A DNA stretch of 64,000 nucleotides from an uncultured Verrucomicrobiota bacterium (GCA_903907925.1 CAIVQB010000015.1:1203-65202); one strand, 5' to 3'; counted from the first letter of the stretch, positions 1 to 64,000 are shown. The notes: generated by a model from the letters alone, not told the origin. Numbers and translations are program-made.

Positions 1-278
1 GAAACCGTTCACGATGCGACGCTAGCATTGGTTTCGGCCGGGACAAGAAGTTCGACGGGCGACGAAATGGAACGCTATTTGCCCATGGGGTGTGCCTTCG
101 AATCTTGTGTTTTTGTTCAATGAAATCCATCGGCGAGGCTGTAACCGTGTTTCGATTCCCTGCGTCCATGGAGGCGTGGCGGATCGAGGAGATCCGCCGG
201 ATCACTGAACAAAACACAACCACTCTGCGTCCTCATGAGGATGCTGAAGCAGCCCTGCTGCACCACACACGCACTGCC

Positions 279-656
279 ATGAAAAACATCATTCGTTACT
301 GCCTTGTCTCCGGTCTTCTGGCCGGGAGCGCCCTGATCACCCGAGCGGAAGAACCGGCGACTGCGCCTGCTCCCGCAGCGCCCGCCGTCGCGCCCGCGGC
401 GAAGAAGGCCCACACGGCGGCGACTGCCGAGCATAAGAAACTCACGCCCGAGGAGCGCAAGGCGCATGCCGACGCCCGGCTCAAGGAACTGCACGCCAAG
501 AAGGCTTCCGGCAAGTTGACTGAGAAGGAAACCCAGCAACTGGCCCGCCTCGAAAAGCGATCGAGTGAAACCGCGGGCAAGGCCACGAGCCGAAGCCACA
601 AAGCGGCGGCGGCCAAGACCGACACCCAAACGGATTCCAAGTCCGACACCAAGTAA
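279..656 (+). CDS. small secreted Ala/Lys/Glu-rich protein (hypothetical)
   Basis: ATG at 279 gives a signal-peptide-like N-terminus (MKNIIRYCLVSGLLAGSALITRA) followed by a low-complexity, helix-prone A/P/K/E-rich sequence. The longer ORF starting at 90 lacks such an N-terminus. Confidence 0.5.
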   Translation: MKNIIRYCLVSGLLAGSALITRAEEPATAPAPAAPAVAPAAKKAHTAATAEHKKLTPEERKAHADARLKELHAKKASGKLTEKETQQLARLEKRSSETAGKATSRSHKAAAAKTDTQTDSKSDTK

Positions 657-732
657 TTGGAATCGTGCTTCAAGCCGAGGGCCGTCCGCTCCCAAGCGGC
701 GGCCCTTTTGGATTCCTGGGAGCCCCTCTGAA

Positions 733-1443
733 ATGCAGGATTTCACCGATGTTTCAGAAGCGTTCGATTCCCGGAGTTTGCCCGCGCGGGTGGACGCCAG
801 GTTCTCTGCGATTCCGGCGCACACTTTCCGTCTGCCGCCGACTGTGGGACAGTCGAACACAGTGAATCCTGAGCCTAGTGATGCCGAAATTGTCGCCGCA
901 GTCTGCGGCGGTGATACCGAGCGATTCGCCGAGCTCGTTCAGCGGTACCAATCGCGGCTGTTCGCCACCGCGCGACGCTACGCCCGTCGGGAGGACGAGA
1001 TTCAGGACATCGTCCAGGAGGTGTTTCTCAAGGCGTTTTCCAAGCTCTCTTCCTGGCGTGGAGAAGCACCTTTCGAGCACTGGTTGATGCGTCTTGCCGT
1101 CCGCACCTGCTACGATGCGTTGCGGCACCACCAGAAAAACCGGGAACACTCGGTCACCGATCTGAGCGAGGACGAGTCGGGATGGCTGGAGCAGTTTGCC
1201 ACGGCACCGGACTCCACCCACCCGGATGCCGATGCGGCCAGAGCGCTTGTGCAGAAGGTGTTGGACAAATTGTCACCCGCGGCCCGGCTGATCATCACCT
1301 TGTTGGAAATCGAGGATCGCAGTGTCAAAGAGATCGCTGAAATCACCGGTTGGTCCATTCCACTGGTCAAGGTGCGGGCATTTCGCGCACGGGCCGAGAT
1401 GAAGAAAATCCTCCAAAGAATTTCCTGGGAGAAGTATCTGTAA
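733..1443 (+). CDS. ECF-type RNA polymerase sigma-70 family factor
   Basis: Sigma region 2 (EDEIQDIVQEVFLKAF, FEHWLMRLAVRTCYDALR) and a region 4 HTH (RSVKEIAEITGWSIPLVKVRAFRARAEMKKIL) are present. The start is uncertain: ATG 733 or in-frame GTG 862. Confidence 0.85.
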   Translation: MQDFTDVSEAFDSRSLPARVDARFSAIPAHTFRLPPTVGQSNTVNPEPSDAEIVAAVCGGDTERFAELVQRYQSRLFATARRYARREDEIQDIVQEVFLKAFSKLSSWRGEAPFEHWLMRLAVRTCYDALRHHQKNREHSVTDLSEDESGWLEQFATAPDSTHPDADAARALVQKVLDKLSPAARLIITLLEIEDRSVKEIAEITGWSIPLVKVRAFRARAEMKKILQRISWEKYL

Positions 1444-1478
1444 CCCCGTCCCGGACGGCTCCGTCAGGTTTTTCAGGC

Positions 1479-1799
1479 ATGAACCTCAACCAACTTCAAT
1501 CCACGCTGATGGCCTCGGCGCGTCGGAACCCGCCGTCCGACTCCGTGCCGTTTGGCTTTGAGACGCGGGTCATGGCGCGGGTTCGGGAAGCCTCAGCCGC
1601 GGTGGATCTTCTTGCCGATTGGACCCGCGGGTTTTGGCGGGCGGCGGTGTCGAGTGTTGGCGTTTTTGCGGTGGCACTCGCGGTCCATGTTTCGCAGCCG
1701 GCATCCTCCCCCGATTGGGCTGACTCCATGGAAACGTTTTCCGCGGATCTCGATGCGGCCTCTGTCGCCCAGGGGGATTCATCAATGGATCTGTGGTGA
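1479..1799 (+). CDS. putative anti-sigma factor / single-pass membrane protein
   Basis: ATG at 1479 lies 36 nt after the sigma gene stop. The 106-aa product has one hydrophobic helix (AAVSSVGVFAVALAVHV). Position immediately downstream of an ECF sigma gene supports the call. Confidence 0.5.
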   Translation: MNLNQLQSTLMASARRNPPSDSVPFGFETRVMARVREASAAVDLLADWTRGFWRAAVSSVGVFAVALAVHVSQPASSPDWADSMETFSADLDAASVAQGDSSMDLW

Positions 1800-2266
1800 G
1801 AAACTGGAAGCTCATCGTCACAACGGTCGTGATCTTCGCCGCGGGTGTGGCGACCGGGACGGTTGTGAAGGCCCGCGAGATGAGTCAGGCACGCCGGGTG
1901 GAGATGGACCGCCGGGGTTCGGTGCCGCTGGTGATGTGGCAGCGTTTCGAGATGATTCGTCGCGTCATTGGAAGGTTGGAATTGCCGCCGGAGCAAAAGA
2001 CCCGCATCGAAGGTTTGATCAAGGAGAGTCACGATCGTTTTCAAAAGCTGTGGGAACCGCTGGCACCCGCTGCCCGGTCCGAGTTGGAACAACTGCGCGC
2101 CAAGGTGAACGCTGAACTGAGTCCCGAACTGCGGATTCGTTTTGAAGATCTGCTCCGCCAACGCATGCCGCACCGGCCACGGACCGGCACCAATGCTCCA
2201 TCGTCGGCGCCTGCGGCCGATTCCAAAGTCGGACCCACCTTTCTCGGCACGCCTTCGGGGAACTGA
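1793..2266 (+). CDS. periplasmic Spy/CpxP-like (heavy-metal-sensor-like) helical protein
   Basis: The GTG start overlaps the upstream stop (GTGGTGA). An N-terminal anchor helix (LIVTTVVIFAAGVATGTVV) is followed by an E/R/L/Q-rich helical domain. The position is typical as third gene of ECF stress modules. Confidence 0.55.
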   Translation: MVRNWKLIVTTVVIFAAGVATGTVVKAREMSQARRVEMDRRGSVPLVMWQRFEMIRRVIGRLELPPEQKTRIEGLIKESHDRFQKLWEPLAPAARSELEQLRAKVNAELSPELRIRFEDLLRQRMPHRPRTGTNAPSSAPAADSKVGPTFLGTPSGN

Positions 2267-2388
2267 GAGCCGACTCTGAGTCCCGCCTTCAGGCGGCTAC
2301 GCGGGTGTTTTGGTGAAGCGGGTAAATCCTTCCGCCGGCGTACCCCAACCGGCTGAAGCCGGGACTCCGGCCGGATTTCGAACGTCGA

Positions 2389-3960
2389 TCAGGGGCCTGA
2401 ACCACGTTTCCGGAGCGCCTCCGGAAAACCTGCCCGGGCCAGAAGTTCATCAATCTCGTCCTCCGTCGATTCCAAGCGGCGCGCCGCCTGGAATAGAGGA
2501 CCGGTTTCCACCGGATGCCATCGAGTCCGGCCGGCGTTGAACCACCCGCCCACGTCCACCGGTTCCACCGCCTCTTGGATCCGTTTCAAGAACGCAGCGG
2601 TGACGGCGACCTCGGGGAATTGGGTCGCCTCGTGCAACAGGCTCGCACTCGCCGGACCGAACTCCGGATGACCGCGTAACAAAAAACCGGGGGCGAGATG
2701 CGGCCTTCCGAGACGCCGCGCGGTTTCGGAAAAACTGGCGGCAGCAAAATACAACATGAGCAGGTGCGAGAACTCTTCGGGACGGCCGTAGTGCGACTGA
2801 AGCGCTCCGATCATCCGACCGGCCGCCAGAAGATCGCGATCGGTTTCCAATGCGAAAACGGCCAATTCCTCGCGACCTGGGAATCCCGGCTTCGCCAGCA
2901 ACGTCGCCAGCCGTTCGATGCCCAGCAGGGTCAGCGTGAATCCGGTCGAGAGTAGCGGGTCCACAAATCCCGCTGCGGAAGGCAGCAGAGCCCATCGATC
3001 GCCCGGGATAATCTGGCTGTGAAACGGCATCCGGGGCAGGTGGGTGAATTCACGGATCGCGCGCGCCTCCTTGAATTGCCGGGCGACGGCGGGCAGGCGT
3101 TGGAGGATGCGATCCCACGCGGGCTTACCGTCCGACAGTCGAAGTTCAGTGGCCAGATCCGGGAGCACCGAAACGCCCGCACTCGTGATGCCATTGTTGA
3201 AACGAAGAACCCACATCCAGCCTCCAGGAAACACGTGATGCAGGGCGGCGTCGTCCGGAGCGAAGGGGATTCCCGGTTCGGAAGGTGTGAGTTCGTCCCA
3301 ACGACGGACTCCGGTGAAATGGCTGAACAACGCCTGGGACGGCGCAACACCTGGAATCTCCGCCTCCTGAAATCCGAATTGTTTGTGGAGGAATCCGCGC
3401 GGACCGCTGGCATCGATCACAAACCTCGCTTCGAAGGACAAGGGTTCGCCCTGCCGGGTTCCCGACAACCGGACGGTGGGTGGGGAGAAATCCACGGATC
3501 CGAGTTCGACGTTGTCGTGATATTCCACGCCGGTCGCCACGGCTTCGCGCTGGAAGAAGTGATCGACGTCCGGCCGATACCAATGAGTGTCGGCGATGGC
3601 ATCGGTTGGACTGGCGGCCACCAGCAATTCACGGAGCGGGCGCGGCTCCGCGCCGCCTTCTTCGTCGAACTGATGGTGGAGAAAGGTGAATCCCCGCTTC
3701 AGTCCGGCCGCCAGCTCCCGATGTTCCCGTTGCCAGCTTCCCCATTTGCAGAGCGCTGGCAGCCGCGGGAGTTGGTGACGGACGGACAACGATTCCAGCA
3801 GCAGATTGGAAAGCGGCGTGGTCGATTCACCAATGGCGAATCGCGGATGATGTCCACGCTCAATCAACACCACCGATCGTCCCAGCCGGCGGGCGATCAT
3901 CGCGATGAGGGAGCCGCCAAACGCGGATCCAATCACGGCGATGTCGTGGCAATCGGTCAT
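2389..3960 (-). CDS. FAD-dependent oxidoreductase, flavin-dependent (tryptophan) halogenase-like
   Basis: N-terminal dinucleotide-binding motif (IAVIGSAFGGSLIA..LIERG) and a GGWMWVLRF segment resembling the halogenase WxWxIP motif. 523-aa uninterrupted ORF. Confidence 0.8.
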   Translation of the reverse strand: MTDCHDIAVIGSAFGGSLIAMIARRLGRSVVLIERGHHPRFAIGESTTPLSNLLLESLSVRHQLPRLPALCKWGSWQREHRELAAGLKRGFTFLHHQFDEEGGAEPRPLRELLVAASPTDAIADTHWYRPDVDHFFQREAVATGVEYHDNVELGSVDFSPPTVRLSGTRQGEPLSFEARFVIDASGPRGFLHKQFGFQEAEIPGVAPSQALFSHFTGVRRWDELTPSEPGIPFAPDDAALHHVFPGGWMWVLRFNNGITSAGVSVLPDLATELRLSDGKPAWDRILQRLPAVARQFKEARAIREFTHLPRMPFHSQIIPGDRWALLPSAAGFVDPLLSTGFTLTLLGIERLATLLAKPGFPGREELAVFALETDRDLLAAGRMIGALQSHYGRPEEFSHLLMLYFAAASFSETARRLGRPHLAPGFLLRGHPEFGPASASLLHEATQFPEVAVTAAFLKRIQEAVEPVDVGGWFNAGRTRWHPVETGPLFQAARRLESTEDEIDELLARAGFPEALRKRGSGP

Positions 3961-4114
3961 GCCGTGACGATAGTCGGAACGCAGACCGAGGCGAGCCCAA
4001 CGCCGTCAACCGGCCGTGGTGAGCGGTGGATGTCGATCCGTCGACCGTTGGTTCTGGGATTTCATTCCCGGTTGGAGGTTGCGTTGGGCCGGGTTGCGGG
4101 ATGACGGTGACGAC

Positions 4115-4774
4115 GTGATTCGGACCGGAGTCGATCGTTTCGTCTATGAACGTGAGCTGCTGCATCGCGGCATGGCCCGCATCGCAGGCGTGGATGAAGC
4201 CGGCCGCGGCCCGCTGGCCGGGCCGGTTGTCGCGGCGGCGGTCGTTTTTTCCGTCGAATGGATTCGCAACGGGATTCCGGTGGAATTCCAGGAGTTGAAC
4301 GATTCCAAACAACTCACCGAATCGCAGCGTGAAGCGTACTTTGAACGGTTGCGGGTGCATCCCGACGTCCGGTTCTGCGTGGCTGAAGCCCCTCCCGCTG
4401 AAATCGATTCCCTCAATATTCTGCGGGCGACCCATCGGGCCATGAATCTCGCGCTGGCCGGATTGGACGTCATACCCGACCACGTCCTGGTCGACGGCCT
4501 GCCGGTGAAATCGATGCGTTTGCCCCACACCGCCCTCGTGAAGGGAGACGCGTTGAGTTACTCGATCGCCGCCGCCAGCGTGATGGCGAAGGTGACGCGT
4601 GATCGCGGGATGATCGCGGCGGACCTGCGCTGGCCCGAATATGGATTTGCCCGCCACAAGGGCTATCCCACACCGGAACATCTCGCCGCCGTTGCCCGGT
4701 TGGGGCCGTGCCCGATTCATCGCCGGAGTTTTGCGCCACTTCGCCGACCCGAACCGGAGTTGTTTTTATCATGA
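4115..4774 (+). CDS. rnhB: ribonuclease HII
   Basis: IAGVDEAGRGPLAGPVVAAAV catalytic motif and DSKQLTESQRE are present. The start is taken at in-frame GTG 4115; the ORF is open from 4016. Confidence 0.9.
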   Translation: MIRTGVDRFVYERELLHRGMARIAGVDEAGRGPLAGPVVAAAVVFSVEWIRNGIPVEFQELNDSKQLTESQREAYFERLRVHPDVRFCVAEAPPAEIDSLNILRATHRAMNLALAGLDVIPDHVLVDGLPVKSMRLPHTALVKGDALSYSIAAASVMAKVTRDRGMIAADLRWPEYGFARHKGYPTPEHLAAVARLGPCPIHRRSFAPLRRPEPELFLS

Positions 4775-5196
4775 AGTTATGGCGTTGGATCACCCGGGCC
4801 GTTCGACCCTGGGCAGGGCGTCAGAAAAAGGAACCCGAACACCTGCGGCGGGGTCGCCTGGGCGAGGCAGCGACGGCCCGCGAATTGCGCTCGCGCGGAT
4901 TTCGCTATCTCACTTCCAACTACCGCTGCGCCCACGGCGAGATCGACCTGATCTTTCGCGACGCCGATTGCCTGGTGTTCGTGGAGGTGAAAACCCGTTC
5001 GTCCGAGGAATGGGGGCGACCGGCGGCGGCGGTGGATGCGGCGAAACAGCATCGCCTCTCCCTGACCGCGGCCGACTATCTGAGGCGCCTGGAGGATCCG
5101 CGGGTGAAATGGCGGTTTGACGTGGCGGAAGTCCTTCTCGCGGGCGGTGAAGTTCGCGAGCTGCGAATCATCACCAACGCCTTCGAAGGACGATGA
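4771..5196 (+). CDS. yraN: YraN family (UPF0102) endonuclease-like protein
   Basis: The ATG overlaps the rnhB stop (ATGA). GEIDLIFRDADCLVFVEVKTR is the PD-(D/E)xK-like core typical of YraN. The rnhB-yraN pairing is conserved. Confidence 0.85.
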   Translation: MKLWRWITRAVRPWAGRQKKEPEHLRRGRLGEAATARELRSRGFRYLTSNYRCAHGEIDLIFRDADCLVFVEVKTRSSEEWGRPAAAVDAAKQHRLSLTAADYLRRLEDPRVKWRFDVAEVLLAGGEVRELRIITNAFEGR

Positions 5197-5203
5197 GGTG
5201 CTC

Positions 5204-7360
5204 CTAGAATTGAACGCCGGCCGATCCGAAGACGCCGAAGCGCGCGCCGTATTGAGGGGCATTGACGCCGATGCCGCTGCCATCGCGCAGGACGTAGCTG
5301 TTGTCGGTCAGGTTGACGAGCTCCAGCCGCAGCTTGAGAAGTCGGTGTGATTGGAGATCGAAGCGCTGCTCCACCCCGAGGTTCACCGTGAAATAGGCCG
5401 GAACACTGCCGCCGTTGGGCAGTGTGAAGCCGCCGGCGAGTTCGAGATCCCGGCGGAGACCACTTCCGTAGAGCGCATCGGCAAAGATCCGGGTGCGGTT
5501 CCATCCGTAGGCCGCGCCGAAGGAGCCGGTGACCCGTTGATCGTGGTCGAGCCCAACCCAATGATCGCGAAGCGCATTGAGATCACTTTGGCTGAAGAGG
5601 AATTCCCCGGAGTCAACGGTGCGCCCCTCCGCCTTGGACCACGCCACATTGGCGTAGCTGGAGAATCCACCCCGATTGAAGCTGGCCGTCCATTCCACGC
5701 CGTAGATCCGGCCCTGTTGATAGTTGAACGGCGACGGAATCAGCGTCTGTCCGAAGAACCCGTCGTCGAGTTGGTGCCGGGCGGTCTTGTAGTACGCGTC
5801 CACACCGGCCGAAAGCTCGCGGGTGATCTGCCGAGTGATTCCGATATCGAAATAGTGCATGCGTTCCGAACGCACCGGCGATGATTGGGTGACTTCAGAG
5901 GCATTGGAGGTGCCGGCAAACGCGCCCAATGTCCCGGCCTGCACCAATTCGAGCGGCGGCGGGGTGAAGGTTCGCGCATAGCCCGCGTGGAGGGTTGTTT
6001 CGGGATTGGCCTGCCAGACCAGATTGGCGCGGGGACTGAGTTGGGTCTCGTCGGAGTACGCGGCGACGGCGTCGAACCGCCCGCCGAAGTTGAGCGTGAC
6101 CGTCCGGCTGATGCGCCACTCGTCCTGAAGATAGACACCGCCCAACAGCCCGGTCTTGCGGTGGGAATCCTGGATGTCGAACGGGCTGCCGAACGCCGCA
6201 CCGACGGAATCGATCGCGAAGACCGAAGTGGTCGTATCGACCGCCGCCTGTTCGCCGATCACCGTCGCTCCCGCGCGCAGGATGTGTTGATCGGTCAGTT
6301 CGAACCGAGCATTGGCCTCCAATCCGGTCGAGGCGATCCGACGATCCACCCGGCTCGCAACCCCGTCGAAAAACAGGTCACCGGTTCGATCGGGTTTGAA
6401 GAGGACCCCGCTGCCGCGAACAAAGCCGGCGACCTGAAAGTCCAGCTTCTCGGCCGTCTTCTGATACGCGAGCACGGCGTAGGCGTTGCGCTCGGATTGA
6501 GTTTCATCGAGCCGCGCCGAGTCGATGATCACGCCGCCGAGCGGGAACGGGTTTCCGGCGGAATCCGTCCCCGCCGGCTGCCCGGGGCGATTGGGAATCT
6601 GAAAGTCGCTTTGGGAAACGGCGAAAAAGAGGCTGAGGCGGCTGGTGTCGTCGAGCACCCGCGAGAGGTAGCCGAAGCCGCGGTACTGGTCCGAACGATC
6701 GTGGAGTGCGGTTGTGTCGGCGGTGGGATTCTCCAATCCAAGACCGGTGTGGGTATAGCTGCCGGTGAAATAGTAGTTCACCGAACCAGACGAGCCGCCG
6801 AGCTCAAAGCTGGGCTTCAACGTCTCGTGTGATCCGCCGTAGATTCCGACTTCACCGCCGTGAAGGAAGGCCCCGCTCCGGGTGTGGATGTCGACCACCC
6901 CCGCCGTTCGGAATCCGTATTGGGCGGGAAGCGTTCCGGTGATGATCTGCAGTTGATCGACAAAGCGAGTGTCCAATTCCTGGCCGAATCCGCTGATGCC
7001 CTCGGGCAGGAGCACGTCGTTGATCCGGTATTGGAGATTCGCGTGTTCGCCGCGGAGATGGACCTGACCGTAGGAATCCTGGGCCATCCCGGGCGTTCGC
7101 AGGAGCACCTGGTTGAAGGCGCTGTTGGCACCCTGCACCTGGTCGCCGATCCGTTCGGCACTGACGAGATAGGCGCTGGCACCGAGGCTGGGGACGATCT
7201 GCTCGCGGGCATCGTCGAGGTGGCCCACGACGGTGGCTTTATCCATGACCACCGTGCCGTTGGTGGATTGCGCGAGCGCGGCGGAGAAGGGAAGTGCGAG
7301 TGCGGCGGCGGTCAAGACTGGCGGAAACAGATTTGGAAAAGAACGGGTTTCAGAGTTCAT
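5204..7360 (-). CDS. TonB-dependent outer-membrane receptor
   Basis: ATG at 7360 gives a signal peptide (..AALALPFSAALAQS). A plug domain (GMAQDSYGQVHLRGEHANLQYRINDVLL, IITGTLPAQYGFRTAGVVDI) is followed by a long beta-barrel ending in a terminal aromatic residue (..SAGVQF). Confidence 0.9.
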   Translation of the reverse strand: MNSETRSFPNLFPPVLTAAALALPFSAALAQSTNGTVVMDKATVVGHLDDAREQIVPSLGASAYLVSAERIGDQVQGANSAFNQVLLRTPGMAQDSYGQVHLRGEHANLQYRINDVLLPEGISGFGQELDTRFVDQLQIITGTLPAQYGFRTAGVVDIHTRSGAFLHGGEVGIYGGSHETLKPSFELGGSSGSVNYYFTGSYTHTGLGLENPTADTTALHDRSDQYRGFGYLSRVLDDTSRLSLFFAVSQSDFQIPNRPGQPAGTDSAGNPFPLGGVIIDSARLDETQSERNAYAVLAYQKTAEKLDFQVAGFVRGSGVLFKPDRTGDLFFDGVASRVDRRIASTGLEANARFELTDQHILRAGATVIGEQAAVDTTTSVFAIDSVGAAFGSPFDIQDSHRKTGLLGGVYLQDEWRISRTVTLNFGGRFDAVAAYSDETQLSPRANLVWQANPETTLHAGYARTFTPPPLELVQAGTLGAFAGTSNASEVTQSSPVRSERMHYFDIGITRQITRELSAGVDAYYKTARHQLDDGFFGQTLIPSPFNYQQGRIYGVEWTASFNRGGFSSYANVAWSKAEGRTVDSGEFLFSQSDLNALRDHWVGLDHDQRVTGSFGAAYGWNRTRIFADALYGSGLRRDLELAGGFTLPNGGSVPAYFTVNLGVEQRFDLQSHRLLKLRLELVNLTDNSYVLRDGSGIGVNAPQYGARFGVFGSAGVQF

Positions 7361-7545
7361 CGGGACAAGCGAAAGGGGTTGCGGACGGACTTCGGGACGG
7401 GCGATTCCGCAAACGCGGAACAGCGGTTTCGAGGGCGGGACGCCGACGGGGTTGCCGTGGCGATGAACGGGTCGGGATCCCGATGCGGTCGTGGATGCCG
7501 GACTCCGGAAGTGCGGGAAGGAGGCGAACCGAACGGTCCGCGGCC

Positions 7546-7923
7546 TCAGGACGGGCGGGGCGGTCCGCGGGTCAGAAAGGCGCGGGCGACCTGGCGAAAC
7601 GGAATGGATTGAACCGTGCGATGGACCGTGAGCAGCGCGGTTCCCAAGCAAACCATCACCCATGCCGGCGGCGCTTGGAACGGAGTGATACCGCCGGCGG
7701 CGAACAAATCGATGGCGCAACTGCCTTCCGCTGCGGGGGCATCTCCGACCACCTGGTGGAGCCGGTCGTGCCAGGATTCATTGAGGGCCACCGTTCCGCA
7801 GAACACCACCCACACGCAGAGCAACCCTGCCAGTACGGCGCGCCAGCCGGAAAACCGGGCTCGACTGGAAGGGTGGAGTTGCAAATCAATTGCAAAATAA
7901 ATCCCCCCGGTTGCAGTTGGCAA
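7546..7923 (-). CDS. hypothetical small membrane protein (weak call)
   Basis: The ORF has only a TTG start, lies upstream of the TonB-dependent receptor, and has two hydrophobic segments (WRAVLAGLLCVWVVFCGTVAL, AWVMVCLGTALLTV). No recognisable motif. Confidence 0.25.
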   Translation of the reverse strand: MPTATGGIYFAIDLQLHPSSRARFSGWRAVLAGLLCVWVVFCGTVALNESWHDRLHQVVGDAPAAEGSCAIDLFAAGGITPFQAPPAWVMVCLGTALLTVHRTVQSIPFRQVARAFLTRGPPRPS

Positions 7924-8029
7924 GGTTCGTTTGATCGGGTGCGGTCAGTGCGATGGCTTCAGATCCCGGACGTGACCGCCGAAAGATTCTAATAAGTTCG
8001 TCCCCGCCCCGTTATCACAGAAGCACGGT

Positions 8030-8590
8030 ATGGAGCCCATCGACACACTGAACCCGCCGGTTGACGCCTCGGACTGGATCCGATCGGCGTTGCGCCGCTA
8101 CGAAGGGCCGCTGGTCCGGTACGCCTTTGGCATCACCGGAGACCTGGAGACGGCGCGAGACATCGTTCAGGACACCTTTCTGCGTCTCTGCAGTCAGGAT
8201 CCTGCGGCGCTCGACGGCCGCCTGGCACCCTGGCTGTTCACGGTGTGTCGTCGTCGGGCGCTCGACGTGCTGCGGAGATCCAATCGCATGACCTCGTTGA
8301 GTGAAACCGAACTTGAAAACAGCATCGACTCCGGGCCGCCGCCCGATGTCGCCACCGACACCCGGGACCAGACCACCGTCGCCATGCAACTGCTCTCGCT
8401 CCTCCCGGCCAACCAGCGCGAGGTTGTCCGGCTCAAATTCCAGAGCCAGTTGAGCTACGAGGAAATCGCCGCCGTCACCTCGCTCAGCGTCGGCAACGTC
8501 GGATTCCTCCTTCACACCGCCCTCAAGACGCTCCGGACGCGGATGGCGCATCTGGAGACCTGTCCGCCCGTCGCGTCGCACCGCCCGTAA
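8030..8590 (+). CDS. ECF-type RNA polymerase sigma factor
   Basis: Region 2 (ARDIVQDTFLRL, APWLFTVCRRRALDVLRR) and region 4 (LPANQREVVRLKFQSQLSYEEIAAVTSLSVGNVGFLLHTALKTLR) are present. Confidence 0.9.
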   Translation: MEPIDTLNPPVDASDWIRSALRRYEGPLVRYAFGITGDLETARDIVQDTFLRLCSQDPAALDGRLAPWLFTVCRRRALDVLRRSNRMTSLSETELENSIDSGPPPDVATDTRDQTTVAMQLLSLLPANQREVVRLKFQSQLSYEEIAAVTSLSVGNVGFLLHTALKTLRTRMAHLETCPPVASHRP

Positions 8591-8608
8591 CCTCCACGCC
8601 TTACTTCC

Positions 8609-11308
8609 ATGACCTTTTCTCCCGATTCCCCCGAACTGACCGCCTACGTGCTGGGTGAACTTGACCCGGCCACCATCGACGCCCTTGAAACGGCGTTGTC
8701 CGCCTCGCCTGAACTCGCGGCGGAAGTCACCGCACTCCGGCGCACCATGACCTCGCTCTCCGAGGCGTTTGCCGCGGAGCCGGCGGTCGGTCTCGCACCT
8801 GAACAATACGCGACGGTGGTTCAATCCATCGCCGTCCCGACGGCTGCCCCAGCGAGCAACCCATCCGGCCCCGCCCGACCTTCTGCCCAACCGGCATCGA
8901 ATTCGGAAGAATCCTTTTGGTCGATCTGGATCTTCCGCGGTTTCGGATGGCGCGGAGGCGCCCTCCTGGCCGGCGGACTCGCCTTTCTGGTGACCGGTCT
9001 CCTGGTGGTGTTCCCGCCTTCGAACTCGCCAGAGTCCGAATCCGGTCTCCTTCGATACCAACCCGGCCGCACCGCGACGGAAATGGCATCGGCCAAAGCC
9101 GAACTCGCCATCACGCCGGTCCTCGCGTCCAAGGCAAAGAAGATCGCCGCAGTTTCGTCGGGCACGGCTGCCGCAGTTGTTCCGCCCGCTGACGCATATA
9201 AATCCGCGGCACCTGCGTCCGTGACGGTGGTGGATCGTGCCAAGGAAACCCCCGCCCTCGCCTCACGTTTTGGATTGGCCCCGGAGACCCGGACGGAAAC
9301 GCTCGCTCGATTCGACAAGCCGGTGGCTCCGGTAGCCCCATCAGTGAAGGGACTCGACACCGCTTCGCTCTCGCTCGCCGATCAGGCCTCTGCCAATCCG
9401 ACAGTCTGGTCGGCTCCCACACCCAGTGAACTCCCGATGGGACGCGCCCGGCTGGCGGCCTCAACCCAATCCCGTGGGTTCGCACCGAACGGCGTCGCCG
9501 AAACGAAAGTGTCGCTGGCCAAACGAACCGACAAACTGAGCGCCCTCGGTGAACTGGATGCCAACCGGGTGGCGGGTCGCGCGTTGATCGAATCCGAATC
9601 CGCCGGAAAACCGGCGCAGTTGGGCTACAAGCCGTCTTCGGCCCTGGCCGCAGGGGTGAAGGCCAACGGGCCGGCCTATAGCCGCGGTGAAAGTATTCCC
9701 AATGCCTATTTCTATCGGGAGACCCTGGCTGACAGCCAGGTCCCGCCGGCCCAGCGGAGTTTCGGCGAGGCGAAGGCCACCGAAGGTCTTGGTTTGCGCG
9801 TGGAGCAGCAGTTGGCCACGCCGCGGCTGCTGTTCGCGCCCGAGGCCCGGGTTCCGGGTGATGCGTTTGCCCCAGTCGCGGACAATCCCTTCCAAACTGC
9901 TCTGACGGCTCCGCTGTCCACCTTCGGGATGGATGTTGATACCGCCAGCTATTCGATCCTTCGTCGTGTCTTGCGGGAGGGTTCGCTGCCGCCGTCCGAC
10001 GCGGTGCGCCTGGAGGAATTGCTGAATTATTTTTCCTACAACTATCCGCAACCCAAAGGAGATCATCCGCTGGGCGCAACGGTCGATGTCGCCGGTTGCC
10101 CGTGGAACGATGCCCACAAACTGGTTCGCATCGGAGTAAAGGCGCGCGAATTGGCGCGTAACGAACGGCCCCGGTCCAATCTGGTCTTCCTTCTGGATGT
10201 CAGTGGATCGATGTCCCCGGAAAACCGGTTGCCGCTGGTGAAGCGCGCAATGCGGTTGTTGATCGAACGGCTTTCGCCTCAGGACACTGTCGGCATCGTC
10301 ACCTACGCCGGTGAAGCCCGCGTGGCCCTGGAACCGGTGGGCATCAGTCCAGAGGGACGCCAACAGGTCAGTGATGTCCTGGAAACCCTCGTGGCCGGCA
10401 GTGGAACCCATGGCAGTGCGGGAATTCAGAATGCCTATGCGATGGCCACCAATCATTTCATCCGCGGTGGTGTGAACCGGGTGATCCTTTGCACCGACGG
10501 CGATTTCAACGTGGGCATCACCGATCGCGAACAGCTCCTGACCCTGATCACCGCTCGGGCCCACTCGGGGGTCTTTCTGAGCGTGCTCGGATTCGGCATG
10601 GACAACCTGAAGGATTCGACGCTGGAACTGCTCGCCGATCGTGGAAACGGCAACTACGCCTACATCGATTCCTTCGCCGAGGCGCGCAAGGTACTCGTCA
10701 GCCAGCTCGATGGAACACTGGTCACGGTGGCCAAGGATGCCAAGATTCAGGTTGAGTTCAATCCGGCACGGGTCGCCCGTTACCGCCTGCTCGGTTACGA
10801 AAAGCGCCTGCTACGCGACCGCGATTTCAATGATGACACCAAGGACGCCGGGGAGGTGGGGGCGGGGCATTCGGTGACCGTGCTCTACGAAATTGAGCCG
10901 GTCGCCGGAACCGGTCCGGGCGTCGATCCACTGCGATACAAGTCGGCCGGTACTGCCGGTGGAACAACGGGTGAGGGTGCCGTTACCCGCGAACGTGCTG
11001 TTCACACCGACGAACTGTTGAATCTCAAGATCCGGTACAAACTTCCCGACGGCGACACCAGCCGGTTGATGCAGCAGGCGGTGAAGGACGGGGATTTGGA
11101 CTTCGCCAAGGCGTCCACGGATTTCAAGTTCGCCGCCGCGGTCACCGGCTACGGGCTCCTGCTGCGCCACTCGCCTTATGCCGGTGATCTGACCTGGGAA
11201 AAGGTGCTGCGTTTCGCCGAACAAGGCCAGGGGTCCGATCCCGACGGCTACCGCGCCGAGTTCATCGACCTCGCCCGCAAGGCTCAGTCGCTCCGCGGCC
11301 AGCCCTGA
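8609..11308 (+). CDS. anti-sigma N-terminal domain fused to a YfbK-like von Willebrand factor A protein
   Basis: The gene starts 19 nt after the sigma gene. The N-terminus (LTAYVLGELDPATIDALETALSASPELAAEV) is anti-sigma-like, followed by a TM helix (ALLAGGLAFLVTGLLVVF) and an A/P/S-rich linker. Then come a vWA N-terminal motif (NPFQTALTAPLSTFGMDVDTASY), the MIDAS motif DVSGSM, and a C-terminal DUF3520-like region. Confidence 0.85.
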   Translation: MTFSPDSPELTAYVLGELDPATIDALETALSASPELAAEVTALRRTMTSLSEAFAAEPAVGLAPEQYATVVQSIAVPTAAPASNPSGPARPSAQPASNSEESFWSIWIFRGFGWRGGALLAGGLAFLVTGLLVVFPPSNSPESESGLLRYQPGRTATEMASAKAELAITPVLASKAKKIAAVSSGTAAAVVPPADAYKSAAPASVTVVDRAKETPALASRFGLAPETRTETLARFDKPVAPVAPSVKGLDTASLSLADQASANPTVWSAPTPSELPMGRARLAASTQSRGFAPNGVAETKVSLAKRTDKLSALGELDANRVAGRALIESESAGKPAQLGYKPSSALAAGVKANGPAYSRGESIPNAYFYRETLADSQVPPAQRSFGEAKATEGLGLRVEQQLATPRLLFAPEARVPGDAFAPVADNPFQTALTAPLSTFGMDVDTASYSILRRVLREGSLPPSDAVRLEELLNYFSYNYPQPKGDHPLGATVDVAGCPWNDAHKLVRIGVKARELARNERPRSNLVFLLDVSGSMSPENRLPLVKRAMRLLIERLSPQDTVGIVTYAGEARVALEPVGISPEGRQQVSDVLETLVAGSGTHGSAGIQNAYAMATNHFIRGGVNRVILCTDGDFNVGITDREQLLTLITARAHSGVFLSVLGFGMDNLKDSTLELLADRGNGNYAYIDSFAEARKVLVSQLDGTLVTVAKDAKIQVEFNPARVARYRLLGYEKRLLRDRDFNDDTKDAGEVGAGHSVTVLYEIEPVAGTGPGVDPLRYKSAGTAGGTTGEGAVTRERAVHTDELLNLKIRYKLPDGDTSRLMQQAVKDGDLDFAKASTDFKFAAAVTGYGLLLRHSPYAGDLTWEKVLRFAEQGQGSDPDGYRAEFIDLARKAQSLRGQP

Positions 11309-11354
11309 CCACACTGGGTCTGTTATCGCAATCCCCTGCGCCACATCCCATCTC

Positions 11355-11969
11355 ATGAAACACCTTCGAATTCCGCTGGCCGTCCTTGTGCTCGTGCTGA
11401 CGTTGCTTCCGGCCCGGGCGTTGATGATCCGCTACGAGCGGCAGCCGGTGAATTGCTCGGGCTGGTCGCAGGGTCTCGCGGATTTGGTGAATCATCCGGC
11501 CCGGGTGGGCGGGCAGTTGGGTCCGTTTGGATGCACCGGGACGTTCTGGTATGCCGGTGATCAAAACGTGTTGAACGGAGTGATCGCGCAGTATTCGCGG
11601 CTCACCGGAACCAACGAAACCAGCGGGACGGTGAACCTCAGTACGATGCCGGCCGAGGGCGGAATATCGGTTGCGGTTTCGATCGATGGATCGGTGACGC
11701 TGACGGTTCACTGCGCGGGACCGGACGATCTCGCCGGCTTGAAGGTGCCGGTCTCGCTGACCGTGGTTCGATTGGATGCCGGAACGGTGTTGCCGCCCCG
11801 GAAAGATGGAGAGGCTCTGGATCGGGCGATCCGACGGTTTGTCAAACAGCACGCGAAGAAACAGGCGCGTCTTCCAAAAACGTCTCCCGCCCCACCCTCC
11901 GCGGAGTTTGAGTTTCCGCGACTGCCCGGTTCGGAACCGGCGGCCGATTCAAAGCGCCGCCCGGAGTAG
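11355..11969 (+). CDS. secreted hypothetical protein
   Basis: Signal peptide MKHLRIPLAVLVLVLTLLPARA. Same strand as, and 47 nt after, the anti-sigma::vWA gene. No recognisable domain. Confidence 0.55.
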   Translation: MKHLRIPLAVLVLVLTLLPARALMIRYERQPVNCSGWSQGLADLVNHPARVGGQLGPFGCTGTFWYAGDQNVLNGVIAQYSRLTGTNETSGTVNLSTMPAEGGISVAVSIDGSVTLTVHCAGPDDLAGLKVPVSLTVVRLDAGTVLPPRKDGEALDRAIRRFVKQHAKKQARLPKTSPAPPSAEFEFPRLPGSEPAADSKRRPE

Positions 11970-13109
11970 ATTCACCAATTCATTCCGAGAAAAGACCACC
12001 GGGTTCCCCTTCATGCTGCCGGCGACGGTGGCCTTCGCGGCGATGGCTTCAAAATCGTTTTCGGTGATGCCCCAGTGACGGAGTCCGGGGATTCCCGCCG
12101 TGGCGACGTGACGCTGGATCCATTCGATGCCGTCATCGGCAGTGGCGGCGTTGGTTCCGATGAGGCATTGGGCCACTTCGGTGAAACGGTCCAGCGTGGC
12201 GGATTGCGGTGAGTGTTGCCGCAGCCGATTCCGGTTGGCGGCAAACACTGGAGCGAGAAGCGCAGCGCAGATCGCGCCATGCGGTGCGGGAAACATGCCG
12301 CCGATCGGTCCGGCAAATCCGTGGACTGCTCCCAATCCGGCATTCGCCAGTGCGAGGCCGCCGAACAGGCTGGCGAGCGCGATATCTTCCCGGGCGGTCG
12401 CATCGCTGCCGTCATTCAAGACCTTCGGAAACGATCGGCCAAACCGCAGAATCCCATCGCGGCAGAGCGCATCGGTGATCGGGTTGGCCTTGATGGAAAC
12501 GAAGGGTTCGATGAGTTGAGTGAGGGCATCGAGACCGGTGGTGGCGGTGAGATGGCGCGGGAGTCCAATCGTGAGATCGGAGTCCACCACGGCCAGGCCC
12601 GGCAGCATCAACGGGCTGCGGAGGCTGACTTTGACCCGATGTTCCGGCACCGCCAGGACGGCATTGCGGGTGACTTCCGCGCCGGTCCCGGCGGTGGTGG
12701 GCAGAGCAACAAACGGCAGCGGCGTCTCGGTCAACGGCATTCCGAGGCCGACAATTTCCAGATAGTCGAGGAGGTCGCGCCGGTTGGTCACCAGCGCGGC
12801 GATCGCCTTTCCGGCATCAATCACACTGCCGCCGCCGCAGGACAACACCCACCGGCATCCTGCATCGCGCGCGCACTCGACCCCTTCCAAAACCAGCACG
12901 ACATCGGGCTCCCCGGGCACGAGAAATGGAACGAGTTCGATTCCTGCCGCCTGAAGTGACGCCGCAGCGGCTGCGGCGCGGGCGGGGGTCGAACCGGTCA
13001 CGAACAAAACCCGGTCGCCGAATCCGCGCGTCAAGGTTCCCAAGTCCGACACCCGGCCGCGTCCGAAAACGATCCGGGTGGCGGTGGCGAATTCAAAAGG
13101 GGACGGCAT
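11949..13109 (-). CDS. iron-containing (group III) alcohol dehydrogenase family protein
   Basis: Motifs SCGGGSVIDAGKAIA and ALPTTAGTGAEVT plus a C-terminal His-rich metal site region. 386 aa. Confidence 0.9.
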   Translation of the reverse strand: MPSPFEFATATRIVFGRGRVSDLGTLTRGFGDRVLFVTGSTPARAAAAAASLQAAGIELVPFLVPGEPDVVLVLEGVECARDAGCRWVLSCGGGSVIDAGKAIAALVTNRRDLLDYLEIVGLGMPLTETPLPFVALPTTAGTGAEVTRNAVLAVPEHRVKVSLRSPLMLPGLAVVDSDLTIGLPRHLTATTGLDALTQLIEPFVSIKANPITDALCRDGILRFGRSFPKVLNDGSDATAREDIALASLFGGLALANAGLGAVHGFAGPIGGMFPAPHGAICAALLAPVFAANRNRLRQHSPQSATLDRFTEVAQCLIGTNAATADDGIEWIQRHVATAGIPGLRHWGITENDFEAIAAKATVAGSMKGNPVVFSRNELVNLLRAAL

Positions 13110-13142
13110 CGAATTCCGGAGTTGTTCGCGGAACCAGCCGGT

Positions 13143-13436
13143 TCAACGCGGTTCCACGTCGGTGTAATTCAACGCTGATCGAGGCGCCGCCATCATAGGG
13201 GCGGCGGTTTCGCGCCACGCCAGATAGTGCGGCGTTTCCCGATGACGCAACTGCGCGTCGGCATCGCGATACTCCTCGATCAACAGGAAGCGCTCCGGTG
13301 CATCGGCCTGCTGGAGCAGGTCAAATTGGGTAATCCCCGGTTCTTGCCGTGACGCCCGCACGTTGAGCCGGGTGGCTGCGCGGAACGCCTCAATGCAGTC
13401 GGGTTTGACCTGGACCTGAATGATGGCGGTGAACAT
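13143..13436 (-). CDS. antibiotic-biosynthesis-monooxygenase (ABM/Dabb) domain protein
   Basis: ATG at 13436 gives a 97-aa product (MFTAIIQVQVKPDCIEAFRAAT...FLLIEEYRDADAQLRHRETPHYLAWRE), typical of the ferredoxin-like ABM fold. Confidence 0.75.
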   Translation of the reverse strand: MFTAIIQVQVKPDCIEAFRAATRLNVRASRQEPGITQFDLLQQADAPERFLLIEEYRDADAQLRHRETPHYLAWRETAAPMMAAPRSALNYTDVEPR

Positions 13437-13474
13437 GGATGCCGATAGTGTTCGGAGTTCGCTGCGGAACCAGG

Positions 13475-14932
13475 TCAGGCACCGTGGATCAGATTCTCGT
13501 ACAGGCTCACGTAATGGCGCGCCTGTCGTTCCCATGAAAAATCGGCGAGCATGCCGTTGGTGCGGTAATGGGCGTGAAGCTCGGGAACAGCGTACAGGGC
13601 GATCGCCTTTCGGATGGCGTGGGCCAGCGCTTCGGAGGTGGGTTCGGAGAATTTGATGCCCGTCGCGGTCTCGGCGCTTTCACGGACATCGACCACCGAA
13701 TCATCGAGTCCCCCGGTGGCCCGGACCACGGGAATGGTGCCGTACCGCAGTGAATACAACTGGTTGAGTCCGCAGGGTTCGAACCGTGACGGCATCAGAT
13801 AGAAGTCCGCTCCGGCTTCCAGGCGGTGAGCCAATTGCGGATCGAATCCGATCCGGACGGCAATCCGCTCGGGATGCAGCAGGGCCAGGGCGCGATATCC
13901 GGCCTCCAGGACTGGATCGCCGCTGCCGAGCAGGCCAAATTGAAGTTTCTCGCCGGTGGCCAGCACCTGTTCGAGCGCTGCCAATTGCAGATCAGCGCCC
14001 TTCTGATCCGTCAGGCGGGTGATGTTGGTGAACAGCGGAACGACAGCATCGATTGGAAGCCCCAGCTCCTTCTGCAACTCCGCCTTGTTCGCCGCCTTCC
14101 CGGCCGGATGCGAAACATCATAGGCGTGTTTCAACGCCGGATTGTGGATGGTGTTCCACTCGTCGTAGTCCACGCCGTTCAGAATCCCGATCAATTCGTG
14201 TTCCCGTCGCCGAAGGAGCGGGTCGAGTCCACACCCGAATTCAGTGGTGCAGATTTCCCGGGCGTAACGCGGGCTCACGGTGGACAGCGCATCGGAGAGA
14301 TTGAGTCCGGCTTTCAGGCAGTTGAGCTGTTGATAGGCCTCGGCACTTTCACGGTAGAACCAGGATGATGGGAGATTTGTGAAACCGAAGGCGGCGGCTG
14401 GAAACCATCCCTGATAGGCGAGATTATGAATCGTCAGCAGGGTTTTCGGTGCGACGTGCCATTTGCCGCTGTCATGCGCTTCACGCACCAGCATCGGGAC
14501 CAGTCCGGCCTGCCAATCGTGACATTGCAACACCTGGACGGGGTTCGGCAGGTGCCGCGTCAGCAGGACGGCCGCCTTGGCGAAGAAACAGAACCGGGCC
14601 GCATTGTCCGGATAGTCGACGTTGCGCTCGTTGTAGATGCCCGCCCGGTCAAAGAATTCCGGTTGATCGACAAACCACAGCGTCAGGTTGGGTTCGGGTT
14701 CCAGTTTCCAAAACTCCCCGGAGACCAACGCGGAACCGAGCGGAATGTCGAACCGCCATTGGGCTGGCTTCAATCCCGGATGCCGCGCCCGGATGCCCCG
14801 ATACAACGGCGTGACCACGTCCACTTGATGCCCGGCCCGCGCCAGCGCCTGGGTCAGGGCACCCACCATGTCGGCCAGCCCACCCGTCTTGCTGAAGGGG
14901 TGCAGCTCGCTCGCCGCATGGACGATATGCAT
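13475..14932 (-). CDS. glgA: glycogen synthase (ADP-glucose type, GT5)
   Basis: N-terminus MHIVHAASELHPFSKTGGLADMVGAL (KTGGL motif) and a C-terminal GT-B region (PSRFEPCGLNQLYSLRYGTIPVVRATGGLDDSV). Confidence 0.9.
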   Translation of the reverse strand: MHIVHAASELHPFSKTGGLADMVGALTQALARAGHQVDVVTPLYRGIRARHPGLKPAQWRFDIPLGSALVSGEFWKLEPEPNLTLWFVDQPEFFDRAGIYNERNVDYPDNAARFCFFAKAAVLLTRHLPNPVQVLQCHDWQAGLVPMLVREAHDSGKWHVAPKTLLTIHNLAYQGWFPAAAFGFTNLPSSWFYRESAEAYQQLNCLKAGLNLSDALSTVSPRYAREICTTEFGCGLDPLLRRREHELIGILNGVDYDEWNTIHNPALKHAYDVSHPAGKAANKAELQKELGLPIDAVVPLFTNITRLTDQKGADLQLAALEQVLATGEKLQFGLLGSGDPVLEAGYRALALLHPERIAVRIGFDPQLAHRLEAGADFYLMPSRFEPCGLNQLYSLRYGTIPVVRATGGLDDSVVDVRESAETATGIKFSEPTSEALAHAIRKAIALYAVPELHAHYRTNGMLADFSWERQARHYVSLYENLIHGA

Positions 14933-15010
14933 GGCGGACGGTCGCAACACGCCGGCTGCTCTCACAAGCGGGAAAAGCCGCTGAATGCCGGCGCGGCGTG
15001 AAACCCAGAA

Positions 15011-17470
15011 TCAGGCCAGGATCTTCAACCGATCCGGATCGACTGGCGTCCGGGCGTGGAACGTGGCCGGCTGCTGGGTTCCGTTGAGCAGGATTTCGTA
15101 GCGCCCGGTGGCGAGGTATTCCGGGGTGACGATTTCCGTGCCACGAATGTAGGCCATCGCCACGGAACGACCTGTGGTGTGGCCATACGCACCGCTGGTG
15201 GTGTAGCCCACTGCCACGCCGTTCCGGAACACCGGTTCACTTCCCCACAAGACCGGTTCAGGATTGTCCAGCGTCAGCAGGGCGAGGCGTTTCTTCAGTC
15301 CACGGGCCCGTTGTTCCAGCAACGCCTCGCGTCCGATGAATCCGCCCGGCTTATCCCATGACACCGCGAATCCCAATCCAGCTTCGAGCGGGGTTTCGTC
15401 CGGACTCAATTCCCCGCCAATCGCCCGGTAGCCCTTCTCCAATCGCAACGATTGAATCGAGTAGTGACCCGCATTGGCGACGCCCAGATCGCGACCGGTG
15501 GCCCAGAGCAAATCGTACACTGGAAGGGTTTGTTCGACCGGGATGTGAAGCTCCCAACCCAGCTCACCGACGTAGGTGAGCCGGATGGCCCGCACGGTGG
15601 TGGGTCCGATCGCGATCGAACGGGCGGTGCCGAACGGGAAGCCGGCGTTCGAAAGGTCGGCATCGGTCAATCGGGCCAGTAGCGTCCGCGAGTTCGGACC
15701 CATCACCCCGATCACGCCGTGGGAGTTGGTGACATCGGTGACGGTGACCCGCGCTCCGTCGGGAAGATTGCGTCGGATCCAGTCTCGATCCCGCACGCCC
15801 TGGGTGCTGCCGGTGATCAACAGGAAGGAGTCCGCGCCGGTGCGGACGACGGTGAGATCGCTTTCAATGCCGCCGCGGGAATTGAGCAACGCGGTGTAGA
15901 CCACGCGTTCCGCGGCGACATCCACGTTGTTGGCGCAAAGGCGTTGCAGAACGGTCAGCGCGTCGGGTCCCGACACCTGGAGTTTGGCGAACCCGGATTG
16001 GTCGAACAGGGCGACGGCCTCCCGCGCGGCGCGATGTTCCGCGGCGTGATTTTGGAACCAGTTCTGACGTCCGAAACTATACTCCATCACCGGCCGTGCC
16101 GCGTGTCCGGGTCGATCGCTGGTGAACCAATTGGGACGTTCCCAGCCGCCCTTCTGCCCGAAGCAGGCGCCGGCGGCGGCGAGCCGTTCGTGCAACGGCG
16201 ACAGACGCAAGCCGCGACCGGTCTCGGATTCGCGATTCGGCCAGGCCATTTGATAGTGGAGGCCGAGCACCTCCACCACGCGGGATCGCAGGAAGCTCCG
16301 ATTGTTGGCCCAACCTCCGAAACGCCGCACGTCCACGCTGGAAAGATCCAATGACGGCTGACCGTCGATCATCCATTCGGCGAGGTATTTTCCGGCACCG
16401 CCGGCGCTGGCGATCCCCACCGAATTGAATCCGCAGGCGACGAACAGGTTCCGCAGTTCGGGCGTTTCGCCCATTAGGAAGTTGTTGTCGGGCGTGAAAC
16501 TCTCCGGCCCGTTGACGAACTTCTGGAATCCGCTGGTTTCCAAGGCGGGGATGCGGTGCTTCCCGTGCCGCAATGGTTCGGCGAATTTCTCCCAATCGGG
16601 TTCGAGCAATTGAAATGAGAACCCGGGTGGAACCGCGTCCACCGCCCACGCCTTGGATTCCGCCTGGAATGCCCCGAGCATGACGGAATCGCCTTCGCCT
16701 CGGAAATAGAGGCAGAGATCGGGGTCGCGTCCGACGGGGAGTTCGTCGAAGGCGCCCGGGATGGGATTGCTGACCGCGTAGTGGTGCTCCACCGGATGCA
16801 GCGGCAGCGAGACCCCGCAGCGCAGACCGAGTTCGCGTGCCCACATGCCGCCAGTGAGGACCACGTATTCCGCTTCAATGGTTCCGGCAGAGGTTTCGAC
16901 CCCGGTGGCGCGGCTGTTGCGATGCTGGATTCCGGTGACGCGGATTCCCTCGACGATCGTCGCCCCACGGGAGCGCGCGCCCTGCGCGAGGGCGTAGGTG
17001 ACTTCTTTGGGAATGACCTTGCCGTCGTGCGGCAGCCAGGCTGCGCCGAGGATGTCATCGATCCGGAGCAGCGGCCATTTCGCCAGGGCTTCCTCGGCGG
17101 AGATGAGGCGCGATTCGATGCCGAACCATTCGGCCATAGCGAGAGTGCGACGAAGCTGGGTCATGCGCGCCTCCGACCGGCCGAGGATCAGGCTGCCGAC
17201 CTGTTTCCATCCGGTGGGATGACCGGTGGCGGCCTCGAGACCCTGGTACAACTCGGCGCTGTATTTGTTGATCGCGGTCAGGCTGGTGGAGGTGCGAAGC
17301 CGTCCGACCAGACCGGCCGCGTGCCAGGTGGTGCCCCCCGCGAGGAGATTCTGTTCGAGCACGACGACATCGCGCCAGCCGAGCAGGGTGAGATGGTAGG
17401 CCAGACTGCAGCCGGCAATGCCGCCGCCGATGATGACGACGCGGGTGGACGAGGGCAGGGAAGCGCTCAC
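15011..17470 (-). CDS. FAD-dependent oxidoreductase fused to a GcvT-like aminomethyltransferase domain (dimethylglycine/sarcosine dehydrogenase family)
   Basis: GTG start. DAO-type Rossmann motif (VVIIGGGIAGCSLAYHL), and a C-terminal folate-binding GcvT region (LTYVGELGWELHIP, LRLEKGY). 819 aa. Confidence 0.88.
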   Translation of the reverse strand: MSASLPSSTRVVIIGGGIAGCSLAYHLTLLGWRDVVVLEQNLLAGGTTWHAAGLVGRLRTSTSLTAINKYSAELYQGLEAATGHPTGWKQVGSLILGRSEARMTQLRRTLAMAEWFGIESRLISAEEALAKWPLLRIDDILGAAWLPHDGKVIPKEVTYALAQGARSRGATIVEGIRVTGIQHRNSRATGVETSAGTIEAEYVVLTGGMWARELGLRCGVSLPLHPVEHHYAVSNPIPGAFDELPVGRDPDLCLYFRGEGDSVMLGAFQAESKAWAVDAVPPGFSFQLLEPDWEKFAEPLRHGKHRIPALETSGFQKFVNGPESFTPDNNFLMGETPELRNLFVACGFNSVGIASAGGAGKYLAEWMIDGQPSLDLSSVDVRRFGGWANNRSFLRSRVVEVLGLHYQMAWPNRESETGRGLRLSPLHERLAAAGACFGQKGGWERPNWFTSDRPGHAARPVMEYSFGRQNWFQNHAAEHRAAREAVALFDQSGFAKLQVSGPDALTVLQRLCANNVDVAAERVVYTALLNSRGGIESDLTVVRTGADSFLLITGSTQGVRDRDWIRRNLPDGARVTVTDVTNSHGVIGVMGPNSRTLLARLTDADLSNAGFPFGTARSIAIGPTTVRAIRLTYVGELGWELHIPVEQTLPVYDLLWATGRDLGVANAGHYSIQSLRLEKGYRAIGGELSPDETPLEAGLGFAVSWDKPGGFIGREALLEQRARGLKKRLALLTLDNPEPVLWGSEPVFRNGVAVGYTTSGAYGHTTGRSVAMAYIRGTEIVTPEYLATGRYEILLNGTQQPATFHARTPVDPDRLKILA

Positions 17471-17540
17471 CGCGAAGACTTACCGCGCCCGCCAATTCGG
17501 CGACAGCCCCGATTCGGGTGATGGACCGAGCCGGCGGAGA

Positions 17541-17588
17541 GTTGAACGGTTGAAGGGTTGAAGGGTTGAAGGGTTGAAGGGTTCAGCG
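17541..17588. repeat. tandem 8-bp repeat GTTGAAGG (4 perfect copies flanked by 2 degenerate copies)
   Basis: Read directly: gttgaacg gttgaagg gttgaagg gttgaagg gttgaagg gttcagcg. It lies in the divergent intergenic region between 15011..17470(-) and 17713..18117(+). Confidence 0.9.
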
Positions 17589-17712
17589 CCAACGGCGCGA
17601 TCCCATACCAGCCTTGGGCATCGCCCAAGGAAGAAGCCCGCTGGCCCGATGCTTCAGTGAATGGCCTCTTTTCCTTTGCTGAATCGGCGGTCAACGTGCG
17701 CTGCGTAGTCGA

Positions 17713-18117
17713 ATGGAACAGAGCGTCACAATGAACCCTCGTCGTCGATCTCGAATTGCGGTAGCGGCGGTGGTGATGGCAACGGTCGTGGCCGCCTTTT
17801 GGATTTTTCGAACGACCCGTCCGAAAACGATCGGGGCTCTGTCTGCTTCTGATCGGGAGACGATCGTCGGGCTCGTCGGCAAAAAATCATCCGTGCGCTT
17901 GGTGGATGCCATCCGAAGCGGGCAGACCGCGGTTCTGGGTGACTGGATCCACGATTGGGTTCTGGACTGGCGCAACGGCCGGGTGCTCCAAATCGAAGTG
18001 GTGGCGACCAATCGTTTCAACGTCCTGATTGCAACCTCGATTCCCCACCAGGCGAAGGTGCCCACCGTCGAACGACGGTGGGGCGTGTGGCGAGTGCTAG
18101 ACCGCCCGTTGCAATGA
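17713..18117 (+). CDS. hypothetical membrane-anchored protein
   Basis: ATG start. An Arg-rich N-terminus is followed by a TM helix (IAVAAVVMATVVAAFWIF). No recognisable domain. Confidence 0.45.
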   Translation: MEQSVTMNPRRRSRIAVAAVVMATVVAAFWIFRTTRPKTIGALSASDRETIVGLVGKKSSVRLVDAIRSGQTAVLGDWIHDWVLDWRNGRVLQIEVVATNRFNVLIATSIPHQAKVPTVERRWGVWRVLDRPLQ

Positions 18118-18138
18118 CCGGCTCAGTGCCTTCGTTGC

Positions 18139-18759
18139 TCAAGCCCAGTCGTAGTTGAAGCTGATGCTGATGCGTTCTGATTTGAGCGGGTTGGCGACGA
18201 CTTCGTGGCGCAGCCAGCTTTCGAAGAGAATCAGGTGTCCCGCTTCGGCCGGGTAGGTGACGTAGAGACGGTTGGCGTCGCTGGTCTTGGCCAGACGCGG
18301 CGGGGCGGCCATGAACTTGCTCAGGCGCGGGTCCTCGAATTTCAACCCGGCACAACCCTTCGGTGTCGCAACGTAGTAGGTGCCGCTGACCACGGAATTC
18401 GGATGCAGATGGGAACTGTGGGCCGTGCGATGCGGCATGATGTTGACCCAGCAATCGGTCATCGCCAGGCGGCGTCCGCCGAAATCCCAATCCAGCGCCC
18501 GGGCGTAATTCTTGACGTGGCGGTCGATGCGTTCGGCCAGTTCCATGAAGGTCGAGGAAAACTCATGGAGCTTGTCCATCGATCCGTAGGTCGTGAAACC
18601 GCCGGGATAATTCTTCCGCGACCAGACCCGTCCGGCGTGATCGAAGTCGCGCAGTTGGTGGCATTCCTGCAGCAGTTCGCGGTTGAACGCGGCGCCGCCG
18701 GTGCGGAGCAGTTTCTCGTTGTAGATGAAGGTGGGGAACCAGCCCTGAATGCGTTTCAT
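18139..18759 (-). CDS. putative 2OG-Fe(II) oxygenase family protein (TIGR02466-like)
   Basis: HxH...H-type metal site (HSSHLHPNSVVSGTYYV ... LILFESWLRHEV) in a 206-aa double-stranded beta-helix-like protein. The N-terminus PTFIYNE is typical of this family. Confidence 0.7.
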   Translation of the reverse strand: MKRIQGWFPTFIYNEKLLRTGGAAFNRELLQECHQLRDFDHAGRVWSRKNYPGGFTTYGSMDKLHEFSSTFMELAERIDRHVKNYARALDWDFGGRRLAMTDCWVNIMPHRTAHSSHLHPNSVVSGTYYVATPKGCAGLKFEDPRLSKFMAAPPRLAKTSDANRLYVTYPAEAGHLILFESWLRHEVVANPLKSERISISFNYDWA

Positions 18760-18766
18760 GTCGGGG

Positions 18767-20068
18767 TCAAACGGGAATCCGGTCGGCGCGGAGGAAGGGC
18801 TGGAGCGCTTCCGGAATGAGAATGCTGCCGTCCGGCTGCTGATGCGTCTCGATCAACGCGACGAAGAGTCGGGCGAGGGCGGTTCCCGATCCATTGAGGA
18901 TGTGGGGGAATCGGTTTTCGCCGGTCTCGGTCTTGTAGCGAAGGTGCATCCGGCGGGACTGGTAGTCCTCACAATTGGAGCAGCTGGAGACTTCGAGATA
19001 GGCACCCTGGCCGGGCGCCCAGACTTCGATGTCATAGGTTTTGGCCGAGGCGAATCCCATGTCACCGGTGCAGAGATTGATCACGCGGTAGTGAAGGCCG
19101 AGGAGTTGGAGCACCTTCTCGGCGTTGAGGACCAGCTTCTCCAATTCGTCGTAGCCGGTTTCCGGGGTGACGATCTTGATCAATTCCACCTTGTCGAACT
19201 GGTGGACGCGGATCATGCCGCGGGTTCCGAGGCCGGCGGCACCGGCTTCGGCGCGGAAGCAGGGCGAGTAGGCGACGTACTGGATCGGGAGTTGTTGGGC
19301 GGGGAGCAATTCCTCGCGATGAATGTTGGCGACCGGGGCTTCGGCGGTTGGCAGCAGGTAAAGCTTTCCAAGCGTGGAACCGTCCATGCCTTCCTGCACG
19401 GCGTACGCCTGGTCCTTGAACTTGGGGAATTGTCCGACCCCGAACATGCAATGCTCGCCGACGATGTAGGGCGGGGCGACCTCGCGGTAGCCGTGTTCGG
19501 TGGTGTGAAGCTCGAGCAGGAAGTTGATCAGGGCCCGTTCGAGTCGGGCACCCCAACCGGTGTAGAGCAGGAAGCCCGAACCGCTCAGCTTGGTGCCGCG
19601 GGCGAAATCGACGAGCTTGAGCTTGTCACAGAGCTCGATGTGGGTGAGTGGCTTGGAGGCGAAGACGGGTGCGGTGCCGTGGACGCGGATTTCGGGATTG
19701 TCCGCGGCGTCCCTGCCCACCGCGACGCTGGCGTGGGGCAGGTTGGGAATGGTGGCCAGGAGTGTGTCGCGGCCGGTCTCGGCTTCGGTGACGAGGCGGT
19801 CGAGTTCGGTGATGCGGTCGCCAATGGCGCGGGTTTCGGCCTTCTTCGCCTCCGCCTCGGCGAGTTTCTTCTGGCCCATCAGCATGCCGATTTCGCGGGA
19901 GACGGCGTTGCGGGTGGCCTTCAGTTGTTCGACTTCGGCGAGGGCGGCGCGACGGGATTCGTCGAGGGCCAGGACGGCCGAGACCTTGGCCTCATCACCG
20001 GCATGACGGGTGGCGAGGCGTTCGCGGACGAAATCCGGTTTCTCCCGCAGCAGCTTGATGTCGAGCAT
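18767..20068 (-). CDS. serS: seryl-tRNA synthetase
   Basis: MLDIKLLREKPDFVRERL N-terminal coiled-coil arm, class II motifs (FRAEAGAAGLGTRGMIRVHQFDKVE, GSGTALARL). 433 aa. Confidence 0.95.
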   Translation of the reverse strand: MLDIKLLREKPDFVRERLATRHAGDEAKVSAVLALDESRRAALAEVEQLKATRNAVSREIGMLMGQKKLAEAEAKKAETRAIGDRITELDRLVTEAETGRDTLLATIPNLPHASVAVGRDAADNPEIRVHGTAPVFASKPLTHIELCDKLKLVDFARGTKLSGSGFLLYTGWGARLERALINFLLELHTTEHGYREVAPPYIVGEHCMFGVGQFPKFKDQAYAVQEGMDGSTLGKLYLLPTAEAPVANIHREELLPAQQLPIQYVAYSPCFRAEAGAAGLGTRGMIRVHQFDKVELIKIVTPETGYDELEKLVLNAEKVLQLLGLHYRVINLCTGDMGFASAKTYDIEVWAPGQGAYLEVSSCSNCEDYQSRRMHLRYKTETGENRFPHILNGSGTALARLFVALIETHQQPDGSILIPEALQPFLRADRIPV

Positions 20069-20130
20069 GCGGCGGACACTAGGGAAGAGGGTACGAAGGC
20101 GGCAAGCCGGGTGTTCCGCTCCGTGAAGAG

Positions 20131-20233
20131 GACACGGATTTCACGAATTCTCACGGATTGGATGGGATGGAACAGAATGAACCCCATCCGACTGGATCTT
20201 CCGGAATCCGGGTGGATCCGTGAAATCGGTGTC
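20131..20233 (-). repeat. dispersed intergenic repeat, copy 1 (hairpin-forming, with 15-bp terminal inverted repeats)
   Basis: gacacggatttcacg (20131-20145) pairs with cgtgaaatcggtgtc (20219-20233) with 1 mismatch. The reverse complement aligns at about 80 percent identity over ~75 nt with 49927..50000. Confidence 0.7.
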
Positions 20234-20270
20234 CCTCCGCGGCTTTTGCTGAAGCGTTCCCGCCCCGTCG

Positions 20271-21353
20271 TCAGAGGTGCCGGGCGATCTTCATGAACCC
20301 GTAGCCGAGGGCGGCGGTGATCGGAAGAGTGAGGAACCAGGCCCAGAGAATGCGTTCGACGATGTTGAGCTTGAGGGCGCTGAAACGTTTGGCGCAGCCG
20401 ACGCCCATGATGCTGGTGGTGATGGCGTGGGTGGTGGAGACCGGCATGCCGAAGTTTTGCGCGACCATCAGGACGGTGGCGGCGGTGGTTTCCGCGGCGA
20501 AACCGTGGATGGGCTGTAGCTTCACCATCTTCTGCCCCATGGTGCGAATGATGCGCCAGCCACCGGCGGCGGTGCCGGCGGCCATGGTCAGGGCGCAGGC
20601 CACCTTGATCCAGGGCGCGATCACTTCCTTGTCACCGGAGTGAACCATCGGATGATGCAGGAACCCCAGCCAATCCGGAGTGCCGTCGAGCGTCCCGGCC
20701 TTGGCGGCTGCGGCGAGGGCGAGGGCCATGATACCCATTGTCTTTTGGGCGTCATTGGATCCATGGCTGAATCCCATATAGGCGGCGCTCGCCAATTGCG
20801 CCTTTCCGAAAACCAACCCCACCGTCCGGGGGCGCCAGTGGCGTACCAGCAGGTAAAGCAGGGTCATAATGATGAACCCGCCGAAGAATCCGACCAACGG
20901 CGACGTGAACATCGGGATGATCACCTTGATGAGGATGCCTTTTCCTTCCCACCAATGGCCCTTGCCGAGTTCCGACCAGATCAGTGAATGCCAGTTGCCG
21001 TTGGCCGTTGAAACCGTGGCGCCGACCAGTCCGCCGATGAGGGCGTGACTGGAACTGCTGGGAATGCCGAACCACCAGGTCAGCAGATTCCACCCGATTC
21101 CGGCCAGCAGGGCGCAGATGATGGTTTGGGTGGTGACAAATTCGGCGTGGACCAGTCCCGAGGTGATGCTTTTGGCAACGGCATTACCCCAGAGCGCGCC
21201 GCCGAGGTTGGTGATCGCGGCCAGCAGCACCGCCATGCGCGGCGTCAACACCTTGGTGGAGACGACGGTGGCGATCGAGTTGGCGGTGTCGTGAAACCCG
21301 TTGATGTATTCGAACACCAACGCCACCAGGATGACCGCAAGCAGGAGCGTCAT
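20271..21353 (-). CDS. pit: inorganic phosphate transporter, PiT family
   Basis: Signature FEYINGFHDTANSIATVVSTKVL, repeated in the C-terminal half (GSNDAQKTMG). Multi-TM, 360 aa. Confidence 0.92.
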   Translation of the reverse strand: MTLLLAVILVALVFEYINGFHDTANSIATVVSTKVLTPRMAVLLAAITNLGGALWGNAVAKSITSGLVHAEFVTTQTIICALLAGIGWNLLTWWFGIPSSSSHALIGGLVGATVSTANGNWHSLIWSELGKGHWWEGKGILIKVIIPMFTSPLVGFFGGFIIMTLLYLLVRHWRPRTVGLVFGKAQLASAAYMGFSHGSNDAQKTMGIMALALAAAAKAGTLDGTPDWLGFLHHPMVHSGDKEVIAPWIKVACALTMAAGTAAGGWRIIRTMGQKMVKLQPIHGFAAETTAATVLMVAQNFGMPVSTTHAITTSIMGVGCAKRFSALKLNIVERILWAWFLTLPITAALGYGFMKIARHL

Positions 21354-21363
21354 GATCCGGGAC

Positions 21364-21993
21364 TCAGGAGTTCTTGAGCACGATGTGGAAGATCACGTTG
21401 CCGGCGTCGCGACAGCGGTCGATGACCTTCTCCAGAAGTTCGTACAGATCCTTGAGGGCGATCACCCGGACGGGATTGGATTCGCCGAGGTAGAGTCCGC
21501 GGAGAAGCTCGATCATCAGGCGGTCGGCTTCGCCTTCGAGATATTGGAGCCGGTCGTTTTGTTCCTTGACCACGTCCAGCCGCGACTTGCGGAGGTGCTT
21601 CACCAACTCGAGCACCGTGTCGGTCGCGTTTTCCAGCAATTGCACCTGGCGGCTGAAATCCGAGGCGCCCACCAAGTGACGGCAGAGCAGGAGGCGTTCG
21701 CCGAATTTTTCCAGCGTCTTGGGAATCTTGTAGAGCGCGTTGCTCAGGGCCTCGATGTCCTCGCGTTCCAGCGGGGTGACGAACGTCTGCGTGAGGCGCT
21801 CGCTGATTTCCTCGGTGATCTTCTTGTCCTTCTTGCGGAGCAGGGCGAATTCGTCGAGTGACGTCAGCGCCTTATCCGGCGCACCCAGCAATTTGACGGC
21901 AAGCCGGACGCTTTCGCGGGCTTCCTCGGCTGATTTTTCGAGCAGGTCGAAAAACACATCGTCCCGACCCAGAAGTCGCTGCAATGAGAACAT
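21364..21993 (-). CDS. DUF47 / PhoU-like phosphate transport accessory protein (TIGR00153 family)
   Basis: The N-terminus (MFSLQRLLGRDDVFFDLLEKSAEEA) and a four-helix PhoU-like sequence. The gene lies immediately upstream of the PiT gene, as is usual. Confidence 0.88.
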   Translation of the reverse strand: MFSLQRLLGRDDVFFDLLEKSAEEARESVRLAVKLLGAPDKALTSLDEFALLRKKDKKITEEISERLTQTFVTPLEREDIEALSNALYKIPKTLEKFGERLLLCRHLVGASDFSRQVQLLENATDTVLELVKHLRKSRLDVVKEQNDRLQYLEGEADRLMIELLRGLYLGESNPVRVIALKDLYELLEKVIDRCRDAGNVIFHIVLKNS

Positions 21994-22002
21994 GGCCGGA
22001 GA

Positions 22003-22020
22003 GTGTCATGGGGCTGTCAC
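22003..22020 (+). promoter_or_regulatory. Pho-box-like direct repeat (GTGTCAT-GGGG-CTGTCAC)
   Basis: Two 7-bp CTGTCA-type direct repeats with a 4-bp spacer, read directly. They lie in the divergent region between the DUF47/PiT operon and tonB. The call is only an analogy to the enterobacterial PhoB box. Confidence 0.25.
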
Positions 22021-22176
22021 CGCTGGCAATGGCCGGCCCGCGAATCCGTTCGACGGGGTGGGTGAACTTCCCCCTTGCGGCGGGATGGCTCTCGCGTAGT
22101 TTCGGCATGCGTTCGCCACGCGACGGCAACCCAAACGTTGCGGCCGGACGCCAACCCAACTGCTTTTGCTGGTGCA

Positions 22177-22899
22177 ATGAGTGCTACAGCTGCCGTTCCG
22201 ATGACGGATCACAATTATCGGGTTCAGGATGATTTGAACCGGGAATCGCTGCCTCAGACCCAGCGGGACCCCAGCCGAAAGATCGCGTGGGCCAATGCGA
22301 TCTGCGCGACCGTCCTCGGTGTTGGCGTTTTTTTTCACAGCGAAGTCCGGCGATTCGAATTCCATGCCGACATGGTGGAAGCGCTGCCGGTGGTCATCCC
22401 GGAGTTCGTTCCCGAAGTGACCCCGCCACCGCAACAGGACATTCAGGACGAGGACAAGACGGACCAGGTCACCGACGCCCCGGTGGTCCCGGTGGTGGTG
22501 GCCGCTGATCCGTCCAAGGTGAATTTTGCGGTGACGGTGAACGGCCCGACCGTGACCGCGACCGATTTCCGATATGCGCCTCCGCCTCCCCGCATCACCC
22601 AGCGCCCGACTTCGGCCCCGAGCGGCCCGACGGTATTTCGCGGAGGATCGAGCACCGATGGTGGGAGCTATCCCGACGCGCCCTATCCGCGCGACGCCTT
22701 GATGCGCCGTGAGACCGGCGAAGTGCAGTTGTATGTCGTCGTGGCCGAGGATGGCACGGCGGAGAAGGTGGAAGTCCGCATCAGCAGCGGTTCGCCGACC
22801 CTGGATCGCACCTCAAGGGCGCACGTTTTGAAATACTGGCATTGGCCGGCGGGACCCCGTCGGGAATATCTGGTGCCCATCGAATACATCATCCGCTGA
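22177..22899 (+). CDS. tonB: energy transducer TonB
   Basis: TM anchor (IAWANAICATVLGVGVFF), a Pro/Val/Glu-rich spacer (PEFVPEVTPPPQQ..PVVPVVV), and a C-terminal TonB domain (YPRDALMRRETGEVQLYVVVAEDGTAEKVEV..SSGSPTLD). ATG 22177 is chosen; the ORF is open from 22075. Confidence 0.8.
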   Translation: MSATAAVPMTDHNYRVQDDLNRESLPQTQRDPSRKIAWANAICATVLGVGVFFHSEVRRFEFHADMVEALPVVIPEFVPEVTPPPQQDIQDEDKTDQVTDAPVVPVVVAADPSKVNFAVTVNGPTVTATDFRYAPPPPRITQRPTSAPSGPTVFRGGSSTDGGSYPDAPYPRDALMRRETGEVQLYVVVAEDGTAEKVEVRISSGSPTLDRTSRAHVLKYWHWPAGPRREYLVPIEYIIR

Positions 22900-22979
22900 T
22901 CCCATCCGCGACGATTGCACTCCTGCTGAAGCCCCCATTTGTTCCTGAACCTCCGAAAGCGAAAGAACCCGACCCACCT

Positions 22980-23648
22980 ATGCTCCTAGCCAACGTTGCC
23001 GTTCAATACTTCAAAGATGGCGGGCCCATCATGTACCCGATCCTGATGGTCGCGATGGTGGCGCTCGCCGTGGTGACGGAGCGCTTCTTTTGGTGGATCC
23101 GTGAATCCGCCAAACGCGATGCCGACGTGTTGGAAAAAGTGCTCGCGGCGATGGAGAACGGCGACTTCAAGGCGGCACTCCAGAATTCCCGCGGTTCAGA
23201 GGATCCGGTGGTGCGGATGATCTTTCGCGGACTCAGTCACGTGCACGGATCGTTGTCCGGCGCGTTGAAGGTCGCCGCCGGTGCGGAGATCAAGCGCGCC
23301 GGCCGGTTCCTGATGCTGATCGACACCTGCATCACCGTGGCGCCGCTGCTCGGGTTGCTGGGCACCGTCACCGGCATCATGGGCTCGTTCAAGGCGGTCG
23401 GCGGGAACGAGCTGGCGGTCAGCGCGGTTTCCGGCGGCATCGGCGAGGCGCTCATCGCCACCGCCTGCGGTCTGGGCATCGCCATCTTTTGTCTGCTCCC
23501 GTTCAATTATTTCAACGAACGCGTGGCCAAGCTGACGTTCGAGTTGGAAACCGCCGCCACCAACGTCGAGGTGATGGTCACCCGCGCCAAGCAAGAGGGT
23601 TTCGACACCATGACCTTCCGGCGTGAGACGGCCTCCGAACTCACCTGA
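22980..23648 (+). CDS. exbB: MotA/TolQ/ExbB proton channel protein
   Basis: ATG 22980. MYPILMVAMVALAVVTERFF, APLLGLLGTVTGIMGSF and GIGEALIATACGLGIAI are signature TM helices. Confidence 0.9.
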   Translation: MLLANVAVQYFKDGGPIMYPILMVAMVALAVVTERFFWWIRESAKRDADVLEKVLAAMENGDFKAALQNSRGSEDPVVRMIFRGLSHVHGSLSGALKVAAGAEIKRAGRFLMLIDTCITVAPLLGLLGTVTGIMGSFKAVGGNELAVSAVSGGIGEALIATACGLGIAIFCLLPFNYFNERVAKLTFELETAATNVEVMVTRAKQEGFDTMTFRRETASELT

Positions 23649-23653
23649 TCGCG

Positions 23654-24073
23654 ATGCAGCTGCATTCCTCTCCGGTGCCCCAGCGCAAGGCGCGCATCGA
23701 GATCATCCCGTTGATTGACGTGATGTTCTTCCTGCTGGCGTCGTTCATGATGATCAGCCTTTCGATGCAGAACATGCAGTCCCGCAAGATGGACCTGCCT
23801 GAGGCGATGACAGCACGGCCGGATTTCAAGCCGGACATTTTCAACATCGGGGTGGACCGCACCGGCGCCATCTCGGTCGGCAAGACCAACGTGGCGATGG
23901 AGAAACTCGACGAGATGCTCACGGCGGCGCTCAAGCGCAACACCAACGCCCCGGTGTTCATCACCGCTGATCGCGAAACCCTCCACGGCGCGGTCAACCG
24001 CGTTCTCGATCGCGTCCGTCGCGCGGGCGTGCAGCGGGTGGCATTCACCGTTGACCCCAAGCCGGTGAAGTAA
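23654..24073 (+). CDS. exbD: biopolymer transporter ExbD (copy 1)
   Basis: The N-terminal motif RIEIIPLIDVMFFLLASFMM is followed by a periplasmic domain (..VFITADRETLHGAVNRVLDRVRRAG). Confidence 0.9.
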   Translation: MQLHSSPVPQRKARIEIIPLIDVMFFLLASFMMISLSMQNMQSRKMDLPEAMTARPDFKPDIFNIGVDRTGAISVGKTNVAMEKLDEMLTAALKRNTNAPVFITADRETLHGAVNRVLDRVRRAGVQRVAFTVDPKPVK

Positions 24074-24102
24074 CCCCACCCCAACTCCGACATCCCCATC
24101 CC

Positions 24103-24528
24103 ATGGCAGGCGGCGGTTCCTCATCCTCCCACGGCGGCCGAAAAAAGGCGCGCATCGAGATCATCCCGTTGATTGACGTGATGTTCTTTCTGCTGGCGTC
24201 GTTCATGATGCTCAGCCTCTCGATGCAGAAGCTGCAGGTGATCAAGATGGACCTGCCCACCGCGGTGGCGCAAAAGACCAGCAAGAAGCCGGACGTCTTC
24301 AACATCGAGATTTCCCGGACCGGCGACCTCTCGGTGGATTCGAAACGGATGTCGATGGTCGACATGGAGAAGGCGTTGAAGGAACGGCTGAACGCCAACA
24401 CCAACCTGCCCGTGTATATCAAGGCCGATCAGAAGGCCACCCACGGCATGGTGCTCAACGTGCTCGACACGGTGAAGCATGATGGCGCCCCCAAGGTGTC
24501 GTTTGCCATTGACCCGCCGAAGGACTGA
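24103..24528 (+). CDS. exbD: biopolymer transporter ExbD (copy 2)
   Basis: Same RIEIIPLIDVMFFLLASFMM motif, with a diverged periplasmic domain (..VYIKADQKATHGMVLNVLDTVKHDG). Confidence 0.9.
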   Translation: MAGGGSSSSHGGRKKARIEIIPLIDVMFFLLASFMMLSLSMQKLQVIKMDLPTAVAQKTSKKPDVFNIEISRTGDLSVDSKRMSMVDMEKALKERLNANTNLPVYIKADQKATHGMVLNVLDTVKHDGAPKVSFAIDPPKD

Positions 24529-24543
24529 GCGCATCTCGGCCGG

Positions 24544-25812
24544 GTGATTTCGACCGTTCCCGCCCGCCGTTCCTTCCGCCGCCTCTTCGGGTGGGTGGTT
24601 GTAGCCGCAGTTGCCGTTCCTCAGTTCGCGTGCCAATTCGTTCACGCGGCTGACTGGCCGCAGTTTCTGGGACCCAACCGCAACGGAGTTGTCAGTGAGG
24701 CTGTGGCTGTTGCGTTCAAGGGCGGTAGCCCGGCGCGGCTGTGGAAATACGGCGTCGGACAGGGATTCGCCGGACCGGCCGTGGCGGGAAACCGCGTCAT
24801 CGTGTTTCATCGCGTCGACAACCAGGAAGTCACCGAGGCGCTCGATGCGAAAACCGGCAAACGACTCTGGCACCAGGATTCACCGACCGCCTACACCGAT
24901 GATTTCGGATTCGATGAAGGTCCGCGGGCCGTGCCGACGGTTTCTGCGGGAAGGATTTTCACCCATGGTGCAGAGGGCCGGCTCGAATGCCGTTCCCTCG
25001 AAGATGGAAAACGGTTGTGGGCGGTCGACACCCGGACCCGGTTCGGATCCGACAAGGGTTTCTTTGGCATCGCCTGCGCCCCGTTGGTCATCGGTGACCG
25101 GGTGTTCCTCAATCTCGGCGGCAGAAATGGTGCCGGGGTCGCCGCCTTTTCAGCCACGAACGGCGAGGTGTTGTGGAAGGTGACCGATGATGAGGCGGGC
25201 TATGCGTCGCCGATCGCCTGGCCGGGATCGAATCCGGACGCCGTGCTGTTCTTCACCCGGAGCGGACTGCGGGCCGTCGATGCCGTTTCCGGGAAGCTGC
25301 GCCTTTCGCATCCCTGGCGGGCGCGAATGAGTGCCTCGGTGAATGCCGCGAGTCCGATCGCCGCCGGAAACGAGGTGTTGCTCACCGCGAGTTACGGAAC
25401 CGGAGCCACCTTGTTGCGGTTGACCGGCGGTGCCGCAGAAACCGTGTGGTCGGGCGACGACAGTCTTTCAGCCCACTATGCCACTCCGGTGAAATCCGGC
25501 GGGCTGGTTTTCGGATTCCATGGCCGGCAGGAATCGGGTCCAACGCTGCGCTGCATTGAGTGGGCGACCGGGAAGGTGCGCTGGGAATCGGACACTCTGC
25601 CCGCCGGAACGGTGACGGCGGCCGGTGATCAGTTGGTGGTGCTGCTGGAATCCGGCGAACTGATGATCCTTCCGGCAACCGCGGAAGGCTTTCATCCCAA
25701 GGCTCGCTGCCAAATCATGGGATCGGGATTGCGCGCGCCCTTCGCGTTGTCCGACGGAATCCTCTACGCCCGGGACAAGAGTTCGCTCGCGGCGTTTGAT
25801 CTCCGTCCGTGA
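24544..25812 (+). CDS. PQQ-like (BamB/YVTN-type) beta-propeller repeat protein, secreted
   Basis: GTG start and a signal peptide. DWPQFLGPNRNGV follows the signal, and there are repeated G..V.. / W blade-like segments (GNRVIVF, GKRLW, GEVLWK, GKVRW). Confidence 0.78.
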   Translation: MISTVPARRSFRRLFGWVVVAAVAVPQFACQFVHAADWPQFLGPNRNGVVSEAVAVAFKGGSPARLWKYGVGQGFAGPAVAGNRVIVFHRVDNQEVTEALDAKTGKRLWHQDSPTAYTDDFGFDEGPRAVPTVSAGRIFTHGAEGRLECRSLEDGKRLWAVDTRTRFGSDKGFFGIACAPLVIGDRVFLNLGGRNGAGVAAFSATNGEVLWKVTDDEAGYASPIAWPGSNPDAVLFFTRSGLRAVDAVSGKLRLSHPWRARMSASVNAASPIAAGNEVLLTASYGTGATLLRLTGGAAETVWSGDDSLSAHYATPVKSGGLVFGFHGRQESGPTLRCIEWATGKVRWESDTLPAGTVTAAGDQLVVLLESGELMILPATAEGFHPKARCQIMGSGLRAPFALSDGILYARDKSSLAAFDLRP

Positions 25813-25829
25813 GTGGATGGAGAACCGCG

Positions 25830-26462
25830 TCAGTCCTGGATGAAGTAGCTGAGGTTCTCCAGCTCAATGGCGAGATTGACGTTGTTAACCATCACCGTTT
25901 CCGGGACGGACAGCATGGCCGGAGAAAAGTTGAGGATGCCGGTGATGCCATGAGTGACCAGTTGATTGGCGACCTCCTGGGCGGCGGCGGCGGGGACGGT
26001 GATAATGGCCATTCGGACGGCCCGTTGCTGAATCAACTCACCCAGCTTTTCCATGCCAAACAACGGAGTGTTGAGCGGTTTGTCGCGGTTGCGCCGGACA
26101 TCCTGGTCGAAGGCCCCGACGATCTCGAATCCCTCCTGCTCGAATCCGCGATAGCTGAGCAGGGCGGTTCCGAGATTACCCACACCCACTAGCACCACCG
26201 GTTGCAGACGGTTCGTGCCGAGCAGGTCGGTAATCATCGTCGCCAACTGCTCGACGTCGTATCCCAGGCCGCGGGTTCCGAACTGGCCGAAATAGGTGAG
26301 ATCCTTGCGCAACTGGGTCGGCTTCACCCCGGCGGCCCGGGCGAGGGCCTCGCTGCTGACCGTCTGCAATTGGTTCTGCTTCAAACGTTGGAGACACCGG
26401 AGATAGACCGAAAGACGGTAGATGGTTTTCCGGGGGATTTCGGGACGGACCAGTTTCTTCAC
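25830..26462 (-). CDS. rex: redox-sensing transcriptional repressor Rex
   Basis: Winged-helix N-terminus (IPRKTIYRLSVYLRCL..VSSEALA..GVKPTQLRKDLTYFGQFGTRGLGY) and a Rossmann motif (VVLVGVGNLGTALL). The start is taken at GTG 26462. Confidence 0.88.
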   Translation of the reverse strand: MKKLVRPEIPRKTIYRLSVYLRCLQRLKQNQLQTVSSEALARAAGVKPTQLRKDLTYFGQFGTRGLGYDVEQLATMITDLLGTNRLQPVVLVGVGNLGTALLSYRGFEQEGFEIVGAFDQDVRRNRDKPLNTPLFGMEKLGELIQQRAVRMAIITVPAAAAQEVANQLVTHGITGILNFSPAMLSVPETVMVNNVNLAIELENLSYFIQD

Positions 26463-26545
26463 GCTGGGTCTACGGTAGGAACGGTGTCGGGGTGGGGCAA
26501 GCGGGGCGATGCAGAAAGAATAGAATCGCGATCGGACCGTTCCGT

Positions 26546-29500
26546 TCAATCGACGAACACAAACTCATTCGCGGAGAGAAGGACCTGCGCGTATTGCTCC
26601 AGAGGCGTCAGTGGAACCGGTTGCTCGACCGGCCCCTGAAAATCCCGTCGCGCATCCCACGCCGGCCTCATACCGGCGGATCCCGTCTCCGAAATCGCCG
26701 GAGCCCAAGTGAAGCTGTCGGAGTTGTCGGACGCGCCGGGGCTGACCACGAAGTCGAGTGTGTCGCCCGCCTCCAGAATGATGGCATTGAGCGAAACCGT
26801 TTCCTTGCGGTGAAGGACGGTCCAGTCGCCGAGGACGCCGTGTCGGCTGGAGATTACCAGCGCCCGGATTCCGTCACCGGATTCCGAGGGATGATCGATG
26901 GAACCGGTGACCGAATAGGACCCCTTGGCCGGAGCGGTCCAGCGGCGAACGACGGACTCCGCCGGGCTGGGGCCGGGATGACCGCCCCTGGCATTCAGGT
27001 GGGTGAATCGGTTTCGTGAATCGGGAATCATGGTGTCGTGCTGCCAGGTGTCCTTGACGAACCGGGCGAGGGGACGCCAGTTGCGGAGGTGACCGTCGGG
27101 TTGGAGTTCGCCGGTGCCGTACGACCAGAACGCGGCGGGGGGCGGGGTGATGGGCGTGATCACCGGATGATCGAGGAAGGCGCGGGCCATGACGCGTTCC
27201 TGATCGGTTGGCGGACGTTGAAACGCCAGTTCGTGCATTCGTTCCAACTTCAGTTCGCGGCTGGGCGCGGAGGCGACGGCGGATTGAGCCACGAATTCCC
27301 TCGCGCGGTCGGCCATGAAAGGACTGTTCAGCAGGAACAACGCCTGCTGTGGGACGGTCGTCTGATACCGCATGGACGCCGTGCTGTCGGGACTGGCGAA
27401 ATCAAAGGCACGCAGCAGACCGGGAAGATTCTGGCGGTCAATGAAGCCGTAAAGAGTGCGGCGCGGCGCACTGACACCCTCGAACACCTGGACCGGTTGT
27501 CCGCCCATCGCTTCGTCCAACGAGCCGCTGGCCGCGAGCAGGCTGTCGCGCAGCGCTTCGAAATCGGCGCGCTTCCGGTTCATGCGCCACCAGAGTTGAT
27601 TCGCCGAATCCGCCGCTTCGTTGCGGGCGAACGCCGCGCGAACTGCCGGATCGGTGCCGGGATCGCTGGCCTGCTGATACGTGGCCGACATCAACAGATA
27701 GCGATGGAGCGCTTTGAGGGACCAACCATGGTCCATGAACCACACGGCGAGATGATCCAGCAGTTCGGGGTGGGAGGGTGGATCGCTGCGGACGCCGAAA
27801 TCCCCGGGCGTCCGTACCAAGGGAGCACCGAAGTGGAGATTCCAAACCCGGTTGACGAGGACCCGCGCCGTGAGCGGATTGTCGCGGCTGGCAATGGCCT
27901 CGGCGAATTCGAGTCGTCCGCTGCCGTGGGTGAAGGGTTTGCGATTGGGGCCGGCGAGGATTTCCAGGAATTGCCGCGGGACCCGCGGGCCCGGGTTCCC
28001 CGGATTGCCGCGCTTGAACACCACGGGTTCGCTCGCCGTGGCCTTGTCCACCAGGGCCATCGCGCGCAACGGTGCGCCGGGATCCGTGGCTTCCAGTTCC
28101 TCGATCTGCCGTCGCAAGGCGCGGGTTTTCTGCGCCACGGGCACGTCGAAGAACCGGTCGATGTTGCGGGCGGCCTCCTGGAGCGGTGAATCGTCCGCGT
28201 GAAGGATCGCCCGCAGGGCCTCGGCGTTCGGATCGGAAAGGGCGGTCGGCACCGGTTGCTGGGTCTGTCGGGCCAATTCCACCCGATTGGTCCATTGGGT
28301 CTCGATCTCCTGGAACAGCTTCGCGTAAATCCGCGCGACGTCGTCCCGTTTTTCGAGGGGTTGATTTCGGAACGCGGCGGCCACGAGGGGGTTCACCGCA
28401 GGCACAGGAGGATCGGCGAGATGCTGCCGAATCCAGACCGCGGCGTTCGTCGAAAAGGTGGCTGCGGGCATTGCGGCCAGCGCGGTCCACGGACCGAATA
28501 CCGGATGCGGCGTGGTTCGCCACTGTTCGAGGCGGGTCTTCCACGCGGTCACCAGTCCCGGATCCAGGCTCCGGGTGCGGGCGAGGATTTCCAGTTTGGA
28601 GCCGTCGAGAGGCAGCGCTTCCTGGGCGGTCAGGAGGTAGTCACCGGTCTGACGGCCGAGGCGGTTCAGGATTTCGGCGGTCCGGTCGGCGCGATAGCGC
28701 GAAAGTTCCTCGGTGCGACGGCGGTGTTCCTCGGTGTAGCGACCGGACAGGAAGGCATTGGGATTCGGGCCGAGCAGGGGCTTTTCCGCGGGCTCCTGAC
28801 TGCTGTCGAGAATTCCGTAGATCGAGTAATAGTCCGCCGTCGGGATGGGATCGAACTTGTGATCATGGCATCGCGCGCAGCCCACGGTGAGCGCCATCGT
28901 GCCGCGGCAGATCACGTCGATGCGATCATCAATGATGTCGGCGTTGTTGTTAAGAAACCGCCGACCCAGCGTCAGGAATCCCTGGGCGGCCATCGGCCAC
29001 GGATTGTCGGGCGTCGCCACTTGGTCGCCGGCGATCTGCGCCACCAGGAAGCGGTCATAGGGCAGGTCCTCGTTCAGCGCGCGCACCACCCAGTCACGGT
29101 AGGTATAGGCGTAGGCATAGCGGCGTTCCTCCTCGAACACATAACCCTTCGAATCGGCATAACGCGCCACGTCCAGCCAATGTCGGCCCCAGCGCTCCCC
29201 GTAACGTGGCGACGCGAGCAGCCGATCCACTGCGGCGGAATAGGCGTCGGGCGAAGTGTCGGCGAGAAACGTCCGCATCTCGCCGGGAGTGGGTGGCAAT
29301 CCGGTGAGATCGTAGGTGATCCGTCGCAGCAGGGTCCGCCGATCGGCGCGGGGGGTGGGTTTGAGTCCGGCCTGTTCCAGGCGCACGCGCACGAACCGAT
29401 CCAGTGTCGTCAACAGTCCTTCACCCGGCGCTGCGGGTTCGTGGAGGATTGGCGGCGGCGCGTCGATCGGTTTGCGAAAGGCCCAATGTTGTTCCGGTGC

Positions 29501-29926
29501 CGGGAGGGCCACCTCGGTTCCGCGCGGATCCGGAGCGCCCATTCGAATCCATTCCTCCAGCGCCGCGATTTCGGTTGGCTTGAGCGGTTCGCCTTTCGGC
29601 GGCATGCGGTCGAGGTCCTTGGCGGTGCCATGAACAGCCTGGAGCAGGAGACTGTCTTCGGGCTTGCCCGGAACGAGGGCCGGACCGGTGGCGCCTCCCT
29701 TCAATACCCCGGCGGACAGGTCCAATCGGAGTCCACCCTTGAGCTTCTCCGCTTTGGCGCTGTGACAGGAATAGCAACGGTCGGCGAGCAGGGGCCGGAT
29801 CTTGTTCTCGAAGAAGTCGACCTGCGCCGGTGGTACCGCGGCCAGAGCCCGGACCGAGTGAATCACCGCCACGGCAATCCCCGCCCAGGAGGCGATTCGA
29901 CGGTTCGGGATGGAAAGCAATGACAT
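26546..29926 (-). CDS. PSCyt (planctomycete cytochrome c) / DUF1549 / DUF1553 domain protein
   Basis: ATG 29926 and a signal peptide. Heme motif CYSCH in FFENKIRPLLADRCYSCHS, a DUF1549-type motif (RRITYDLTGLPPTPGEM), a second CxxCH-like motif (CARCHDHKFDP), and a DUF1553-like C-terminal half. About 1126 aa. Confidence 0.9.
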   Translation of the reverse strand: MSLLSIPNRRIASWAGIAVAVIHSVRALAAVPPAQVDFFENKIRPLLADRCYSCHSAKAEKLKGGLRLDLSAGVLKGGATGPALVPGKPEDSLLLQAVHGTAKDLDRMPPKGEPLKPTEIAALEEWIRMGAPDPRGTEVALPAPEQHWAFRKPIDAPPPILHEPAAPGEGLLTTLDRFVRVRLEQAGLKPTPRADRRTLLRRITYDLTGLPPTPGEMRTFLADTSPDAYSAAVDRLLASPRYGERWGRHWLDVARYADSKGYVFEEERRYAYAYTYRDWVVRALNEDLPYDRFLVAQIAGDQVATPDNPWPMAAQGFLTLGRRFLNNNADIIDDRIDVICRGTMALTVGCARCHDHKFDPIPTADYYSIYGILDSSQEPAEKPLLGPNPNAFLSGRYTEEHRRRTEELSRYRADRTAEILNRLGRQTGDYLLTAQEALPLDGSKLEILARTRSLDPGLVTAWKTRLEQWRTTPHPVFGPWTALAAMPAATFSTNAAVWIRQHLADPPVPAVNPLVAAAFRNQPLEKRDDVARIYAKLFQEIETQWTNRVELARQTQQPVPTALSDPNAEALRAILHADDSPLQEAARNIDRFFDVPVAQKTRALRRQIEELEATDPGAPLRAMALVDKATASEPVVFKRGNPGNPGPRVPRQFLEILAGPNRKPFTHGSGRLEFAEAIASRDNPLTARVLVNRVWNLHFGAPLVRTPGDFGVRSDPPSHPELLDHLAVWFMDHGWSLKALHRYLLMSATYQQASDPGTDPAVRAAFARNEAADSANQLWWRMNRKRADFEALRDSLLAASGSLDEAMGGQPVQVFEGVSAPRRTLYGFIDRQNLPGLLRAFDFASPDSTASMRYQTTVPQQALFLLNSPFMADRAREFVAQSAVASAPSRELKLERMHELAFQRPPTDQERVMARAFLDHPVITPITPPPAAFWSYGTGELQPDGHLRNWRPLARFVKDTWQHDTMIPDSRNRFTHLNARGGHPGPSPAESVVRRWTAPAKGSYSVTGSIDHPSESGDGIRALVISSRHGVLGDWTVLHRKETVSLNAIILEAGDTLDFVVSPGASDNSDSFTWAPAISETGSAGMRPAWDARRDFQGPVEQPVPLTPLEQYAQVLLSANEFVFVD

Positions 29927-30199
29927 GGGCGGTGTGGAGCGGGGCAATCGAGTCTCGCGCCCCAATGTTGGAAGTCAAAAACGGACGTGGATCTGCCGAT
30001 ATTCATCTGGAGACCGGATTTGTCGCTCCCTGGGTGGAACGAGATCGCGGGTGGGGCTGCGGATTTGGGGCCGGAGGAACGAACAAAATGGCACCGGATC
30101 GGAATCCAGCCACATTGGAGAGGGTGGGTCTCCTGACGCCGACCGAGCGCTTCAATTTTTCGGATGGGCTCGAATCCCACGCCGTTGCACACTCAGACA

Positions 30200-31825
30200 A
30201 TGTCAGAAGTCCAGGCCGCCCGATCGACCTCCGCCCCCGCGGCGGTTCGTCTTCCGTTGAACTGGCCGTTCGTGGTGCTGCTCGCCGGTCTCTGGGCCTG
30301 GGCGGTTTCGATCAACTTCCCGTTTTGGGACACCGATCCCAACTATTCCTACGGATTCGTCGTGCCCCTGTTGGTGGTGTTCTTCCTGTGGAAACGCCTG
30401 GGTACCGAGCCCGCGGACTTCTGGACCTTTCCCGCCGTTCCCGACACGGCGCGACGGCTGCCGGCGTGGTTGATTGCCGTTCCGGCACTCGCGTTGTTTC
30501 CGGTCGAGGTGTACCGGATTGAGTATCACCAATCCGGGATCGTGCTTTGGGCGATCAACCTCGCGACCGTCTGGTTCACCCTGGCGGGAGCGTTGTGGCT
30601 CGGAGGCCGGCGATTGCTCCTCGCGGTGTTGTTTCCGGTGCTTTTCTTTCTGACCGCGGTGCCGTGGCCGGCCAAGGTCGCGGTGCCCGTCCAGCAGGCG
30701 TTGATGACCGGTGTGGCCCAGGTGGTCGCGGAAATCCTGCTCTGGCTGGGAGTGCCGGTCGGCCTGGACGGCGCGGTCCTGCATCTGAGCAAGGGCACGG
30801 TCGGCATCGTGGAGGCATGCAGCGGAATCCGATCTCTGCAATCAGGTCTGATGGTCAGTCTGGCGGTGGGGGAATTGCTGGGACTGACCCGCCCGCGTCG
30901 GAACGGTCTGGTGGCCGGCGCCATCGCGCTGGCCTTGATCAGCAACCTCGCCCGGACTTTCACGCTGTGCTGGATCATGGAACAACACGGCGACGAGGCG
31001 ATGCATCACTGGCATGACCGGGTGGGAAACATCGCCATGTATTCCCTGTACGCGCTGGTGTATGTGGGCGGGAAATTGTTGGAACCCCGTGACGGGGCTC
31101 CGTGGCCGGACGGCAGCGGAAGTTGGAAGGATCGGGTCGGACGGTTGCAGTGGGTGCAGGTGCCGGATTTGCGGCCGCTGCTGGCGATTACCGGGGCGAT
31201 GTTCACGGTGGTCCACGTCTGGTATTTCGTGCTCAAACTCCAGGCCCGGCCCCAGATGGAACCGTATTTCGAACTGCGCGCCGACAGCGCGACCAACGGG
31301 GTGACCCAGACCGAGTTCGACTCCGAAGTCTGGAAGCGGCTCGGGGCGAATTCCGGCGAACAAGTCCGCCAGAAAACAGCGCTCGCCCCCTTCGGGTTCG
31401 TCGACGCCTATCACCTCTTCTGGCGTCCGTCGCCGATGAGCAAGATCGCCCTCCATCATCGCCCCGATATTTGCATGCCGGGATCCGGATGGGTTCAGGT
31501 AGGGGAGGTGGAAACGTTGGAGATGCCGCTCGATGGACAATCCCTGCACTTTCTGCTGTTCCGATTTGAACGGGGCGACACCCGGGCGGTGCAGGTGTGG
31601 GGTGTCTGGCGGAATGGGCGTCCGGTGGAAATGGACTATTCCAGCAAATTGACCGCACTGCCGGAGAAATACCGGCCGATCCCCAGTGCGCGGCATTTGA
31701 TGGGGGTGGAATTGGTGTCGCTGTTTGTCCCCTACAAGGGAACTGTTGCGCCGTCGGAATCATTGATCCGGATGTTGCTCCCGCAGATTTTCAGGTATCA
31801 CACTCCCGCAATCCCCGCCGGTTGA
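30200..31825 (+). CDS. exosortase fused to an EpsI-family C-terminal domain
   Basis: ATG 30200. A polytopic N-terminal half carries the exosortase catalytic signatures (VEACSGIRSL Cys, NLARTF Arg, HHWHDRVG His). A soluble C-terminal ~220 aa follows a last TM helix, as in EpsI. Confidence 0.82.
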   Translation: MSEVQAARSTSAPAAVRLPLNWPFVVLLAGLWAWAVSINFPFWDTDPNYSYGFVVPLLVVFFLWKRLGTEPADFWTFPAVPDTARRLPAWLIAVPALALFPVEVYRIEYHQSGIVLWAINLATVWFTLAGALWLGGRRLLLAVLFPVLFFLTAVPWPAKVAVPVQQALMTGVAQVVAEILLWLGVPVGLDGAVLHLSKGTVGIVEACSGIRSLQSGLMVSLAVGELLGLTRPRRNGLVAGAIALALISNLARTFTLCWIMEQHGDEAMHHWHDRVGNIAMYSLYALVYVGGKLLEPRDGAPWPDGSGSWKDRVGRLQWVQVPDLRPLLAITGAMFTVVHVWYFVLKLQARPQMEPYFELRADSATNGVTQTEFDSEVWKRLGANSGEQVRQKTALAPFGFVDAYHLFWRPSPMSKIALHHRPDICMPGSGWVQVGEVETLEMPLDGQSLHFLLFRFERGDTRAVQVWGVWRNGRPVEMDYSSKLTALPEKYRPIPSARHLMGVELVSLFVPYKGTVAPSESLIRMLLPQIFRYHTPAIPAG

Positions 31826-31846
31826 ATCCGGTTTCCATCTTCCACC

Positions 31847-33619
31847 ATGGACCCTTCCAAACCGCATTCCTCCCGGCCGCATGGATCCAAAGGTCGTGTC
31901 CGGGTCGTCCGCGCCACCGGGGTGCTGGCGGATGCGACGGTGGTGATCCGCCGGTTCCTGATCCTGGTGGGTGTGGTGTTGGCAATCGGTGTTGCCGCGA
32001 AGATTGCCTATTCGCCGGGCAAGGCGTGGTGGGGGCGGCGACAGGCGCGTGCTTCCGAGGTGCTTTGGAATGGCGGTGACATGGCCGGTGCGGGGCAACG
32101 CCTCAAGGCGGCGCTGCATTATGGCCCGCGCGATCCCGAGGTGCTGCGCTGGGCGGCGCGGTACTGCGCCCGGGCGGGATTGCCGCAGGGGCTGACCTAT
32201 TTTGAAATGCTCCTCGGGCTTCCCCAATCCACTCGCGCGGATCGCATTGACTACATTGAACTGGCGCTGAACCTCAACCGGATCGATCTCGCCGGTGTGG
32301 AGATTACCCGGATGTTGGCGGTGGAACCGGATGCCCTGGACCTGCTTCACCTCCTGATCCGTCAGCAGCGTGGAGCCCGGGACATCGACGGGGCCATCCG
32401 AACCTCCCGCCATACGGTGTTGCTGAAACCGGCTGACGAGCGAAATCAGTTCGTGCTCGGTTCCCTGCTGCTGGAAAAGCGTTCGGTCCCGGCGCTGGTC
32501 GGCGAAGGGCGCCGATTGCTGATCGGACTGGTCGTCGCCAACGGGACGACTGCCGGACGGGCGGTGTCGAGGCTGGCGGCGGCGGGCGGGTTGGGCCGCG
32601 GCGAAATTGAAGTCCTGTTGAAGTGGCTGGCCAGTCATCCGCCCACTGCGATGGCCGACCGGCTCCTGGCCGTGGATCTCCGGCTGATGGCGAATCCGCA
32701 GGACAGCAACCGACTGGTGGCGCAAACCGTCCGGTCGCTCGAACCGGAATTCCAAACCACGAACCTTCCCGTGGTGATCAACTGGGCGACGTCCCGGGGC
32801 GGCTCCGCCGCATTGCTGGAAACCCTGCCCGTGGGTGCTGCGGCGACCAACAAGACCACGCTGGGATTGCGCGCGGTGATCCTCGCCAATCTTCAACAAT
32901 GGAATGAGCTGGAGACCCTGCTGACCGCCAATGAAAGCCGGTTCGAGAAGTTCATTCTCGAATCGTTGAGGGGCCGCATTGCCTTTGCCCGCGGGCGGTA
33001 TTCGGAGGCGCAGCCGCATTTTGAGGCGGCCATGGACGCTCCCGGGGTCCGGGTGGTTCAACTGCGAACCTTCGCCCGCGAACTCGAGGCAATCGGGGAC
33101 ACCTTGATGGCTGCCCGCTCGCTGCGCCGGGCGATGGTCCTGGCCGTCCGGTCCGGTGACGCCACCGTTGTCCTGAATGCCGGCCTCGAGGTGCTTCGAT
33201 TGCTGGGCCCGACCGACGAATCAGAGATCATCCGGGACACCTTGCATCAATTGAATGATGCGCTGCCGGGTGACGATGCGCTCGCCGGTGAACGGGCGTG
33301 GTTTGATCTGTTTTATGTGGACGAGATCGCCAAAGCCTCTGAAACCGCGCGCCGGCTGCGTGCGCGGCATCCGGAAGATCCCCAATGGCGTTTTCTGGTG
33401 GCGCTGGGTGAATTGCGGGTGGGCCGGGCCGTGGAGGCCCTGCAGGCCATCGAGGAGCAGCCGGTCACCGGATCGGCGATGCGGCCCCGCTGGAAGGCGG
33501 TGTATGTCGCCGCACTGGGAGCGGGTGGACGCCGTGAAGCCGCCCGGAGGCTCGCAATCCAGATTCCCGACGACGGTCTGAAGTCGATCGAACGGCGTCT
33601 GGTGGATCCCTGGCGTTGA
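31847..33619 (+). CDS. membrane-anchored TPR-like helical-repeat protein
   Basis: The gene starts 22 nt after the exosortase gene. It has a TM helix (FLILVGVVLAIGVAAKIA) followed by Ala/Leu/Arg-rich repeated helical pairs. The competing antisense ORF 31760..33061 has no motifs. Confidence 0.6.
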   Translation: MDPSKPHSSRPHGSKGRVRVVRATGVLADATVVIRRFLILVGVVLAIGVAAKIAYSPGKAWWGRRQARASEVLWNGGDMAGAGQRLKAALHYGPRDPEVLRWAARYCARAGLPQGLTYFEMLLGLPQSTRADRIDYIELALNLNRIDLAGVEITRMLAVEPDALDLLHLLIRQQRGARDIDGAIRTSRHTVLLKPADERNQFVLGSLLLEKRSVPALVGEGRRLLIGLVVANGTTAGRAVSRLAAAGGLGRGEIEVLLKWLASHPPTAMADRLLAVDLRLMANPQDSNRLVAQTVRSLEPEFQTTNLPVVINWATSRGGSAALLETLPVGAAATNKTTLGLRAVILANLQQWNELETLLTANESRFEKFILESLRGRIAFARGRYSEAQPHFEAAMDAPGVRVVQLRTFARELEAIGDTLMAARSLRRAMVLAVRSGDATVVLNAGLEVLRLLGPTDESEIIRDTLHQLNDALPGDDALAGERAWFDLFYVDEIAKASETARRLRARHPEDPQWRFLVALGELRVGRAVEALQAIEEQPVTGSAMRPRWKAVYVAALGAGGRREAARRLAIQIPDDGLKSIERRLVDPWR

Positions 33620-33658
33620 ACTGCCATTGGCACTGTTTGCAGCGGCCCCGGAGGATTG

Positions 33659-33835
33659 CTCAGACGCGCTCTCAGGATTGAGTACGAGGGAGCGGCCGAC
33701 CACGCCATGAGTCGTGGCGACCGGCGGGAGGCCATCTTTCGGGATCGCCGCCGATCTGGAACGATTTGTGGAAACTTTGGGCGAAGCTGGCGGCATGATG
33801 GGGCGGCAGACGTGCTTTCAATCCGTTCCGCAGGG
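33659..33835 (+). pseudogene. degenerate N-terminal remnant of an IS200/RayT-like Y1 transposase-family gene
   Basis: LRIEYEGAADHAMSRGDRREAIF resembles the conserved N-terminus (R-hEY.GA.YHV.nRGn.R..IF) of PVC 'transposase' ORFs. After a +1 shift the reading ADLERFVETLGEAGG continues the expected pattern. There is no ATG, and the remnant is truncated after ~55 codons. Confidence 0.4.
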
Positions 33836-33840
33836 TTGAA

Positions 33841-34650
33841 ATGCCGGCCGCGACCGGCCACGGTCGCCGGGTGCTGGCGCTGTTTCATGAGTTTCTCAAC
33901 CCCGCCGAGCTGCTGACCAATCCGGTCACCTGGCTCCTGATCGCATTCCAATTGTGGATGCTGGTCGACGCGATCCGGCGCGAGGAATGGATCTGGGCGG
34001 TCTGCATTTTCTTTTTCACCACGCTCAGCGCCCTCCTGTATTACTTCATGGTCTATCGCCAGCAGGGCCCGGCCGGTGGCGGAGGTTTGACGCGCGGGTT
34101 TGAATTTCCGGGGGCAAAGGAACGCCGTCGAATCCGTGAACTTCAGGGCCGGATCCATCATCTCGACAAGGCCCGTGACCATCTCGATCTTGCGGACATC
34201 TATTTCAGCCGGGGCCGGTTGAAGGACGCCGAGGCCAGTTACCGGGCCTCCCTCGAGCGCGACGGCGGGGATCTCGACGCCGTCGCCCATCTCGGCCAAT
34301 GCCTGCTCCGCCAGGCGCGGGCGGCAGAGGCCCGTCCCCTCCTCGAACGGGTGGTCCAAACCGACCCCCGACATGATTACGGTCACACCTTGATGGCCCT
34401 GGCGGAGACCCAGACCGCCCTCGGCGATTCGAACGGTGCTTTTGCGACCTGGCAGCGGGTGTTGGAAAACCACGGCTATGCGCGGGCCCGCGTCCAGTTC
34501 GCCGAACTTCTCATCCAGCGCGGCGATCGTCCGCGGGCGAAGGCCGAGTTGACCGAGCTGATCTCCGACGATCTTCATGCGCCTCGATTTCAACGGGGCC
34601 GGGACAAGACCTGGATCCGCCGGGCCCGGACCCTTCTCGCCCGGGTGTGA
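33841..34650 (+). CDS. PLDc_N-like two-helix membrane domain fused to TPR repeats
   Basis: WLLIAFQLWMLVDAIRREEWIWAVCIFFFTTLSALLYYFMVY matches the cardiolipin-synthase N-terminal (PLDc_N) pattern. The C-terminal portion has TPR-like repeats (ADIYFSRGRLKDAEASYRASLERD...). Confidence 0.7.
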   Translation: MPAATGHGRRVLALFHEFLNPAELLTNPVTWLLIAFQLWMLVDAIRREEWIWAVCIFFFTTLSALLYYFMVYRQQGPAGGGGLTRGFEFPGAKERRRIRELQGRIHHLDKARDHLDLADIYFSRGRLKDAEASYRASLERDGGDLDAVAHLGQCLLRQARAAEARPLLERVVQTDPRHDYGHTLMALAETQTALGDSNGAFATWQRVLENHGYARARVQFAELLIQRGDRPRAKAELTELISDDLHAPRFQRGRDKTWIRRARTLLARV

Positions 34651-35789
34651 ATTCCGTCCCTGATCCAGAGGACCAATGGTTGCCGACCGGTGAGTCGTAT
34701 TTCGCGTCGCTCACCACGGAACTTCAGCGTGCCTCCCTGAGCGTCCGGTTCGAGACCTATATTTTTGCACCGGACGCGACCGGACGACGGGTGCGCGACG
34801 TTCTGGTTTCCGTCGCCGAACGGGGAGTCCGGGTCAGCGTTTTGGTGGATGGACTCGGTGCGAACGAACTTCCCGATGATTTCTGGGATCCGCTACTGAA
34901 GGCCGGTGCCTCCGTCGTGGTGTTCAATCCGCTGGAGTTGCGGCGGCTGGGAATACGGGATCACCGCAAGCTGGTGGTGATCGACGAGCGCCTGGCGTGG
35001 GTCGGTGGCATCAACGTGGCCGATGAATACACCGGCGACGGGGTGACGCACGGCTGGGCCGACTGCGGATTCCTGCTGACCGGCGCCCCCGCCGGACAGT
35101 TGGCCCGCGAGTTCGATGCCATGCTGGCCGAGTGCGATGAGATCCAGCCCCAAACCGTGGTGGCCCGGCTGCGGCGGGGCATTCGTCCGCCGGCGCGTGA
35201 ATTGGGGCCCCATATTCAGTTGCTGGTCAGCGGTCCCGGACGAAAGGCGAACGCGTTCCAAAAACTGCTGCGGGAGGATGTGGCGGCGTCCGCCGCCGTC
35301 CAGTTTGTTGCGGCTTATTTTCTCCCGGGCTATCGGATGCGCCGTCTGTTGCGCGGCGTGGCCCAACGGGGTGTCCGGGTTCAGGTCCTCGTTCCGGGCC
35401 GGACCGATGTACCGCTGGCACGACGCGCGGCACGACATCTGTATTCCGGATTGCTCCGGTCGGGGGTGGAGCTCTGGGAGTATCAACCGCAGGTGTTGCA
35501 CGCGAAGCTGTTTCTCGCCAACAACGCCGTCTACGTCGGCTCCTCCAATCTCGACACCCGCAGCCTGCACATCAATTACGAGTTGATGCTGCGCCTGACC
35601 GATCCGCAGCAGGTCGCGGGTGGCCGTGAAATCGTTGCCGGATTGATGCGGCAATCAAAGCGGGTGGATCCCAGAACCTGGGCCGCCTCGCGGTCGTGGA
35701 TCGAGCGCTGGCGGGATCAATGGGCGTATTGGATCCTGTCGCGAGTGGATCCCTACGTGACCCGGTGGCTCGCACTGGGCCCCCGTTGA
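34647..35789 (+). CDS. phospholipase D / cardiolipin synthase family protein (ClsB-like, no TM domain)
   Basis: The GTG overlaps the upstream stop (GTGA). Two HKD motifs are present: HRKLVVIDERLAWVGGINVADEY and LHAKLFLANNAVYVGSSNLDTRS. Confidence 0.88.
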   Translation: MNSVPDPEDQWLPTGESYFASLTTELQRASLSVRFETYIFAPDATGRRVRDVLVSVAERGVRVSVLVDGLGANELPDDFWDPLLKAGASVVVFNPLELRRLGIRDHRKLVVIDERLAWVGGINVADEYTGDGVTHGWADCGFLLTGAPAGQLAREFDAMLAECDEIQPQTVVARLRRGIRPPARELGPHIQLLVSGPGRKANAFQKLLREDVAASAAVQFVAAYFLPGYRMRRLLRGVAQRGVRVQVLVPGRTDVPLARRAARHLYSGLLRSGVELWEYQPQVLHAKLFLANNAVYVGSSNLDTRSLHINYELMLRLTDPQQVAGGREIVAGLMRQSKRVDPRTWAASRSWIERWRDQWAYWILSRVDPYVTRWLALGPR

Positions 35790-35847
35790 AGCCTGTTCGC
35801 TGAATTCGAGTGGATTGGCACGTTCGAAACCCAACCACCCGGCGGGT

Positions 35848-37566
35848 TCACGCGCGGAACAACTGCCCGAGCCGGCGACCCAAGAGCCGTCCGGCGACGG
35901 CCAGGCCGGCTCCCAAGAGGATCATTCCCAGCACGCCCAGAGCGCAGGCGACGCCGGGTGATCGCGGGTCAATCCGACCCATCAATTGCCAGATCTGCTT
36001 GGTGATTGGGTAGAATCGATCCCGCTGGGCGAGAATCAGGCTGTCGCTGACCTCCAGCATGGCGAAGGAGAAGGTGAGCAACATGCCGGCGACGAGATGG
36101 GCGGCCGTGAGCGGGAGTGTGATGCGCCGCAGCGTCCGCAGCGGTCCGGCCCCGAGACTGGCGCTGGCCTCCTCCAACGTGACGCTGGTTTGAAGGAAAC
36201 CGGCGTAGGCCGACCGGACGATGTAGGGAAGCCGCCGGACACTGTAGCTGATCACCAGCAGGAACACCGGATTCGTCCGCGGATCGAGCCAACTGTCGAG
36301 CAGGGGATGCCGGCGTTCGTCGATTTCGAACCCGGCGAAATAGCCGAACGCCAGGACCAACCCGGGCAGGGCCAGCGGTAGCATGGCCAATGCGTCCAGC
36401 AGGGCACCGAAGCGGAGGTGCCGCCGGGCCAGCAACCAGGCGATACCGACGCCGAGGAAGAAGTCGACCAGGCTGCTCAGGCCGGAATACACGAGGCTGT
36501 TGCGCACGGCGGAAGCAGTCAGTCCGTGGGCGGCGACCTCCGCGTAGTTTGCGGTCGTCCAGACGTCGGGGAGCACGGTGAAAAACCAGTGGCCGGAAAG
36601 CGAAACGAGGAGGACCGACAGGTGTGGAATCAGGGCCAATGCGAGCAGGAATGATCCTGCCAGCCAGAAGAGTCCGGTTCGGAGCGGGCCGGCAACGGGC
36701 AGCGCCACTCCGGTTCCGCGGGGGACGACCGTCCGGCCCGAAGCACCGGCGAGGCGTCGGGTGGCGAGGAACAGCAGGGCGATCAGGAAGAGCGTCAACA
36801 CCACCAAGGCGTACCCCTGCGGATTGGTGTTGAGATCATTGACGGCGTCGAAGATCTGGATGGGAACGACCCGGCTGAATCCGGTGATCAATGGCGTGCC
36901 GAGATCGGTGAAGGACCAGATCCAGACGATGACCGCGCCGGCGAACCAGCCGGGAAGAATGAGCGGAAACGTGATGGTGCGGAATTGACGCCAGCCGGTC
37001 GCTCCGAGACTCGCCGCGCTTTCCCGCAGGGACGGATCCACGCCGGCCATCGCCGCGGAAACGTTGAGGTAGAGGACCGGGTAAAGATGCAGGACCTGCA
37101 GCAGGATGATGCTCCAGAAACCGCCGGCGGCCAGCCAGTCGATGGTGTGGGCGGGATCCATCAGATTGAAGTGGATCAACAGCAGATTGAGGGAGCCGTA
37201 CCGGGCCAGGAGTTGTTTCAGGCCGATGGCGCCCACGAAGGGCGGCAGGATCATCGGCACGAGAAGACAGGCCGACAACAACAGCCGCCCCCTGAACTTC
37301 CAGGCGGTTACAACGTGGGCCAGTGGGAGGACCAGCGCGGTGGAGAGAAATACCGTGAGCGTCGCAATAAACGCGGAATTCAGGAAGGCCTCGCGTTGAA
37401 AGGGGCTGGCGAGGATGAACCGGAAATGGTTCATCGTGAATTCACCCTCCAGCCCAAAGGCCCGCCGCAGTGTGAAGGCGAGGGGATAGGCGAGGAACGC
37501 GGTGAAGAACAGGAACAGGAAACCCAGGAGCAGGATGGTTCCGAACCCCAGACGTTCGCGTTTCAT
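35848..37566 (-). CDS. ABC transporter permease, duplicated (two-domain) FbpB/ThiP-type
   Basis: 572-aa polytopic protein with two BPD-transport EAA-loop regions (ESAASLGATGWRQFRTITFPL and EEASASLGAGPLRTLRRITLPL). Confidence 0.88.
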   Translation of the reverse strand: MKRERLGFGTILLLGFLFLFFTAFLAYPLAFTLRRAFGLEGEFTMNHFRFILASPFQREAFLNSAFIATLTVFLSTALVLPLAHVVTAWKFRGRLLLSACLLVPMILPPFVGAIGLKQLLARYGSLNLLLIHFNLMDPAHTIDWLAAGGFWSIILLQVLHLYPVLYLNVSAAMAGVDPSLRESAASLGATGWRQFRTITFPLILPGWFAGAVIVWIWSFTDLGTPLITGFSRVVPIQIFDAVNDLNTNPQGYALVVLTLFLIALLFLATRRLAGASGRTVVPRGTGVALPVAGPLRTGLFWLAGSFLLALALIPHLSVLLVSLSGHWFFTVLPDVWTTANYAEVAAHGLTASAVRNSLVYSGLSSLVDFFLGVGIAWLLARRHLRFGALLDALAMLPLALPGLVLAFGYFAGFEIDERRHPLLDSWLDPRTNPVFLLVISYSVRRLPYIVRSAYAGFLQTSVTLEEASASLGAGPLRTLRRITLPLTAAHLVAGMLLTFSFAMLEVSDSLILAQRDRFYPITKQIWQLMGRIDPRSPGVACALGVLGMILLGAGLAVAGRLLGRRLGQLFRA

Positions 37567-37746
37567 CGTCGACGGGGAGCGTGTCGCATCCCGGGCTGGT
37601 CAGGCGAGCGCGAACATCGGCAGACGCGCTCGCCGAGGGCGGTGATGCCGGGAAGCCAGAACGGTGGCCACCGGAGTGTTGCGGTCCGTGATCATCCGTT
37701 CCTTGACGGTGACGGGACCGCCAAGCAGGCTTTGCCCCAGCGTTGA

Positions 37747-37820
37747 GCGGGCGTAGCTCAATGGTAGAGTTCCAGTCTTCCAAACTGGCCATACGGGTTC
37801 GATTCCCGTCGCCCGCTCCA
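37747..37820 (+). tRNA. tRNA-Gly (anticodon UCC)
   Basis: The cloverleaf was read by hand. Acceptor stem gcgggcg/cgcccgc, D arm agctcaatggtagagt, anticodon stem-loop ccagt-cttccaa-actgg (UCC), T arm ggttcgattcc, and an encoded CCA end. Confidence 0.92.
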
Positions 37821-37975
37821 GTCGTTCCCCGTCGAACCCACGTTTCACCGGGCTATCCCGCTCAGCCTCCCCGTCGTTCCCTGAAACCTCGATTTTCGCA
37901 ACAACGCGGGCCGGCATTGAGGAAAACGGGGTTTATGCTGGCGCCGGTGGTGGAGTTTGATTCTCAATCATCGCC

Positions 37976-38191
37976 ATGGAAAAACCGTCCAAGACCCCGG
38001 ACGGGTCGTCCGAAAAACCTAAGGTGCGCACGTGGCGTCCGGAGGAGGACCGTCCGAGCCGATTCTTTCAGTGGATGGTTATTCTTCCCGACAAGTTCAC
38101 GTCCCGGAAGTTCAACCTCTACCAGCTCTTCCTGGTGGTGACGCTCGGGGTGCTGTTCTACGTCTTTGTTCTCGAACGGCTCGGTGATTGA
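37976..38191 (+). CDS. small tail-anchored membrane protein (hypothetical)
   Basis: 71-aa product with a charged N-terminus and a C-terminal TM helix (LYQLFLVVTLGVLFYVFVL). No motif. Confidence 0.35.
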   Translation: MEKPSKTPDGSSEKPKVRTWRPEEDRPSRFFQWMVILPDKFTSRKFNLYQLFLVVTLGVLFYVFVLERLGD

Positions 38192-38210
38192 GCGGTTGGG
38201 CAAAGATAAG

Positions 38211-38756
38211 ATGACGGAAGAACAGCACGTCGACGAGATTCGCGCTCTGAAGCGTGGAGCTCGCGAGATTACGCCAGCAACATTTGCGCGGATTGAGGCT
38301 GCGTTGGCGGCCTATCCTCTTTCTCCGCGCCTGTGGTGCATTCGAGGTGATTGCATCCAGCTCGGAGCGGAAGATTCGTCGTACGTTCTTCGCGATGCTT
38401 TGGCTTCCTATGAGCGCGCACTAAAGATCGATCCGAGGTTTGCGGAGGCCCACGAATCGGTTGGCTACTATTTTGATGTGATCGAAGAAGACCTCGCCAA
38501 GGCTGAGGTAGCGTTTGTCACCGCGATCGAGTTCGGTGGCGGATCGCACAGCTACTCCGGCCTCGCACGCGTGATGGCCGAGCGGGGCCGCGACCGAGAA
38601 GAGATCCTCGCTATGCTCGCCCGATGTTCCGAGCGGGATTCATCAGCGATCCGGGAGGCACGCCAAGAAACATTGCGCGGCGAGTGGGAGCGTCCGAAGA
38701 AAGAGCCCAACCAGGCGCAAGAGCCAACGGCCCCGAGCGGCCGTGGCTCATCTTGA
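38211..38756 (+). CDS. TPR-like repeat protein (hypothetical)
   Basis: ATG 38211. DALASYERALKIDPRFAEAHESVGYYF is a canonical TPR-type repeat. Codon usage is visibly more A/T-ending than in neighbouring genes. Confidence 0.5.
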   Translation: MTEEQHVDEIRALKRGAREITPATFARIEAALAAYPLSPRLWCIRGDCIQLGAEDSSYVLRDALASYERALKIDPRFAEAHESVGYYFDVIEEDLAKAEVAFVTAIEFGGGSHSYSGLARVMAERGRDREEILAMLARCSERDSSAIREARQETLRGEWERPKKEPNQAQEPTAPSGRGSS

Positions 38757-39000
38757 ACGGTGGAGTGAAGGTTGGATTCATCGCGGGCGGAACCCAGGGA
38801 TTCCCTCCGCGCGCATCTTGACACTCCCCCGTTTGGAGTTTCGCCGTTCAGGCGGTCTGGGCTTGGGCGCACGCTGGCCGCATAAGCGCGGAATTCCAAA
38901 CTTCCGGCCTGCGGCGTTCGAGGGGCAGTGTCAAGATGCGCGCCCGTTCCCTCCGCTTTTGGTCTTTCTCTGCGGGGCGGAATGAAGCATCCTGCGACCC

Positions 39001-42000
39001 GTGGACTCCGCCGCCGCCGCCCCCACGGGCGCATCCAGTGTTTCCAGCGCCCCAACCGCCGTCCTCCCGCATAAACCCGCCGCGCTGTTGGAGCTCTATC
39101 GGGCGATGTTCACCGCCCGATCGGTGGATCAGGTCGAGATGGAGTTGGTGAACCGGGGGGAAGCCTTCTTTCATGTGGGGGGTGCCGGACACGAAGCCAG
39201 TGCGGTATTGGCGGCCTTCCTGACTGCGGACGACTGGCTCCACCTCCACTACCGGGACAAGGCTTTGATGTTGGCCCGCGGGTTGCCCATCGAGGAGTTT
39301 TTCCACAGCGCACTTTGCACCGCAGCCTCGCATTCCGCCGGGCGTCAGATGAGCGCCCACCTCAGCTCCCCGGCATTGAATCTCCTCAGCCTGGTCGGTC
39401 CGGTGGGGAACAATGCCCTGCAGGCGGTCGGCGTGGCGCAGGAGGTTGCGGATCGTCCTGGCAATCCCCTGGTGGTCTGCGCCGTGGGCGATGGAACCAG
39501 CCAGCAGGGGGAGTTTTTGGAAGCCGTCGCGGAAGCCGTCCGATCGCAGGCACCGGTGTTGTTCTGGATCGAGGACAACGGCCTCGCCATTTCGACCCAG
39601 ACCCGGGGCAATACCCTCTTCGACCTGCCCGACGGACCGGCGCGCGAGTATCTCGGTCTGCCCCTGCATCGTCTCGACGGCCGCGATCCCATCGCCTGCC
39701 TGAGGGCGGTGGCCCCGATCATCGAACGGATTCGGCGGAGTCGCGGTCCGGCCCTGGTGGTGTTTCAGGTCGACCGGTTGACCCACCACACCAATGCCGA
39801 TGACGAACGCGTCTACCGGGCGGAGGCCGATCGTCAGAGGGTTCGGAGGGTTTCGGATCCCGTGGAGGCCATTCGGAATGCCCTGCGTGCAGATGGCCTT
39901 TCGGAGGCTGAGTTGGCGGCCTTGGAATCGCGATGGACCGCGTCGGTTCGGTCGGCGGCCGAGCTGGCCCTGCGCGCACCCAATCCGGAGACCTGCCTGG
40001 ACGCGCGGGAACCGCTGCCGGCGTCGTGGAAAACCCGGACCGAGTATTCCGGCCAGCCGGGCGGAGAACGGTTTTCCATGTTGGAAGCCCTCCGCGAGGT
40101 GTTGCGGCTCCGGCTAGAAAACGATGCGCGCGTTTCCCTTTTTGGACAGGATCTCGAAGATCCCAAGGGCGATGTATTCGGCTTGACCCGCGGATTGTCC
40201 ACCGCGCATCCCGGTCGGGTCCGGAACTCGCCGCTCGCGGAGAGCACTATTGCAGGCGTTGGCGTCGGCCGCGCCCTGGCCGGTGGCCGGCCGGTGGCGT
40301 GCATCCAGTTCGCGGATTTTCTTCCGATCGCCTTCAACCAGATTGCCAGCGAGATGGGTTCGATGTTCTGGCGGACCTGCGGCGGTTGGAGGGCACCGGT
40401 GATCCTGATGGCACCGTGCGGCGGCTACCGGCCAGGACTCGGACCATTCCACGCACAGACCTTCGAATCGATCGTGGCCCACGTCCCCGGGGTGGATGTC
40501 GTGATGCCCAGCACCGCAGCCGATGCCGCCGGCTTGTTGAATGCCGCGTTTGAATCGGGTCGGCCCACGGTTTTTCTCTATCCCAAGGTCTGCTTGAACG
40601 ATCCGGCACTCGCGACGAGTCGCGACGTGGCGGACCACTGGGTCCGTCCCGGAGTGGCACGACGGGTTCGCACCGGGGACGACCTGACCCTGGTGACGTG
40701 GGGCGCGACCGTTCCCCTCGCGGTGCGGGCTGCCGATTTCCTGCAGGCGGCGGGTGTTTCGGTCGACCTGCTGGATTTGCGCAGCCTGAGCCCGTGGGAC
40801 GCGGAGGCGGTGACCGCCAGTGCCGAGCGCACCGGGCGCCTGGTGGTGGTGCACGAGGACAATTTGACCTGCGGATTTGGTGCCGAGGTGGTGGCGACAG
40901 TGGCGGAGCGTTCTCGAAAACCAGTTCGATCACGACGGGTCACCCGGCCGGACACCTATGTTCCGTGCAATTATGTGAACCAGTTGGAGGTTTTGCCCGG
41001 AATCCGGCGCATTCTCGAAGCGGCCGCCGAGTTGTGTGACTTGGAGCTGGGATGGGAAGCCCAACCATTGGCCACCGCGGGCGTGCATGTTCTGGAAGCG
41101 GTGGGATCCAGTCCCGCCGACCAGACCGTGGCGGTCGTCGAGTGGAAGGTTTCGGAAGGACAGGAGATCGAGGCCGGGGCTTTGCTGGCCGACTGCGAGG
41201 CGGACAAGGCGACGTTTGAGCTGCGAGCCCCGGTGGCGGGTTTTATTCGAGATTTGCGTCCCTCGGACGAAAAGGTGCCGGTCGGGACGCCTCTGGCCCG
41301 GATCTTCACGCGAACCTCGGAGGTGGCCTTTCCCCGACGGATTCCGGTGGAACCGATTCCGCGGATCGGCAAACGGGCCAATTCCGCACGGGTTGCGGTG
41401 GCCCAAACTGCGGGCGAAACCATCCGGGATGGTCGTTCGGTGGTGGGGATTGCGACGGTGGTGGGAGTGCCCGCCGGCCGCGAGGTGACCAACGCCGAGC
41501 TGATCCAGCGCTTTCCCGGTCGTTCGGTGGCCGATATTTTTCAACGCACCGGCATCGAATCGCGCCGGCTTCTCGCACCCGGGGAATCAGTGGTCACACT
41601 GGCCGCCGCGGCCGCGCGCGGTGCGCTGCGGGAGTCCGGGCTGATGGCCTCCGATCTTGATGCCATTTTCGTGAGCACCAGTTCCCCGGTTTCGCTGAGT
41701 CCCAGTCTGGCGTGCCTGTTGCATCACGAGCTGGCGAAGGATGGTCCGCTGAAGGATCTGCCCGCGGTCGATCTGCTGGCGGCCTGCACCGGGTATTTGT
41801 ACGCGCTCCAGTCGGCCTTTGATTTCTGCCAGTCGAAACCGGATGCGCGAATCCTGGTGGTCACCGCCGAGGCGATGAGCACCTACACCGATCCCAACGA
41901 CTTCGACACGGCAATCGTCTTCGCCGACGCCGCGACGGCCACACTTGTGGCGGGACCGGCGTCGGCCGGCTTCATGGCTTCGCGGGCCTTCCTGCACCGG

Positions 42001-42402
42001 CCGGTGCTGAGCGCAAGGGGTGAGGATGGCACCATTTTGAATCACGGACGCCGCGAGCGGCCGAGCGTCAACATGGACGGTCTGAAGGTGTTTCCGATGG
42101 CGGTCCGGCAGTTGATCGCGCTGATGAAGCAGGCCTGCGAAGAGTGCCAGGTCCCGATGCAGGAATTGGAGTACATCATTCCCCATCAGGCCAACGGCCG
42201 GATTCTGGATGCCGTCGACCAACGGCTTCGTTTGCCCCGTGGCCGGCTGATCAACCGGGTTCGCCACAGCGGCAACACCAGCAGCAGCAGCATTCCGCTG
42301 GTGTTGGCCCAGTTGCTGTCGGAAAAACCCGTCGGCCGGGCCGGTCTGTGCGCCTTCGGGGGCGGATTCACCTTCGGCGCCGCCGTGCTGGAGTTTTCCT
42401 GA
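39001..42402 (+). CDS. fusion protein: 2-oxoacid dehydrogenase E1 alpha + E1 beta + lipoyl-attachment domain + FabH-type 3-oxoacyl-ACP synthase III
   Basis: GTG start and one uninterrupted 1133-codon frame. E1 alpha (~39070-40020) has the TPP motif GDGTSQQGEFLEA..LFWIEDNGLAIS. E1 beta (~40065-41040) has NSPLAESTIAGVGVGRAL, the FADFL region, and the C-terminal LRSLSPWD. The lipoyl domain (~41080-41310) has CEADKATFELRAPVAGFI, with Lys codon at 41206. The KAS III domain (~41440-42399) has the Cys-His-Asn triad (LLAACTGYLYAL with Cys codon at 41785, IPHQANGRIL, SGNTSSSSIP). Confidence 0.85.
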   Translation: MDSAAAAPTGASSVSSAPTAVLPHKPAALLELYRAMFTARSVDQVEMELVNRGEAFFHVGGAGHEASAVLAAFLTADDWLHLHYRDKALMLARGLPIEEFFHSALCTAASHSAGRQMSAHLSSPALNLLSLVGPVGNNALQAVGVAQEVADRPGNPLVVCAVGDGTSQQGEFLEAVAEAVRSQAPVLFWIEDNGLAISTQTRGNTLFDLPDGPAREYLGLPLHRLDGRDPIACLRAVAPIIERIRRSRGPALVVFQVDRLTHHTNADDERVYRAEADRQRVRRVSDPVEAIRNALRADGLSEAELAALESRWTASVRSAAELALRAPNPETCLDAREPLPASWKTRTEYSGQPGGERFSMLEALREVLRLRLENDARVSLFGQDLEDPKGDVFGLTRGLSTAHPGRVRNSPLAESTIAGVGVGRALAGGRPVACIQFADFLPIAFNQIASEMGSMFWRTCGGWRAPVILMAPCGGYRPGLGPFHAQTFESIVAHVPGVDVVMPSTAADAAGLLNAAFESGRPTVFLYPKVCLNDPALATSRDVADHWVRPGVARRVRTGDDLTLVTWGATVPLAVRAADFLQAAGVSVDLLDLRSLSPWDAEAVTASAERTGRLVVVHEDNLTCGFGAEVVATVAERSRKPVRSRRVTRPDTYVPCNYVNQLEVLPGIRRILEAAAELCDLELGWEAQPLATAGVHVLEAVGSSPADQTVAVVEWKVSEGQEIEAGALLADCEADKATFELRAPVAGFIRDLRPSDEKVPVGTPLARIFTRTSEVAFPRRIPVEPIPRIGKRANSARVAVAQTAGETIRDGRSVVGIATVVGVPAGREVTNAELIQRFPGRSVADIFQRTGIESRRLLAPGESVVTLAAAAARGALRESGLMASDLDAIFVSTSSPVSLSPSLACLLHHELAKDGPLKDLPAVDLLAACTGYLYALQSAFDFCQSKPDARILVVTAEAMSTYTDPNDFDTAIVFADAATATLVAGPASAGFMASRAFLHRPVLSARGEDGTILNHGRRERPSVNMDGLKVFPMAVRQLIALMKQACEECQVPMQELEYIIPHQANGRILDAVDQRLRLPRGRLINRVRHSGNTSSSSIPLVLAQLLSEKPVGRAGLCAFGGGFTFGAAVLEFS

Positions 42403-42480
42403 CGTTTGGAGCCTCGAACGGGGCACCCGGAGGTCGCTTGCTACGAGGGGGTGCGATCCTCTACGGTCACTTCCCAATTT

Positions 42481-43719
42481 ATGGCGTTGCTGAATGACAA
42501 TTATCTCAAACTCAAGGCGGGGTATCTGTTTCCCGAGATTGGCCGGCGGGTCAAGGCGTTCACCGAGGCCCATCCGGAGGCTGCCGCCCGACTGATCCGC
42601 TGCGGGATAGGCGATGTCACCGAGCCACTCCCCCCGGTGGTGGTGGCGGCGTTGCACCGCGCGGTCGATGAAATGGCCCAACGTTCGACCTTTCGCGGTT
42701 ATGGTCCGGAACAAGGCTACGATTTCCTGCGGTCCGCCATCGCCCAAAACGATTATCGGAGCCAGGGAATGGACATCGCGGACGATGAGATTTTCGTCAG
42801 CGACGGTTCCAAATGCGATTGCGGGGCGATCCTGGACATCCTCGGCGACCGCAACCGCATTGCGATTTCCGATCCGGTGTATCCGGTCTACGTTGATACC
42901 AACGTGATGGTGGGACATACCGGGTCTGCCGACGTTTCCGGTGCGTACGAGGGCCTGGTGTACCTGCCGTGCACGCCGCAGAACGGGTTCATCCCCGAAC
43001 CGCCGAAGGAAGCGGTCGACGTGATCTACCTGTGTTCCCCCAACAACCCCACCGGGGCGGCGGCCACCCGTCCGCAGTTGGAGGCCTGGGTCGCCTATGC
43101 GCTCCGGCATGGTTCAATCCTGCTGTTCGATGCGGCTTACGAGGCCTACATCACCCAGGCGGGGGTGCCGCATTCCATCTATGAGATTCCGGGAGCGCGC
43201 GAGTGCGCCATCGAGTTTCGTAGTTTCTCGAAAAACGGCGGATTCACCGGTACCCGTTGCGCGTTCACCGTGGTGCCGAAGAGTCTCAAAGCCCGCACCG
43301 GCACCGGCGAATCCATGGCGTTGCACCCGCTGTGGTCGCGCCGGATGACCACCAAGTTCAACGGCGTTCCCTACATCGTCCAACGGGCCGCCGAAGCGCT
43401 GTATTCGACGGAGGGCAGGGCCCAGGTCCGCGGGTTGATCGAACACTATCTCGGAAACGCGGCGGTGTTGGTGGCCGGGGCGAAGGCGGCCGGGCTGACG
43501 GTCTTTGGCGGGGTCAATGCCCCGTATATATGGGTCGCGACACCGGCCGGCAACACCAGTTGGCAGGCGTTCGACCGGATTCTGTCGGAGGCCCACGTGG
43601 TGATCACGCCGGGAAGCGGATTCGGATCGAAGGGTGAAGGGTACTTCCGGGTCAGTGCGTTCAACTCGAGGGCCAATGCCGAAGAAGTGGCGCGCAGACT
43701 CCAGGGCCTGCGCTGGTAA
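42481..43719 (+). CDS. dapL: LL-diaminopimelate aminotransferase
   Basis: ATG 42481. The N-terminus ([20 protein letters not shown]) is characteristic of DapL. PLP lysine region [15 protein letters not shown]. Confidence 0.9.
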
Positions 43720-43764
43720 CAGCCGGGAGAGGCCAAGACCGAGTTGAGTGAACCCTCAAGTCAC

Positions 43765-43797
43765 AAAAACGGATCGGAAGTGCTCCGATCCGTTTTT
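43765..43797. terminator. bidirectional intrinsic terminator between dapL and the DUF1501 gene
   Basis: aaaaa-cggatcgga-agtgc-tccgatccg-ttttt: a 9-10 bp stem and 5-nt loop with an A-run on the left and a T-run on the right, between convergent genes. Confidence 0.65.
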
Positions 43798-43843
43798 CGC
43801 TGTGGCAGAATGCAGAGGCGGTGGTCTGGCACCCGCGGTGGCG

Positions 43844-45229
43844 TCAGGTGGTGAGCTGGTTTGCGCGGCCGGTGCTGTCGCCGAAGCGCTCCGCGGGAAC
43901 GTTCATACGATCGAGCATGGAGAGGAAAACGTTCGCCATCGGGGTCTCCTTCGGGAAGCGAATATGCCGCCCGGTCTGAATCGAACCGCCGCCGCGCCCC
44001 GCCAGAAGAATCGGGAGGTTGTCGTGAGCGTGTTGGTTTCCGTCAGCCAAACCACTGCCGTAGAGGATCATCGATTGATCCAGCAGTGAGCCAGATCCCT
44101 CCTGGATGGACTTCAGCTTGCCGATGAAATAGGCGAATTGTTCCAGGTGGAACCGGTTGATCTTGGCGATCTTCGCCTTCTTTTCCTCGTCGTTCTGATG
44201 GTGGGACAGCGTGTGGTGTCCTTCGGAGACGCCGACCTGGGGATAGGGATCGTCGCTGCCGTCGTGTTTCATGACGAAGGTGGCCACCCGGGTGGCGTCG
44301 GTTTGAAAGGCAAGCGCCAGGATGTCCAGCATGAGACGTGAATGCGGCTGGAAATCCGGGCGACCCCGGTCGTTGCGGGGAATGCCGGTCGGCTGTTGGA
44401 AGCCGGGTAGGTCCTGGCCGACGGTCTTGGCCAGTTGGATTCGCCGTTCCAGGTCGCGGACCGAAGTGAGGTATTCGTCGAGTTTTCGCTGATCTGTTCG
44501 GCCCAGCTTGGCGTTGAGCACGCGGGCGTCTTCGAGAACGAAATCGAGGATGCTCTTCTCGTCGCGTTCCCGTCGTGCGCGGCGTTCCGCGGTCTCGTTG
44601 CGGTTCGCCGATGAAAACAGGCGCTCGAAGGCGAGGGCGGGATCGACCTCGGGTGGCAGGGGCGAGGACGGGGTGCGCCAGGCGATGTTGTAGGAATACG
44701 CGCAACTGTAGCCCGAATCGCAGTTTCCCGACGTTTGCCCGCGGTCGCAGCCGAGTTCCAGGGAGGCGAACCGGGTTTCGCGTCCGAGTCGTTGGGCGGC
44801 GACTTGATCGACGGAAATGCCTGCGTGGATGTCGACGCCGTTGGTTTTGCGGATCCGGGTCGAGGTCAGCCAGGTCGCGGAAGCCCGGGCATGGTCGCCG
44901 GCTCCGTCCATCTTGGCGCGACCGGCGTCCTGGGTCAGGCCGGTGAGGACGTTGAAATCGGACTGGAGATTCTTAAGCGGTTCGAGAATCGCGGGCAGAT
45001 CAAAACCGGTCCCGAGTGTTTTCGGGGTCCAGTCGGCCATGTTGATCCCGTTGGGGACGTAAATGAACGCCATGCGTCGCGGCAGGACGCTTCCGACCGC
45101 GGAGCCGGTGACTCCCGAGGTGTCGGCCAGAGATTTGATCGGGCGGATCGATTCCAGAAAAGGCAGGGCCACCAAGGTGCCAAGCCCCTTGAGAAAGTGC
45201 CGTCGGGGCAGTGGAAAGGAGGTGTTCAT
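43844..45229 (-). CDS. DUF1501 domain protein (sulfatase-fold, Tat signal)
   Basis: ATG 45229. Tat-type signal (RRHFLKGLGTLVALPFLES) and the DUF1501 C-terminal pattern (ILYGSGLADGNQHAHDNLPILLAGRGGG). Confidence 0.9.
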   Translation of the reverse strand: MNTSFPLPRRHFLKGLGTLVALPFLESIRPIKSLADTSGVTGSAVGSVLPRRMAFIYVPNGINMADWTPKTLGTGFDLPAILEPLKNLQSDFNVLTGLTQDAGRAKMDGAGDHARASATWLTSTRIRKTNGVDIHAGISVDQVAAQRLGRETRFASLELGCDRGQTSGNCDSGYSCAYSYNIAWRTPSSPLPPEVDPALAFERLFSSANRNETAERRARRERDEKSILDFVLEDARVLNAKLGRTDQRKLDEYLTSVRDLERRIQLAKTVGQDLPGFQQPTGIPRNDRGRPDFQPHSRLMLDILALAFQTDATRVATFVMKHDGSDDPYPQVGVSEGHHTLSHHQNDEEKKAKIAKINRFHLEQFAYFIGKLKSIQEGSGSLLDQSMILYGSGLADGNQHAHDNLPILLAGRGGGSIQTGRHIRFPKETPMANVFLSMLDRMNVPAERFGDSTGRANQLTT

Positions 45230-45443
45230 GCTGTTTTGGAAGGCTGAAGGTAAACTAAAGTGCTTCAACAGGAAGACAAGCTGAGACGACGTTCTGAGGG
45301 ACGTTTCGCAGCAGCAGTTCTTCAATCGGAATCAGGCGCATTTTTTTTTCATTTTCTATTGACCCTAAGGCGCTTTTCGATTGGAATGGCTCAAGAAGTT
45401 GGTGCGAGTGGACCAACCTGAACACTTAGATATACCATAAAAC

Positions 45444-45992
45444 ATGAAAAAAGTACTCATCATCGGGGCTGCTACCGCCAGCGCTTTTGCTGCTAACGCT
45501 GCCCTTCTCACTGTCGACATCGCCGGTGGTTCCGGTGGACCTGCCAACGAAGTTCCTGCTGTCACTGCTCCTGGTGCTAACATCACCAAGGGTTTGGGCT
45601 TCGCCTATGTTGATGACGTTGGTGGTGGCCTCTCGATCCAGAACATTCAGTTCAACAACCTCACCGCTCCTGCCACTTCGGCTTGGCTCGGCAATGGTAC
45701 GGTCACCCAGGCTGGAGTTCCTTTCGGAACCCCGCTCACGATCAATACCCTGAACCCGCTTTCGACCTCCGGCACCCTGACCTCTGTTCAGAACATTGGT
45801 AGCTTGGGCGTTGCTCAGCTCAAGGCCGGCAACGTTTTCATCAACGTGTCGACCCCGGGCAATCCCACTGGCGAAGTCCGTGGCCAGTTGGTTGTCGGTG
45901 GAACGTTCGTTCCTGAACCTTCCGAAACCGCTGCCGTTGTCGGCCTCGGTCTCGCTGGTTTCGCCCTCTGGCGCCGCCGTCAGGCCAAGTAA
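45444..45992 (+). CDS. CHRD-like domain protein with a PEP-CTERM sorting signal
   Basis: Signal peptide MKKVLIIGAATASAFAANA, a CHRD-type end motif (NPTGEVRGQL), and a C-terminal VPEPSETAAVVGLGLAGFALWRRRQAK (PEP motif + TM + basic tail). Confidence 0.85.
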   Translation: MKKVLIIGAATASAFAANAALLTVDIAGGSGGPANEVPAVTAPGANITKGLGFAYVDDVGGGLSIQNIQFNNLTAPATSAWLGNGTVTQAGVPFGTPLTINTLNPLSTSGTLTSVQNIGSLGVAQLKAGNVFINVSTPGNPTGEVRGQLVVGGTFVPEPSETAAVVGLGLAGFALWRRRQAK

Positions 45993-46030
45993 GTTGCTTG
46001 GGCCTAGGTTTTAGGTTTATCCATTTCACA

Positions 46031-46058
46031 AAGCGCAGGCGAAAGCCTGCGCTTTTTT
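46031..46058 (+). terminator. rho-independent terminator of the PEP-CTERM gene
   Basis: aagcgcaggc-gaaa-gcctgcgctt followed by tttttt: a GC-rich 8-10 bp stem, GAAA tetraloop and T6. Confidence 0.75.
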
Positions 46059-46185
46059 GCATTCCGATGCCTCCAGTGCCAATTGCGGAGACCTTTCCGA
46101 TCGCCGGGAGTCCCCGGACCGATTTCATTTTGAATGATCGCTAGAATCAAATCGGTGCTTTCGGTGTTTTAGCCAGAACCGGATC

Positions 46186-47655
46186 ATGTCCACTCCGATC
46201 CATACCGCTAATTGCACCGCCGGATCGACTCGCAGCCCCGCTGGACGGGGGGACCATATTCGTCGACTGTGGCTCCTCGTGATGGTTGGGTGGATGACTT
46301 GGATCGCTGTTGAAGCAGGCACCCCGACAGGATTGGTGCAACTGCGGTGGAACGGTGAATCGGCACGGCTGACCGCAGTCGTTCGGCAGGTGCCATTGTC
46401 CAGGGTTCTCGGCCGATTGGTCCGCGTCACCGGATGGCAGGTTTTCGTTGAGCCCGGTACGGAACGGCTGGTGGACGTTGCCTTCACCAATTCGCCTACC
46501 GCGGTTGGCTTGCCGCGTCTCCTGGGTTCCTTCAGTTTTGCCTTGGTGCCCGAGGGGAAAAGCCCGTGGCTGCTACGGATTTATCGATCCAGCGCGGACG
46601 CCGCCACCACCCGGGTGGATCCAATCGAGGACGGGGAGGTGCAGTTCCAACCGGGGCCGATTCCAACCGAGCTGATTGTTCGCCTGCGACCGGGTTCTAA
46701 GATCACGCCCGAGGATCTGGCGCGCCGGCTGGGTGCCAAACTCGTTGGCCGTCTCGACGAACTCCACACCTATCGTCTGCGCTTCGAGACGGCGGAGGAC
46801 GCCCAGCGAGCGCGTGATTGGCTCGGGAGTCAGTCCGAAATCGCCGCAGTGGAGAACAACACCCGTTTGCCGATCCCGGAGCCGGGTCTCCCCGGGGGTG
46901 GCGGGGGATCGGAGGTGACTTTGAAGCCGCGAATCGGTTCGCCGAAAGATCAGGTGGTTGTCGCCTTGATTGATACGGCGGTTCAGACCCTCCCGGCCTC
47001 CCTCGATCCGTTCCTTTTGGAGCGTGTGTCCGTGGCCAGTGGTGCGCCGGCGAACGATGGAACGCCGACCCACGGAACGGTGATGTATCAGGACATTCTT
47101 CAAGGTGTCGGGCGAACCGATGGATCCACCGATGGGACGAAGGTTCGGATTCTTTCCGTCGACGTCTATGGATCCGAAGCGGCCACCACGACCTGGAATG
47201 TGGTGAAGGGTTTGACCGAGGCCGCGTCGCGGGGTGCAACAGTGTTCAATCTCAGCCTCGGAGGCACGCAGGACAGCCCACTGCTGGACGACGCGATTGC
47301 GTCGATCCGCGCCCAGGGCGGGATTGTGCTGGCGGCAACGGGCAACACTCCAGGGACGACCCTGACCTACCCGTCGGCCAGCCCGGGGGCACTCGGCGTA
47401 ACCGCGGTGGATCGCAACGGGGTCCCGGCGGACTATGCCAATACCGGTCCGCAAGCCCGGCTCGCAGGACCGGGCAGTACGGTCATTCAATTTGGGGGGC
47501 AGAACTGGCTGGCAAACGGTACCTCCGGTGCCACGGCATGGGTCTCCGGAGTGGCAGCGGGTTGGATGTCGCAATCGGGCAGTTCGGCGACCCAGGCGGC
47601 GACCTGGCTGCAATCCGCGGTTCCGTTCAAATCGCCTCCTCCGGGTGTTCCCTGA
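46186..47655 (+). CDS. S8 (subtilisin) family serine peptidase, membrane-anchored
   Basis: Catalytic triad contexts VVALIDTAV (Asp), GTPTHGTVM (His) and NGTSGATAWVSGVAAG (Ser). N-terminal TM helix (LWLLVMVGWMTWIAV). Confidence 0.85.
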   Translation: MSTPIHTANCTAGSTRSPAGRGDHIRRLWLLVMVGWMTWIAVEAGTPTGLVQLRWNGESARLTAVVRQVPLSRVLGRLVRVTGWQVFVEPGTERLVDVAFTNSPTAVGLPRLLGSFSFALVPEGKSPWLLRIYRSSADAATTRVDPIEDGEVQFQPGPIPTELIVRLRPGSKITPEDLARRLGAKLVGRLDELHTYRLRFETAEDAQRARDWLGSQSEIAAVENNTRLPIPEPGLPGGGGGSEVTLKPRIGSPKDQVVVALIDTAVQTLPASLDPFLLERVSVASGAPANDGTPTHGTVMYQDILQGVGRTDGSTDGTKVRILSVDVYGSEAATTTWNVVKGLTEAASRGATVFNLSLGGTQDSPLLDDAIASIRAQGGIVLAATGNTPGTTLTYPSASPGALGVTAVDRNGVPADYANTGPQARLAGPGSTVIQFGGQNWLANGTSGATAWVSGVAAGWMSQSGSSATQAATWLQSAVPFKSPPPGVP

Positions 47656-47772
47656 ACCGTTCGCGCCGGACGTCATGTGCTCTCGTGAAGGTCGCCGCCG
47701 GGCAACAGTCCACATCGCGCGCGGTCGCAACACCGTCGGGCTTGCGCCGGGCCCGTCGGCTCCGCACGCTGG

Positions 47773-48714
47773 ATGCAATCGATGTCTTCACCGCCCGCCT
47801 GCCAGGGTCCGCTGACCGCGGCCACGCGCCTCTGTGCGGTCTTGGGGGCACCCGTCCGCCACTCGGCCTCGCCGGCCATGCACAACGCGGCTCTTGGTGC
47901 CCTTGGGCTCGATTGGCGCTACGTCGGCTGCGAAGTGGATCCACTGCACCTGCGCGAAGCGATCGAGGGTGCCCGTCATCTCGGGTTCATCGGACTGAAT
48001 CTGACCGTTCCTCACAAACTCATCGCCGTCGAACTGATGGATGAACTGGACGGTTCGGCGGTGGAATGGGGCGCGGTGAATACCGTGGTCTTCGGCCGTC
48101 GGAATCCTTCCGGGGACTGGGTGCCGGTCGGGCAGGGTGACGCCGGGGGAAGCCCCGTTCTGTCTCGAGGCTACAACACGGATGCCGATGCGATCATCCG
48201 ATCGTTGAACGAAGATCTGGAAATCGAACCGCGGTCCGCCCGCGTTCTCCTCCTCGGTGCGGGTGGCGCGGGTCGCGCGGCGGCGTTGCGGCTGGCGGCG
48301 GAAGGCGTCTCGGTGTTGTGGCTGGTCAATCGCACCCGCGAACGCGCCGAAGCGTTGGCCGCAGAAATTGAGATCCGGTTTCCCAATGTGGAGGTCCGGA
48401 TCGGATACCCGGACACCGATGTCGAAATCGTTCTCAACGCCACCTCGCTCGGATTGAAGCCGGGCGACCATCTTCCCCTGGACTTGAATCAATTTGCGAT
48501 CGACCGCGCCGACGGCGTCTACGACATGGTCTACCGGCCGGCGGAGACGCCCCTGCTGTGCGAGGCGCGTCGCGCTGGATGCCGGGCCTCCAACGGTCTG
48601 GGGATGTTGTTGTATCAGGGTGCCGCCGCATTGGAATTGTGGTCCGGCCGGCCGGCACCGGTGGCGGTGATGCGCGAGGCGCTTCAACGTGAAATCCACG
48701 GAGGGATTCCGTGA
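47773..48714 (+). CDS. aroE: shikimate dehydrogenase
   Basis: Motifs HSASPAMHNAA, GLNLTVPHK, VNTVV and YNTDADAII, plus the Rossmann motif LLGAGGAGRAAA. Confidence 0.9.
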   Translation: MQSMSSPPACQGPLTAATRLCAVLGAPVRHSASPAMHNAALGALGLDWRYVGCEVDPLHLREAIEGARHLGFIGLNLTVPHKLIAVELMDELDGSAVEWGAVNTVVFGRRNPSGDWVPVGQGDAGGSPVLSRGYNTDADAIIRSLNEDLEIEPRSARVLLLGAGGAGRAAALRLAAEGVSVLWLVNRTRERAEALAAEIEIRFPNVEVRIGYPDTDVEIVLNATSLGLKPGDHLPLDLNQFAIDRADGVYDMVYRPAETPLLCEARRAGCRASNGLGMLLYQGAAALELWSGRPAPVAVMREALQREIHGGIP

Positions 48715-49868
48715 CCGCGCTCCAGGATACTTACCTGGGATTGCCCCTCGAGTTTTGGTTCACCGGCCCGCTGGGGATTCCTTTTCACATCTGGACGGTC
48801 ACCATGGCGATCACCGGATTGATCGTCGGAAGCTTCCTGAACGTTGTCATCCACCGGATGCCGATCGGATTGAGTGTCGTGCGTCCCGGGTCGCATTGCC
48901 CGGCCTGCGAACAACCGATTCCGCTCCGCCTCAATCTTCCGATTGTTTCCTGGCTCTGGTTGCGGGGCAAATGCGCGCGCTGTGGCGTGAAGATTTCCAT
49001 TCGGTACCTGGCGGTCGAAGCCCTGACCGGTTCGGTCTTTCTTTTGACCTGGTTGCGGTTCGGTCCTGCCACACCCGGCGTGGCCTGGGCGTTGTGTCTC
49101 CTGTTTTCCGGATTCATTGCGGCCACTTTCATCGATTTCGAACACCTCATCATTCCCGATGAGATCACCCTGGGTGGAATCGTGGCGGGGTTCCTTCTTT
49201 CGGCGGCGGTTCCACTGCTGCATGGCGTCGTTTCGGTGCCCGAATCCATCCGGGCCAGCGCTGCCGGTATCGTGGTGGGAGGCGGGCTGGTGTACGGGGT
49301 GCTTCGGTTGGGAAAATGGCTGTTCGGACGGGAGCGCATCGCCGTGCCGCCCGAGTTCAAAGTGACCTTCCACGAATCGGGGCTGGTCCTGCCGACGGGT
49401 GAGGTTTCGTATGAGGATGTCTTCTACCGGGATTCCGATGCGGTGACCGCGCAGGGGCGGCGTATTGAACTGGCGGATCGCTGCTTCATCGACCAGTCGG
49501 TCCGGCTCGAATTGCGCCGGACTCCGCCGGTGCTGAAGGTGGGTGACGAGACGTTCGAGGCGACCGATCAGCCGTGGATGTCGATTGAAACCGACGAGGT
49601 CGTCTTGCCGCGCGAAGCGATGGGATTCGGTGATGTGAAATTCATGGCCGCCATCGGAGCCTTCCTGGGTTGGAAGGCCGCGGTCTTCTCACTGTTTGCC
49701 AGCGCGGTGATTGGTTCCCTGGTGGCGGTGGCGTTGATTGGATTGGGGCGACAGAAGTGGACCGGACGGCTTGGATATGGTCCCTACCTGGCCCTGGCTG
49801 CAGTGTTGTGGGTCTTCGCCGGTCGCCGGATCCTCGAGCAATGGCTCGGGATTCCGCCGGGGATGTAA
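48711..49868 (+). CDS. pilD: A24 family prepilin peptidase (PilD-like) with a large internal insertion
   Basis: The GTG overlaps the aroE stop (GTGA). Zn-finger CPACEQ..CARCG and both catalytic Asp motifs (FIDFEHLIIPDE and GFGDVKFMAAIGAFLGW) are present, separated by ~166 aa. Confidence 0.86.
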   Translation: MTALQDTYLGLPLEFWFTGPLGIPFHIWTVTMAITGLIVGSFLNVVIHRMPIGLSVVRPGSHCPACEQPIPLRLNLPIVSWLWLRGKCARCGVKISIRYLAVEALTGSVFLLTWLRFGPATPGVAWALCLLFSGFIAATFIDFEHLIIPDEITLGGIVAGFLLSAAVPLLHGVVSVPESIRASAAGIVVGGGLVYGVLRLGKWLFGRERIAVPPEFKVTFHESGLVLPTGEVSYEDVFYRDSDAVTAQGRRIELADRCFIDQSVRLELRRTPPVLKVGDETFEATDQPWMSIETDEVVLPREAMGFGDVKFMAAIGAFLGWKAAVFSLFASAVIGSLVAVALIGLGRQKWTGRLGYGPYLALAAVLWVFAGRRILEQWLGIPPGM

Positions 49869-49926
49869 CGCCGGTTTCGGGCCGGACTTCATTCGGAGCA
49901 CTTCAGAAGAAGCTACTGAGGGACAT

Positions 49927-50000
49927 TGATTTCACGGATTCACACGGATTTCTGAAGAGCCAATGGCATCCGGTTCATTCAGTCCATCCCGTTTCGATCC
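49927..50000 (+). repeat. dispersed intergenic repeat, copy 2
   Basis: tgatttcacggattcacacggatttctgaagagccaatggcatccggttcattcagtccatcccgtttcgatcc aligns with the reverse complement of 20131..20233 at ~80 percent identity. It also shares the ttcattc.gtccat.ccgt module with 57201..57219. Confidence 0.7.
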
Positions 50001-50091
50001 CCGTCCCGTTTTCGAGAGCGGAATCCAATCGGCAACATGTGGGGATTCCGACAGTGACGTCCAATTCCGCTTCCGAGGTATCAATGCCTTC

Positions 50092-51882
50092 CTACCTCAC
50101 GCGGACGAACAGTTGGGTGCCCCCGAGTGGCACGGTGACCGAAACGGGCGACGCCGTTCCGGATGGGTCCAGAACGCGATAGGCCATCCAGGAACCGCCC
50201 GTTCCGAGATCGCTCCGCGTTTCGATCACGTAGCCCCGGCCGGGAGCGGTGGTGAACGAGAGGGTTAGGCCGGCGTTGGGTGTGAAGACGACGGTCACCA
50301 CCGGGGGCGGTGCTGGGGCGTCCGTTGTCCAATTCGTTCCATCATTTCCGTAGAGGAGGGGATTGATGCGCTGCAAGGCGGCACCGGTTCCGTCCGCACC
50401 GGCGGGCCACGGTGCGTCGGGAAGGTAGCTGATTTTCTCCACGCGGATGTAGGGAACATAGCCCGCATCGGGATGCGGTGGTTCCTGCGGTGGGTCTGGT
50501 TTGAAGAGTTCGATCGTGTCCCCGGCGTTGTTGAGGAGATTGGTCCACGGGCCGAAGATCTGGGTCGAAGGAGGAATCGAGTATCGGGTTCGAAAAGCCG
50601 CCGGAACCAGCGGAGTGACCAGGCATTTCTCGCCGGGCGAGAGCACCGAACCCGTCGGAAAATCATAGTCCACCGCGTTGCGGAGCCGCCATGTGTTGGT
50701 CGGGACCCGGATGTCGTACAGCGGCAGATTGGTGGTCGCGATGTTGATCAATTCCACGAATTCATCCTGCCCCCCGGCCGGATGATACTGGATCCGGTTG
50801 AACACCACCGGACCGACCCGCGGCAGGCCGTTCGAAGCGCCGGCACCGGTGCGGAACTGGGTGAGGAACTCGGGCGGATAGGTGTCATCCACCGGGGAAC
50901 CGAGGGTGATGCGATCCATCGCCGTGAGCGGTCCAGTGAAATCCGGATAGCGACCAAAGCTCACGCCGTGTTGCGCGGAGTCGAAGCTGACGGCGTCCAT
51001 CCAGTATTGGAGCGCGCCGGTGGCATCGGTGGAAACGAGAACAGCTTCGTCGCCGTGAGCAGAGTTGAAGGTGAATTCCGGCGTCTTGCCGGTACCGTGG
51101 GAGTTGAATCCCATCGGGCTCCCGGTGCCCACCAGTTCGTAGAAGACCTTGAAGCTGTGGGGAGCGATGAGGGTGTTCGGCGGAATGATGAACTTCTTCG
51201 GATCGCTTCTCTGGTTGGAGATGTACCAACCCCCGAGATTCACCGGCGCGTCGGTGAGGTTGTAGAGTTCGATGCCGTCCTCGATCGGCGGATCGGTGTG
51301 AGTGAGCACTTCGTTGATGACCACGGACTTCAGCGGACCGATGCCCGCTCGCCCGGGTGAACCATTGTATTCCGTGCTCGAACGCCAATTTGCGGGATCG
51401 TCGAGATTCCCGGCTGGATCGATGCATTCCAGGGAACTGCCGAGTCCGTTCGCGCGCGAAGGCCAGGCTCCCGAACTGTCATAAGTGAACCGGAAGAGCT
51501 GGGTGCCGCTCGCATCCACCAGTGTCACGGTATCGCCCGAATCACTGAGCTTGCCGCTGTACGACCCCGAACCCAACAGGATCCCGGCCGTGCCGTAGCG
51601 CGCAAGAAACGCCGATCGGGTGTTGCAGAGGACCACGCGGCCTCCCGCGGGTACCACCGTGCTTCCCTTGAAGGTGTAAGTGACGCCGCTGGTGAGCTTG
51701 TATCCATTGAAATCCAACGGCTTTGTTCCGAGGTTGATCAGTTCAATGTACTCGTAGTCCGATCCGCCGATCGGGTTGTAGTTGAGTTCCGAGACGGACA
51801 CCAGCGGGGAGGCCTGGGTGAAAAACGAGGTCGCCAAAGCGGCGAACAAGGACCTGAAAAACCTATTCTGGAAAAGCGGCAT
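50092..51882 (-). CDS. lamin tail domain (LTD) repeat protein, secreted
   Basis: Signal peptide, then three LTD-type units: VSELNYNP..YEYIELINLG, VINEVLTH..GIELYNL and VFNRIQYHP..DEFVELINI. Confidence 0.82.
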   Translation of the reverse strand: MPLFQNRFFRSLFAALATSFFTQASPLVSVSELNYNPIGGSDYEYIELINLGTKPLDFNGYKLTSGVTYTFKGSTVVPAGGRVVLCNTRSAFLARYGTAGILLGSGSYSGKLSDSGDTVTLVDASGTQLFRFTYDSSGAWPSRANGLGSSLECIDPAGNLDDPANWRSSTEYNGSPGRAGIGPLKSVVINEVLTHTDPPIEDGIELYNLTDAPVNLGGWYISNQRSDPKKFIIPPNTLIAPHSFKVFYELVGTGSPMGFNSHGTGKTPEFTFNSAHGDEAVLVSTDATGALQYWMDAVSFDSAQHGVSFGRYPDFTGPLTAMDRITLGSPVDDTYPPEFLTQFRTGAGASNGLPRVGPVVFNRIQYHPAGGQDEFVELINIATTNLPLYDIRVPTNTWRLRNAVDYDFPTGSVLSPGEKCLVTPLVPAAFRTRYSIPPSTQIFGPWTNLLNNAGDTIELFKPDPPQEPPHPDAGYVPYIRVEKISYLPDAPWPAGADGTGAALQRINPLLYGNDGTNWTTDAPAPPPVVTVVFTPNAGLTLSFTTAPGRGYVIETRSDLGTGGSWMAYRVLDPSGTASPVSVTVPLGGTQLFVRVR

Positions 51883-52160
51883 CGGAGGGGTGTTCGGTGT
51901 TCGGCAGACTACGGTGCTTCGGGCGTGACGGCGAGTGGGTAAAGGCGGCCCAGCCTATCTCTGTGAGGGCCGCCCTCCGCCCTCGGCGGTTCGGAAAACA
52001 ACAACGCCTCGAGAGGGCCAAGGATCCTGAAAACGGGGGACTTCATGCGTGTATCTGGGGAAAGAGTAGCAGGGGACACGCCAGAACACCCGGATGCGAA
52101 TGGGACCGGGATCACCGCGGTGATCGTCAGCCAGGCTCGGGCTGCTCGGAGCCGTGTCTT

Positions 52161-53402
52161 TCAATACACGACCAGGAACGAATTGTCCGGACGTGCGACC
52201 ACGGCGGCAAAGCTCCAGACCGGAATGCCGTCGCGAACACCGCCTTGATCGGTCGGTGTTCCGGAGCGATCCAGCAACCGCCATCCGAGTCGGCCGCCGC
52301 GGTTCCATCCGGTGCCTTCGGTCCAGACGAGGAGCGTCTCGCCGCGGGAATTGGAGGCCAATGCTGGAAGCCGGGCACCCGGACCGGGGACCAGAGCGGT
52401 TTCCGAAGGAGTCGTCGTCGGAGGTGATGAAGTGGGCCCGGGGAAGGCGCGCAAATAAATCCGGCCTTCGGTTTCCCAAGCGATTTGAGTGCTCGACCCC
52501 AGCCGCGCTATGGCAGGAAGGCTCATCGGACAGGAACCGGTCGCCCAATCCTGCAGCGGCAACGATTGAAAGGAGATCCCGGCATCGTTGGATTGAAGCA
52601 CGATGGTTTCGCGATGGATCATTTCCCGGGCGCCGCGATAGGCCACGAAGAGGTGGCCCGCGGCATCGGTCCCCGCTCGCAGGCCGCAACAGCCGCAGGC
52701 ACCGCCGTCGCGGGTGATCGGGCGTTCCGGGGCAAAGGTGGCCCCATCATCGATGGATTCCGCGACGTAAACCTTTCGACGATCCTCGCGGGTCTGCACT
52801 TGGCCGTCGCCCGCATGCCAGAACGCGTAGACGTGGCCGGCGGGATCCGCGGCAATGCCACCGCCTCCATCAAGATCAGCGGTGCCGTGGATCAGATTGC
52901 GCTGGGGTTCGAAGCCGGTGTCGCCGGGAACGAGGCGTGAATAGAGCAGGGGAGAGCCCTTGGGCGGCTTTGGTGTCGCAGTCCCCGATCCATTCCAAAC
53001 CACATGAACTGTGCCGGAGGGCCCAAGGGCGAATTGCGGACCGCGGATCGTCCCGATCGCCAGCGCACTGCCTGCTTGGCTGTTGACCTGCATCGGACGC
53101 GCTGGAAACCCGTTGGTTCCGTCCAGTTTGGCGTATCGGACGTTGGCGGCGGCGGGTTCGCCGTCGAGCCACAGGCAATGGGCCTGCTGACGGGTGTCGA
53201 CCTCCAGTTGTGGCTGCATCCCGCCCGGGGGTAGGCGGATAAATTCGACAGGACCCGCCGCGAGAGAAATGAGGGAAATTCCCACGGCCCAAACTCCCGC
53301 AACGCCGTTGGCTAAACGGTGAAACTCAGGCCCATGGCACGCGACCCGGCTAGTTGCGCTCCGGGGCGTTGCGGTGGAGTCCAACGGAGTGGGCAATGTC
53401 AT
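52161..53402 (-). CDS. BNR/Asp-box repeat (sialidase-like beta-propeller) protein
   Basis: Asp-box motifs ESIDDGATF and SNDAGISF, plus an N-terminal hydrophobic helix (GVAGVWAVGISLISLAA). The ATG at 53402 overlaps the upstream gene by 53 nt, so the start is uncertain. Confidence 0.6.
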   Translation of the reverse strand: MTLPTPLDSTATPRSATSRVACHGPEFHRLANGVAGVWAVGISLISLAAGPVEFIRLPPGGMQPQLEVDTRQQAHCLWLDGEPAAANVRYAKLDGTNGFPARPMQVNSQAGSALAIGTIRGPQFALGPSGTVHVVWNGSGTATPKPPKGSPLLYSRLVPGDTGFEPQRNLIHGTADLDGGGGIAADPAGHVYAFWHAGDGQVQTREDRRKVYVAESIDDGATFAPERPITRDGGACGCCGLRAGTDAAGHLFVAYRGAREMIHRETIVLQSNDAGISFQSLPLQDWATGSCPMSLPAIARLGSSTQIAWETEGRIYLRAFPGPTSSPPTTTPSETALVPGPGARLPALASNSRGETLLVWTEGTGWNRGGRLGWRLLDRSGTPTDQGGVRDGIPVWSFAAVVARPDNSFLVVY

Positions 53403-53628
53403 CGAATTCCTCGGCGGAAACCTCGTGGAGTTCCTTGCCCTTCTGGGAGAGCTTCTCGTTGATCTTGAGGGCTTTCTCGGTCATTTCCTCGTGGGTTTCC
53501 TTGGCACCGCCGACGAGAGCGAAGTTCTTCCCAGTCGTGATCCGCTGGTGGCCGTCAGAATCGAGGCCGACGCCCACCAGGAGCGCCTTCGGTTTTTTCC
53601 CGGGCTTGCCGCCGGATGAACTCGCCAT
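53350..53628 (-). CDS. small conserved-looking cytoplasmic protein (hypothetical, 92 aa)
   Basis: ATG start and a clean charged sequence (KALLVGVGLDSDGHQRITTGKNFALVGGAKETHEEMTEKALKINEKL). I recognise this pattern from small PVC/deltaproteobacterial ORFs but cannot name a family. Confidence 0.6.
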   Translation of the reverse strand: MASSSGGKPGKKPKALLVGVGLDSDGHQRITTGKNFALVGGAKETHEEMTEKALKINEKLSQKGKELHEVSAEEFDDIAHSVGLHRNAPERN

Positions 53629-53736
53629 GGATGAAGCCTAGACCGGTCAAATGAGGTCGCAAGACGCGATTCGAAACGATTCCTTTTGGGTTTCGCCTTG
53701 CTCCACAAGTGTTTGTTTTGCTAACAATTCCCGGCC

Positions 53737-54492
53737 ATGGCAGCCATCGGTCGATTTCAAAAAGGCGACGACACCTTCTACGCGAAGGTGGTGGACGGCG
53801 AACTGTTCCGTTTGATCGGCGACGTCTTCGGCTCTCCGTCCTTCGAAAAGAAGGCCACGCTGCTCAAGGGCGTCAAGACCTTGGTGCCGGTCGTGCCCTC
53901 CAAGATCATCGCGGTCGGTTTGAACTACGCCGACCATGCCCGTGAGAGTGGAAAACCCCTTCCGAAGGAGCCGCTCTTCTGGTTCAAGGCGACCACTTCG
54001 CTGATTCCCGACGGTGCCAAGATTGAGATTCCGTTTCCCAATCACAGGACGGATTTCGAGGCCGAACTGGCCATCGTCATCGGTCGGCGCATGCGCAACG
54101 TCACGCCGGCCGCCGCCGCCCGCTACATTTTCGGCTACACCGCCGCCCAGGATGTCAGTGACCGGACGATCCAGAATTCCGAAAGCCAGTTCGCCCGCTG
54201 CAAGTCCTTCGATACGTTCACCCCGCTGGGGCCTTACGTGGAGACGAAGATCGACCCGCATGATCTGAGCATCCAGTTGTTCCAGAACGGGCAACTGCGC
54301 CAGAACAGCAACACCAGCCAGTTGGTCTTCAATTGCTTCCATCTGGTGAGCTTCATCTCGACCAACATGACCATGTTGCCGGGTGACGTGATCCTGACCG
54401 GGACTCCCAGCGGTGTCGGCCCGATTGAATCCGGCGACCGCCTCGAGGTCCGGGTTCAGGGCCTCGCTCCGCTCGTCAACACTGTGAAGTGA
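53737..54492 (+). CDS. fumarylacetoacetate hydrolase (FAH) family protein
   Basis: Motifs KIIAVGLNYADHA, DFEAELAIVIGR and TGTPSGVG. Confidence 0.9.
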   Translation: MAAIGRFQKGDDTFYAKVVDGELFRLIGDVFGSPSFEKKATLLKGVKTLVPVVPSKIIAVGLNYADHARESGKPLPKEPLFWFKATTSLIPDGAKIEIPFPNHRTDFEAELAIVIGRRMRNVTPAAAARYIFGYTAAQDVSDRTIQNSESQFARCKSFDTFTPLGPYVETKIDPHDLSIQLFQNGQLRQNSNTSQLVFNCFHLVSFISTNMTMLPGDVILTGTPSGVGPIESGDRLEVRVQGLAPLVNTVK

Positions 54493-54629
54493 CCGGGCGG
54501 TGAGGGCCGCCGGTGAATCCGGAGGCCCATGGACTGTGGTCCGCCCGTCCTTTCCCGGAAGCGACCCAACATCGGCTTCTTTTTCCACCTTCACCGCGAC
54601 TCTGGTTTCGATCGAACCCCGTTTTTCCC

Positions 54630-56384
54630 ATGCGCTGGACTCAAACGCTGATTCCCACCCTGAAAGAAATCCCGGCCGACGCCGAGATCGTCTCGCACCA
54701 ATTGCTGGTGCGGGCCGGGTTGGTTCGCAAGCTCGCCGGCGGCCTGTACACCTTCCTGCCGCTGGGTCTGCGAAGCCTTAACAAGGTGGCGCAGATCGTT
54801 CGCGAGGAGATGAACCGGGCCGGCGCCATCGAGGTGTCGATGCCCTGCCTCCAGCCGCCCGAAATTTGGCAGGCTTCGGGACGGTACGAGACGATGCGTG
54901 ATGCCTTGTGCAAGGTGAAGGATCGGGCCCACAAGGAATGGATCCTCGGCCCCACCCACGAGGAGGTCATCACTACGCTCGTCGCCGGTGAGCTGAATTC
55001 TTACAAGCAGTTCCCCAAGAACTTCTACCAGATCGGCATCAAGTTTCGCGACGAGATCCGTCCCCGGTTTGGCCTGATGCGGGCCAAGGAATTCATCATG
55101 AAGGATGCCTATTCCTTCGACACCACCGATGCCGGCGCGATGGCCAGTTACCAGAAGATGTACGATGCCTATGCCCGCATTTTCGCGCGGTCGGGCTTGA
55201 AGGCGTTCGCTGTGGAGGCCGACACCGGAGTCATTGGTGGAAACCATTCCCACGAATTCATGGTGCCCGCCGAGACGGGTGAGAATGACGTCGTTTATTG
55301 CGAGGCCTGCGGTTACGCGGCCAACATCGAAAAAGCGGTTAGTGGAATTCCCAAGACTGCGTCCCGCGAAATCGGTGCGGCTATTGAGACGTTCGCCACG
55401 CCCGGAGTGGTGACCATTGAAGCGTTGAGCAAGGCGCCCTACAGCGTTCCCGCGAATCGCCAGATCAAGACCCTGGTGTTTGTCGCGGACAGCGAACCGG
55501 TGATCATTTTGATCCGCGGAGACGACCAGTTGAACGAGACCAAGTTCATGGCCAAGACGGGCGCCATTGCTGTGCGTCCCGCCGATGCCAAGAATCCCGC
55601 CGACTTGGCCTATTTCACAGCGCTGGGTGCCATGCCGGGTTCACTCGGGGCCGTCCAAAACGTCCCGGCAGGCTGGAAGATCTACGCCGACGAGCGTTTG
55701 CAGGGCGCGAATGACATGACCACTGGCGCGAACCAGGATGGTTTCCACATCAAGAACGTCTCCATCGAGCGCGATATCAAGGTCACGGCGTGGATGGATG
55801 TTCGCACCGTCACCGCCGGCGAGCCCTGCCTGAAATGCGGCATGGCGTTGAAGATCCGGCGCGCGATCGAAGTGGGCCATGTCTTTAAGCTCGGCACCAA
55901 GTACAGCGTGCCCCTCAACGCCACCTTCCTCGACGAAACCGGCCAACGCCTGCCGGCGGTCATGGGATGCTACGGAATCGGCGTGACCCGTACCCTTCAG
56001 GCGGTGATCGAACAGAGCCACGACAAGGATGGCATCGTCTGGCCTCTCACCGTCGCCCCGTACCAGGTTTGCCTGACGCCGCTGTCGGTCGCCGCAGGCA
56101 GCCCTCCGATGGTGTTGGCCGAGCAATTATACGCCGAACTCACCGCCGCGGGCATCGAGGTCCTGATCGACGACCGCGATGAACGTCCCGGGGTGAAATT
56201 CAAGGACAGCGAACTGGTCGGATTCCCGCTGCGAGTGGGCATTGGGGAGAAGTCCCTCGCAAAGGGTGAGGTCGAAATGAAACCCCGTGCGGGTGCAATC
56301 CAGGCCGTAAAGGTGGAGTCGGCCGCCGCCGCCGTCATCGAATGGGTTCGGACCGAACACGCCCGCTTGAACGCCGCCGCCTAG
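54630..56384 (+). CDS. proS: prolyl-tRNA synthetase (bacterial type with editing insertion)
   Basis: ATG 54630. The N-terminus is MRWTQTLIPTLKEIPADAEIVSHQLLVRAGLVRKLAGGLYTFLPLG. Class II motifs and the anticodon-binding C-terminus are present. Confidence 0.95.
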   Translation: MRWTQTLIPTLKEIPADAEIVSHQLLVRAGLVRKLAGGLYTFLPLGLRSLNKVAQIVREEMNRAGAIEVSMPCLQPPEIWQASGRYETMRDALCKVKDRAHKEWILGPTHEEVITTLVAGELNSYKQFPKNFYQIGIKFRDEIRPRFGLMRAKEFIMKDAYSFDTTDAGAMASYQKMYDAYARIFARSGLKAFAVEADTGVIGGNHSHEFMVPAETGENDVVYCEACGYAANIEKAVSGIPKTASREIGAAIETFATPGVVTIEALSKAPYSVPANRQIKTLVFVADSEPVIILIRGDDQLNETKFMAKTGAIAVRPADAKNPADLAYFTALGAMPGSLGAVQNVPAGWKIYADERLQGANDMTTGANQDGFHIKNVSIERDIKVTAWMDVRTVTAGEPCLKCGMALKIRRAIEVGHVFKLGTKYSVPLNATFLDETGQRLPAVMGCYGIGVTRTLQAVIEQSHDKDGIVWPLTVAPYQVCLTPLSVAAGSPPMVLAEQLYAELTAAGIEVLIDDRDERPGVKFKDSELVGFPLRVGIGEKSLAKGEVEMKPRAGAIQAVKVESAAAAVIEWVRTEHARLNAAA

Positions 56385-56402
56385 ACGATTCGGTGGAACA
56401 AC

Positions 56403-56445
56403 AAAAAACCGCGCAGCTCAAATGGCTGCGCGGTTTTTGTTTTCT
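56403..56445. terminator. bidirectional intrinsic terminator after proS
   Basis: aaaaaaccgcgcagc-tcaaatg-gctgcgcggttttt-gtttt between convergent genes: an 11-bp stem with flanking A-run and T-run. Confidence 0.75.
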
Positions 56446-56477
56446 GAAATCAAACGCCGGAGTACGTCGTCGTCGGC

Positions 56478-57056
56478 TTACTTCGCACCCTGATCGATCC
56501 AGGCACGAACCAGACCCACCTGTTCCGTCGTCAGAGGCTCCGGCATCTTAAATCCACCGGGGCCGCCCGGACCACCAGGACCTCCGGGCCCGCCAGGTCC
56601 ACCGCCCGGACCACCCGGGGGACGCCCCCCTTCACCGCCGGGCCCGCCAGGAGGACGACCACCAGGTCCTCCGGGACCTCCGCCCGGTCCACCTGGGCCT
56701 CCACGACCGCCCGGACCACCGGGTTTGCGCTTCGGCGGCATGGCGGTGTCATCGTCAATCCGGGAGACGGCCAGCACCAGCGGGCTCTTCTTGCTGTCTT
56801 TGACTATCACGACCTTGCCGTCTTCACCGCCCTTGAGGACGGCTTCGAGGCTGTCGAGACGCAGGTCGCCCTTTTGCCGTTTTTCGCCGTGGCAGCCGGT
56901 GCAGGAAGCTTCGAACAACGGCTTGATGTCTTTTTCGAAGGTGACGTTCTTCTGCGTCGAAGGCGGCGGCAGCTTGCTGAGGTCGGGATCGGCCCAGGCC
57001 GAGACGGCCAGGCTGAAAGTGGCCGCAGCCACAACGAGTTGTGAAAGATGTTTCAT
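56478..57056 (-). CDS. planctomycete cytochrome c (PSCyt1) domain protein with an internal Gly/Pro-rich insertion
   Basis: Signal peptide, heme motif CTGCH, LRLDSLEAVLKGGEDG, and MPP...TTEQVGLVRAWIDQGA. About 60 aa of GGP/GPG repeats lie between MPP and the terminal helix. Confidence 0.8.
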   Translation of the reverse strand: MKHLSQLVVAAATFSLAVSAWADPDLSKLPPPSTQKNVTFEKDIKPLFEASCTGCHGEKRQKGDLRLDSLEAVLKGGEDGKVVIVKDSKKSPLVLAVSRIDDDTAMPPKRKPGGPGGRGGPGGPGGGPGGPGGRPPGGPGGEGGRPPGGPGGGPGGPGGPGGPGGPGGFKMPEPLTTEQVGLVRAWIDQGAK

Positions 57057-57155
57057 AGGATTCGGTTCAGTGAACTTCTGGAATTCGACCTACTGACCTT
57101 TCACCGTCGAATCCGGTTACAGCGGGGAACGAACCCTTGAGACGTGATCCAGACG

Positions 57156-57219
57156 GGACGAACGGAATGGACGGAATCCGAACCGATCCGACTCATTCAG
57201 TTCATTCGGTCCATTCCGT
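57156..57219. repeat. partial copy of the dispersed intergenic repeat, with an internal inverted repeat
   Basis: ttcattcggtccattccgt (57201-57219) matches 49974-49992 at 17/19. acggaatggac (57162-57172) is the inverted complement of 57209-57219. Confidence 0.55.
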
Positions 57220-57264
57220 CTCCATCAGGGAATCCACGTCAGACGCGCTCTGAGTGATTCCGGC

Positions 57265-57696
57265 TTACTTCTTCGTCTTGGTGTAGACGTCGGCACTGGG
57301 TTTCTGGTTTTCGCGCTCCTTGTCGAAGTTCTGGGCGACCGTCCAGGTGTCGTCACCCAGCATGTAAACCGATGTGCGGTCGTCGTTGATGGGATTGATG
57401 TCCGACTCCGACGAACCGCCCTTGATGTCGGTGAAATGGGCGACGTTGAAGGGGCCCGAGGTCTCGGTCTTCAGCGTGCCTTCGGCGTAGATCACCAAAT
57501 CGTCCGTGCCGCGGAGGATGCGGAACTGAAACTTCCCTTTTTTGACCTCGATGGTCTGGGTGTAGGACTGGCCGTCTGGGCCGGTCTTTTTGGTGGTCCA
57601 TTTGCCTTCCAGTCGGGCGAGATCATCGGCGAAACCGACGAAGGCGGTGGCGGCAAAAAAGGCGGCGACGGTGGTGGAGCGAATGAGTTTGTTCAT
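57265..57696 (-). CDS. secreted small beta-rich (lipocalin-like, TIGR03067-like) protein
   Basis: ATG 57696, signal peptide MNKLIRSTTVAAFFAATAFVGFA, then LEGKWTTKK...FQFRIL...YAEGTLK, typical of small PVC periplasmic beta-barrel proteins. Confidence 0.55.
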   Translation of the reverse strand: MNKLIRSTTVAAFFAATAFVGFADDLARLEGKWTTKKTGPDGQSYTQTIEVKKGKFQFRILRGTDDLVIYAEGTLKTETSGPFNVAHFTDIKGGSSESDINPINDDRTSVYMLGDDTWTVAQNFDKERENQKPSADVYTKTKK

Positions 57697-57895
57697 GCGT
57701 GGAGTGGTTGCCGGACACGGTAACGAAGGCCAATCGTTCCGCACGCGGTTTTTCTGTGACATCCCGTTCGGGATACTGGGAGCGCCGCCATCCTGTCGGC
57801 GAGTTGGTTTCAATTCCGTGAAAGCGGCCGCCGGGAACCTCCGGGCTGCCAGGATGGCGGCACTCCCAGTTGTCGGCAGAACGGATTGGTATGGA

Positions 57896-60079
57896 TCACT
57901 CCACCACGTACCAGCTCATCCCTTGCGCGGCCACCTGGACGCGAATCTCAGCGGACTGATCCTGATCGAGCTTGAGGCGCTTTCCCGCGGTTCCGTTTTC
58001 GAAGATCCGTGCTGAACCGGAAAGGCCGGTGTAGTGCAGGTTGACCCGAAGATTCCGGGTCACCCGTTGATCCAACGGATTGAACACCACCAGTAATCCC
58101 TTCTCTTTGAGTTTCGGATTCACGTGCAACATCCAGTCGAGATCCCGCGCGTCGGCGCGTCGGCCGTGGATGAGATCGCTTTCCAGGATGTCGCGGTGGG
58201 CCTTGAACCAGTCGACCTCCGACTTGACCAGCAACCGGGTGCGATCGGTGTCGAACAGGCGCGGACCGCGGTAGCAGGCCTGCACGCCGAGCGCCAGATT
58301 GCTCTCGATCATGCGTTGATAGTGATTCAGGTGCTCGCTCAACGGCTCAATGGTGGCCGCCGCGCCGCCGCCCTGATATTCGGTCAGCGGCACGAACATC
58401 CATCCCATGCTCGGCAGCTTTTCCCAGGTGCCGTCGTAGATGTTCTGCCGGGTGTGGATGACCTGCTGTTCGCGGGGCAACGACCAGTTCTCCTCCCGGT
58501 ATCCCATGCCGCTCTTGGTCGAGCCGGAAAGAAAGTAGTGATCCGGAACGTTGAGGTAGAATCCCTGGGCGCGGCACCACTTGTAGAAATCGGTGATCTC
58601 CCGCCACTGGGTCCATCGTGAATCCGCCAGGCCGGTGTGGCCCGGATGCTGGTCGCTGTCGCAGACGTCGCCGGGATAGGAGCCGTCGTGTTCCAGCAGG
58701 GTGAAACCGCTGTCGCGATGGAATTCGTAGAGCCGACGGAAGTAATTTGTACCCCAACGGCTGACCAGGCAGGGCGAGTTGCCGAAGATCGGTTTTTCCC
58801 CGGGGGGCATCACCACATCGTTGCCACCGCCGACGCTGCGGGAGGCCAGCAGCGAATAGGAGCCGATCTCAATACCCTTGGAATGGGCGTACGCCGAAAA
58901 ACTGCGCGCCTTGGCGAGAGTCGCAGGATTCTCGTTCTCCAGGTCGAAACCGCTTCCGAAGCTCAGGATCAACATCTCGAAACCCACCGCGGCGCATTGA
59001 TCGATGGCGTTGGTCACCGCCTGACCCTTTGAGGACACCAGATGCAACATCAGGGGATTCTCCGTCGTCCACGGGGCGATGACGCGGTACATCCGGCGCA
59101 TCGACAGGCCGCAGCGTTCGCGATCGAAACTATCGTAAGGCAGCACCCACGCCCGGAAGGATTCGAAGACCGCGCCCGGCGCCACGGCCTGAGCCGGGCC
59201 GATGTCGGGACCGACGTCCAGCAGGCACGGGGTCTTCCGCTCGTAGTTGACCTGGGTGCGGAAGTCCGGATCCGATAGCCAGCGGTAGGAACGACGATTC
59301 GCCCCCGCGGCCATCATTCCGCCGAAGGCCATGTCGGTCTCGACGTGCAGATTGGGCGGGTTGCGTCCGTCGCTGAGTTCATCCACCTCGGCCGTGCGTT
59401 CCACTACCGCCAGCACTTCGCTGGAGAACCGATCAACGTGCACGACGTGATCGGTGGTGTTGGAGACGGTGATCCATTTGCTGTAGCACGGCAGGCCGTC
59501 GTACAACTCGTAGTTCACCGAGACTCGAATCCCCGCTGCGGCACCGGCATTCGTTCCTGCGGGGGCTGCGAAATCGAGTCGCAAGGTCACTCCTGCCGGC
59601 GGCCATTTCACGTCGGGTCCATGATGCCGGGTTTGTTTCCAGGCCAATCGTTCCAACGGCTTGCCGATCGCGTAGCCCGTGAATCGGAAGCCCGCGGGAT
59701 CGGCCCGGAGCGCCCCGATCCATTCCGGACGAAGGAAGGCGTAATTCGGTTGCCCCTTGAGCCCGCCGATCTCAAAGCGGTGTCCGTCAATCTCGACCAG
59801 CGCCTCCGGCTTTACCCCGCGAAGCAGGGATTCGCCAGTCACGAGATTGTCGAGCGCCACCGTCGCGGCATTTGGCGTCAGGCGGATGACGCGGCGGATC
59901 AGTCCGTTGTTGAGTTCCACTTCGCTGCCATCCGCGTGGGTGACGACGCGTGCCGTAAATGAAGACGGATCGACGAGCCAATCTGTCGGGGGCAGGGCCG
60001 ACGCCGTGAAGGTCGACGCGCCCACAACGACTCCGACGAGTGTGAAAAAGGCCGATTTGAGAGTGCGGAAACGTGTCAT
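57896..60079 (-). CDS. secreted putative glycoside hydrolase (alpha-galactosidase-like TIM-barrel)
   Basis: ATG 60079 and a signal peptide. A central (beta/alpha)8-like region (GFEMLILSFGSGFD..HSKGIEIGSY..LLEHDGSYPGDVC..GFYLNVPD). The family assignment is tentative. Confidence 0.7.
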   Translation of the reverse strand: MTRFRTLKSAFFTLVGVVVGASTFTASALPPTDWLVDPSSFTARVVTHADGSEVELNNGLIRRVIRLTPNAATVALDNLVTGESLLRGVKPEALVEIDGHRFEIGGLKGQPNYAFLRPEWIGALRADPAGFRFTGYAIGKPLERLAWKQTRHHGPDVKWPPAGVTLRLDFAAPAGTNAGAAAGIRVSVNYELYDGLPCYSKWITVSNTTDHVVHVDRFSSEVLAVVERTAEVDELSDGRNPPNLHVETDMAFGGMMAAGANRRSYRWLSDPDFRTQVNYERKTPCLLDVGPDIGPAQAVAPGAVFESFRAWVLPYDSFDRERCGLSMRRMYRVIAPWTTENPLMLHLVSSKGQAVTNAIDQCAAVGFEMLILSFGSGFDLENENPATLAKARSFSAYAHSKGIEIGSYSLLASRSVGGGNDVVMPPGEKPIFGNSPCLVSRWGTNYFRRLYEFHRDSGFTLLEHDGSYPGDVCDSDQHPGHTGLADSRWTQWREITDFYKWCRAQGFYLNVPDHYFLSGSTKSGMGYREENWSLPREQQVIHTRQNIYDGTWEKLPSMGWMFVPLTEYQGGGAAATIEPLSEHLNHYQRMIESNLALGVQACYRGPRLFDTDRTRLLVKSEVDWFKAHRDILESDLIHGRRADARDLDWMLHVNPKLKEKGLLVVFNPLDQRVTRNLRVNLHYTGLSGSARIFENGTAGKRLKLDQDQSAEIRVQVAAQGMSWYVVE

Positions 60080-60232
60080 CGGGAAAGGCGGAATCGCGTG
60101 CAACGGCTCATCCGTTCACGCGAGCGGGACGATGGTGTGGACTTCTCCGGGGAGTGTCCACGGTGGGAAACGGGAATCGCCCTTCTGCCAGCCGCATCCT
60201 TCAATGCTGATCGAGGGGAGAGACTGTGCCGA

Positions 60233-61834
60233 TCAATGCACCACTGCCTGTGGTTGATCCGAGGTATCCTTGAACCCCGTTTTCAGGCGGTTCAATTCGG
60301 CTTTCAAACGGTCGACGGTGGCGGCGTACGAGGGATCGGAGTACACGCTTCGCATCTGCTGCGGATCCTTCTTCAGGTCGTAGAGCTCCCATTCGTCGGT
60401 CACGTAGAAGTGGACGAGTGTGTAGCGTTCGGTGCGGATTCCGTAGTGCCGGGGGACGCCGTGATCGGGATCGTAGTAGTGATAGTACACGCTGTGACGC
60501 CAGTCGGTCGGCGTCTGGCCGCGCAGGATCGGAACCAACGACCGGCCGTGCAACCCGTCTGGCGTGTGTCCGCCGGCGATCTCCACGAAGGTCGACGCAT
60601 AGTCGATGTTCTGAACCATGGGCGTGAATCGCGTGCCCGGCTTCACCACGCCCGGCCAGCTCACGATCAAGGGCATGTGAATCGATTCCTCGTAGATCCA
60701 GCGCTTGTCGAACCATCCATGCTCGCCGTTGTAGAATCCCTGATCCGAGGCGTAGATCACGACGGTGTCCTTCTCCAACCCCTCGGCCTTCAGCTCCTCC
60801 ATCAAACGGCCGAGGCTGTCGTCGACGCCTTTGATGCAGCGGAGATAGTCCTTCATGTATTCCTGATACTTCCAGCGGGTCAGCTCACGGCCGGTGAGAT
60901 GCGCCTTCCGAAAGGCATCGTTGCGGGCGGCGAAGGCGGCACTCCATTCGGCCCGCTCGGCGTCGCTCATCCGGTTGAACTCCTCGCCCCATTTTCCCGG
61001 CTCCACAACCTTGAGATCGGTGGTCAGGTTCATGATCTTGCCGATCTCCATCTTCTGGTTGTGAGCCGGCGAAGCGCGCCCAGAGTAATCGTCGAACAGC
61101 GTGTCCGGTTCCGGAATGGTGACGTTCGCCAACCAGTGGTAGTAGCGGGGCGGGGGCATCCAGATCCGGTGCGGCGCCTTGTGATAGACCATCAACATGA
61201 ACGGCTTGGCCGGGTCCCGGTGTTTCAACCAGTCGACGCTCAGGTCAGTGATGATGTCGCTCGCGTAGCCGATGTGTTTTTCCCGGCCGGCCGGCCCGAT
61301 GAACTCCGGATGCCAGTAGGTTCCCTGACCATCGAGCAATCGCCAGAAATCGGTGTTTGCCGGGGTGGTGTCCAGATGCCATTTGCCAATCACCGCGGTC
61401 TGATACCCCGCCTCGCGCAATGCGGTTGGGAAGGTCCAGATCCCTTCGCGAATCGGTTTGCTCAGGGTCATCACTCCGTTGGCATGACTGTGTAATCCGG
61501 TGAGAACGGTGGCCCGACTCGGCGAGCATAGCGAATTGCCGCAGAAACTGTTCACGAACAATCCACCGCGGGCGGCGAGGCGATCGATGTTCGGCGTCAC
61601 CTGCTGCCGGCGACAGAATTCCGAAAGCCGTCCGCCATACGCCCCAATCGTCTGCAACGAATGATCATCGCTGAAAACGAAGACGATGTTGGGATGCGAC
61701 CGAGGCGTTTCCGCGGCACCGCATTTGAGCGCCAGCAACCCGAGCAGGAGCCAGCAAAGGCCGGTGATTCCGGAACTCCGACGAAGACGTTGGGTCTCGG
61801 AGCTCATTGCTGAATCCGTTCGAAATGGGTTCAT
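60233..61834 (-). CDS. sulfatase (formylglycine-dependent arylsulfatase family)
   Basis: PNIVFVFSDDH and the CSPSRATVLTG sulfatase signature (Cys to be converted to FGly). The start is ATG 61834 or 61807. Confidence 0.9.
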   Translation of the reverse strand: MNPFRTDSAMSSETQRLRRSSGITGLCWLLLGLLALKCGAAETPRSHPNIVFVFSDDHSLQTIGAYGGRLSEFCRRQQVTPNIDRLAARGGLFVNSFCGNSLCSPSRATVLTGLHSHANGVMTLSKPIREGIWTFPTALREAGYQTAVIGKWHLDTTPANTDFWRLLDGQGTYWHPEFIGPAGREKHIGYASDIITDLSVDWLKHRDPAKPFMLMVYHKAPHRIWMPPPRYYHWLANVTIPEPDTLFDDYSGRASPAHNQKMEIGKIMNLTTDLKVVEPGKWGEEFNRMSDAERAEWSAAFAARNDAFRKAHLTGRELTRWKYQEYMKDYLRCIKGVDDSLGRLMEELKAEGLEKDTVVIYASDQGFYNGEHGWFDKRWIYEESIHMPLIVSWPGVVKPGTRFTPMVQNIDYASTFVEIAGGHTPDGLHGRSLVPILRGQTPTDWRHSVYYHYYDPDHGVPRHYGIRTERYTLVHFYVTDEWELYDLKKDPQQMRSVYSDPSYAATVDRLKAELNRLKTGFKDTSDQPQAVVH

Positions 61835-61924
61835 CGGTGGTGGCGTCAGTTTAGGCACTCTCGAGCGTCCCGTGCAATCCCTGCACCAGTGCGCGGATTT
61901 GCATCGAATGTCACCTCACGCCGT

Positions 61925-61955
61925 CCCTCTCCTCCATTCGGAATGGAGGAGAGGG
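61925..61955. repeat. 31-bp perfect palindrome (15+1+15)
   Basis: ccctctcctccattc-g-gaatggaggagaggg, read directly. It lies at the transition from the high-GC core to the AT-richer segment. Confidence 0.85.
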
Positions 61956-62224
61956 TGGGTGAGGAGGTGCGCCCCGTCGAGATGGCGGAAGATCGGCACC
62001 AAACCATAGCGAATGATCACAAGTTCATGATCACCGTCGGGTTCCAAGATCAAATCAAGTCGACGGCCGGTTGCGTTCCACACCTTGAAGAACGGCCCGG
62101 ATCGTGGATTGTAGCCCGGTGACCGGAGGATCTCCCGTACGCTCTGCATGGGTTGGCGGTTCTTCCTGAGGTGGCAGGTCTGTCGATGATCAACGTGATT
62201 CATTCCGAATAGGAGAAACGCCAA

Positions 62225-63286
62225 ATGCCTAGAATTGGACTCAAATGCATTACCGCACTGATGTTGTGTGCCCTTCCTTTTCTGAATTCTACTCGGGGTG
62301 ACTCGCTCCAAACCCTCGATTGCGTCAACTACAAGACTGGGCTGGTTGTGCATTTGAATGCAGTGGGAAACACATCCAAACAAGGCGGCGAAATCCTTGT
62401 GATCCCTGCCTCCAGTGATCGGCCTCGATGGATTGGTCGAAGACCGATGCTCCTGGTTGAAGGCCCGACGGGGTTGATCGGCTTGTACGCTCGATATGGA
62501 AGGATTGGAGTTGTCGAATCGAAACCTGAAGAGATCGAGTTTCGAAATCTGAGTGATGAGGATGCTGTAAAACGATTTAGAGAACGGAGTTTGCGGCGGG
62601 ACTTTGATCGTGTGCTGGATCTATTAGATCTGATCGCCTTTAGATTTCCAGACCTGGCCGAGAGGAGCGATCCGGTTGATGAATTTAACCTGATGACCCT
62701 GATTCCCGATCCGAGCGGCCCGAAGATCCGAATCACTTCGAAAAAGAGCGTGCTCGATGTCGTTGTTTCCCTGACGGAGAATCTCCAATTGCGGTCGACG
62801 GTGGTGAACGGCGAGCCGATCCCAATTTTTGTTCCGGGTTTTAAGGATACGACTGAATCGGAAAATGATCAAAGATGGTCGCAGACACAGGTGATGTTGA
62901 TTCCAAGTGAGACCGGCAGAGTGTTTGGACCGGAGGATTATCTTCGAAGCCGAGCGAGTGGATCGGCCGTGAAGGGCTATGAGGGAATCTGTAGATCGAG
63001 CCGGCTGTATGGCTCAACCGCTGGAGATCGGGCTGTGGACGTGATGCAGATCTACGTCTCTGATCTCAATCTGGTGTGGACAGGCGAGTTTACGAGCTTC
63101 GTTTGTGTCTTTAATCGTAAAATCTGCGGCGTTTACGATCGCGGCAATGGTTCGATCGAAATTATTGATAATTCCCTGCCTATCGCAGGTGCGTTTTCGG
63201 AAGGTGGGCAGTTGGAGTCGATTCGCAGGGCCTACGCAGCGAATGGGAAAGCACCTCCTGGTGTATTGCAGCAGGCAGGTATCTGA
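62225..63286 (+). CDS. secreted hypothetical protein (island cargo)
   Basis: AGGAG lies 9 nt upstream of the ATG. Signal peptide MPRIGLKCITALMLCALPFLNS. AT-richer codon usage and no recognisable domain. Confidence 0.55.
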   Translation: MPRIGLKCITALMLCALPFLNSTRGDSLQTLDCVNYKTGLVVHLNAVGNTSKQGGEILVIPASSDRPRWIGRRPMLLVEGPTGLIGLYARYGRIGVVESKPEEIEFRNLSDEDAVKRFRERSLRRDFDRVLDLLDLIAFRFPDLAERSDPVDEFNLMTLIPDPSGPKIRITSKKSVLDVVVSLTENLQLRSTVVNGEPIPIFVPGFKDTTESENDQRWSQTQVMLIPSETGRVFGPEDYLRSRASGSAVKGYEGICRSSRLYGSTAGDRAVDVMQIYVSDLNLVWTGEFTSFVCVFNRKICGVYDRGNGSIEIIDNSLPIAGAFSEGGQLESIRRAYAANGKAPPGVLQQAGI

Positions 63287-63364
63287 TCTGGTACAGGTCC
63301 CAGAAACAAAAAGGCCGCCAACCCTTGCGGATCGACGGCCGTGATGGCGGCAATACAACTACCC

Positions 63365-63559
63365 TCAGTTGATGCCCAATCTGCTGAACGCCTCAATGGA
63401 GGCGACGCTAATAAGTTTGTGACGCAGGTACGGGGAGGCCTTGAGGAGGTTGCGCTCCAAGAGTCGGTATACCGATTTGGTGCTCACTCTCAGTACGCCT
63501 GCGGTCTGCTTGGCAGACAGGAACAAGGGTTTAAGCGGTGCTGTGTCGTTTTGATCCAT
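63365..63559 (-). CDS. AlpA/excisionase-like helix-turn-helix DNA-binding protein
   Basis: ATG 63559 gives 64 aa. LSAKQTAGVLRVSTKSVYRLLERNLL is a MerR/Xis-type HTH. The gene is adjacent to the integrase. Confidence 0.65.
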   Translation of the reverse strand: MDQNDTAPLKPLFLSAKQTAGVLRVSTKSVYRLLERNLLKASPYLRHKLISVASIEAFSRLGIN

Positions 63560-63754
63560 AGTTGTTTCATGTTGCCGGTGCCTTAACTGAGCTGCCTCAC
63601 AGAAGCGGCAAGGCGCCGGGTTCAACTACTACATCGCAATCGAAGTCCAATTCCGTACAAGAATTGTGGGAGGGGCAGGCCTGCGGTCGTTTCTGTCGGT
63701 CTGGGGCAGGGACACGCAGGTGCACGGAGCACCGTCTGGAAATGGAAATCCAAC

Positions 63755-64000
63755 CTACTGCGCTGGTGTTGGATCCGTGCTGGTGGAAGCGTGTTTCTCC
63801 GAGGTTGATTTTGCCTCTGAAGGGGGGTGTGCACCGAAGTGAACCTTTTGAGCCATCTCGGCACTGTGGAAGTTCCGCAGGTGTCCGTAGGTTCTCATGC
63901 ACAATGCTCCACCGTCCTTGTGCCCCAGCCAGCGGCTTACGGTTGGAATATCGACCCCGGCTTCAATGCATCGGGTTGCGAAGAGGTGACGAAGGTCGTG
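63755..64000 (-). CDS. tyrosine recombinase / phage-type integrase, C-terminal fragment (5' end outside the window)
   Basis: I translated this frame by hand; it is not in the ORF track because it has no start in the window. It reads HDLRHLFATRCIEAGVDIPTVSRWLGHKDGGALCMRTYGHL, containing the HxxR box and the catalytic Tyr context. Stop TAG at 63755-63757. Confidence 0.8.
   Translation of the reverse strand, partial: HDLRHLFATRCIEAGVDIPTVSRWLGHKDGGALCMRTYGHLRNFHSAEMAQKVHFGAHPPSEAKSTSEKHASTSTDPTPAQ

Follow-up and report, generated by a model that had tools for sequence, protein, structure and literature searches.

The window, by which we mean the whole 64-kb stretch of DNA that was analysed, contains a complete open reading frame at 39001..42402 (+), with a GTG start, a TGA stop, and 1133 codons. 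The encoded chain carries, in order, E1alpha, E1beta, a lipoyl domain, and a FabH-type KAS III, according to Pfam and supported by an AF2 model. Six Pfam domains exceeded their gathering scores. The earlier note had described this frame, its four parts, and their order from the sequence alone, and all of these held. Its motifs GDG...EDNG, CEADKATFEL (Lys codon at 41206), AACTGY, PHQAN, and GNTSSSS were also found where it had placed them.

All features lie on the + strand. Residues 1–23 are predicted to be disordered and are not conserved. The E1 alpha module (39097..39993), defined by Pfam and family conservation, corresponds to the E1_dh match at residues 33–331 (131 bits vs a cut-off of 22). 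In the E1 beta module (40075..40986), Transket_pyr matched residues 359–529 (86.5 bits vs 27), and Transketolase_C matched residues 551–662 (102 bits vs 25.9). The lipoyl domain, an eight-strand barrel in the AF2 model, spans about residues 681–769 (41041..41307), with the Biotin_lipoyl match at residues 710–768 (45 bits vs 22.1), and joins E1beta almost without a linker. At residues 770–813 (41308..41439), the AF2 model and the alignment show a flexible linker in which Ala, Pro, Val, Arg, and Ser are abundant. It contains residues 794–810, the sole internal disordered stretch (pLDDT <50), and the segment 770–822 is 35–73 residues long across the fusion family. The KAS III condensing domain occupies residues 814–1133 (41440..42399), assigned through Pfam and alignments, and includes ACP_syn_III (residues 924–991, 57.6 bits) and ACP_syn_III_C (residues 1046–1131, 74.7 bits). 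The chain gave no match at E<=0.01 to the E2 core (2-oxoacid_dh, PF00198) or to the E3-binding, peripheral-subunit-binding domain (PSBD, PF02817), and the claim in the earlier note that the fusion is missing an E2 core was upheld. The structure prediction that it had proposed was run, and all modules were folded (mean pLDDT 90.9).

Conservation of the E1, lipoyl, and triad residues was assessed in an alignment of 56 family sequences with 37–76% identity. The ThDP/Mg motif, GDG at 163–165 and EDNG at 191–194 (39487–39579), retained Gly163 and Asn193 in all 56 sequences, and position 164 was Asp or Glu in 56/56. His263 (39787–39789) aligns with the second His of the human BCKDH ‘GHHS’ motif, and we take it to be the counterpart of His291-alpha. 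His484 (40450–40452) falls on the conserved active-site His of E1beta in the alignment, and we take it to be equivalent to human His146-beta'. Both are invariant (56/56 each), and the title of PDB entry 1ols names both BCKDH histidines. The criteria for a heterotetrameric alpha/beta-type E1 (domains, ThDP motif, and two histidines) were met, except that alpha and beta are not separate subunits, being fused in one frame. Fused E1alpha-beta proteins without further domains also exist. The putative attachment residue Lys736 (41206–41208) was kept in 55/56 sequences. The best PDB matches of its domain were E2p lipoyl domains, in which the lipoyl-Lys aligned with Lys736. This is a lipoyl-type rather than a biotinyl domain, while lipoylation in vivo is only inferred. 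The substrate class could not be settled in the same manner. The E1alpha part was closest to the Thermus branched-chain E1 (144 bits), and a PDH E1 matched as well (90 bits). The nearest NCBIfam E1 models were PDH-type and all scored below cut-off (TIGR03181 for E1 alpha, 166.5 vs 411; NF008854 for E1 beta, 185 vs 454). As no PDH or BCKDH equivalog cut-off was reached, the substrate class remains undetermined.

The catalytic triad of KAS III consists of Cys929 (AACTGY, 41785–41787), His1062 (PHQAN, 42184–42186), and Asn1092 (GNTSSSS, 42274–42276). These residues were found in 56, 55, and 56 of the 56 aligned sequences, respectively. A set of 83 family members gave 83/83 for Cys, 82/83 for His (His244), and 83/83 for Asn (Asn274), with the oxyanion-hole Gly305 present in 83/83. 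The conservation check on the KAS III and lipoyl residues that the earlier note had called for was thus passed. Arg249 is the ACP-docking arginine of E. coli FabH; its equivalent by alignment is Arg1067 (42199–42201), where 79 of the 83 members have Arg and 3 have Lys. The domain met the FabH/KAS III criteria (ACP_syn_III plus ACP_syn_III_C, triad, oxyanion Gly, and docking Arg). Its best matches were bona fide FabHs, not acyltransferase-type homologues, with an identity of 35–40% to solved FabHs as estimated from alignments. The NCBIfam FabH cut-offs were not reached (NF006829, 237.7 vs 249; TIGR00747, 210.5 vs 292.1).

In FabH, the adenine of CoA is stacked between Trp32 and Arg151 and is hydrogen-bonded to Thr28 (PMC4606726). 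At these Thr28/Trp32/Arg151 positions, the window protein has Arg, Asp (Asp845, 41533–41535), and Phe (Phe968, 41902–41904), and so failed the criterion for an acyl-CoA adenine site. Trp32 was kept in 2/83 and Arg151 in 0/83 family members, whereas a small control of canonical FabHs (n = 7, four phyla) had both residues in 7/7. Thr28 appeared in none of the residue classes listed for that position of the family. These replacements show that the CoA-adenine site of FabH has been lost across the fusion family. The acyl pocket of E. coli FabH is gated by Phe87, a position that is Ser or Thr in 71/83 members. The pantetheine contacts are largely retained (Arg36 in 63/83 and Asn247 in 77/83), as expected if the phosphopantetheine of ACP still enters the tunnel; weak use of CoA remains possible.

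A query for this domain order, as proposed in the earlier note, was run across databases. The same six Pfam domains were found in 120/120 listed homologues from independent assemblies, nearly all of 1058–1207 residues. Clustering at 50% identity gave at least 37 clusters with the full architecture, each aligning in one piece over its whole length, at identities as low as 38%. Among species-representative genomes, 577 candidate loci turned up, and the 80 that were returned, isolates included, all matched over essentially the full length, with two cut by contig ends. The carriers belong to Verrucomicrobiota, Planctomycetota, Kiritimatiellia, Spirochaetaceae, and Thermoleophilia, and include the cultured Tautonia sp. 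JC769, Rhizobium leucaenae USDA 9039, and R. rhizogenes OV677. The family is real, large, and ancient, its breadth being shown directly. Its members are currently annotated as ‘transketolase’ or ‘2-oxoisovalerate dehydrogenase E1 component’. A search of the open-access literature, the PDB, and NCBIfam found no paper, solved structure, or family model. Within these sources the family is likely to be unstudied, and the statement in the earlier note that no characterised enzyme has this architecture held to the same extent.

Two kinds of relatives bear on the place of the KAS III domain. In sister proteins (P0310, P0325, P0328, and others), E1alpha, E1beta, a lipoyl domain, and 2-oxoacid_dh form one chain, and P0318 has an added ACP at its end. 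Their E1 parts form a clade neighbouring the fusion family in the NJ tree. The N-terminal 770 residues are shared at 35–40% identity, whereas the C-terminal domain is an ordinary E2 core (PF00198) instead of KAS III. The existence of these sisters, for which we found no characterisation, shows that KAS III takes the structural place otherwise filled by the E2 catalytic core. There is also a natural two-gene form, in which an E1alpha-beta gene precedes a lipoyl–KAS III gene by 45 nt. This protein is present on 7 contigs, and three more clusters have the same length (about 437–442 residues). The lipoyl domain is encoded here with KAS III and not with E1.

No E2 or E3 was detected by Pfam among 25 ORFs of >=380 residues, all taken from the GC3-filtered ORF set of the window. 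Outside the fusion gene, the 64 kb likewise gave no tblastn match to an E2 core, E. coli Lpd, AcpP, or LipB. The claim that the 64 kb contains neither E2 core nor E3 therefore held. It carries little weight, since partner genes are almost never near the fusion gene anywhere: ACP, Lpd, E2 core, LipB, or a second KAS III lay within 10 kb in <=3/85 sources, and an E2 core in only 1/85. No conserved neighbour genes were found across the loci compared. At most loci, and also in the window, housekeeping genes of unrelated function flank the fusion gene, without a conserved biosynthetic cluster. We read this lack of conserved neighbours as self-sufficiency of the fusion gene. At individual loci, a gene of the fatty-acid-hydroxylase family lies 279 nt upstream of the fusion gene in R. 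leucaenae, and at locus L086 the fusion gene adjoins AMP-binding, ACP, and condensation-domain genes. Relatives of the E1alpha-beta part adjoin an NRPS on a Streptomyces plasmid.

With the above results in hand, we propose, as somewhat more likely than not and with the biochemistry untested, that the fusion is a primer synthase, complete in itself, that serves the type II synthesis of fatty acids (or fatty-acid-like compounds) by converting a 2-oxoacid directly into 3-oxoacyl-ACP. The fused E1alpha-beta, most likely paired with that of a second chain as an (alpha-beta)2 dimer, would decarboxylate the 2-oxoacid with ThDP/Mg2+. The hydroxyalkyl-ThDP would then reductively acylate the lipoyl group on Lys736, assisted by His263 and His484. 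The acyl-dihydrolipoyl arm may enter the tunnel of KAS III, which is tethered by 35–73 flexible residues, and the acyl group would pass to Cys929 by thioester exchange, a step that the E2 core ordinarily carries out with CoA. Malonyl-ACP is predicted to dock at Arg1067, to be decarboxylated through His1062 and Asn1092, and to condense with the acyl-enzyme. The 3-oxoacyl-ACP product would go into the elongation cycle, and a housekeeping dihydrolipoamide dehydrogenase (E3) would re-oxidise the dihydrolipoyl arm in trans. What is shown is the architecture, the conservation of the residues needed from decarboxylation to condensation, the lost CoA-adenine site, and the breadth of the family. Every step after the decarboxylation, the independence from CoA, the direct lipoyl-to-cysteine transfer, and the substrate are inferred, without biochemical data. 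The CoA-independent transfer suggested in the earlier note is supported and withstood every computational test capable of refuting it, yet it has the standing of an inference only. We know of no case in which a lipoyl arm passes its acyl group to the cysteine of a ketosynthase. The near lack of a linker between E1beta and the lipoyl barrel in the AF2 model also speaks against the proposal. The re-oxidation of the arm is unexplained, because the protein has no E3-binding domain and no E3 is encoded nearby.

The branched-chain substrate given as an example in the earlier note was not settled. The studied members of Verrucomicrobiota are rich in iso/anteiso fatty acids, which favours a branched-chain 2-oxoacid as the probable substrate in this phylum, although its identity is only a guess. 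Planctomycetota and Rhizobium are not known to be rich in branched fatty acids, and the presence of the family there counts against such a substrate.

The closest known counterpart is the BCKDH complex (E1alpha2beta2/E2/E3) acting with FabH, the textbook route to iso/anteiso primers in Bacillus, Staphylococcus, and Listeria. It shares with the fusion the E1 fold, ThDP motif, catalytic histidines, and lipoyl arm, the KAS III fold with its Cys-His-Asn triad, and the predicted net conversion of 2-oxoacid and malonyl-ACP into 3-oxoacyl-ACP. The fusion differs in being a single chain without E2 core, PSBD, oligomeric E2 scaffold, or FabH CoA-adenine site, and no free acyl-CoA is predicted. E2 itself (lipoyl domain(s)–linker–PSBD–core) likewise combines a lipoyl domain, a flexible Ala/Pro-rich linker, and an acyl-accepting domain, and the lipoyl–KAS III protein of the two-gene form mimics an E2 subunit. 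In E2, however, the acyl group is accepted by a CAT-fold core that relies on a His/Asp general base and on CoA, whereas the acceptor domain of the fusion has the thiolase fold of a condensing enzyme and a covalent Cys intermediate. In QncN/QncL/QncM (quinocarcin) and SclQ1-4 (scleric acid), a ThDP enzyme works with a lipoyl-E2-like protein and an ACP; here a ThDP-to-lipoyl relay delivers the acyl unit to a carrier-protein assembly line without a CoA thioester (PMC6335953), and QncN/QncL/QncM are a precedent for this CoA-free part of the proposed route. Their donor is a ketose phosphate supplying a C2 glycolyl unit, and an E2-type acyltransferase domain, not a ketosynthase, loads the ACP in secondary metabolism. 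Actinobacterial OdhA/KGD, with an E2o core fused to E1o, also unites normally separate 2-oxoacid dehydrogenase components, and it was the best whole-chain structural match (TMq just 0.46–0.47). It has, however, a homodimeric-type E1o and an E2 core but no lipoyl domain, and makes succinyl-CoA without a condensing enzyme. FabY and the malonyl-ACP decarboxylases MadA/MadB replace or bypass the acyl-CoA-dependent FabH step (PMC8666670), an alternative type II initiation like that proposed for the fusion, but with unrelated folds and chemistry, and none uses a 2-oxoacid or lipoyl arm.

An assembly chimera, a read-through of separate genes, or a pseudogene is all but excluded. Many database entries do appear as separate ‘E1b–lipoyl–KAS III’ or ‘KAS III only’ proteins, but these are copies broken by a frameshift or an IS, and most come from assemblies with contig names resembling long-read assembler output. 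Against such a reading stand the full-length single-frame genes in hundreds of independent assemblies and isolate genomes, together with the clear constraint on all catalytic residues in the 56-sequence alignment. The concern about a hidden stop or frameshift raised in the earlier note is thus answered indirectly, by homologues and isolate loci and not by reads. A different objection accepts the frame and sees in it co-localisation only: a separate E2 core, served by the in-cis lipoyl arm or by its own arms, would make free acyl-CoA for KAS III to take up, as in Bacillus and Staphylococcus. The mostly kept Arg36 and Asn247, the clearly FabH-like domain (an estimated 35–40% identity to solved FabHs), and the chance that E2 and E3 genes sit elsewhere in the genome, outside the 64 kb, speak for it. 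We consider it unlikely. An in-cis lipoyl domain with no E2 core attached would serve no purpose, because E2 cores already come with lipoyl domains. The adenine contacts have been exchanged across the family (Trp32 kept in 2/83 and Arg151 in 0/83), the split form keeps the lipoyl domain with KAS III, and an E2 core lies within 10 kb in only 1/85 sources.

Even less probable is that KAS III serves as a transacylase or E2 surrogate, passing the acyl group from the lipoyl arm to the thiol of CoA or holo-ACP without Claisen condensation. Some KAS III-like proteins, e.g. DpsC and CerJ, are acyltransferases and not condensing enzymes; the domain does sit in the E2-core position, and one sister protein ends in an ACP. 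Nevertheless, the residues for malonyl decarboxylation and condensation (His244, Asn274, and Gly305) are kept in 82–83/83 members, the ACP-docking Arg is conserved, and bona fide FabHs remain the best matches. A further possibility, also rather unlikely, leaves the mechanism as proposed but assigns the product to starter units of a specialised lipid or lipopeptide, at least where a canonical FabH is present. Rhizobium has a normal FabH, and its isolates carry the fusion as well; the hydroxylase-family gene in R. leucaenae, the surroundings of L086, and the NRPS beside the Streptomyces relatives point the same way. The housekeeping neighbours at most loci, the window included, and the absence of a conserved biosynthetic cluster oppose it, and the very broad spread in PVC bacteria fits a core function there.

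The primer-synthase proposal can be extended to a bolder reading, which we hold to be as likely wrong as right: the lipoyl arm feeds the ketosynthase directly, and a widespread family, maybe the main or only KAS III in many PVC bacteria, initiates from 2-oxoacids without acyl-CoA and without an E2 core. Three lines support this direct relay, namely the position in the E2 slot, the pairing of lipoyl domain and KAS III when the gene is split, and the replaced adenine contacts. By the current view, type II initiation requires either an acyl-CoA primer (FabH) or a bypass, of which few are known, e.g. FabY and MadA/B, and 2-oxoacid dehydrogenase complexes always hand the acyl group to CoA through the E2 core. 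If the reading is true, both rules are broken, since the lipoyl arm would load a ketosynthase, and the E1 active site, rather than the acyl-CoA pool, would set the primer. Primers would then be selected in a new way, and lipoyl-borne acyl groups would gain a new class of acceptor. The present ‘transketolase’ and ‘2-oxoisovalerate dehydrogenase E1 component’ labels would be corrected as mis-annotations, and a compact one-gene module would become available for the engineered production, from 2-oxoacids, of branched or unusual fatty acids. It would also explain how lipids are primed in Verrucomicrobiota, Planctomycetota, Kiritimatiellia, and some spirochaetes, which are large and poorly studied groups.

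The earlier note had read positions 39001..42402 as one uninterrupted frame, and this held: the ORF is on the + strand and has a GTG start, 1133 codons and a TGA stop. Its motifs for ThDP binding, lipoyl attachment and the KAS III Cys-His-Asn triad were likewise all found where it had placed them, including the Lys736 codon at 41206. A Pfam scan of the fusion returned six domains in order, each far above the gathering score: E1_dh (residues 33-331), Transket_pyr (359-529), Transketolase_C (551-662), Biotin_lipoyl (710-768), ACP_syn_III (924-991) and ACP_syn_III_C (1046-1131). Neither the E2 catalytic core (PF00198) nor the E3-binding domain was matched in that scan. None of the NCBIfam models reached its cut-off on the fusion, and none names the architecture. 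The AlphaFold2 model, built on a 56-member alignment, showed all modules folded, with a mean pLDDT of 90.9 and a pTM of 0.73. Disorder was confined to the N-terminal 23 residues and to residues 794-810, which fall within the linker between the lipoyl barrel (~681-769) and KAS III (from ~814). The linker segment (aa 770-822) spans 35-73 residues in different family members; like the linkers between E2 domains, it has a high content of Ala, Pro, Val, Arg and Ser.

The fusion gene is neither an artefact nor rare. The six Pfam domains recur in every one of the 120 listed homologues, which have 55-100% identity, derive from NCBI, ENA, JGI and Logan assemblies and are nearly all 1058-1207 aa long. 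When 1.84 billion cluster representatives were searched exhaustively with HMMER, 37 clusters at 50% identity aligned with the query in a single stretch (~30-1131), down to 38% identity. Scanning one genome per species gave at least 577 candidate loci. The best 80 were essentially full-length matches, apart from two truncated by contig ends, and came from Verrucomicrobiota, Planctomycetota (Pirellulaceae, Blastopirellula, Phycisphaerae), Kiritimatiellia/Pontiella, Spirochaetaceae/Alkalispirochaeta, Thermoleophilia and Sumerlaeota. Among cultured bacteria, the gene is carried by Tautonia sp. JC769, Rhizobium leucaenae USDA 9039, R. rhizogenes OV677 and Rhizobium sp. BR 362. Carriers with complete genomes include a member of the Pirellulaceae (OZ247499.1) and an Alkalispirochaeta (OZ271836.1). 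No full-length copy was found among the PLSDB plasmids. The source records name these proteins variously as 'transketolase', '2-oxoisovalerate dehydrogenase E1 component', 'thiamine pyrophosphate-dependent enzyme', 'beta-ketoacyl-ACP synthase 3' or 'hypothetical protein'.

Judging from the sequence and the AlphaFold2 model, and without experiment, every module looks catalytically competent. The E1alpha part aligned best with the alpha subunit of the Thermus thermophilus branched-chain 2-oxoacid dehydrogenase (144 bits), compared with 103 bits for human BCKDH alpha and 90 bits for Geobacillus PDH alpha; several E1beta structures matched the E1beta part about equally. The ThDP/Mg motif is intact. 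In the human 'GHHS' motif, it is the second His that aligned with His263, and we take it to be His291-alpha of human BCKDH; His484 aligned with the conserved E1beta active-site His, which we take to be His146-beta'. According to the title of PDB 1ols, these two E1 histidines act when lipoamide is reductively acylated. The lipoyl domain matched E2p lipoyl domains best, with Lys736 falling on their lipoyl-lysine. The KAS III domain matched genuine FabHs, led by those of Aquifex, B. subtilis (FabHA), V. cholerae and N. meningitidis, the E. coli match also being strong. In the fold search, solved chains covered at most one of the two parts, E1 or KAS III. Across 56 family members of 37-76% identity, the ThDP motif, each E1 histidine, and the Cys and Asn of KAS III were present in all 56, and the lipoyl Lys and the KAS III His in 55 each.

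The CoA site of the KAS III domain is where the family departs from canonical FabHs. In E. coli FabH, the adenine of CoA is stacked between Trp32 and Arg151 and hydrogen-bonded to Thr28, and the phosphopantetheine is held by Arg36, Asn209 and Asn246 in YpFabH numbering (PMC4606726). Trp32 and Arg151 were found in 7/7 canonical FabHs (E. coli, V. cholerae, N. meningitidis, B. subtilis, S. aureus, A. aeolicus and T. thermophilus). This control is small; it was built from PDB alignments, its S. aureus sequence being identical to PDB 1zow, and a homologue search meant to supply a diverse control was not used because it listed only Bacillus FabH at ≥89% identity. Among 83 full-length family members, the position of Trp32 is occupied by Asp in 55, Glu in 12 and Trp in 2. 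At the other stacking position, Arg151, we counted Phe in 64, Pro in 8 and Arg in none, and Thr28 is replaced by Arg (54) or Trp (11). In the GDGAGA loop adjoining Arg151, Gly160 and Gly162 have become Ala in 74 and Thr in 75 members, respectively. The catalytic triad is retained (Cys112 and Asn274 in 83/83, His244 in 82/83), as are Gly305 of the oxyanion hole (83/83) and the ACP-docking Arg249 (Arg in 79, Lys in 3). Phe87 gates the acyl pocket in E. coli FabH; 71 of the 83 members have Ser or Thr there. By this pattern of conservation, set against a control of seven sequences, the family has given up the part of the acyl-CoA site that recognises the nucleotide and kept the condensation and ACP parts.

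The database proteins P0310, P0325, P0328, P0342, P0299, P0317 and P0332 (986-1073 aa) match the query only over ~30-780; they are E1alpha-E1beta-lipoyl-E2core chains with an ordinary PF00198 core after the lipoyl domain, and therefore KAS III holds the position of the E2 core in the fusion. A further relative, P0318 (1227 aa), has this E2-core layout plus a C-terminal ACP (PP-binding) domain, resembling an all-in-one version of the QncN/L/M-type ThDP-lipoyl-ACP relay. We found no description of these E2-core fusions in the literature searched. In a neighbour-joining tree of the E1 region, calculated without bootstrap, the KAS III fusions formed essentially one clade, adjoined by the E2-core fusions and free E1ab proteins.

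Apparent partial forms were considered as evolutionary intermediates. Proteins with an E1b-lipoyl-KAS III or KAS III-only layout were rejected as such: tblastn and gene maps traced them to full-length genes broken by frameshifts or IS elements. Frameshift artefacts explained the loci L002, L085 and L086. At L001:4714-9263 (ena:ERZ26165376 ctg355200), an IS element with a DDE_Tnp_1 transposase lies in the E1beta-lipoyl linker, yielding a 717-aa E1ab ORF and a 420-aa lipoyl-KAS III ORF. Many of the database entries P0121-P0240 labelled '2-oxoisovalerate dehydrogenase E1 component' with KAS III only or E1beta-lipoyl-KAS III are fragments of the fusion caused by frameshifts or contig ends, and all 18 fragments examined showed the family signature where covered (no Trp at 32, no Arg at 151). 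A two-gene form, E1ab plus lipoyl-KAS III (as at locus L004), is probably genuine. Its lipoyl-KAS III protein, P0235 (437 aa), occurs on 7 contigs; at the one locus where gene order was seen (Logan assembly, run SRR7539721), a 639-aa E1ab gene is followed after 45 nt by the lipoyl-KAS III gene. Three more 90%-identity clusters from other sources share its layout and length. In this form the lipoyl domain accompanies KAS III, as it accompanies the catalytic core in E2.

The window has a G+C content of ~62% and PVC-type genes (DUF1549/1552/1553, planctomycete cytochrome c, exosortase), and the nearest named relatives of its fusion gene are from Verrucomicrobiota MAGs. A scan of the ORF set and a directed search found no E2, E3, ACP or second KAS III among window ORFs of ≥380 aa. 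The sole window flavoprotein with a weak Pyr_redox match, an 819-aa fusion of an FAD-dependent oxidoreductase and a GcvT-type aminomethyltransferase (15011..17470, -), was rejected as E3; it resembles dimethylglycine or sarcosine dehydrogenase. A ClsB-like cardiolipin synthase is encoded at 34647..35789. Upstream of the fusion lie a tRNA-Gly(TCC) gene (37747..37820, +) and a small TPR-repeat protein (38166..38756, +). Downstream, DapL (LL-diaminopimelate aminotransferase; TIGR03542, 559 bits) at 42406..43719 (+) begins 4 nt past the fusion stop, and the two genes are likely co-transcribed; this adjacency is not conserved at other fusion loci.

Clustering of 656 flanking ORFs from 84 loci revealed no family-wide partner gene. 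The largest neighbour cluster covered 12 loci, its single annotated member being an aconitase at a spirochaete locus. A directed search within 10 kb of the fusion gene in 85 sources found an ACP in one, Lpd (E3) in three and an E2 core in one, and neither LipB nor a second KAS III in any. With no conserved neighbours and partners almost never nearby, the enzyme has the appearance of a self-contained module. Inferring from this gene context (~20 kb per genome), we consider it likely that the fusion draws on the housekeeping ACP, E3 and lipoylation enzymes of the cell. In R. leucaenae USDA 9039 (L075:8721-9722), the fusion is preceded at a distance of 279 nt by a same-strand gene of the fatty-acid-hydroxylase family (PF04116); an unannotated blast neighbour cluster possibly including this gene also covers Rhizobium sp. 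BR 362 and three Verrucomicrobia loci. At L086:3905-12669 (ena:ERZ25039529 contig_139632), a frameshift-fragmented fusion copy has a P450 gene just upstream and is immediately followed by AMP-binding, acyl-CoA dehydrogenase, PP-binding and condensation-domain genes.

E1 enzymes require an (alpha-beta)2 assembly and FabH is dimeric; a homodimer of the fusion would meet both needs. In the proposed mechanism, the E1 part would decarboxylate a 2-oxoacid and the intermediate would reductively acylate lipoyl-Lys736. The acyl-dihydrolipoyl arm may then enter the KAS III tunnel through its remodelled mouth and acylate Cys929, a thioester exchange chemically equivalent to both the E2 reaction and the loading step of FabH. 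Malonyl-ACP is predicted to dock, lose CO2 and condense, releasing 3-oxoacyl-ACP, and E3 would re-oxidise the lipoyl arm in trans. There is precedent in QncN/QncL/QncM and SclQ1-4, where a ThDP-derived acyl unit passes through a lipoyl arm to ACP, not CoA (PMC6335953).

The substrate is less clear, and neither class was singled out by overall similarity to PDH vs BCKDH E1 structures or by NCBIfam models. A branched-chain 2-oxoacid is possible, an inference from the similarity to branched-chain E1, the small residue that replaces Phe87 and the lipids of Verrucomicrobia. In studied Verrucomicrobia iso/anteiso fatty acids are dominant: 92% of Akkermansia PE acyl chains are branched (PMC9328018), and Methylacidiphilum also has branched fatty acids, although carriage of the fusion gene has not been shown for either. 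The presence of the family in Planctomycetota and Rhizobium counts against such a substrate.

A rival reading is that the fusion merely co-localises two enzymes, with KAS III still using acyl-CoA; we find this unlikely, since the adenine site is lost and a lipoyl domain in cis would serve no purpose. The KAS III domain might act purely as a transacylase, which is also improbable given that the residues for decarboxylation and condensation are strictly conserved. A third alternative, specialised rather than bulk lipid synthesis in some lineages, concerns physiology and not mechanism. It remains possible and is supported by the adjacent fatty-acid-hydroxylase-family gene in Rhizobium and by the L086 copy adjoining NRPS-type genes; in some genomes, as at L086, the fusion may supply a lipopeptide or NRPS-type pathway.

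The direct lipoyl-to-ketosynthase transfer remains our preferred reading. The open-access full text searched, with subscription-only papers outside its scope, held no description of the architecture, nor did papers on Verrucomicrobia lipids, on the Organicella genome or on MadB. In the PDB, no single chain unites the two enzymatic halves. The parts are classical; their combination and the predicted hand-off are undescribed in the sources searched. With no experiment in hand, we regard it as just as plausible as not that the fusion embodies a new initiation route for fatty-acid synthesis.
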